DNA of 64,000 nt, from NCBI GenBank assembly GCA_965235115.1, contig OZ249437.1, positions 46,066,001 through 46,130,000 on the forward strand, written 5' to 3'. The position numbers were made by a program, and so were the translations under genes. Positions 1 through 64,000 of the stretch are shown here, piece after piece (position 1 is the stretch's first letter; each line of letters begins with the position of its first letter). This DNA is from Laetmonice hystrix. Lineage: Eukaryota. The notes under the pieces were generated by a model. It saw nothing but the letters and a program-made list of their open reading frames with translations. It searched no databases and was not told where the DNA came from.

Positions 1-765
1 TCATCGCAATTTCCTTCACTCCCACCACTGAGTTGAAAGGGAGGAAGTCAGCTGTCAGGACGATTAAATACTGTATTCTCAGCCGATAATCTGGTTATAC
101 GAGAGCCTAAATCTGACAATTTGCCATTCCTTGTCAGCTCTACCAGCGACAAGAGAATACTAGGACCTCAGCAATCGGACTGCATACTTACGGATTGGTA
201 CGGGGGAGTTACACTGCAATGCGATAGTAAAGCTGGTAAAGGATTCCATATAGCAGTAGGGATTGCTTTGCAAGACTATACATGTCTGTAAACTCATTGT
301 CCCTGTTCAACAACTCATGTGCTTTGTTTCATTCATTAAAAAAACATTGTAGCTCTAATAAAGACGTATCCTGCTTCAGGATATCAAATTATTATCTTTT
401 TTAAGGTTATCTGCATACTTTATTGTCTAAACTGAGGTATTTAATTATTTTTATTAAATCAAGACAGTTCCACGAGGAGCCAGGAGTGCAGGATGAAGCT
501 ATTCTTATGAGCATTCTTTCCCAGCCCTTATATGGACCGGGAAAGTTACATGTATGCATGTCTTCAAATAGCTCGTACCTGGGCCATAGCTAAGACAAAG
601 GTATCTGTATGTCAACTCCCAAGTCAGCTAGTCTGTGATTCCAAACCCACACTTCTGTTTACTTGTGTTTCCATCACCTCACATAAACATTGCTAGGCCT
701 GGCCATCCCATAGAGCCTCCCGAGCTGCCCTCATGGGGGCAGCACATGAAAGAGGGCTTTGTTAC

Positions 766-894
766 TGGGGAACAAAAGGCATGAGACACATGCCTGCCTG
801 TCAGTGGCGGCAGCTGCTGCAAAGGAGGCACCATGGGCGAGCCCATCTTGGAGCCGTCGTACAGCAGCCGGACTGAGCCTCAACATCTCACGTC
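766..894 (-). CDS. Possible internal exon of the secreted protein gene (tentative)
   Basis: Acceptor ctttgtcag|G at 895-896 and donor CCCA|GTAACA at 764-765. 129 nt, phase 1/1, open frame (G)REMLRLSPAAVRRLQDGLAHGASFAAAAATDRQACVSCLLFP. No recognisable domain, and linkage to the upstream exon is not established. Confidence 0.25.
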
Positions 895-2092
895 CTGACA
901 AAGATTGCCTCTGTTTTCGTAATATATGCTGCTGGTATGTACTCCACTACGACAGCCTGCACAATACATTTACTTCACCAACACACGGAAACTATTACCA
1001 TTACTTTATCTGTCATCATCTACCAACTAAATTATACGGGGTGTAAAAAGAGCTATAGTTCACAAATATGACCGCTTTTACACATTGCATAATTTACAAA
1101 TATCAGTAATTTTACGCAATTTCATTTATTTTTCACAACAGCGTTCCCTCCCTCTCACACGACATTTTCTCACATCAAGGTTCTTTCATCTTTGTTAGGT
1201 GAAATTTTACTGACTTGACAGGACCACGTGAGATAAAGGAAAAACTGATGACTACATCAAAGAGACAGTGTGTGACTGCTGTATATCACCGCTTACTTTA
1301 CAATCTGGGTGTTGACAACTGTTTCGAATCGTACGTCACTTCCAGATATCTACAGCACAGAATTGGCACAGCTGCGATGGGATGACATCTCATCAGTTAC
1401 CTACAGCGCTGTTAATGTTAAGTTTATACTGAGACCCTATGTTTTAAATTCAAATTTTAATTAAAACATTGAAAAGTTCCTCCCGACTTTACATATTAAA
1501 GAGAATATATAGAAATTCCCTTGCAAAAAAGACACCCGTTTAAAAAGACTAGAGCAGACTTACAATAAAAGAAATGAGTGTAACGATTTCAGTCTAGATT
1601 GGTCACGGCCTTTCGTCCTCACCAGGCAGCCAGATCCTCGAAAGATCTGTGCAATAGTACTTTAGCACAACGCCTTTACTGTTCTAACTTGTTTAATTAT
1701 TTACGGAGACCAAATAAAGGAAGTCCTGCCGTCAGAGCCATGTAACCTTCAATCTCCTTGTGTATTTTCAGAAAGGGTGTCACCTTCGCCTGTGTCGGAG
1801 ATTTTGTCAGAAATGTTGCTCCCTGATAAACACTATAACATACATTTCCAGGCCTGCAGTAGTTGTTAGGCCTAAACAAAAAATTCCTACCCCCTACTGG
1901 CCTGTCAAAGACATCAAAGTAACAGACACGCTATTCTATTCCTATCATACTATACTCTATATCCTTCAAATAATTTAAAAAAAATTGAAATCTATAAAAA
2001 TTTAGAAACTACCCCCCCCCCCAAAAAAAAGGAGAAGAAAAACAACCTGGGCGGTTTTTTCAATCTCCATAATGCAGTGTGGATGGACTCAC

Positions 2093-2405
2093 CTCGCGTC
2101 CTGTTTCTCCTGGGCAATAAATTGGCTAGGTGACTCTCGACAAACTTAGTCTCATTCAAGGTTCCCAAGACATTGGACAGGAGTACTTCTGGAGTTGTCT
2201 CCAAGGTGGTCTGACTGCCCGTGGTGGTCAGTACTGGAGTGGTGCTGGCAGCGGTGCTGGTGGCAGTGGTGGCGGTGGTGGTGGTGGTGGTGGCAGTGGT
2301 GGTTGGGTCGTCATCAAAGTCCAGCGACACGAGGAACTCCTCCACTGAGTGGACAACGGCAAGCGCTCCCACCAGGAACAGCCATGTCAATCCCCTCCAG
2401 ATCAT
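2093..2405 (-). CDS. First coding exon of a secreted/mucin-like Thr-rich protein (gene runs toward the left edge)
   Basis: MIWRGLTWLFLVGALAVVHS is a typical signal peptide. It is followed by an acidic patch and a Thr/Ala-rich (ACC/GCC) tract. Strong donor CGAG|GTGAGT at 2091-2092. Acceptor aacatag|GATCAACATG at 2413-2414 implies an upstream non-coding exon. Confidence 0.7.
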
Positions 2406-4382
2406 GTTGATCCTATGTTAATCCTATTAATTACTCGTGTAAGGGACCTGTAATCCCTCCGTCCCTGTACTACCTCGGCTCTGGTCCTTCTGTTCCCGGC
2501 TCGATGTCTCCAGAGAGGGTCTTCTGCCTGGATTGATGATGTCAGAGATCTTCCCACCTTCTAGTGTTTCACCAGAGGCTGGCATCAGAGGCCAGAGAGG
2601 GTGAGAGGGGCGATTCTCATACCCCCACGAATCCTGAACATCTGGCTCCACCCTCAGCACATACAGAGGGCCATTATGTGCCCCTTAAAACACCCCAAGC
2701 TAGGACACCCAGAAGAACCTCAACAACAACGTGAAAAAAGTATCAATCATCCAAAGAAAAAAAAAGCGACCTCCCGTCTGTGTGATGTGCGAGGGCCGTG
2801 GGGTCCGGTTACAACCTAAGTGGATCCAGAGGATGCGACCGTATCCCGACACGGTGACCAGTTCGAGAAGTTCCTGTCGGCGACAACTCTTCACTGCGCA
2901 AGGGTTAACACAACCGGCGTCGCTGTCATGGTTCGATCTGATGGCAGAAAATTCCTCCCAGGGAGGTCGACGTCGGTCCTCAGACTCCAGGAATATTGGG
3001 GGATTCCTGGTTCTCCTTGAACAGTCCACAGCCTACCTCTCGCTCGGACTGGGTGGACGTGTTGAGTGGCCCTGAGTCTGGACTCAGTGGTATACGGTCG
3101 TAATTATGTGCATACATGGAGTGTGGGACATGTAGCCCTCCAGCTACCCCGATATGTGTGTCATCAGCGCCTTTTAGTGACATACCTGCCGGCTTCCCAC
3201 ACCTTGGGCACCAACAATGGTTCCTGCTCCCTGAATAGATGGTCATTGGTGGTGAGGTCTTTCCGATGACGAGTTAGAGGAATTGATGAGCCTAATGACT
3301 GACGTTATACCGTGGGCAGAGCAGGTTAGTCCTGTCTCATTGTCTATCTCTATGTCCTTTACTGGTATCTTCAAGGACATGAACCTGATGAGTCTATGTT
3401 AATGAGTAACTGAGACATGTCATTAAAGACTGTTACTGGCAGTGTGCGAGATTGATCATTGACCTTTTCGTCGCCTCAAGGTAGCTGCTATGGGACATTA
3501 ATTTTCAACTTCAGGAAAACTATGACATCAATTTGGTCAATTTAATTTAAATGTGAGAAAAAAAGACATCGATTGCTGCTCGGTCAATGAAAATGATATA
3601 CATATCTTTATGAATGACAGATGTCGCGTTTCCGTCAATCGTTTTTTTTTTACTACAGTTCGGTTTTTCTTGCCCACCCTGTAACGAAATTTGCTGTGTG
3701 TGGCCCGGATGACAGAACATGGTTTTACCGATAGTTCACCCAGATGTCACATCCTGACTTCGGTACCAAGGGGAGAAAAGTACGCCGGAAAGCACTGACC
3801 ATGATCGCCGATCCCAATACCACATTTGTGACCAATAATTTTCTGCCATCGTGCTTTTTGTACCATCATTTTAAATCATTCCATCATGATCACCACAACT
3901 TCACCGCAATTTCTGCCTATAATAACGCCGGCCCAGCCAAAGGAAACTACGAGAAAGAAAAGAAGTAAAAATTGATAATATGGCGGGACCATTTCCAGGT
4001 AGAAATGCCATACTGTGAAGTGGGCGCGGATATCGTAGGAATTGCCAACACCAATCACTGAAAGGAAGAGATGGGACTAAGCTGGACCAAGTAAATTTGA
4101 TAACTTTATAGTTTGGGACATTATCGCAAGCCTTTTACTCAACTACACATATATAGAAACCTGAATATGTGTAGCTTAGATTGCGAAACATATATCACAC
4201 AGAAAGTGGTTTTCTTATCTCGACTGAGACTGGTTGGTAAAGGCTAATTTCGTGCTGCACAAGTACAAACGTTAAATGTCTAATTTCATTGCCAGTCATG
4301 AGATGTCCTGACCCTCTCACCTCAGAGACTTCCAGGTTGTCATAAAACCCCTGGTGACACCACTTCACCATGTGACTGTCCA

Positions 4383-5010
4383 CAGTGTCCCCCCGTCACG
4401 TAACTGTCCCTGATCTGACGGTGTCCCCAGTCATGTGACTGTCCCTGATCTGACGGTGTCCCCCCGTCACGTGACTGTCCCTGATCTGACGGTGTCCCCA
4501 GTCATGTGACTGTCCCTGATCTGACGGTGTCCCCCCGTCACGTGACTGTCCCTGATCTGACGGTGTCCCCCCGTCACGTGACTGTCCCTGATCTGACGGT
4601 GTCCCCCCGTCACGTGACTGTCCCTGATCTGACGGTGTCCCCCAGTGACGTGACTGTCCCTGATCTGACGGTGTCCCCCCGTCACGTGACTGTCCCTGAT
4701 CTGAGCGTGTCCCCCCGTCACGTGACTGTCCCTGATCTGACGGTGTCCCCCCGTCACGTGACTGTCCCTGATCTGACGGTGTCCCCCCGTCACGTGACTG
4801 TCCCTGATCTGACGGTGTCCCCCAGTGACGTGACTGTCCCTGATCTGACGGTGTCTCCCCGTCACGTGACTGTCCCTGATCTGAGCGTGTCCCCCCGTCA
4901 CGTGACTGTCCCTGATCTGACGGTGTCCCCCCGTCACGTGACTGTCCCTGATCTGACGGTGTCTCCCCGTCACGTGACTGTCCCTGATCTGACGGTGTCC
5001 CCCCGTCACG
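4383..5010. repeat. 36-bp minisatellite, ~17 copies
   Basis: Unit GTCACGTGACTGTCCCTGATCTGACGGTGTCCCCCC. Variants (cccagtgacg, ctgagcgtgt) recur at 180-bp spacing, i.e. a 5-unit higher-order duplication. Confidence 0.97.
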
Positions 5011-5267
5011 TCCTATCTCCAGGCAGATTGACATGTTCGGTACAATGTTACAAGTGAAATCTCGACAGGTAACATGGGGAGGTTTTACCTACACGTCTCT
5101 GGCAGCGCTGGCCACAAATCACCTTCAGGGATACGGTGTTATATCTTACTGTAAATAGTTCTCCGTGGGACCGATAAACTGCACAATTCAGGAACTTCAC
5201 TTTTCTTCTTTTTAAAATGAGTGACTGTTTCGTTGAACGAACTTTTTCAATGTATTCAATCTTATGC

Positions 5268-5302
5268 TTGATTGATTGATTGATTGATTGATTGAGTTTA
5301 TT
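5268..5302 (-). repeat. LINE 3' terminus: AATAAA + (TCAA)7 microsatellite tail
   Basis: Plus strand reads (ttga)x7 then g-tttatt. Short-tandem tails are typical of CR1/L2-group LINEs. A hairpin AAGCCA-CGTA-TGGCTT lies at 5387-5402. Confidence 0.88.
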
Positions 5303-5582
5303 CCGCCATCTAATAATACATGCATTCAATATATCGCTATTCTATTATAGAAAAATATGATACCTATAGATGTGGAAAGGGATGTGAAGCCATACGTGGC
5401 TTATGAATCCCTAAAGTTCAATATTAACTTATCAACATCGACTGGTTATAATTAATGTGGTGTGTACACGTTACATATACTGATTGATATGCAATACCAT
5501 GAAGTAACTCCAGGCAGAGTAAGATTTGGCCGGAACAAAACAACAACAAAAACAAAAAACAAACAAACAAACAGAAAAGTAT

Positions 5583-8500
5583 CTAGAATGTATGACCACA
5601 TAATAACAGTTTTTTGAGACGTGCTTTAAATGCTCCAATACTACATCGGGTATCGATGTTTGAATATATTTTGTTATAAATTGCCACCCCTTTAAATTTT
5701 AGTGTTTTGTATGTAAAAGACATTTTTCCAATTGGATTATGAAAATAATGTGATTGTCTTGTTGCGTGTCTATGAACATCAGAATTGAGTATAAAGAAGC
5801 TGTCAAACGGGTGTGGTTGTTCTCCATTAATAAATGAATGCATAAAGCACCCAATATTATAGGTATATAAATTATTTATCGTGAGGATACGTTTTTCTTT
5901 GAAATACGGTTCAGAGTGAGCTAGTTTGGGCACACCTGATATTAGTCTTATAATCTTTTTTTGGAGTTTTACCAGTGGGTCGAGTACTGTTTTATTTGCA
6001 CTCCCCCAAGCTGTTATGCAATAGTTTAAGTATGGGTAGATAAAAGAGTAATAAAGTGTTAAAAGTGTTTCCTTTTTTACAAATTTACGCGCTTTCGTAA
6101 TTATTCCTATATTTTTAGCAATTTTTCCTTTAAGGTACTGGATGTGTTTCCTCCAAGTCATATTTTCATCCAATACTACTCCTAAAAATTTTATTTGTTC
6201 AACCTTTTCTACTTTTACATCCATTATTTTTATTGTAATATCTTGAAGAGGTCTACTATTTTTAGTTATATTGAATATCATAAATTTTGTTTTTTTTACA
6301 TTTAGCGAAAGTTTATTTGCATGTAACCATTTTACAATTTCTTTTAGTTCTTGGTTGATTATGTGTTCCATTTCTTTAAGATTTTTTCCATGTAAAAAGA
6401 AGTCACTGTCATCTGCAAACATTATAGGTGTCATTATCTTTGATACTCGTGAGAGATCGTTTACATAAAGTAAGAATAAAAGAGGGCCCAGAACAGAACC
6501 CTGGGGGACACCACATCTTAGGTTTTGATCGCACGATGTTTCTTTTTGGTACGTTACCCTTTGCGTTCGATTGTATAAATAATTTTGAAACCATTTTAAA
6601 GCAACCCCCCTAATTCCATAGTGTTCAAGTTTTCTAAATAGAATTCCATGATTAACGGTATCAAATGCTTTTGAGAAGTCTAAAAATAATCCAATGGTTT
6701 TGTCGCCATTCTCTAATGCCGTTGCTAGGTTTTCGATAAGTAATTGCAATGCATGAGATGTAGAATGTTTTTTTCGAAAACCAAACTGATATTGATAGAG
6801 TATATTATTTTGTTCCAAGAAATTGATGCATCTTGCATAAATAACTTTCTCTAATATCTTTGAAAAGGCGGGCAGCAATGAAACAGGTCTATAGTTGTCA
6901 AATATGTCAGGCTTGCCGTTCTTAAATAGTGGTATTACAGTTGCTTTCTTGCATTGATGTGGAACAATACCCGTTGTGAGGGATAAATTGATGATATGCT
7001 CTAGCGGGTCAAGGTAATATTTTGCGGTGTCCTTGACAATATTTGGAGAGATGTTATCCCATCCCGGACTAGATTTTTTTAACGAGTTTATAATCATGGA
7101 TAGTTCTTCTTTGTCAACTGGATTTAGAAAGATGCTATGCAAGTTCCTATCACCTAGGTAGGCCATGGGACTACTATCAACTTCCGGTATACTTTCTGAG
7201 AGGTTTGGGCCTATTTGTACAAAGAAATCATTAAATTTATTGGCTATATCCTTTTTGTTCGTGAGAGTGTGTCCTTTGTACTGGTACTTATGCGATATTT
7301 TATTTTCCCTATTTTTATTTAGAATGCCTTTTAATATCTTCCATGATTTATTTAGGTTATCCTTATTATTTCTAAACATTTCATCATAGTAATCCCTTTC
7401 CGCAGATTTTAATATCTTGTTCAGTAGACATTTATATCGTTTGTAGTTGAGTTGGTTTGCCTCAGTGGGGTATTTTTTTGATTTCTTGTATAACTTATTT
7501 TTATTTTTTATAGAACTTTTTAGAGCTCCAGTTAGCCAGTGTAGTTTATTCTTATATCCAATTTTAATTACCTTTTCAGGAAATGATTCATTATAAGACT
7601 TTAAAAAGATATTTTGAAATATATCAAATCCTTCTTGGGTATCTAGTACTTGTAGTACAGGTGCCCAATTAAGAGCTTGGAGTTTTTCTTCGAATTTTCT
7701 TATATTCGCTGGGTTAATTATTCGTATTGTTTTTGTTTTAGAGATACTCTTTTCTTTTATATCATGTTTGGTGATTGTATATATCGGAAAATGGTCGGAT
7801 ATGTCAGTTATTAATATTCCATTCATATTTTCGCTATTAGTGTTATTAGTGAAGATATTATCAATTAAAGTGGCTGAGGTCTTGAATACTCTGGTAGCTT
7901 TGGTTATCAGTGGCATATAACCATAGGTGAACAATAAATTCAGGAAGTCGTTAGTTGGGATATGTTTTTCGTAATTAAATAAATTGATGTTGTAATCCCC
8001 CATTAAGTAAACTATCTTTTTTTCACTTGTCAGTTTTTGTAGTATATCATTTAAGGATTGAATGAATAATTTTATGTCAGAGTTTGGAGGTCTGTATACA
8101 ACTCCAATCAGTACATTTTCTGGAGTTCCAAAAATTTCTTTTCCTAATTCTATAAAGGTTGTTTCAATATAGCAATCTAGCACTTTCAAGTCTTGCCTTT
8201 CATCAAATTTAAGAGATTCATAAATACAAATTGTCACTCCTCCTCCTTTGTTGCTTTTTCTAAAGTTATTAATCAGTTTATACCCTTCTAGCGTATATCT
8301 ATCAACAGTCGACTCATTGAACCAGGTTTCAGTCAAACCAATAATAGGAAACTTGTGATTTAAAAGCGTGAGATGATTACGTAATTGATTAAGATTTTTA
8401 GCTATACTTCTTACATTCAAGTGTAGCATGGACAGTGACGTAGTTGGAGAGGTGTTAAAATTTTCATATGCTGTGTTAAATTCATCATCTAGTGTTATGA

Positions 8501-8882
8501 TGCATTCTCCAGATGTTTTGTCCAATATATCTTTAAAGTAGTTAGCATCTGGATCGAAATCCCCTAGAATGCCTTCATGTTCCTCATTTCCTATCTCATA
8601 TGGCCTAAAGGTCATGGTTTCTAGTTCAGTTATTGGAGGCATCGTTTCATTAAACCAAACTTCCGAAATTGCTGCTATAAATTCATCAGTGTCGTTAAGA
8701 TGATTGAAAGGAAATATTCCATTAAAGCAGGTTTGACATAACCACTGTCGATCCCTATAAGATACTTGTGGAATACATTCAATGTGAAATGGTTTACAAC
8801 AATCTGTACATCTTAGAGTCCTCGATTGAGGTACAATTATATTACAACAAAAGTTACATTCATTTGGTGCTGTAGTTGTCAT
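5583..8882 (-). CDS. LINE ORF2 (1099 aa): N-terminal PHD finger, AP-type endonuclease, reverse transcriptase
   Basis: EN motifs HLNVRS, GLTETW, VYRPP, MGDYNIN, LIDNIF, ISDHFP. RT motifs KSSPGWD, NYRPVSLL, QFGFR, LDFSKAFDTV, GVPQGSVLGPLLFLLYVNDL, FADD, KFLGV. C4HC3 pattern at aa 9-52. No stops or frameshifts. Confidence 0.97.
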   Translation of the reverse strand: MTTTAPNECNFCCNIIVPQSRTLRCTDCCKPFHIECIPQVSYRDRQWLCQTCFNGIFPFNHLNDTDEFIAAISEVWFNETMPPITELETMTFRPYEIGNEEHEGILGDFDPDANYFKDILDKTSGECIITLDDEFNTAYENFNTSPTTSLSMLHLNVRSIAKNLNQLRNHLTLLNHKFPIIGLTETWFNESTVDRYTLEGYKLINNFRKSNKGGGVTICIYESLKFDERQDLKVLDCYIETTFIELGKEIFGTPENVLIGVVYRPPNSDIKLFIQSLNDILQKLTSEKKIVYLMGDYNINLFNYEKHIPTNDFLNLLFTYGYMPLITKATRVFKTSATLIDNIFTNNTNSENMNGILITDISDHFPIYTITKHDIKEKSISKTKTIRIINPANIRKFEEKLQALNWAPVLQVLDTQEGFDIFQNIFLKSYNESFPEKVIKIGYKNKLHWLTGALKSSIKNKNKLYKKSKKYPTEANQLNYKRYKCLLNKILKSAERDYYDEMFRNNKDNLNKSWKILKGILNKNRENKISHKYQYKGHTLTNKKDIANKFNDFFVQIGPNLSESIPEVDSSPMAYLGDRNLHSIFLNPVDKEELSMIINSLKKSSPGWDNISPNIVKDTAKYYLDPLEHIINLSLTTGIVPHQCKKATVIPLFKNGKPDIFDNYRPVSLLPAFSKILEKVIYARCINFLEQNNILYQYQFGFRKKHSTSHALQLLIENLATALENGDKTIGLFLDFSKAFDTVNHGILFRKLEHYGIRGVALKWFQNYLYNRTQRVTYQKETSCDQNLRCGVPQGSVLGPLLFLLYVNDLSRVSKIMTPIMFADDSDFFLHGKNLKEMEHIINQELKEIVKWLHANKLSLNVKKTKFMIFNITKNSRPLQDITIKIMDVKVEKVEQIKFLGVVLDENMTWRKHIQYLKGKIAKNIGIITKARKFVKKETLLTLYYSFIYPYLNYCITAWGSANKTVLDPLVKLQKKIIRLISGVPKLAHSEPYFKEKRILTINNLYTYNIGCFMHSFINGEQPHPFDSFFILNSDVHRHATRQSHYFHNPIGKMSFTYKTLKFKGVAIYNKIYSNIDTRCSIGAFKARLKKLLLCGHTF

Positions 8883-9238
8883 AGTGTTAAAATGCCCTTA
8901 TTTATAGTGTAAATAGCTCAAATGCTATACCGGAAAAAGAAGAAGAAAAAAAAACAAAAACAAAACATACGTATATAATACAGTCAGTTCTGAGGCATAC
9001 CATTGCCAAGAAGCCTATGTAGTGTTAACATGACTACCCGGCGCACAGCGGTAAGTGTAAGCTACTCATGTAAGAATGGGGTCAACAAGGTCAACACAAG
9101 CCCACCACTCCAAGGCTGTACCTGAACGCCGACATGCACATGTACTCGCAATGCGGACCACCGATGCAGTCAGGGGTAGTCAGCCCCGTAGACACAATAG
9201 AAGAGCATGTTACTTAATGAACGGTAGAGTACATTTGA

Positions 9239-9940
9239 TCAGGATATCAGTGCTTCTCTAACTGCGACTAAGATCTCCCCAAGTTTATTCTGTCCAGACC
9301 AAGATCTATCTTTGAGTTTAGGATTGTCCAGCTTCACACCTGCACCCCAATATGTGTCAGGGCTTGCCTCAATTAATTCCTTGTCGCCAGTTTCAGTTAG
9401 GAATTGCCGAAGTTGCTGGTTTTGAGTGAACTTCTCCTTACATCCCCGTCTCATGATTTCAAGTTTGTCCGTGTTCCATTTATTTCCCGGTGGTACATGT
9501 ATTGTGTTACCAATACGTTTGATGGCAGCTGGACTGGATGTGTTTAGGATCTTGCTGGCGTTGTTGTCATCATTTACGGCTAATGCTTTATGGTACGTGA
9601 AATACTGCTCTGATGAAGTGAACCACTGACCGTTGACATGAAAATTAGCCTTATGGAAGTTAGACAAAGGAGATAGGTGAGAAAAGAATGCTATAGCATT
9701 ATCCCCTATTTGTCGGGTGCTGATCTCGACAGGGCTTATTTGCTTGGGTACGGTGTGTATTGTTTCAACTGAGTATTTGCGTCCCTCAATGACGAGACTA
9801 TCTCCAACTAATGAAGCCCTCATGCCTTCCTTTCTTGCTTGTTTGAGAACATTTAGAAGAGTTCCCCGTTTTTCTCTTGTCTCCGCACTGAAGTCTTCAT
9901 GCAGGTAGTAGGGTGTGCTGATGAGGATAGTATGACTAAC
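9239..9940 (-). CDS. LINE ORF1 C-terminal remnant fused to a NADAR (YbiA/DUF1768-like) domain
   Basis: The frame stays open 39 codons upstream of the listed Met (9823), to a TAA at 9941-9943. YLHEDFSAETREKRGTLLNVLKQARKEGMRASLVGDSLVIEGRKY resembles a LINE ORF1 C-terminal domain. Then FFSHLSPLSNF..F..NGQWFTSSEQYF..HKA..D..A.KIL..SP...K.IG..W..M..G..EKF.QN..LR.FL..TG..LIEASPDTYWG.G..W.GQNKLG.IL..VR matches the NADAR consensus. Confidence 0.88.
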   Translation of the reverse strand, partial: VSHTILISTPYYLHEDFSAETREKRGTLLNVLKQARKEGMRASLVGDSLVIEGRKYSVETIHTVPKQISPVEISTRQIGDNAIAFFSHLSPLSNFHKANFHVNGQWFTSSEQYFTYHKALAVNDDNNASKILNTSSPAAIKRIGNTIHVPPGNKWNTDKLEIMRRGCKEKFTQNQQLRQFLTETGDKELIEASPDTYWGAGVKLDNPKLKDRSWSGQNKLGEILVAVREALIS

Positions 9941-10000
9941 TTAGTTTTGTAACAAAAAATGATGGAGGACGGTGCTAGCCTAAGACATTCTTACATAGGC

Positions 10001-10185
10001 CTAGGGGGTCCAGGATTTTTTTTTTTTTTTGGGGGGGGGGGGGGGGTTCAGGGGTACAATTTGCTAAGGGAGGGGGGAGGGGTTCAGCATGGTCAATTCA
10101 GAAAGGTCTATGGGAAAAAAAGGAGAAAGATTGGTTGCCAAGGGAGGGGGTTGACCCCCTGACCCGCCCCCTAGATCTGCCCCTG
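10001..10185. mobile_element. Degenerate short non-autonomous element (CAGGGGC-GATC-type termini)
   Basis: Right end ctagatctgcccctg; the left end ctagggggtccaggatttt is only a weak inverted match. Internal poly-T and poly-G runs. Confidence 0.3.
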
Positions 10186-12581
10186 ATGGCTCTCTGTGTC
10201 GATGATAGTAGATCTATATAATTTTCAATTTTTACCTGATAGGAAAAACTGCTAACCTCCCACAGTTTCCCTACGAGTAATGATTTAATAATCCATCAGT
10301 TTGACTGCGCCCTCCACCCATCAAGATGCCACGATTGTGACGTAGTGGCCTGTAGGACACGACAGGAGACCCAGTTACAATCATCAAACCCTCCCATAGA
10401 CATTCCTGTAGTGGATCCCTGCCTGCCTCGACTCCTCACACAAATAGGTCCTACACTGCTGTGAACACAAACACTGCTGTCAGCTGCACGTTTTTCCCAG
10501 TCCTCCCAACCCCAATTGTACGAAGAGCATCAATGTTGTCACTGCCACTCTCTGTGATTGGCCGATTATGTCGACTTGCATCTGGCCCTCGGGCGACTGG
10601 CACCCCAGACGTAGAGGACAAAAACCAGACATCACATTCCGACCTCAATCAGCCGGCCAATCCCAGGTTACCTTATACCAAAATGATCCGGCCTTTAAGG
10701 TTGCACAATGGTGTTTTTGTTACAATCAAGAAACAGGGCATCCACCGAGACAATCACATATACATTGTGTATTTTCATTTATTTCCGTGAGGAAAATTCT
10801 TCGCATAATCACTATCGTTTGCGAATAATTAATTCGTAAATTTTCTATTATCTTCCCTTTCCTGTTCCTTGAATCTGACAAAACATTATCCAAAAAAATG
10901 CGAACTTAACACCCCGCGAAATTAACCCTAACTACTGTAGTCTGAGAGCTGAAAGAAGCACGGCAATTGTTCACACAAACTTGACCTTCGCCCCACTTGG
11001 CACTGACATGTCCAACTTTTTGTCTCATCCATCTTGATACATCACAATGCTATCAAGTCGTACGCCATTTTCGACTCTCGAATTTGGCAACATACTTTCA
11101 CCTTTGTTACTCTGTACACAGGGTATAATAAAATGGGTTTACATACGCCTAATCAGTTAGGAAATAGGGCTACAGTCCCTATCAAAACTTAGCAATTTAG
11201 GAAAAAATCCATATTTCTAGGCCTGACAAAAAAAGATCTTCTATTGGTCTCTAAATAATACCTTCGATAAAAGAGTATAATTTTGTTCAACAAGTATCGA
11301 CATAAACTTAGACTCAAACAGTTTCAAGTCAGATTTCTCTGATTCTAGTCAGTTCTGTCATACATCTTTATCACAAAGAAGAAAAGCAAGGATACGGACT
11401 GTTCGCGTGGCAAATGATAAAAGATCAGATGGTTTTAAAATCACTGAAACATACCCACAACGAGGACCCCCTCCCTGCTTTAAATAGGCCCCTACGGGAA
11501 TGGTGCGTCACCCGGAGCGTTTCAGTTTCATGTCAGCATCAATAAGGTATGGGCCTAAAACTGGCCACAAGATGGTAATATATGGTAATACGGCCAGTTA
11601 ATGCCACTGGGCTGGTCAGTAAGCCGTACACATTTACATCTAGATCTACACAGCAGGACCATGAGTGGAGAGTGTCTGTGCATGTGGATGTGCACATGAT
11701 GTCAGTGTGCGTGTAAATCATTTCCCTCTGTCAGATTTCAAAATGTTAACTAAATATTAAAGTTTCCTTCTATCTTTTTCGTTCAGTCATCAAACTTTGT
11801 TTTACTCGAATAATAACGTACTTTGCTGGTGGACTTCTACATTATCAAAGTGTTGGTTGAAGGAGTTGCCTTCAAAAATTTGATATGATGGATTTGTTAA
11901 CTATAGACTTACATTGTTTTACATATTGGAGACACCTGCAGTGTAATGGATTTGTCGGGTTTTAAGGGTTCTCTTCCCCACAAAGACCCAGTTAAGCCAC
12001 AAGATCTTACTAGGCGACACTTAATCCGGGAGCATGCAGGGTTTACTTAGTGGATTACCCGAGACAGTCTACAATACGAACATGCCATCTGACCATTCTC
12101 AGGTATTTGGTGTGCAGTCACCCAGCCAGTTCTCAGCAGCATGGCCTAAAATAAACACTGCCCTTGAAGAAATAATCGTAACATTGACGTACCCTCTACT
12201 TCCCACTGGGATCGACCGATTAAACAGTTAAAAGTCACTTGAAGTAGGGAGAGATCTAGGCACTGCTATACGACTGGTTATGGACATCAGAGGTTCTGAA
12301 CCAAAGATCACAGCACATCGTTCTTTTAGGCCTATAAACGTATACTTGCGTGACGGAGCATGTATACGTACTACAAAACGTACATGTATAAAACAAGAAT
12401 GAAGTACCGATAACCTATTGCTGATATCTTTCATCTATTATTGTCAACAAGGGCGTTTCCGGCCATTTTTTTTCTTTTCTCCATTTCGTTCAAAATGAGC
12501 CTGAACCAGCAATGATTATAGTCCATGTATATATATTATAGTCTTCCATTTCATATTCAGTGTAGAAATCAAAGTCAAAGA

Positions 12582-12595
12582 GCGCCACCTGCTGG
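12582..12595 (-). promoter_or_regulatory. CTCF-like motif
   Basis: Reverse complement CCAGCAGGTGGCGC matches the CTCF core CC[AG][CG][CT]AG[AG][GT]GGC. Confidence 0.5.
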
Positions 12596-13106
12596 GAGTG
12601 GACCGTCAGGTTCCGTGACGTATTGCCTGCGGTCTGGTATAAACATACTTCCGATTATACGGCAACACAGTCCCTCAGGGAGCTCACCACCTCTCTCTAA
12701 CCGACTTCTTGACCATTTTGTAGGTTTGAGTACTGAAACCACTGATAAAAGGTAACGATGCACACATTTAGAGTTCAGACAGAAACACCCTGCCGTCACG
12801 GTCAGTTGACAAAGGTCATTAAATTTGAATGAGCAAAACTTAATGTCCCCTTTTGGGAGCATGCTTTAACCAGTCCCTCTTCTCTATTTTGTTTTCGTTT
12901 AAATCATTTCATTTCTCATATGTTGTATAAAGCATGTTTCGTTGTGGGGCACTTGAAAGATTTATTACAGATGAGTCGAAGCGTACGGACCTTCGGCCGA
13001 TATGAAGTCCTGGGTCATGAAGAAATTGCCGTTTTATTTGGTAAGGTTGAACGGTCTGACATTTGGCGGTAATTTAAATCAGGCCGCGTGTTCCCACTGC
13101 ACCCCT

Positions 13107-13120
13107 GTGCCCCCTAGCGG
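13107..13120 (-). promoter_or_regulatory. CTCF-like motif
   Basis: Reverse complement CCGCTAGGGGGCAC. Confidence 0.5.
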
Positions 13121-16100
13121 TGTAAGGAGGGGTTAGTCTGGGCGGGAAGGCGGTGTATGGGGGACAGTCACAACTGGCGGAGCTAACCTGATCACAAATT
13201 GGTGGATAACACAAAGATTACTGCCTGCCCACGGCTTGCACGCTTCCTACTACTTCTCCAGACAGAGGGTGGAGCACGTCTACAACTCTTGACCCTCAGC
13301 CAGGGGGTTTGGGCAGATCTGTAAGTCTCGACCCGAGCTATCCCTGTTAGAGTATACAGGTCTGCCTTATACTGTGATGTAACTGGTCAGGCGATTTGGA
13401 TGACACCACACATGAAGCTGGCTCTAATACATCTCATCCTACTTGAGAGAACTTGGAGAAACTCTTGACATTCTCATCTCCTTCATATACATATACATGT
13501 ATACAGGGAGCAGGTGACACTGCTGTAATGGAGCAACGCTTCTCTCGCTGGACGGTGAGCTTCCAAACTGTCCCCAACACGATAAATTAAACCCGTTCCT
13601 TTCACTTACCCGCCAGTTACATACTACTTACCAGATCCTGTTTCCTGTTCCGTGCATGATCTTTTCACCTCTTCTAGCGCTCCTTAAGTAACTGCTGGAG
13701 AAACCTGTCATTTTCTCACAAAATATGGAGCCATCCTCGGCTCCTTGATGATGGCCTCATCTTCATCATTCAACCATTGCACACGAACCCACCCTACCCA
13801 CCCCTAACTACTGCGTTTTTCTGCACTATTAACTGTAGAGGACAGCTGCGGTTGGTAGCTCACACAAACGACAGACGCATGCAGGTAAATGGTCGAACTC
13901 TGGCAATGAAACATCAGAGAGACTGTTGTAGGAAATTACAGGTTACATTCAGTTGATAAACTAGCCGAATTGATACTAAGTTAGTGTTCTGACAGATACA
14001 AGACTGCTTACAAGGAATTGCAAAAGAAAAACGACGAAGCATGAACATTCTTTCCTAATATTTGCTCAGACAGTAATAATGTTTGACCTTCTGGTCTTTA
14101 ACATCGAGGTGTTCAATTCTCAACATAACTTCCACAGCACCTGAGGCGAGCTATACGTCTGGGTGTTGTATACTATCAACTGCTAACCCTGTTCAAATGG
14201 TCGTGTCTGGCCGGGGTTCTCTGTACATAGGAATATGTTGACAGAATCAGGAGAGCTATCCAACACCCTGTAGACCATCACCGTTTAATGTCAAGTGGCG
14301 AGACCAATAATTCAATAATTTGCAAGTCAAATTTAACCCACTGTGAACCAAACGGACATCATGGCTGCCCGCATACGTTTCTAATCACAGAGATATTAAA
14401 GGGCTTGATCCATTAATGTGATTTTCCACCTCTCAACTTTGGGTTGAAAACATACCAGCTCCCCGTTTCCAGAATAAGGTGCAAATAACAAATTATACTG
14501 CTGTGTTCGTTGTTTAATCGCACGGACATTGCAAGGCTATGTGAATACACGAGGCCCCACGTTGGAGTACCATATAACAGAGATCTAATTTGATTAGCCT
14601 CGCCCTCCCACACCACCTTCTACTGGCTTCATAAAGTCCTGAATCTCCGGCAGTACGTACCAGGTTGTAACCTCTGAGGCTGTCCATGGCCCAAGGCATT
14701 TGCTGAGATTGGGATCAAATCCAGAACCCTCTCCCCTTCTTCAGCTGCCCCCTCCTCAATTTTCCTTTATTCTAAAACACCGTCACCAGCAGGTCTAGGT
14801 GAGTGTCCCCATCACATTTCTCAAACAACCGTCGAGGATAAAGACCACTGACTATGTGAAGAATACTGTCAAGGTTTTAGATAACCAGCAGATTACCCTT
14901 TCATCAGAACATAGAGCCGGGTGGAGGGGGAGTGGGGTGTATATAACCTGGGACCCTACAATCCAATCAGATGCTATTAAACCATTAAACAAGCATGGGT
15001 TGACTGGCGACGGGCAGCAGACCGAGTACAGCAGACACTGATGGCCCCAGGTAAGACTGGATGCTATGTAAATAGAAGCGCAGGTCACTGAATGAGCCGG
15101 GTCAATATTTACCTATTGCTATTGTTGAAAACTCCACTTCTTTAAGCTGGTCTGGTCCTGCAGATCTCACAAGATTAATGCCCATTTTCATGTGAACATC
15201 TCCAGTGGGCCCTACCCTTACAATGGACGTCCCAATCCTATATATGGCAGGTTGATAAAGCAACATCTTTGACGGTGAACTGCCACAGTGAAGATACCGA
15301 TCATTGTAAAAGGATTACCAGTTTCACAGTTACGTCCTTTACATTAAATCCCTTTTCACATCGAAACGTTTACACCAAACATAAAACAAGTTAGCCGGCT
15401 TCATACACGGGGTCTCCAAACCTCATGAATAATTCGTTGGGAAAGTAGGGCGTTAAAGCATCCCATCCGGTTCGTCTCTCTGGTACTGTGAACATTCTCC
15501 CCAACCTGACTGACGCCATCCTCGTTCTCAGAAACTGACACCTCATAGGTCAAACGATTCTCACACCTAAACATTACCTACACACAGAAAAAAATCCCTC
15601 AAAACAAACGTGGAATTTTTAATGATTATTATTTTTTCCGCGTTTGTCTATTTCTCGTAACTCCATCTACATTTTGAGATCACAACGAATCAGTATTCAT
15701 TTATGTTTTGAAAAAAATCGTAATTTCGACAAAAATCGAGACTTGATCTTGCTTGATAACGATGGTTTGTGGTTTTGTTGCTGAAGCTATTACCGAATCT
15801 ACAACAGATAACAGGCATCAGGAGAACTGAGAATGTCATTACAACTAGGATGACCTTATCGGGATCATCACCGAGCAAAAAACACGGACGGCGAATTGTC
15901 AAAAACAACGACGAACTTCCCAGTGTCAGGTGTGAGTGCCCTAGCACTAGAGATGGTAGGAGTGTTCAAGGTTGTCTATATCTGAGTATCACCAATTTCT
16001 TCTACATCTACAGGTGATAGAGTATAAAGAAAACTGATTTGTGGAGGCTAGCCTGTCCGGTCAACAGTTTCCTCCCTGGCCATCCATCAACACCTGGCGC

Positions 16101-18143
16101 AGTCACCTCAGAGGTCAAGGGTTAAAGGTCAACATATGTCATAAGGCTGGTATTCGTGGGGAGAGGGCGCAGCCTGCTGCAGTGGTCAGTGTTGAGGTCA
16201 CCTCAAGCGTGGCCTCTGTGCCCTGCCCCCGCCAACTCTAACTGACGGTCACACATCGGACCACATGTAGGCTCACACATACCGACACTTCCTACAGATT
16301 CCCGTTGTGTTGCCATTAGCTGTTTACTTTTCACTTTACCTAATTCAACACCATAAAAATATATCGAACATTTGACATGCCTCAAACGACGCCAGCATAT
16401 AGACAGGCATGTCGAGCTATTTATGTACTGGTACCTTTTATCTAAACAAAGCTGTCAGAACGCTATAATTATCAACAGCTGTTGGTCTTTCTATTCATAC
16501 CCCTGTATAATTTTACCCTTGCCTCAGGCGGAGGACAGACCTCCCTGGCAGGACCTCGTCAACCGCTGATTCGTCACGACTGCATCAATTGTATCTCTTT
16601 CAGTAACATCAAATACACGGTCAACAGTTTCCATTTACCCCAAATCTTTTTAGTCAATAAAGCGATTGGACTTTTTGTCCCAAAGGATCCGATATCTCGC
16701 CTTGAAATCTAACTTTAGATTTAAAGATTTACAGAAAACCTTCACTGTTGTGCACTGAAGTTTTACTTTGCACATGATGTAGAAAACAGAAAACATTTAA
16801 ATGTAATTTCTAAGCCGATTCGGGAACGTTTTAAGATAACGCTTACAGTAATCGTTGTGCAGGGACTACCACCAGATGTTGTCACGCATCACGGGTTCTG
16901 AGACATATATAAAAAACAATTTTAAAAGAAACTCAACCTTTCACTTTTTCTTCTCAAAGCTTTCCTTGTTGACCCTTCCTCCCACTCCTCCTTCCTCAAG
17001 CGATCGCACCGACTGAGGACGTCCTCAGTGAAACCAGTGCCTGGAGATTTGCCTGAGCTGACTGCCAAGGAATCGTCGGTCAACATATTAAAATATGTCA
17101 ACATTAACAGTCGATAGGCAAGTTAGACGCCTATATTTCTTATAAGACATATGATACCAACAACTTTCATGTTCTTAGCGGGGCCCACGGTCGAAATTTA
17201 CAGTTGAAAGATGGAAACTACACCTCTGAGAAAACGGCTTTATTTATGTTATGCTGGTATAATAACTTAAATGTCATTACATATGTATACTTTTGCGACA
17301 CTGCGATGAAATTCCAAAAGAAGTGATCTGTATCATCGTGCCCCAAGTGACACTCAGACAGGTGATACTCGCGCGCAAGTTTCAAGTGTCTGCTTGTTTC
17401 ATCATGGAGACATCACGGGTTTGATACACGTATCTAAATCACAAACATGGAGCTCGGTTTCAGATATGTGTGGGTGTTTTCTGTACTCTGTGGTGTTTTG
17501 GCGGGTACGAATACTACCTGCATGGTGCAGGCTTGTTAGTTCCGCCGGCCACCCCTAGAGGGCTCCCAGTTAGCAGCAACACCTGGCCTGCATCAGTGGC
17601 CTGTCCACAACATCAACGTGTTAACTGTTAAACTCTCTACACTACACACTCCTAACTATCAGGTCACTGCCTCTTTGTTAGCCTCAGGGTCTTCTATAGT
17701 CAATTGCTGATCTATTGCTGATTTATCAAATAAATCACAAGAAAGCAAAGAAAACGGAATAATAAATCGGAGCAAGTAAATGAGGGCATCTTGGCGATGC
17801 CATCCAAGACAGGTGTTCGGAAGAGTTGAGACTGATAGAGAGTTGTCAACCATGTTGAGATCCAGCAATCAAGGTCCAGGTAACCACAGGTGACAGGGTC
17901 AAGACATCCTCTATGCCACCTTTATCAGCATGCCGCTGGTTGGACCCATGGGTCCGGAGATTAATGAGCACCCACCTCGCTGGGCTGCGAACCCTAATCG
18001 TTACATTCCCGCTGCTACAGTTCGGTACTGGTCCCGCGGGCACTCTGATAACGTTTTGATTGAAGACCTGAGCAGACGTAGGTTAAACACCCTCCACCGA
18101 GAAATCTGGTCGTAGATTAATCACAACAACCGGGGCATGGCTA

Positions 18144-19485
18144 CATCCTGACCTACAGGTGTGGGCCTGAACGGTAAAATCATCGACAGACATCCTGACC
18201 TACAGGTGTGGGCCTGAACGGTAAAATCATCCTGACCTACAGGTGTGGGCATGAACGGTAAAATCATCCTGGCCTACAGGTGTGGGCCTGGACGGTAAAA
18301 TCATCCTGACCTACAGGTGTGGGCCTGAACGGTAAAATCATCTACAGACATCCTGACCTACAGGTGTGGGCCTGAACGGTAAAATCATCCTGACCTACAG
18401 GTGTGGACCTGAACGGTAAAATCATCGACAGACATCCTAACCTACAGGTGTGGGCCTGAACGGAAAAATCATCGACAGACATCCTAACCTACAGGTGTGG
18501 GCCTGAACGTTAAATCCGACAGAAATCCTGACCTACAGGTGTGGGCCTGAACGGTAAAATCATCCTGACCTACAGGTGTGGGCCTGAACGGTAAAATCAT
18601 CCTGACCTACAGGTGTGGGCCTGAACGGTAAAATCATCGACAGACATCCTAACCTACAGGTGTGGGCCTGAACGGTAAAATCGACAGACATCCTGACCTA
18701 CAGGTATGGGCCGGGACGGTAAAATCATCGACAGACATCCTGACCTACAGGTGTTGGCCTGGACGGTAAAATCATCGACAGACATCCTGACCTACAGGTG
18801 TGGGCCTGAACGGTAAAATCATCGACAGACATCCTGACCTACAGGTGTGGGCCTGAACGGTAAAATCATCGACAGACATCCTGACCTACAGGTATGGGCC
18901 GGGACGGTAAAATCATCGACAGACATCCTGACCTACAGGTGTTGGCCTGGACGGTAAAATCATCGACAGACATCCTGACCTACAGGTGTGGGCCTGGACG
19001 GTAAAATCCGACAGAAATCCTGACCTACAGGTGTGGGCCTGAACGGTAAAATCATCCTTGACCTACAGGTGTGGGCCTGGACGGTAAAATCATCCTGACC
19101 TACAGGTGTGGGCCTGAACGGTAAAATCATCCTGACCTACAGGTGTGGGCCTGCACGGTAAAATCATCGACAGACATCTATTATCCTGACCTACAGGTGT
19201 GGGCCTGAACGGTAAAATCATCCTGACCTACAGGTGTGGGCCTGAACGGTAAAATCATCCTGACCTACAGGTGTGGGCCTGCACGGTAAAATCATCGACA
19301 GACATCTATTATCCTGACCTACAGGTGTGGGCCTGAACGGTAAAATCATCCTGACCTACAGGTGTGGGCCTGAACGGTAAAATCATCCTGACCTACAGGT
19401 GTGGGCCTGAACGGTAAAATCATCGACAGACATCTATTATCCTGACCTACAGGTGTGGGCCGGGACGGTAAAATGTTCGACAGAC
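18144..19485. repeat. Modular 37/47-bp minisatellite, ~30 copies
   Basis: Core CATCCTGACCTACAGGTGTGGGCCTGAACGGTAAAAT with an optional CATCGACAGA insert. A ~132-bp higher-order unit (marked by acatctattatcctg) repeats three times at the right end. Confidence 0.97.
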
Positions 19486-21781
19486 CAGTAAAAGGGAGGC
19501 GGTGACGGGTAAAACGGGGCGCTGACTGCTAAAAGAGAGTTGCTGATCGGTGTAATTAGGGAGTTGAGAAAGGCGTAGAAAGATTAGATGCGGAACATGG
19601 ACGTTTCTTATATACCGGTATATCGGTTTGTGTGTGCGGCTCAGCAAAGATATACGCCGAGGCGAGCACACAATCCCTTCAAAAACCTCATCAAATACAA
19701 AAATGATGATCTTTCCAATCTTTTGGCAACGAACTCAAAATGATTTGTTTGGGTATTTACTCTCCCTATCCGGAGCAGTAGAAAATTACTTGTCCCCTAG
19801 GACTGCGAGAATATACGTGACCAGAACCTCTACCTGAATTAGGAGGGTGTTGGGGGGGGGGGGGGGGGGGGATCGGGTCATCCGCATACCAACACATACC
19901 AAAGTATACAAGTCTACTATCTTTATACATCAGTCTTGGGTTATCTGAGAGTACATCTGAAACCCGTATCTGGTCCTTATCTGTTGTATGCCACCACAAG
20001 GTATAATGTGGTTAACAGATTGGTCCGGAACACTCTTCCAACATCTAGGATTTCGAAAGTATGACACATCTGTCACAAACAACTCAAAATAATGATCCTC
20101 TCTAAGAACCTGTATAACATTTAAGAGAAAGTCCTGGTATAGTTACAAGGACGTAAAACTATGTGTATGGTAACGTAGGTTACCAAACCGACTCACCAAT
20201 TGACCGTTTTCCTTATACAATAACACTTGAACAAGCAACTGTACCGAAACGGTTGAGGGAATAGATTAACATCAGCTAACAAGCACGAGACCAAGGTACG
20301 AACGAGCCTTACGTGTTCACTGGATCTCATCTTTGTGTGTATGTAAGTTATCAACACTTACAGTGAATATTTTAACCATGTTGAACAAGTTGCCACCTCT
20401 ACAGTCCTGCCGTGCCTTTATTTGGTTTATTGTAACATATGTCGACAAAACTTTACGGCCGTTGGTAATTGGAAGAAAGTACAATTGCTTTCATAGGGAT
20501 CTCCTTGGGTGCCTCGCCCAAATCATCACAATTTACATAGAGACAGCCATCTGTCTACAGTGCTGCGATGGTAGTCCCGACCCCCCCCCCCCCCCCCCCC
20601 CGTTACATAAATTCTGCTCTTTTTCTTACTTGAATAAGAAAAAAAAAGACTATTAATAAGGAGAAGGAGAAGAAGACAAAAATGTAGGCCTAATTCCAAT
20701 GTAGAAAAGCAGTGCATTTTTGTCTAAGTTTGCCCACACCTTTGAGACAGCTTGTAATAGTACCCACAAATGGAATGACGACCCCCAGAAGCATCTTTAG
20801 ATCTGTCCACGCCAATTTTTCTTTCTCTTACCGAATTGGTTAGTCATATAATTATTAAAGCGGGTGAAAAATTTGACCTCAAGAGCTCTAACAATAGAAG
20901 AGTCCATTTCGTTTTAAAAAGATTTCATCCAACCGCGTCAGACAATGACATACCAACTGTGGTTACGCCTCAATATCAGCTATCATAATCGTTCACTATA
21001 CATCTGACCAAGTTTCTCCTGTATTTTTTATTTAAATAAGCAACACTAAATCTTACTACCACCTATTACATGACGTAAATTACCGTCAGGAGATATGCTT
21101 TTAACAGTTCCTCTTGTTTTCTTTATTCACGCTATAGCAGTGGGGTTTATCTAGGTCGACTTCGGTCCTCGAGACTGAATACTTTGGCTCATGAAGAACA
21201 GCCAAGTACTCTAACACAGTGAGAGAATTATCCAGGCTACAAGGCTTGGCTTCTCAGCTAAACAACAGTCATTGTCGGTAAAAATAAACGAAAGTGTTTA
21301 CCCATTCATGTTCCTTTACCACTGCTGAATCTGACTTAAGAACTCGTCATCAACCCCCGTTATGGGTACATTTGATCCCCCACGTGTATTATAACGGAGT
21401 AGGTACCTTGACCTTTGACCGGGTAGGAGACAGTTACCCTAAGGGATTCCCACGAGGCACGGAGAGGGGGCGTGTTAAGGCAGTCCTCCTGCTGGTCTCC
21501 CGACCACACCCTCCACCCTCCTACCATATCGACCCACCCCGTGGTAGTCAGCTTCTATGACATGCCATCACTACAGAAAATCTACACTGCCGAAGCATCA
21601 TTCCTTTTCTTTCCCTCAATTCATGAAATAACTCGCAATCCTGAAGACAATTCAAAACATTCAAAACTGTTAAACATGCAATAGTTTCACCGAAACAATG
21701 TTAGAACCATTTGTAAACCTTGCAGGTCATACCGTTCATGGCGTTCACCATTGCACGACCTAGCACACGCTCACCCCGGCA

Positions 21782-21795
21782 CCACCAGATGGCTG
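21782..21795 (+). promoter_or_regulatory. CTCF-like motif
   Basis: CCACCAGATGGCTG. Confidence 0.45.
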
Positions 21796-24700
21796 CCCGG
21801 ACCCCTCCTCCTGAGACAGCCTCAGTAGTTCATCCACAGTCCCACACACTCAGCCGAACCTTCCCACCGAGTTCACAAAAAGTGGAATCACATTGTTTGC
21901 TCAATCACTGGTCGGCTCTCTCATCTGAGTGGCCGCTATTATCACTCGCCCCAAGCCAGCCGTCAGTTGAGCAACCCAAGACTGAAGTTTGTTATTGGTT
22001 CTCAGTTTACATACCAGCTTGTTTCTGTTGTATGTTTTGGGACCAGTCGGGTGGAAGGTAAGTAATAGGGTGCATAATGAGCCGTGAGATATGGCCCGCT
22101 CTGGGAGGAGCGTCTAGTGGAGACCTGGTCAAGGAAGGGGTTCTTATCATGCAGCAGTCCACCCGTACCCCCCTGGGTTCACCCCAACCCTCCCGACCCC
22201 TCTCCAGACCTTCTCCCACGCAGTGCTAACTCAGGAGGACCCACTCCAGGCAGTCTGACGTGCTGGAGACCCCAGCAGCCCGCCACTCCGGGGTGTCGGG
22301 TTAGGGCGGGTGGGGCACGTTTTTGCCACGCTTCACCTCAAACAAGCAGTTTACGCTTTCTTCATCAAAGTTTAATCTAGGATATCTGGGGGTGAGGCTT
22401 TATTCTGCCTCAAAACCTCTACAGCAGGGTTCGACTTGAGCACTGTCTAATGGTCCCTGGCCTCGGTATATACTTGTGATCAGTTACCAGAAACGTTTTT
22501 GTCCATTTGGCAAGGGAAGGTTATTTCACTCCATATTTCGTGAAGCGTTTACTATACACAAATGGTTAACTCCTGTCTCTCTCTCTATACTCTGAGAAAT
22601 CCGGGAGAAAACGCTCTTTTCATCAAAACAGGCAGTGGGCCCATTATGACCTTTGTGCCTGACCTTGTGATATATAGGCCTAGTATCAATGGGTGGTTGG
22701 CGGCGGGGGGTTGGGGGGTTATGGGGGCCGGGATGGGGTAGATTTAGGCCTACAGCTAAATTACTTCAATAATGCTGGACATTTTTCATCAAATAATTTA
22801 TACGTGCCGAAAAGTTAAGCCCCTTAGACATAGTTCCTCTATGTATGACATACTTGTCAGCGGAAACTTGTACATGTCTCTTGGGAAAGACGTAAAAACG
22901 TTTGGAAACGTGCATGTGATTATGTTAATACTTATGGTGCACAGCCTCCTTGAACCATCTCCGTTTCAGCTAAGTCCGTTCTCCATAACGATTAGGAAGT
23001 TCTGGTTTCCCTGACCAGACCTACAACCTGAAGCAAAGATAAATACTGGTGCCGTGGCAAGCCCGGGTGTAGACCGAGCATGCAGTAGTAGGAAAGCACC
23101 TGTAGACGCAGTGACCCAGTGTGACCCACAGCTGTTGTCTACACCCTGGCGGCAGGTGATGTGTGGATACCGCATCCCCGCCACTCACCTGTCCATCAAA
23201 ACCTCCACACCTCTCCCGACTCCCCCCCCCCCCCCCCCCCCCCCGACCACGCACATCCCAACCCCGTCGGTCTGACCGTAACCATGCAGCCATACCAAGA
23301 CATAAACTTTCACCGGCCATCCTCAGCCTGCATGCACTAAAAACTCCTCCTCCATCCCAACTTCTACAACAGACGTATATATGCCTAGACGTCATTCCAC
23401 CCATATGGATCGCACGCTTTTCTATGTCTCTAAAATGCCAGTTATCTATAATCGTATCTACCCCAAAGAAAGTAAAATATTTTTTAAAAAGTTAACTAGC
23501 GGCATTCCTCTTCACAGCTTGCCGTTGTTTTTGTCGTCATGACGACAGACCTCACTCTGGTTTGTAGATGCCCTTCGCCGCCTGGTGGCCGAGGTAGCGG
23601 ACACCACAGTGCACAGCGATATGTCAAGGCTATTTTTCTGGCGATTACTATTTTGACTGGAACGTTTCTGTGTAAAAACGGCCAGTAAGATAGGTTTTAC
23701 ACTAGTCTATTGCCCTGTAATGGAGTGTTGTGTTTCAGTCTAACTAGGATTTCCACAACACGCTGTTCGAGTCAGCAAACATAAGGTGGTCAGTACGACA
23801 AGGATAGACAGAGAAAATCTTTCCTTATTTTACCCAACAGGTGAGGTTGTGATAGCACCCCAGGTGGTCTTACACAATCAAGGCCTTCTCGTTTGATACA
23901 CTCACACAAATTAAAGATGAGTACATACTGATTGAATTGGAGGTATCACACAGGGTTCATGGACTATACATCACTGCGCTGGTCCCTCCAAGTTACACGT
24001 ATATATGCCCATACCTCAGTAATAAAGTTCCTCAAACTTTACAACGAATGCGATTCCTTCCATTAGCAAGAGCTTTATGGCCAAGGAATGGTATTTGAAT
24101 ACAAGTAGGAACACCTCAATATATTACTTCATTAATTAATACAGTTAGTTGAGGTGACCATTTCACACAATGAAACAGTTTTAAGCAGGAAGACGCTTTT
24201 CGCTGGCTTTCATGCGAGGAAATACGATTGACAGTTCAACGGAAATCAACAAATTAGGCCTAAGGAAAAAATCCAAACAATTTTTGATTTCAATTTAGGT
24301 AATTAGGAGTGTCAATGTCGTAGCTTTAGTGTACTAGAGTACACTTTAAAGTGCAATTAAGTCTGTCCGATATAATTAGTGGTGTAAGTCTCTGCTCCAA
24401 GTGATAGTTCCGGGTCCTGCCTCCAGATAGCAGCAGAGATACGGCGTCCCAGCGTGGGAAAGCTGCGCTGGGTGGGGCTCATTACAGGCAGCTGTGGGGC
24501 TACGTCCTGTTTGGTATTGGGACCCCAGCTAGACCAACCCCAAGTACCGATCTTACCGATACAAACGTATTTTCGCTTTACCGTTGTTTAAATCTTTCCG
24601 GCCCCTGATATGACTAAACATGAATTATACATGGCGCAAGACGCGACGTCCTCTCTCGTACCTGACCGACAACTGAGGCTGAGGTCCTCTGCATCATTAG

Positions 24701-25227
24701 GTGTCTTTAGAAGTTCCTATATAAGTTCACGAACTAGGCGTAGTGCCTGAGGAGAGAGACAGCACCAGAGGTGTTGCACAGATTATCAGGTAAAACGCTG
24801 GCGCGTTAATTATCGTAAAGCCACCTAATTATCCGAAACGTGTTTGGTTTCACGGCGGCCTAAGTGGGCGGCGGTAGATTAAAAGGTGAAGGACAGCTGT
24901 TTTAAAACACTCGAATTACTGATTCGTTCTCATCCCTCACCATGGCAACCCCTGCCGTCTATATCTGCCTCCGGGCTACATTCACTGAGACGGCATCCTT
25001 CAGATAAATTCGGTTGTCAGGAAATAAACACAAAATTTAAAATGATGTCTATTCTCCACAATCAATCAGTTTCACGCTGATCTGTCTGGTTGATACCAAC
25101 CACTTATAGAATTCTATACCCATTGTTCATACTGACTGCCCTGATTTATCCCATTGCTTGATTTCTCCTCACCATGACTTCACGTCAGAATGCATGAACA
25201 CCCCCCCCCCCTTTCCCCGACCTGTTA

Positions 25228-26700
25228 AATGGGTTTTTGATAGTCTCGCTGCTGAGCTGTAGGACGTTCACAGCTGACTCACAGAATGGATTTTTGATTA
25301 AGTCTCACTGCTGAGCTGTAGGACGTTCACAGCTGACTCACAGAATCATGGTTTTTGATGAAGTTAAGTCTCGCTGCTGAGCTGTAGGACGTTCACAGCT
25401 AAAGCCCGTTACACACGATCCAACTTTTTGTTGGACCCAACAAATCTGATGAAAAGTAGGATCCAACTTGAGCCACACACACGATCACACTTTTCTATCC
25501 AACCTCATCCAACACACAGTGGATTTTCCCTCCATTTCTTGACATCTATTATAAAATTTATAAGTATATCACAGACAAGGCCAAGGCTATTATTTAGCTG
25601 ATGCTGTAAAGATGCCAGATAGGCGGGCCACGATAAAGGTATAGCATCACTGGGGATCATGGGATTATTATTATTATTATTATTAATTATTCATTATTAT
25701 CATGGCCCTAATTATTCGGAAGAGGTACCAGGATTTCGTTAGACCATGCACATCTCGTCTGCTTCCCTGACGCTATTTTGCTGACCTCAAACCATGTGGC
25801 GCGGGGTCACATATTTGCTGGAGAATTTCTGATTGGTTCTTGTAGTGTTCTGACATTTGACACCATCCAACTTGTTGGATGAAGTAGAGACGAGTTCAAC
25901 TTCATCCAACAAAAAAACTTGTTGGATAGAGGCTGTTTGATGATATCACACACGACCCAACTCCAACCAACAAGTTGGATCCAACCGTGTTGGGTCCAAC
26001 TTGTTGGATCGTGTGTATCGGGCTTAACTCACAGAATGGGTTTTTGATTAAGTTTCGCTGCTGAGCTGTAGGACGTTCACAGCTGACTCACAGAATGGGT
26101 TTTTGATTAAGTCTCACTGCTGAGCTATAGGACGTTCACAGCTGACTCACAGAATGGGTTTTTGATTAAGTCTCACTGCTGAGCTGTAGGACGTTCACAG
26201 CTGACTCACAGAATGGGTTTTTGATTAAGTCTCACTGCTGAGCTGTAGGACGTTCACAGCTGACTCACAGAATGGGTTTTTGATTAAGTCTCACTGCTGA
26301 GCTGTAGGACGTTCACAGCTGACTCACAGAATGGGTTTTTGATTAAGTCTCGCTGCTGAGCTGTAGGACGTTCACAGCTAACTCACAGAATGGGTTTTTG
26401 ATTAAGTCTCACTGCTGAGCTGTAGGACGTTCACAGCTGACTCACAGAATCATGGTTTTTGATGAAGTTAAGTCTCGCTGCTGAGCTGTAGGACGTTCAC
26501 AGCTGACTCACAGAATGGGTTTTTGATTAAGTTTCGCTGCTGAGCTGTACGTTCACAGCTAACTCACAGAATGGGTTTTTGATGAAGTTAAGTCTCGCTG
26601 CTGAGCTGTAGGACGTTCACAGCTGACTCACAGAATGGGTTTTTGATGAAGTTAAGTCTCGCTTCTGAGCTGTAGTACATTCACAGCTGACTGACAGAAT
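25228..26700. repeat. 59-bp minisatellite (~14 copies) interrupted by a MITE
   Basis: Unit GCTGAGCTGTAGGACGTTCACAGCTGACTCACAGAATGGGTTTTTGATTAAGTCTCACT, with longer variants containing catgg...gatgaagtt. About 3 copies lie left and about 11 right of the insertion. Confidence 0.96.
25403..26024. mobile_element. PIF/Harbinger-type MITE (622 bp)
   Basis: TIR AGCCCG(T/A)TACACACGATCCAAC at both ends. TAA target duplication at 25400-25402 and 26025-26027. Removing it restores the repeat sequence cacagc-taa-ctcacag. No transposase ORF. Confidence 0.9.
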
Positions 26701-28523
26701 CATAAAGTCAACAGGTCGGCACAGTGTACGGGGTGTGCGGGTGAGGGGTTGAGGGTGTACCCCCGACTGGGGGCACAAGGCCAGTGGTGAGCCCAATGTG
26801 AGTGTGGTGTTTATATTCTCAATGATACAGGCAGACAACCAGAACAATAGGAACCCTCCCCCACGGCTCACTACTTGTTACAGGACAATGTGCTCAGTGA
26901 TCCGTGACGTGAGGGGGTTTGTGACCGGTTCAGTATAATTATAGCAGGGCAAGGACAGGGCGGGGCCTACCTGGACATACATACAGGTACATCCAACCCC
27001 CAGGGATTTCAGGGGGACTCCTCCAACTCTGGGGGGTCGCTGCCAGTAGTGTTAGGAACCTTCACGGGGTCTGTAGTATTAATCCTGCGGATGATTTCGA
27101 TCAATTTGTATGTAAAACAACTCGGTTACTTGTGCTCTGTGGCATGGAGCACCAGCACACAAATTGTGACAAAAACCCTTTCTTCTGTGGTCAACTTAAA
27201 ATTAATGAACCCCCTCGAAACCTGACCTTCCCTAGTAAGGCCTTTCTAAGGCAGGACCTTTTCTGTTGTATGGTGTGGGGGATGGGGGGGGGGGGGGGGC
27301 AGTATACAATCATATAACAGAACAAGGCAAGGCAGAACAAGGCAAAATGTCGCCGTGCACAGCTAGGAGGAGAATGAAGGAGAAGAGATAAAAACTACAT
27401 GAGTGCGGGGTTATGTGATGGAGTTATTGATGTGGTCTCTCAGAGACTGACGAGTCTGTGAGAGGTGAAGCCAGGTACAAGTTCTGTGGCGTCAGCGTCA
27501 GATGAGAAGGACACTTCTGAGTGGTCAAGCTAAACAAAAGCCACTAAAACATAGCGCTGGGAGGCATGCAGCATCCTGGACAAACAAACTTTGGCTGACC
27601 GTTCACTGACCACTCACGGTCACCTGTAGCTGGTGGCAGATTATAACAGGGCCTGGTCAGCCTCAGGCTGGTCAGGCTGGTGGTCTGTGTCCCGCAGGTT
27701 CTTCCATTGTCTCTCGGCTCAGCATCGGGTAGACCTACCTTCAGGGCACTGATGAATTAACATAGTGCACAGTCATCGATTCATAATGTAGTTTAAATCC
27801 CACCATGATTCCGAGGTGCCAAACACAAACGAACAAACAAAAAGGTATTATAGCCACCCCTGCCTACCACGCCCTGCTATGGTAGGCAGACCGTTACAAG
27901 ACCTTCAGCAATCACAAATCACCCTGGTCACCCACGTTTCTAATGTCCATGTCAACAGGTGTTTGCGAACAGCGGAGTGCATTCCGCGCGCGGGATTACA
28001 GTACTGAGGCGGGTCCAGCCCCTTTAACATCAGTCTGTCGAGAAGCTGTACTCCTTGCAGCACAGTATACATTGAGCCAACGTTGATTGATATTTATAAC
28101 ATTTCTGGCCTAATGTCAATTTGTATAAACTCATCATGAAATGATATCGGGCCTCTAGAGCGATTGTTTCACTGAGTGAAAGGGTGGTGGTGGGTAAATG
28201 TGCCTAAGAATTAGGGGGGGGGGGGAGGTGAATGACTGAGATCAAGTCTTGAACAGGAAATCTGTCTGCCCGTGAGCATTTCGTCGTAGATCTACTTCAC
28301 TACCGTACTCCAACTATACTTGACTTGAGTCTTGACTGCATGGCTGTTTGAGACCAATCACAGCGACGGCTATAGTTCAGGTTTAATTGGTTTATCACAC
28401 TTTCTGCCGACTGAGCAGAGCGTGGCCCTTTCAAGTAACCTACCCGGTTTTCTAGCCATTGCTCTGCTCTGGGGGGGGGGGGGGGGGAGGGTTCACACCG
28501 TGGAGAGGGTTCACTGTCCAGCG

Positions 28524-28843
28524 GGAGAGGGGTCTGGCCGTCCGGGAACGGAGAGGGGTCTGGCCGGGCCGGGAACGGAGAGGGGCCTGGCCGGGCCGGG
28601 CACGGAGAGGGGCCTGACCGCGGGGCTGGTCACGGAGAGGGGCCTGGCCGGGCCGGGCGGGGCACGGAGAGGGGCCTGGCCTGGCCCGGCACGGAGAGGG
28701 GCCTGACCGCGGGGCTGGTCACGGAGAGGGGCCTGGCCGGGCCGGGCGGGGCACGGAGAGAGGGACCTGGCCAGGCACGGACAGAGGGACCTGGCCGGGC
28801 ACGGACAGAGGGACCTGGCCGGGCACGGAGAGGGGTCTGGCCG
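28524..28843. repeat. GC-rich ~24-bp minisatellite
   Basis: Core GGAGAGGGG(T/C)CTGGCCGGGCCGGGCAC with variants. A ~90-bp block (gcctgaccgcggggctggtcac...) is duplicated. Confidence 0.92.
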
Positions 28844-28943
28844 GCGGGCGGGCGGGGCTACCACCCCACGCTCACCACCGTCACGCTCGGAAACCACACT
28901 TCACAACATGTAACAGCTGAGAAACAAACCACGTTCTACTCAC

Positions 28944-29200
28944 CTAAAAGTTCACTCGACCCCCTGGCGATGAAATAAAGTAAAGTCCCAAATGTTAAAA
29001 TCCAATGTTTATCCATTGTTCGAGCCACGCACGGCCGAAGACCCCACCTTAGGGCCGTCTTGGTTCTGTCACGGCCACATATCAACCTCTGTTCAGTTTG
29101 CAGACAGCTAGCTCGCGTGCTGGCCCGAGCTACGGCCGTCGTTCTCCGCCAGGTGGCGTCTCGTTGACTGTAGCGCCACCATTCGTGCCCAGTTTGAACT
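28944..29200 (-). promoter_or_regulatory. Putative CpG-rich promoter / non-coding first exon of a minus-strand gene
   Basis: Consensus donor TTTTAG|GTGAGT at 28938-28943, locally CpG-rich sequence, and a CTCF-like CCGCCAGGTGGCGT at 29146-29159. Confidence 0.3.
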
Positions 29201-32200
29201 GCGAGTGTCGCACAGGACCAAGGGGGGGGGGGGGGGGGGGGGGAGGGGTAGTATGGTGGACACCATTAGATTCCCATGCATGGGGCAAGCAGTAATTTTT
29301 GAATCTGAGAATATTGTTTTATACATGTCTATTTTGGTAAAAACCTGTTTATCAGGACTGAGACGTCGATGAAAAGTGGGAATGAATTCATGCTGTTCCA
29401 AGAATTCCAATCTAAAGCGCCGGGTACTAGGCCTATAACATTATCCCTGTAAAGTGATGCAAAGGATGCTAGAGTTGGCGAGATCTTTTTTTTTTTTTGC
29501 CAATCGAACAAATCTTAGCGGTAGGCCTTACCCGAACTCATGACGGAAACCTAGAAATGACGATTCAACCTTTAGTACCGAGTTGGTGAAAGAGAAAAAG
29601 TTGGAAAACTAAGCATGAAAGAAAAAACCAACTCCACAAAGTAACAACACAACTCTAGAACATTAAATATGAAAAATTATATTTCTGCTTTTTTAATTAC
29701 AAGGTTACAACCGACACAAGACCGACACATTGTAGCACAGTATCTACAAGGTATCTCTAAGCGCCACCAAGCGGTAGCGTTCACAGTTGGAACCATTTAC
29801 AAGCATGCCAGATCAGAACCTGGAAACTTAAAGAGGTTGGGAAGATTCCTTTATATACAGAATGAGTGCAACACGGGCGAAATCTTGGCAAAAGGCTGCA
29901 ACGGTATCATATACGGACAACTGAACAAGTCGAACCTCAATCTAATGAAGGCTGAGTCAACTGCATTTTGGCAATACTCAAATAAGCTAAACTAGATATT
30001 TTACTGGGTTCCGTACACATTTGACCTTTTGCATAACAACTGGACACCAAGTTATTGAACGAGCCAGATACCTGGCTACAGGTAAGTGAAGGCAGCATAA
30101 TTTATAAATACATACTTGTGACACATGATGGTCTACTCTGTGTCTTTTGGTTTGATGTGGTTCATAGAATACAATTATATGTACACTGGTTGTGGTGGAT
30201 GATATACCTTGCCATGCGTCTTCGTCATGGGCCAATTTAGACATTAACTTATACAATGGCGGCACATGGAAAACTGCACTAAACAAAATGTACATCAAAC
30301 GGCAGGACTAGACAAACACACAACATGTAGGCTTGGCCGGACCTTCTCGTTTCTATCGGCAGCTCCAATGTAGATACGATGGCTTTGTTACAGTTTAAAA
30401 TCATGGACAGTGGACCACATGCGCCAGAATTAGTTCTTCTGGCCACTTTGAAGGCACTAGTCCTTGTTGAAAGTAACTTGGGTTTAGCCGCGTCTCCACC
30501 ATCACAGTACTAGGTGCAGTCTCAATGGTATAATGATCCCTGATCGAGGTGTGACGTCCACAATACCGTCATGGTGTTAGGTAGGCGATCACCGACCACG
30601 ACACACACACGGCCGGGACACGGTCCACATACTGTCACCCCTCAACATTGTAACCCAAATTACCAGGATAGATCAGTTTAAGCTGAGGCACGTGACTGGC
30701 TTGCCATCAGAGGGTACAATATATCACCAGACAGCCTGAAGATAATAACATTGAACGTTTTTCTCGTTTTAAAAAAGGTCAAAAACTTCACTGCAAACCG
30801 ACTTCGACGGTGGCTCGTACATTCTTAAATTTTCAATTCTCAAAATTGTAGCGATCGTCTCTCGATATACTGTAACTTACATGAGATATAAGAAATAAAC
30901 CATTCATATCATCAACTCATGTTCTCTCCTCAAATATCTTTTCTTTCTTTGGGCATCAAAAATACACCTGAAAATCAAAACGATATGCAATGAAACGCCC
31001 AATGCATAGACTCCAAATGTCAGCATGCGGTTTGTGGTAAGTCTCATGATGATTTACAATACTGGATTGTAATAGACCAGGTAATATCGAGACGAGTGAC
31101 ACACACCCATTAAAACACTTCATGCTTGGTTCCTCCAATACTTGATATTTGTACAATGGGAACACCTACACAGCTAATTGTCTTGACGATACAGACCGCC
31201 CTCCACATTGCATGGTCCGGACACCTGTCCAAACAACTTGTCATTTTCACTCCGAATCTCTGCAATATACCCTCTCCCCTTTTTTAAGGGTTATCTTATT
31301 TGTAATACTTAATGAAGATCTTGGAAGGTATGAGTCACAAAGTGTGTTTCGTAGGAAACATTGCATACGACAGTTTTGAGGTGATCAGCAGTAAGCAACG
31401 TCTAAGTGACGTCATGATAACATGACCGAGACGTGTTTCATGGTAAGGCCAATGCTGACACCTAGTGGCCAAGCTGTACACTACCACAGACTTGGACCAC
31501 CATACCGGAAGGCAACTCCTGATAACCTCCAACCTTCCCTCGCCCCATATTAATTCTTTCCATGTATTTATGAACGGTTGGGTTGTGCCTAATAAACTCT
31601 AGGATTATAGAAAATCTTTGCCAGTTTGCTACCACTGCCTAACTTGTTTTACTGTACGTGCTGACCTCAGGTAAACGATTCAATAAAACTATACTGGTAC
31701 GAATCGAAACCTCATAGAAAGTCTCCAACCTTTCAACAAGCACACTCGATACTCATTCATACACACATAACGCATAGATCACATTTCAAACGACACCTAG
31801 AACAACTAAATGTCAATGTCAGGGAGTCTTCTCATTGCCAGAAACCTAGTAATTATCTCAGAAAATGACGAGAGCCCTAGAGTAGAGTACAGTAGAGGTT
31901 GCTACCTTTGATTACACAGCCTACGATTTACAAGCAAGGACACTCGCAGGTATCCTGTTTTTTATATAAATATTACAATACTTACAGACATCCAAGGATA
32001 GTACACTTAGAGGAATTCTAACGTTTCTGCTTACAGCCATCAATGTGGGTGCACGCACACACACAGGTTGTGAAACCTACACACCCACAGTGTGTATCAC
32101 TCCAGTTCTTTGGCATTATTTGGCCAGACTGCGTGAATACAACGGGACAGACTACTGGAATGGATAAGTTACATCTAACAGACAACCTAGGAGACACGAC

Positions 32201-34027
32201 TTCTGCTAGACTGAAGGCTCTCTCACTAAACATCGGGGCTCTTATCTGAAAAGATTATCAACTTGAGTCGTTACACTGACTGTTATCTCGTCAGCTAACA
32301 GTGACGTCTTACTTGGATTCATTTTAATCTCGTTACATTATAAATGCACTCCACATAGTCCTAAGAAGCCTGAGAGCTCAGTCTATATGACTGTATATAG
32401 CAGAATAAACACAACAGCACTAGACATGGCACAACAGACACTGGCCCTACTAGCCAACAGTTGCTGACCACTGCAATCATATTTGCACAAAATAGATTTG
32501 GACATATCCTCATAATTACCATATAAAAATTGCATCTGAATTCTGAAGACATTTTCAGGCACCTATTACTGAATCGCAGACACAACATTTCTGAAGTGTC
32601 CCAAGACAGACAGCAGCAAGGAATTATAAAATAATCCACCATATAAGACTTGTTCATCAATCATGTGTCCATGTAATTAATCAGGAAGTTTATGTTGTTT
32701 GATTACCCCGCAGAACAACGAAATGATCCTTGGGCTTACCTGATATATCTTACAACGTGCCATCGTACAGAATCAGGCTAGACAGAACTACACAACATTC
32801 ATGGGGGGAAAACGTCCTGCTCTACTGGTTAAACAAGTTCACATTCTATAATCGTAGAATCAGTTCTGGGGGCCTAAGTGACCATCCCTGTCTTATCGTC
32901 TATGACTGCCCCTCTCTCCCGACGGTCTACAACAATATCTCACACTCGGGCCCATGACAACATGCTTGGCCCTCGCCTACAATACGACCTGTTCTCAGGG
33001 TTTGGCTTGGCAAGGTAGTGAGTGTGGGGATATTAAAATTTGTCAATTGTCAATTTGATGACACTGAAACGTAGGCATTGACCTATGGTATAGGAAGCAC
33101 TGGACACTCAAAGACTACCTGTCTGCCCCTACTATGTCCAAGGTAAAGTGGACAGACCAGAGAACCTTCATTTCCATTGAAATGGACAATCAAGACACCT
33201 CAGCTTTCGCATTTCTTTCTACCAACCACAACCGTTTCTCCTTGTCTGCTTGAGGTATCACGTGATTTGAGAACACACCTGGGGCACGTATTCCCTCACA
33301 CTTTATATCACATCAGGCGACACCTGGCGGCGTGGCTGGTAAATCACACCCGACAACCTCCTTCACAGTACGACTGTACACAGGGGACCGTGTCACCAGA
33401 CTACGCAACGCAAATCACTGCGCCAAAGGTGGCCAGGGAATATTCAAATGTACAAGCTAGATCCTGTGTAAACATTTATTAATTCTTCATAACTATAATC
33501 AAATATACAGAGTCTCAATGCTGTTGAACGGCGCTACTTCTGTACCCACGACCAAGGCATGTGAACCAAGTTCTTTGCATGGCCAATAGGTGGCACTGTT
33601 ATCACTGTCGTGTCAAGGTATAATTCTTTGGGCACCGTTTCTCTATCTGGCACTGGTTACTGGTAGAAAATTCAAGAAAATGTACAATAAATGATGCGTT
33701 AGATTCGCTTAACTTACCCACACTGAAGACTGATAAATAATTAATGCACCTGTACAAAGCAGGAGTGCTGGCACCAGCAACAAGCTTCACTGTCATTTGG
33801 TTATTGGTTTTGTACAATGCTGATTTGACTGCTGTGCACTTCAATCAGCCAGTCAGAGTCAGGCCACCAAAACTGTCTCATACCGAAATGTTTTCACGTT
33901 TTCGTTTGTTTCGTATTGTCTGCTCTGTATCCTGACCGAATACTTGCACCGGGCAGGACGTGGCCCTGCACTGGCTTCTCCTTGGGTCATGCTGCAATAT
34001 TGCTCAGCACCACGCTTCCACTACTGG

Positions 34028-34041
34028 CCAGTAGATGGCAG
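34028..34041 (+). promoter_or_regulatory. CTCF-like motif just 3' of the ROCK stop codon
   Basis: CCAGTAGATGGCAG. A 1-mismatch copy CCAATAGGTGGCAC lies at 33583-33596. Confidence 0.5.
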
Positions 34042-34107
34042 CACCTGACGGTCCTCTCACACCGCCTTCAGTTGGTGATATCCCATACAAGGGTGACGTC
34101 GGTGGGG

Positions 34108-63494
<29,387 letters not shown>

Positions 63495-64000
63495 TCTTAC
63501 GGTCCGTCCGACCGTCCGACGGCAGCCGCCGGGGACCCGTCCAACTTTGTTACAAAGTGTGCAACTCTGACACCACCAAAGTTCACATAACACACATCTT
63601 TTGTTGCTTATATCATCTAAACCGCCTGACTATGTACGATATCTTTATCGTGTATAACAAATGATAAAAGTGTTGGTTCTATTGGAATTATAGCCCTACA
63701 ACTACCACAAATTTACAGTTGTAAACACAGCAAATCGTTGACACAGCTGAGGTTTTCCTGACATTTTTGGCATGATTTCGGTAATTTCCAGTGCCTGTTT
63801 TCCTTTACCAGAGGCTAGCGTATACTTCTGGTAGTGTCCATATCTTCAGCGCTTTTCCGAACCCTTGACGATATAAATCCTGGATAGGCCTATAGGAAGC
63901 GAGTAGATCTAGGCCTAACACGCAAGTCATTCTTTCCAAACACACTCGGTTTAGCCCCAACCGCCATGGAAGTCAATATGGCCGTTTACCATATTCCCTC

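Follow-up and report, generated by a model that had tools for sequence, protein, structure and literature searches.

A YbiA-type NADAR domain as an integral module of LINE ORF1 proteins in Laetmonice hystrix

LINE retrotransposons in the genome of Laetmonice hystrix encode L1-like ORF1 proteins that end in a NADAR domain, and our sequence comparisons show this domain, with its catalytic residues intact, to be an integral module of these proteins, kept by selection across many LINE families that are active. We propose, with a probability of about 0.55, that the ORF1p-NADAR fusion strips base-linked ADP-ribose (ADPr) from the nucleic acid of the element's RNP and acts in this way against host or microbial ADP-ribosylation.

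The element under study lies in a window of 64,000 nucleotides, by which we mean the whole stretch of DNA analysed (assembly GCA_965235115.1, contig OZ249437.1, positions 46,066,001 to 46,130,000). A sequence-only reading of the window had supposed that the joining of NADAR to a LINE might be undescribed, but it is already in print: the ORF1 proteins of several Crassostrea gigas Tx1 LINE families from Repbase appear to be YbiA-family NADAR domains, for which an action on RNA intermediates was suggested (PMC12477816, Genome Biol 2025). That report devotes one sentence and an alignment figure to the LINE NADAR, and apart from it we found no literature linking NADAR, YbiA or DUF1768 to non-LTR elements. 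To our knowledge, what is newly described here is the scale of the association, the selection on it, the conservation of the active site, the Glu/His variation within it, the spread across ORF2 lineages and the parallel acquisition by a Gypsy element.

Results

The window element (~5268-9920, minus strand) is a 5'-truncated, non-autonomous copy of a bicistronic APE-type LINE. Its upstream open frame occupies 9242-9940 on the minus strand, comprises 233 codons and ends in a TGA stop at 9239-9241; it lies upstream of ORF2 on the same strand across a 356-nt inter-ORF spacer (8883..9238, minus strand), exactly where the sequence-only reading had placed it. The greater part of the frame encodes the NADAR domain at the ORF1 C-terminus (9242..9721, minus strand), identified by Pfam PF08719 and by profile matches to YbiA 2b3w and to 8bau. 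Ahead of it are the remnant of an L1-type ORF1 CTD and the linker to NADAR (9722..9920, minus strand); this segment, YLHEDFSAETREKRG..., aligns with the CTDs of full-length ORF1s in the same genome, in agreement with its earlier description as an ORF1-type C-terminal segment. ORF2 (5583..8882, minus strand) is intact and encodes 1099 aa, in which Pfam and profile searches detect a weak PHD-like zinc finger, an APE domain and a reverse transcriptase. A 3' UTR with AATAAA at its end, read directly from the sequence (5296..5582, minus strand), is followed by a simple-repeat tail (5268..5295, minus strand), (TCAA)7 on the element strand, which Tandem Repeats Finder reports as period 4, 7 copies and 100% match. 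With its ORF2 of APE and reverse transcriptase, its 5'-truncated copies and its 3' tail, the element is an APE-type non-LTR retrotransposon.

The upstream boundary of the copy was located with a sister copy on contig C29 that is 92-96% identical to the window element. The alignment of the two starts near window position 9917-9923 and extends through ORF2, including partial conservation of the spacer, and farther upstream the sister copy goes on to encode an RRM and a coiled coil, both missing from the window, where the sequence upstream of ~9920 is low-complexity and unrelated to the sister copy. Because homology begins near 9917-9923, the first ~7 codons of the frame (9921..9940, minus strand) are flanking DNA, and the truncation near 9920 leaves the window ORF1 with no coiled coil, RRM or native start codon. 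The earlier view of this frame as an ORF1 thus stands for the CTD segment and the NADAR domain and falls for its beginning, and the window copy by itself is unable to make a full ORF1p. Inspection by eye gave no convincing target-site duplication for this copy.

The NADAR domain itself is complete. PF08719 matches residues 90-231 of the frame with E=2.6e-40 (138.8 bits against a cut-off of 35.1) and spans model positions 11-162 of 163, and all of the motifs picked out by the sequence-only reading are present (SPLSNF, SSEQYF..HKA, EKFTQN, IEASPDTYWG and GQNKLG). A profile of the NADAR family matches E. coli YbiA (2b3w) at 2.3e-28 and the P. nicotianae NADAR (8bau) at 1.5e-24. By these sequence matches the domain is a member of the NADAR superfamily and of its YbiA subfamily, the YbiA type being defined by a Glu in the last strand at the equivalent of P. 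nicotianae E125.

We mapped the active-site residues through the alignment to 8bau, with the residue definitions given for the P. nicotianae and E. coli C7 NADARs in PMC11543638. P. nicotianae E43, K50, K75, W89, E125, D130 and W133 correspond in the window to E38 (in SSEQYF), K45 (in HKA), K68, W82, E118 (in LIEAS), D122 and W125, respectively. The sole mapped residue to be lost is R79; in P. nicotianae it contacts the pyrophosphate, and its place is taken by Asn in the window and by Asp, Lys or Asn in relatives. In three young families of this genome (L039, L040 and L023) and in a Gypsy copy, His replaces Glu at position 118. Phage NADARs carry His at that position and are active (PMC11125620), and by analogy the His118 NADARs are probably active as well.

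To assess conservation beyond this genome, we searched 1.84 billion cluster representatives in full with an HMM of NADAR and obtained 35,991 matches with E<=1e-3, of which 1,715 have E<=1e-30. The representatives examined numbered 155, namely the best 150 of the 35,991 and 6 ORF1 homologues from another search, with 1 shared. Among these, 108 have just one NADAR, at the C-terminus, and also match the profile of L1-type ORF1s, and residues were scored in the 107 with a near-full-length NADAR match. E38, E118, N21 and K97 are invariant in all 107, position 45 holds Lys in 101 of them and Arg in another 4, and W125 is retained in 105. Many active sites are degenerate in proteins with tandem NADARs, one of which, from Haliotis rufescens, has seven repeats. 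The full conservation of E38 and E118 and near-full conservation of K45 in ORF1-fused domains, set against the degeneration of multi-NADAR proteins, argues for catalysis.

The native form of the protein is seen in full-length relatives in the same genome. Their ORF1s measure 414-486 aa and run from a coiled coil through an RRM and a CTD to the NADAR, and each is followed by an APE-RT ORF2. A profile built from the non-NADAR part of 8 full-length ORF1s matches human L1 ORF1p (2ykp/2yko) with E=2.7e-10 and the solution structure of the RRM-CTD of L1 ORF1p (2ldy) with 5e-6, in an alignment that runs from the last part of the coiled coil through the RRM into the beginning of the CTD. When a 425-aa ORF1 was modelled with AlphaFold2 (mean pLDDT 87), a helix occupied 18-118, the RRM 121-203, the CTD 207-250 and the NADAR, of ~160 aa, 265-424, joined to the CTD by a linker of ~15 residues. 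Foldseek matches this model to 8bau and 2b3w and also, with a TM-score of ~0.7 normalised by target, to the trimer of human L1 ORF1p. On the strength of the profile match, the modelled domain layout and the structural match, the full-length relatives' protein is assigned as an ORF1p of type II, L1-like and extended at its C-terminus by an enzyme domain.

With the 233-aa protein as query, the whole assembly of 627 Mb yielded 772 first-look candidates, of which 150 were scored. All 150 have E<1e-26, most span residues 8-231 and so cover the CTD as well as the NADAR, and 94 lie in open frames of at least 400 aa; a search with the Pfam NADAR model gave 741 candidates and a similar picture. Full-length ORF1s from families whose NADARs are 31-50% identical to that of the window have an identical layout, an ORF with an APE domain lies 130-420 nt downstream of the full-length ORF1-NADARs, and 5 of the 8 loci taken at full length pair an intact ORF1-NADAR with an intact ORF2 of 980-1102 aa. 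The pair is also present in other public assemblies. On three contigs of ERZ26222911 a spacer of 366 nt separates a 438-aa ORF1-NADAR from a 964-aa APE-RT ORF downstream; in ERZ27283454 the ORF1-NADAR has 461 aa and the APE-containing ORF behind it reaches the contig end; and a 58%-identical ORF2 homologue has a NADAR fragment upstream. The earlier reading had asked for confirmation of the linkage in many copies, and it is supported by more than 740 candidates in the genome and by the recurrence of the ordered pair in diverged families, in young families and in other assemblies.

Several families include copies that are 97.5-100% identical, lie on different chromosomes and share a common 5' end, and these have therefore transposed recently. 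Other copies are 5'-truncated at variable points (L024, L026, L030 and L032), one of them nested inside another LINE, and in other LINE families AATAAA is followed by a terminal poly(A) or by another simple repeat. Short NADAR-only frames of 180-216 aa, considered as stand-alone genes, proved to be 5'-truncated LINE copies, one of them nested.

The NADAR is under purifying selection. Since dS is saturated between families, we give pS and pN in its place: pS is 0.8-0.9 (saturated), and pN across the NADAR ranges from 0.14 (window against L006) to 0.29. Within families the dN/dS of the NADAR is ~0.15-0.5, a figure on which we do not rely because it derives from only 1-11 substitutions.

The ORF2s that accompany NADAR ORF1s are diverse. 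The window ORF2 matches Pfam RVT_1 at 3.5e-34 and Exo_endo_phos at 7.3e-6, its N-terminal PHD-like zinc finger scores 3e-3, below the Pfam threshold, and an ORF2 profile matches human L1 ORF2p at 2.9e-39. In single-sequence searches the ORF2s of the window and of L035 match only R2 and not L1 ORF2p, whereas the ORF2 of a three-ORF element alone matches human L1 ORF2p (1e-19). Pairwise identity among these NADAR-linked ORF2s is only 26-42%, and with the differing search matches this suggests that the NADAR ORF1 module accompanies deeply diverged ORF2 lineages. A Foldseek comparison of the window ORF2 model with Swiss-Prot ranks BS, X-element and jockey first (1e-38 to 1e-34), then R1, then L1 (1e-26) and Tx1 (6e-25), in each case from a model with a pLDDT of only 60. 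On this ranking, low-confidence model and all, we lean towards the Jockey/CR1 group for the window element, which its C-terminal FKxxLKxxL motif presumably fits as well. The clade of the window element may then differ from Tx1, or NADAR ORF1s may span several LINE clades.

Discussion

The fusion suggests a way in which an eraser could be brought to its substrate. Through its coiled coil, ORF1p would form trimers that coat the RNA of their own element in cis, and since it would bind that RNA as a trimer, the NADAR would be concentrated on the RNP, with three active sites per trimer. There the NADAR could hydrolyse base-linked ADP-ribose (on N2 of guanine, or on cytosine) on the template RNA, or alternatively act on the single-stranded DNA exposed during target-primed reverse transcription; such removal of ADP-ribose, which might otherwise block reverse transcription, would keep the template readable for the reverse transcriptase. 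The selective agent would likely be nucleic-acid ADP-ribosylation of host or microbial origin. All NADAR/YbiA enzymes tested remove ADPr from guanine in DNA (PMC11125620), and all tested remove it from G and C in both DNA and RNA (PMC12945103).

Counter-defence against a host ADP-ribosyltransferase is a plausible hypothesis. Guanine ADP-ribosyltransferases of the CARP-1 type are found mainly in Bivalvia (PMC12945103, PMC11209040). The sequence-only reading had proposed a search of the host genome for pierisin/CARP- or DarT-like transferases, and our six-frame search of this genome with five Pfam models for candidate writers, DarT (PF14487), Enterotoxin_a (PF01375), ADPrib_exo_Tox (PF03496), ART (PF01129) and Scabin/pierisin-like (PF22596), gave 0 matches. 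Six-frame searches easily miss genes that introns divide, and the control genomes gave no signal either, so the lack of matches speaks only mildly against a resident writer. A bolder conjecture, which we hold quite tentatively and would not bet on, is that invertebrates (bivalves and other marine groups) restrict retroelements and RNA viruses by base ADP-ribosylation of their RNA or single-stranded DNA intermediates, for example of the CARP-1 type, and that LINE ORF1p, Gypsy Pol and nidovirus replicases independently gained NADAR erasers as counter-defence. If so, these independent gains would be a eukaryotic analogue of the conflict between DarT1 and phage NADARs.

Two other roles for the domain deserve consideration. 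The NADAR might serve the element's own RNA metabolism, acting on NAD caps, on 2'-phosphate or ADP-ribose-1''-phosphate intermediates or on ADP-ribosylated RNA ends. This idea was first proposed for the NADARs of RNA viruses and has been relayed for retroelements (PMC12477816) and nidoviruses (PMC11848433); nidovirus polyproteins combine NADAR with macrodomains and RNA-repair enzymes (PMC11848433), and the blank, weak as a negative, drawn by the five models for a host base-ADP-ribosyltransferase would sit well with it. We nevertheless consider it unlikely, as no LINE is known to need such processing, the domain is absent from most LINEs, and the NADAR activities demonstrated in PMC11125620, PMC12945103 and PMC11543638 are confined to the cleavage of N-glycosidic bonds, in base-linked ADPr and in riboflavin intermediates.

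Less probable still is that the NADAR is a structural or nucleic-acid-binding appendage, or that its substrate is a small molecule or a protein, as in YbiA-like detoxification or de-ADP-ribosylation directed against PARPs. The loss of Arg79, the exchange of Glu for His at a key position in active families and the metabolic N-glycosidase role of E. coli YbiA (PMC11543638) all lend it something. Against an appendage, E38 and E118 do not vary and K45 scarcely does in ORF1-fused NADARs, in contrast to the degenerate repeats of multi-NADAR proteins; fusion to an RNA-coating chaperone puts the domain on nucleic acid, and a selfish element gains no obvious benefit from a metabolic role.

From the short ORF1 part of the window copy and its missing start codon one might take the NADAR frame for a retrocopy or a gene of the host that lies beside a LINE ORF2 by chance, outside the element, but this is refuted, with next to no probability left to it, by the hundreds of copies from many diverged families that keep the order ORF1-NADAR, spacer, ORF2 here and in other assemblies, and by the LINE-typical 5' truncation shared by copies of the window family and others.

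An eraser acting on the element's nucleic acid, the reading that we prefer, has parallels in prokaryotic and phage systems. DarT1-NADAR (DarTG1), YarT-YbiA and the orphan NADARs of T4-like phages share the hydrolase superfamily and catalytic residues with the LINE domain, and in the phage case a mobile element carries an orphan eraser protecting its own nucleic acid. Unlike DarT1-NADAR and YarT-YbiA, the LINE NADAR has no adjacent transferase, resides in a eukaryotic host and is fused to an RNA chaperone; and it belongs to the YbiA subfamily (Glu, in some families His) and not to the BC4488 Asp type.

Among LINEs, human and mouse L1 ORF1p share the coiled coil/RRM/CTD core, the bicistronic arrangement with an APE-RT ORF2 and a poly(A) or simple-repeat tail after AATAAA, but have no enzymatic domain at the position after the CTD that NADAR occupies here. 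The ORF1s of CR1, L2 and Jockey elements with esterase or PHD domains are similar in carrying an accessory enzymatic or reader module and in the modular, reticulate evolution of ORF1; they differ in that the module here is a NADAR glycohydrolase and in that one family here adds a separate middle ORF. The C. gigas Tx1 LINEs resemble the window family in having an ORF1 with a YbiA-family NADAR, although by fold ranking (from the model with a pLDDT of 60) the window ORF2 is nearer to BS, X-element and jockey than to Tx1 or L1; the report on those elements does not treat copy number, selection, catalytic residues or full architecture, which are given here.

The function of animal NADAR proteins has been called an open question (PMC11125620), and the biochemical papers on NADARs list molluscs among the animals that have them, describe their role as unknown and leave transposons unmentioned. 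Our sequence data suggest, at the least for this genome and for 108 or more public clusters at 50% identity, that many NADARs of animals are ORF1 proteins of retrotransposons. The ORF1 NADARs of LINEs thereby provide a testable animal setting for nucleic-acid ADP-ribosylation, with a candidate eraser tethered to the LINE RNP. If counter-defence is their role, they would reveal a new layer of animal genome defence; if it is not, the NADAR is still a new kind of enzymatic accessory module of ORF1, beside the esterase.

That LINEs, Gypsy elements and invertebrate RNA viruses have all acquired NADARs points to shared selection on replicating nucleic acids. A Gypsy Pol of Ectocarpus carries a NADAR (PMC12477816), as do invertebrate nidoviruses, including a virus of the Pacific oyster (PMC11848433, PMC12377751). 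These are likewise RNA or retro elements with an independently gained NADAR, although there the domain sits in Pol or in the replicase polyprotein and not in ORF1. A NADAR-bearing Gypsy Pol is present in this genome too, in a Ty3/Gypsy element whose Pol of 1660 aa comprises, in this order, protease, NADAR, RT, RNase H and integrase.

To look for the donor of the domain, as the sequence-only reading had suggested, a NADAR tree was made by a quick build from 190 domains. The tree was obtained, but it has no outgroup and did not identify a donor: ORF1-fused, multi-NADAR and giant-polyprotein NADARs are intermingled, with at least 7 forced label changes, and the Gypsy NADAR has no supported placement. 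The three-ORF LINE of this genome encodes a 573-aa ORF1 with a terminal NADAR, a 232-aa middle ORF with no Pfam match and an APE-RT ORF2. The Gypsy NADAR and the LINE NADARs share a long loop before the GQNxLG motif.

NADAR domains in other retroelements

Besides LINEs, a second retroelement class carries NADAR within the Laetmonice hystrix genome, namely Gypsy. The plus strand of contig C1 (23019314-23024293; positions 3515-8494 of the fetched locus L043) has a 1660-aa open frame for a Ty3/Gypsy-type Pol. Its domain matches run, in order, from the aspartic protease through an inserted NADAR (E=1.3e-29) to the RT, RNase H and integrase. In this NADAR the position of the YbiA glutamate is occupied by His, the phage-type residue. 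A 1649-aa frame resembling this Pol was found on the minus strand around 28856722-28857147 of contig C8.

A LINE with three ORFs is present on contig C2 (45418500-45425500, locus L044). Its ORF1 (1096-2814 of the locus) encodes 573 aa with NADAR at its end, the middle ORF (2780-3475, 232 aa) had no Pfam match, and the third (4063-6999) is an ORF2 with APE and RT. In phmmer searches this ORF2 matched human L1 ORF2p at 1e-19, in contrast to the ORF2 of the window LINE, which did not match it. Frames resembling the L044 ORF1 were identified on contigs C8, C19 and C5, with lengths of 573, 567 and 532 aa, respectively.

NADAR in large public proteins

Among the public cluster representatives recovered by the NADAR profile search, P0127-P0143 are proteins of up to 4240 aa with three to seven tandem NADAR repeats; Haliotis rufescens XP_048255699.1 is one example. 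In many of these repeats the catalytic glutamates are no longer present. NADARs also occur near the N-terminus of giant proteins (2914-4635 aa) on 10-20 kb contigs, which may be RNA-virus polyproteins.

Repeats flanking NADAR-LINE copies

About 250 bp past the 3' tail of the window LINE lies a minisatellite (window 4385-5011; 36-bp unit, 17.5 copies, 94% match), which gives rise to spurious long open frames on both strands. Directly upstream of this truncated LINE, window 10030-10060 reads on the minus strand as poly-C and then poly-A, and resembles the tail of a further repeat insertion. At L035, the full-length NADAR-LINE locus on C1, a tandem array of ~190-bp units (1730-2450 of the locus, minus-strand read) directly follows the poly(A) tail.
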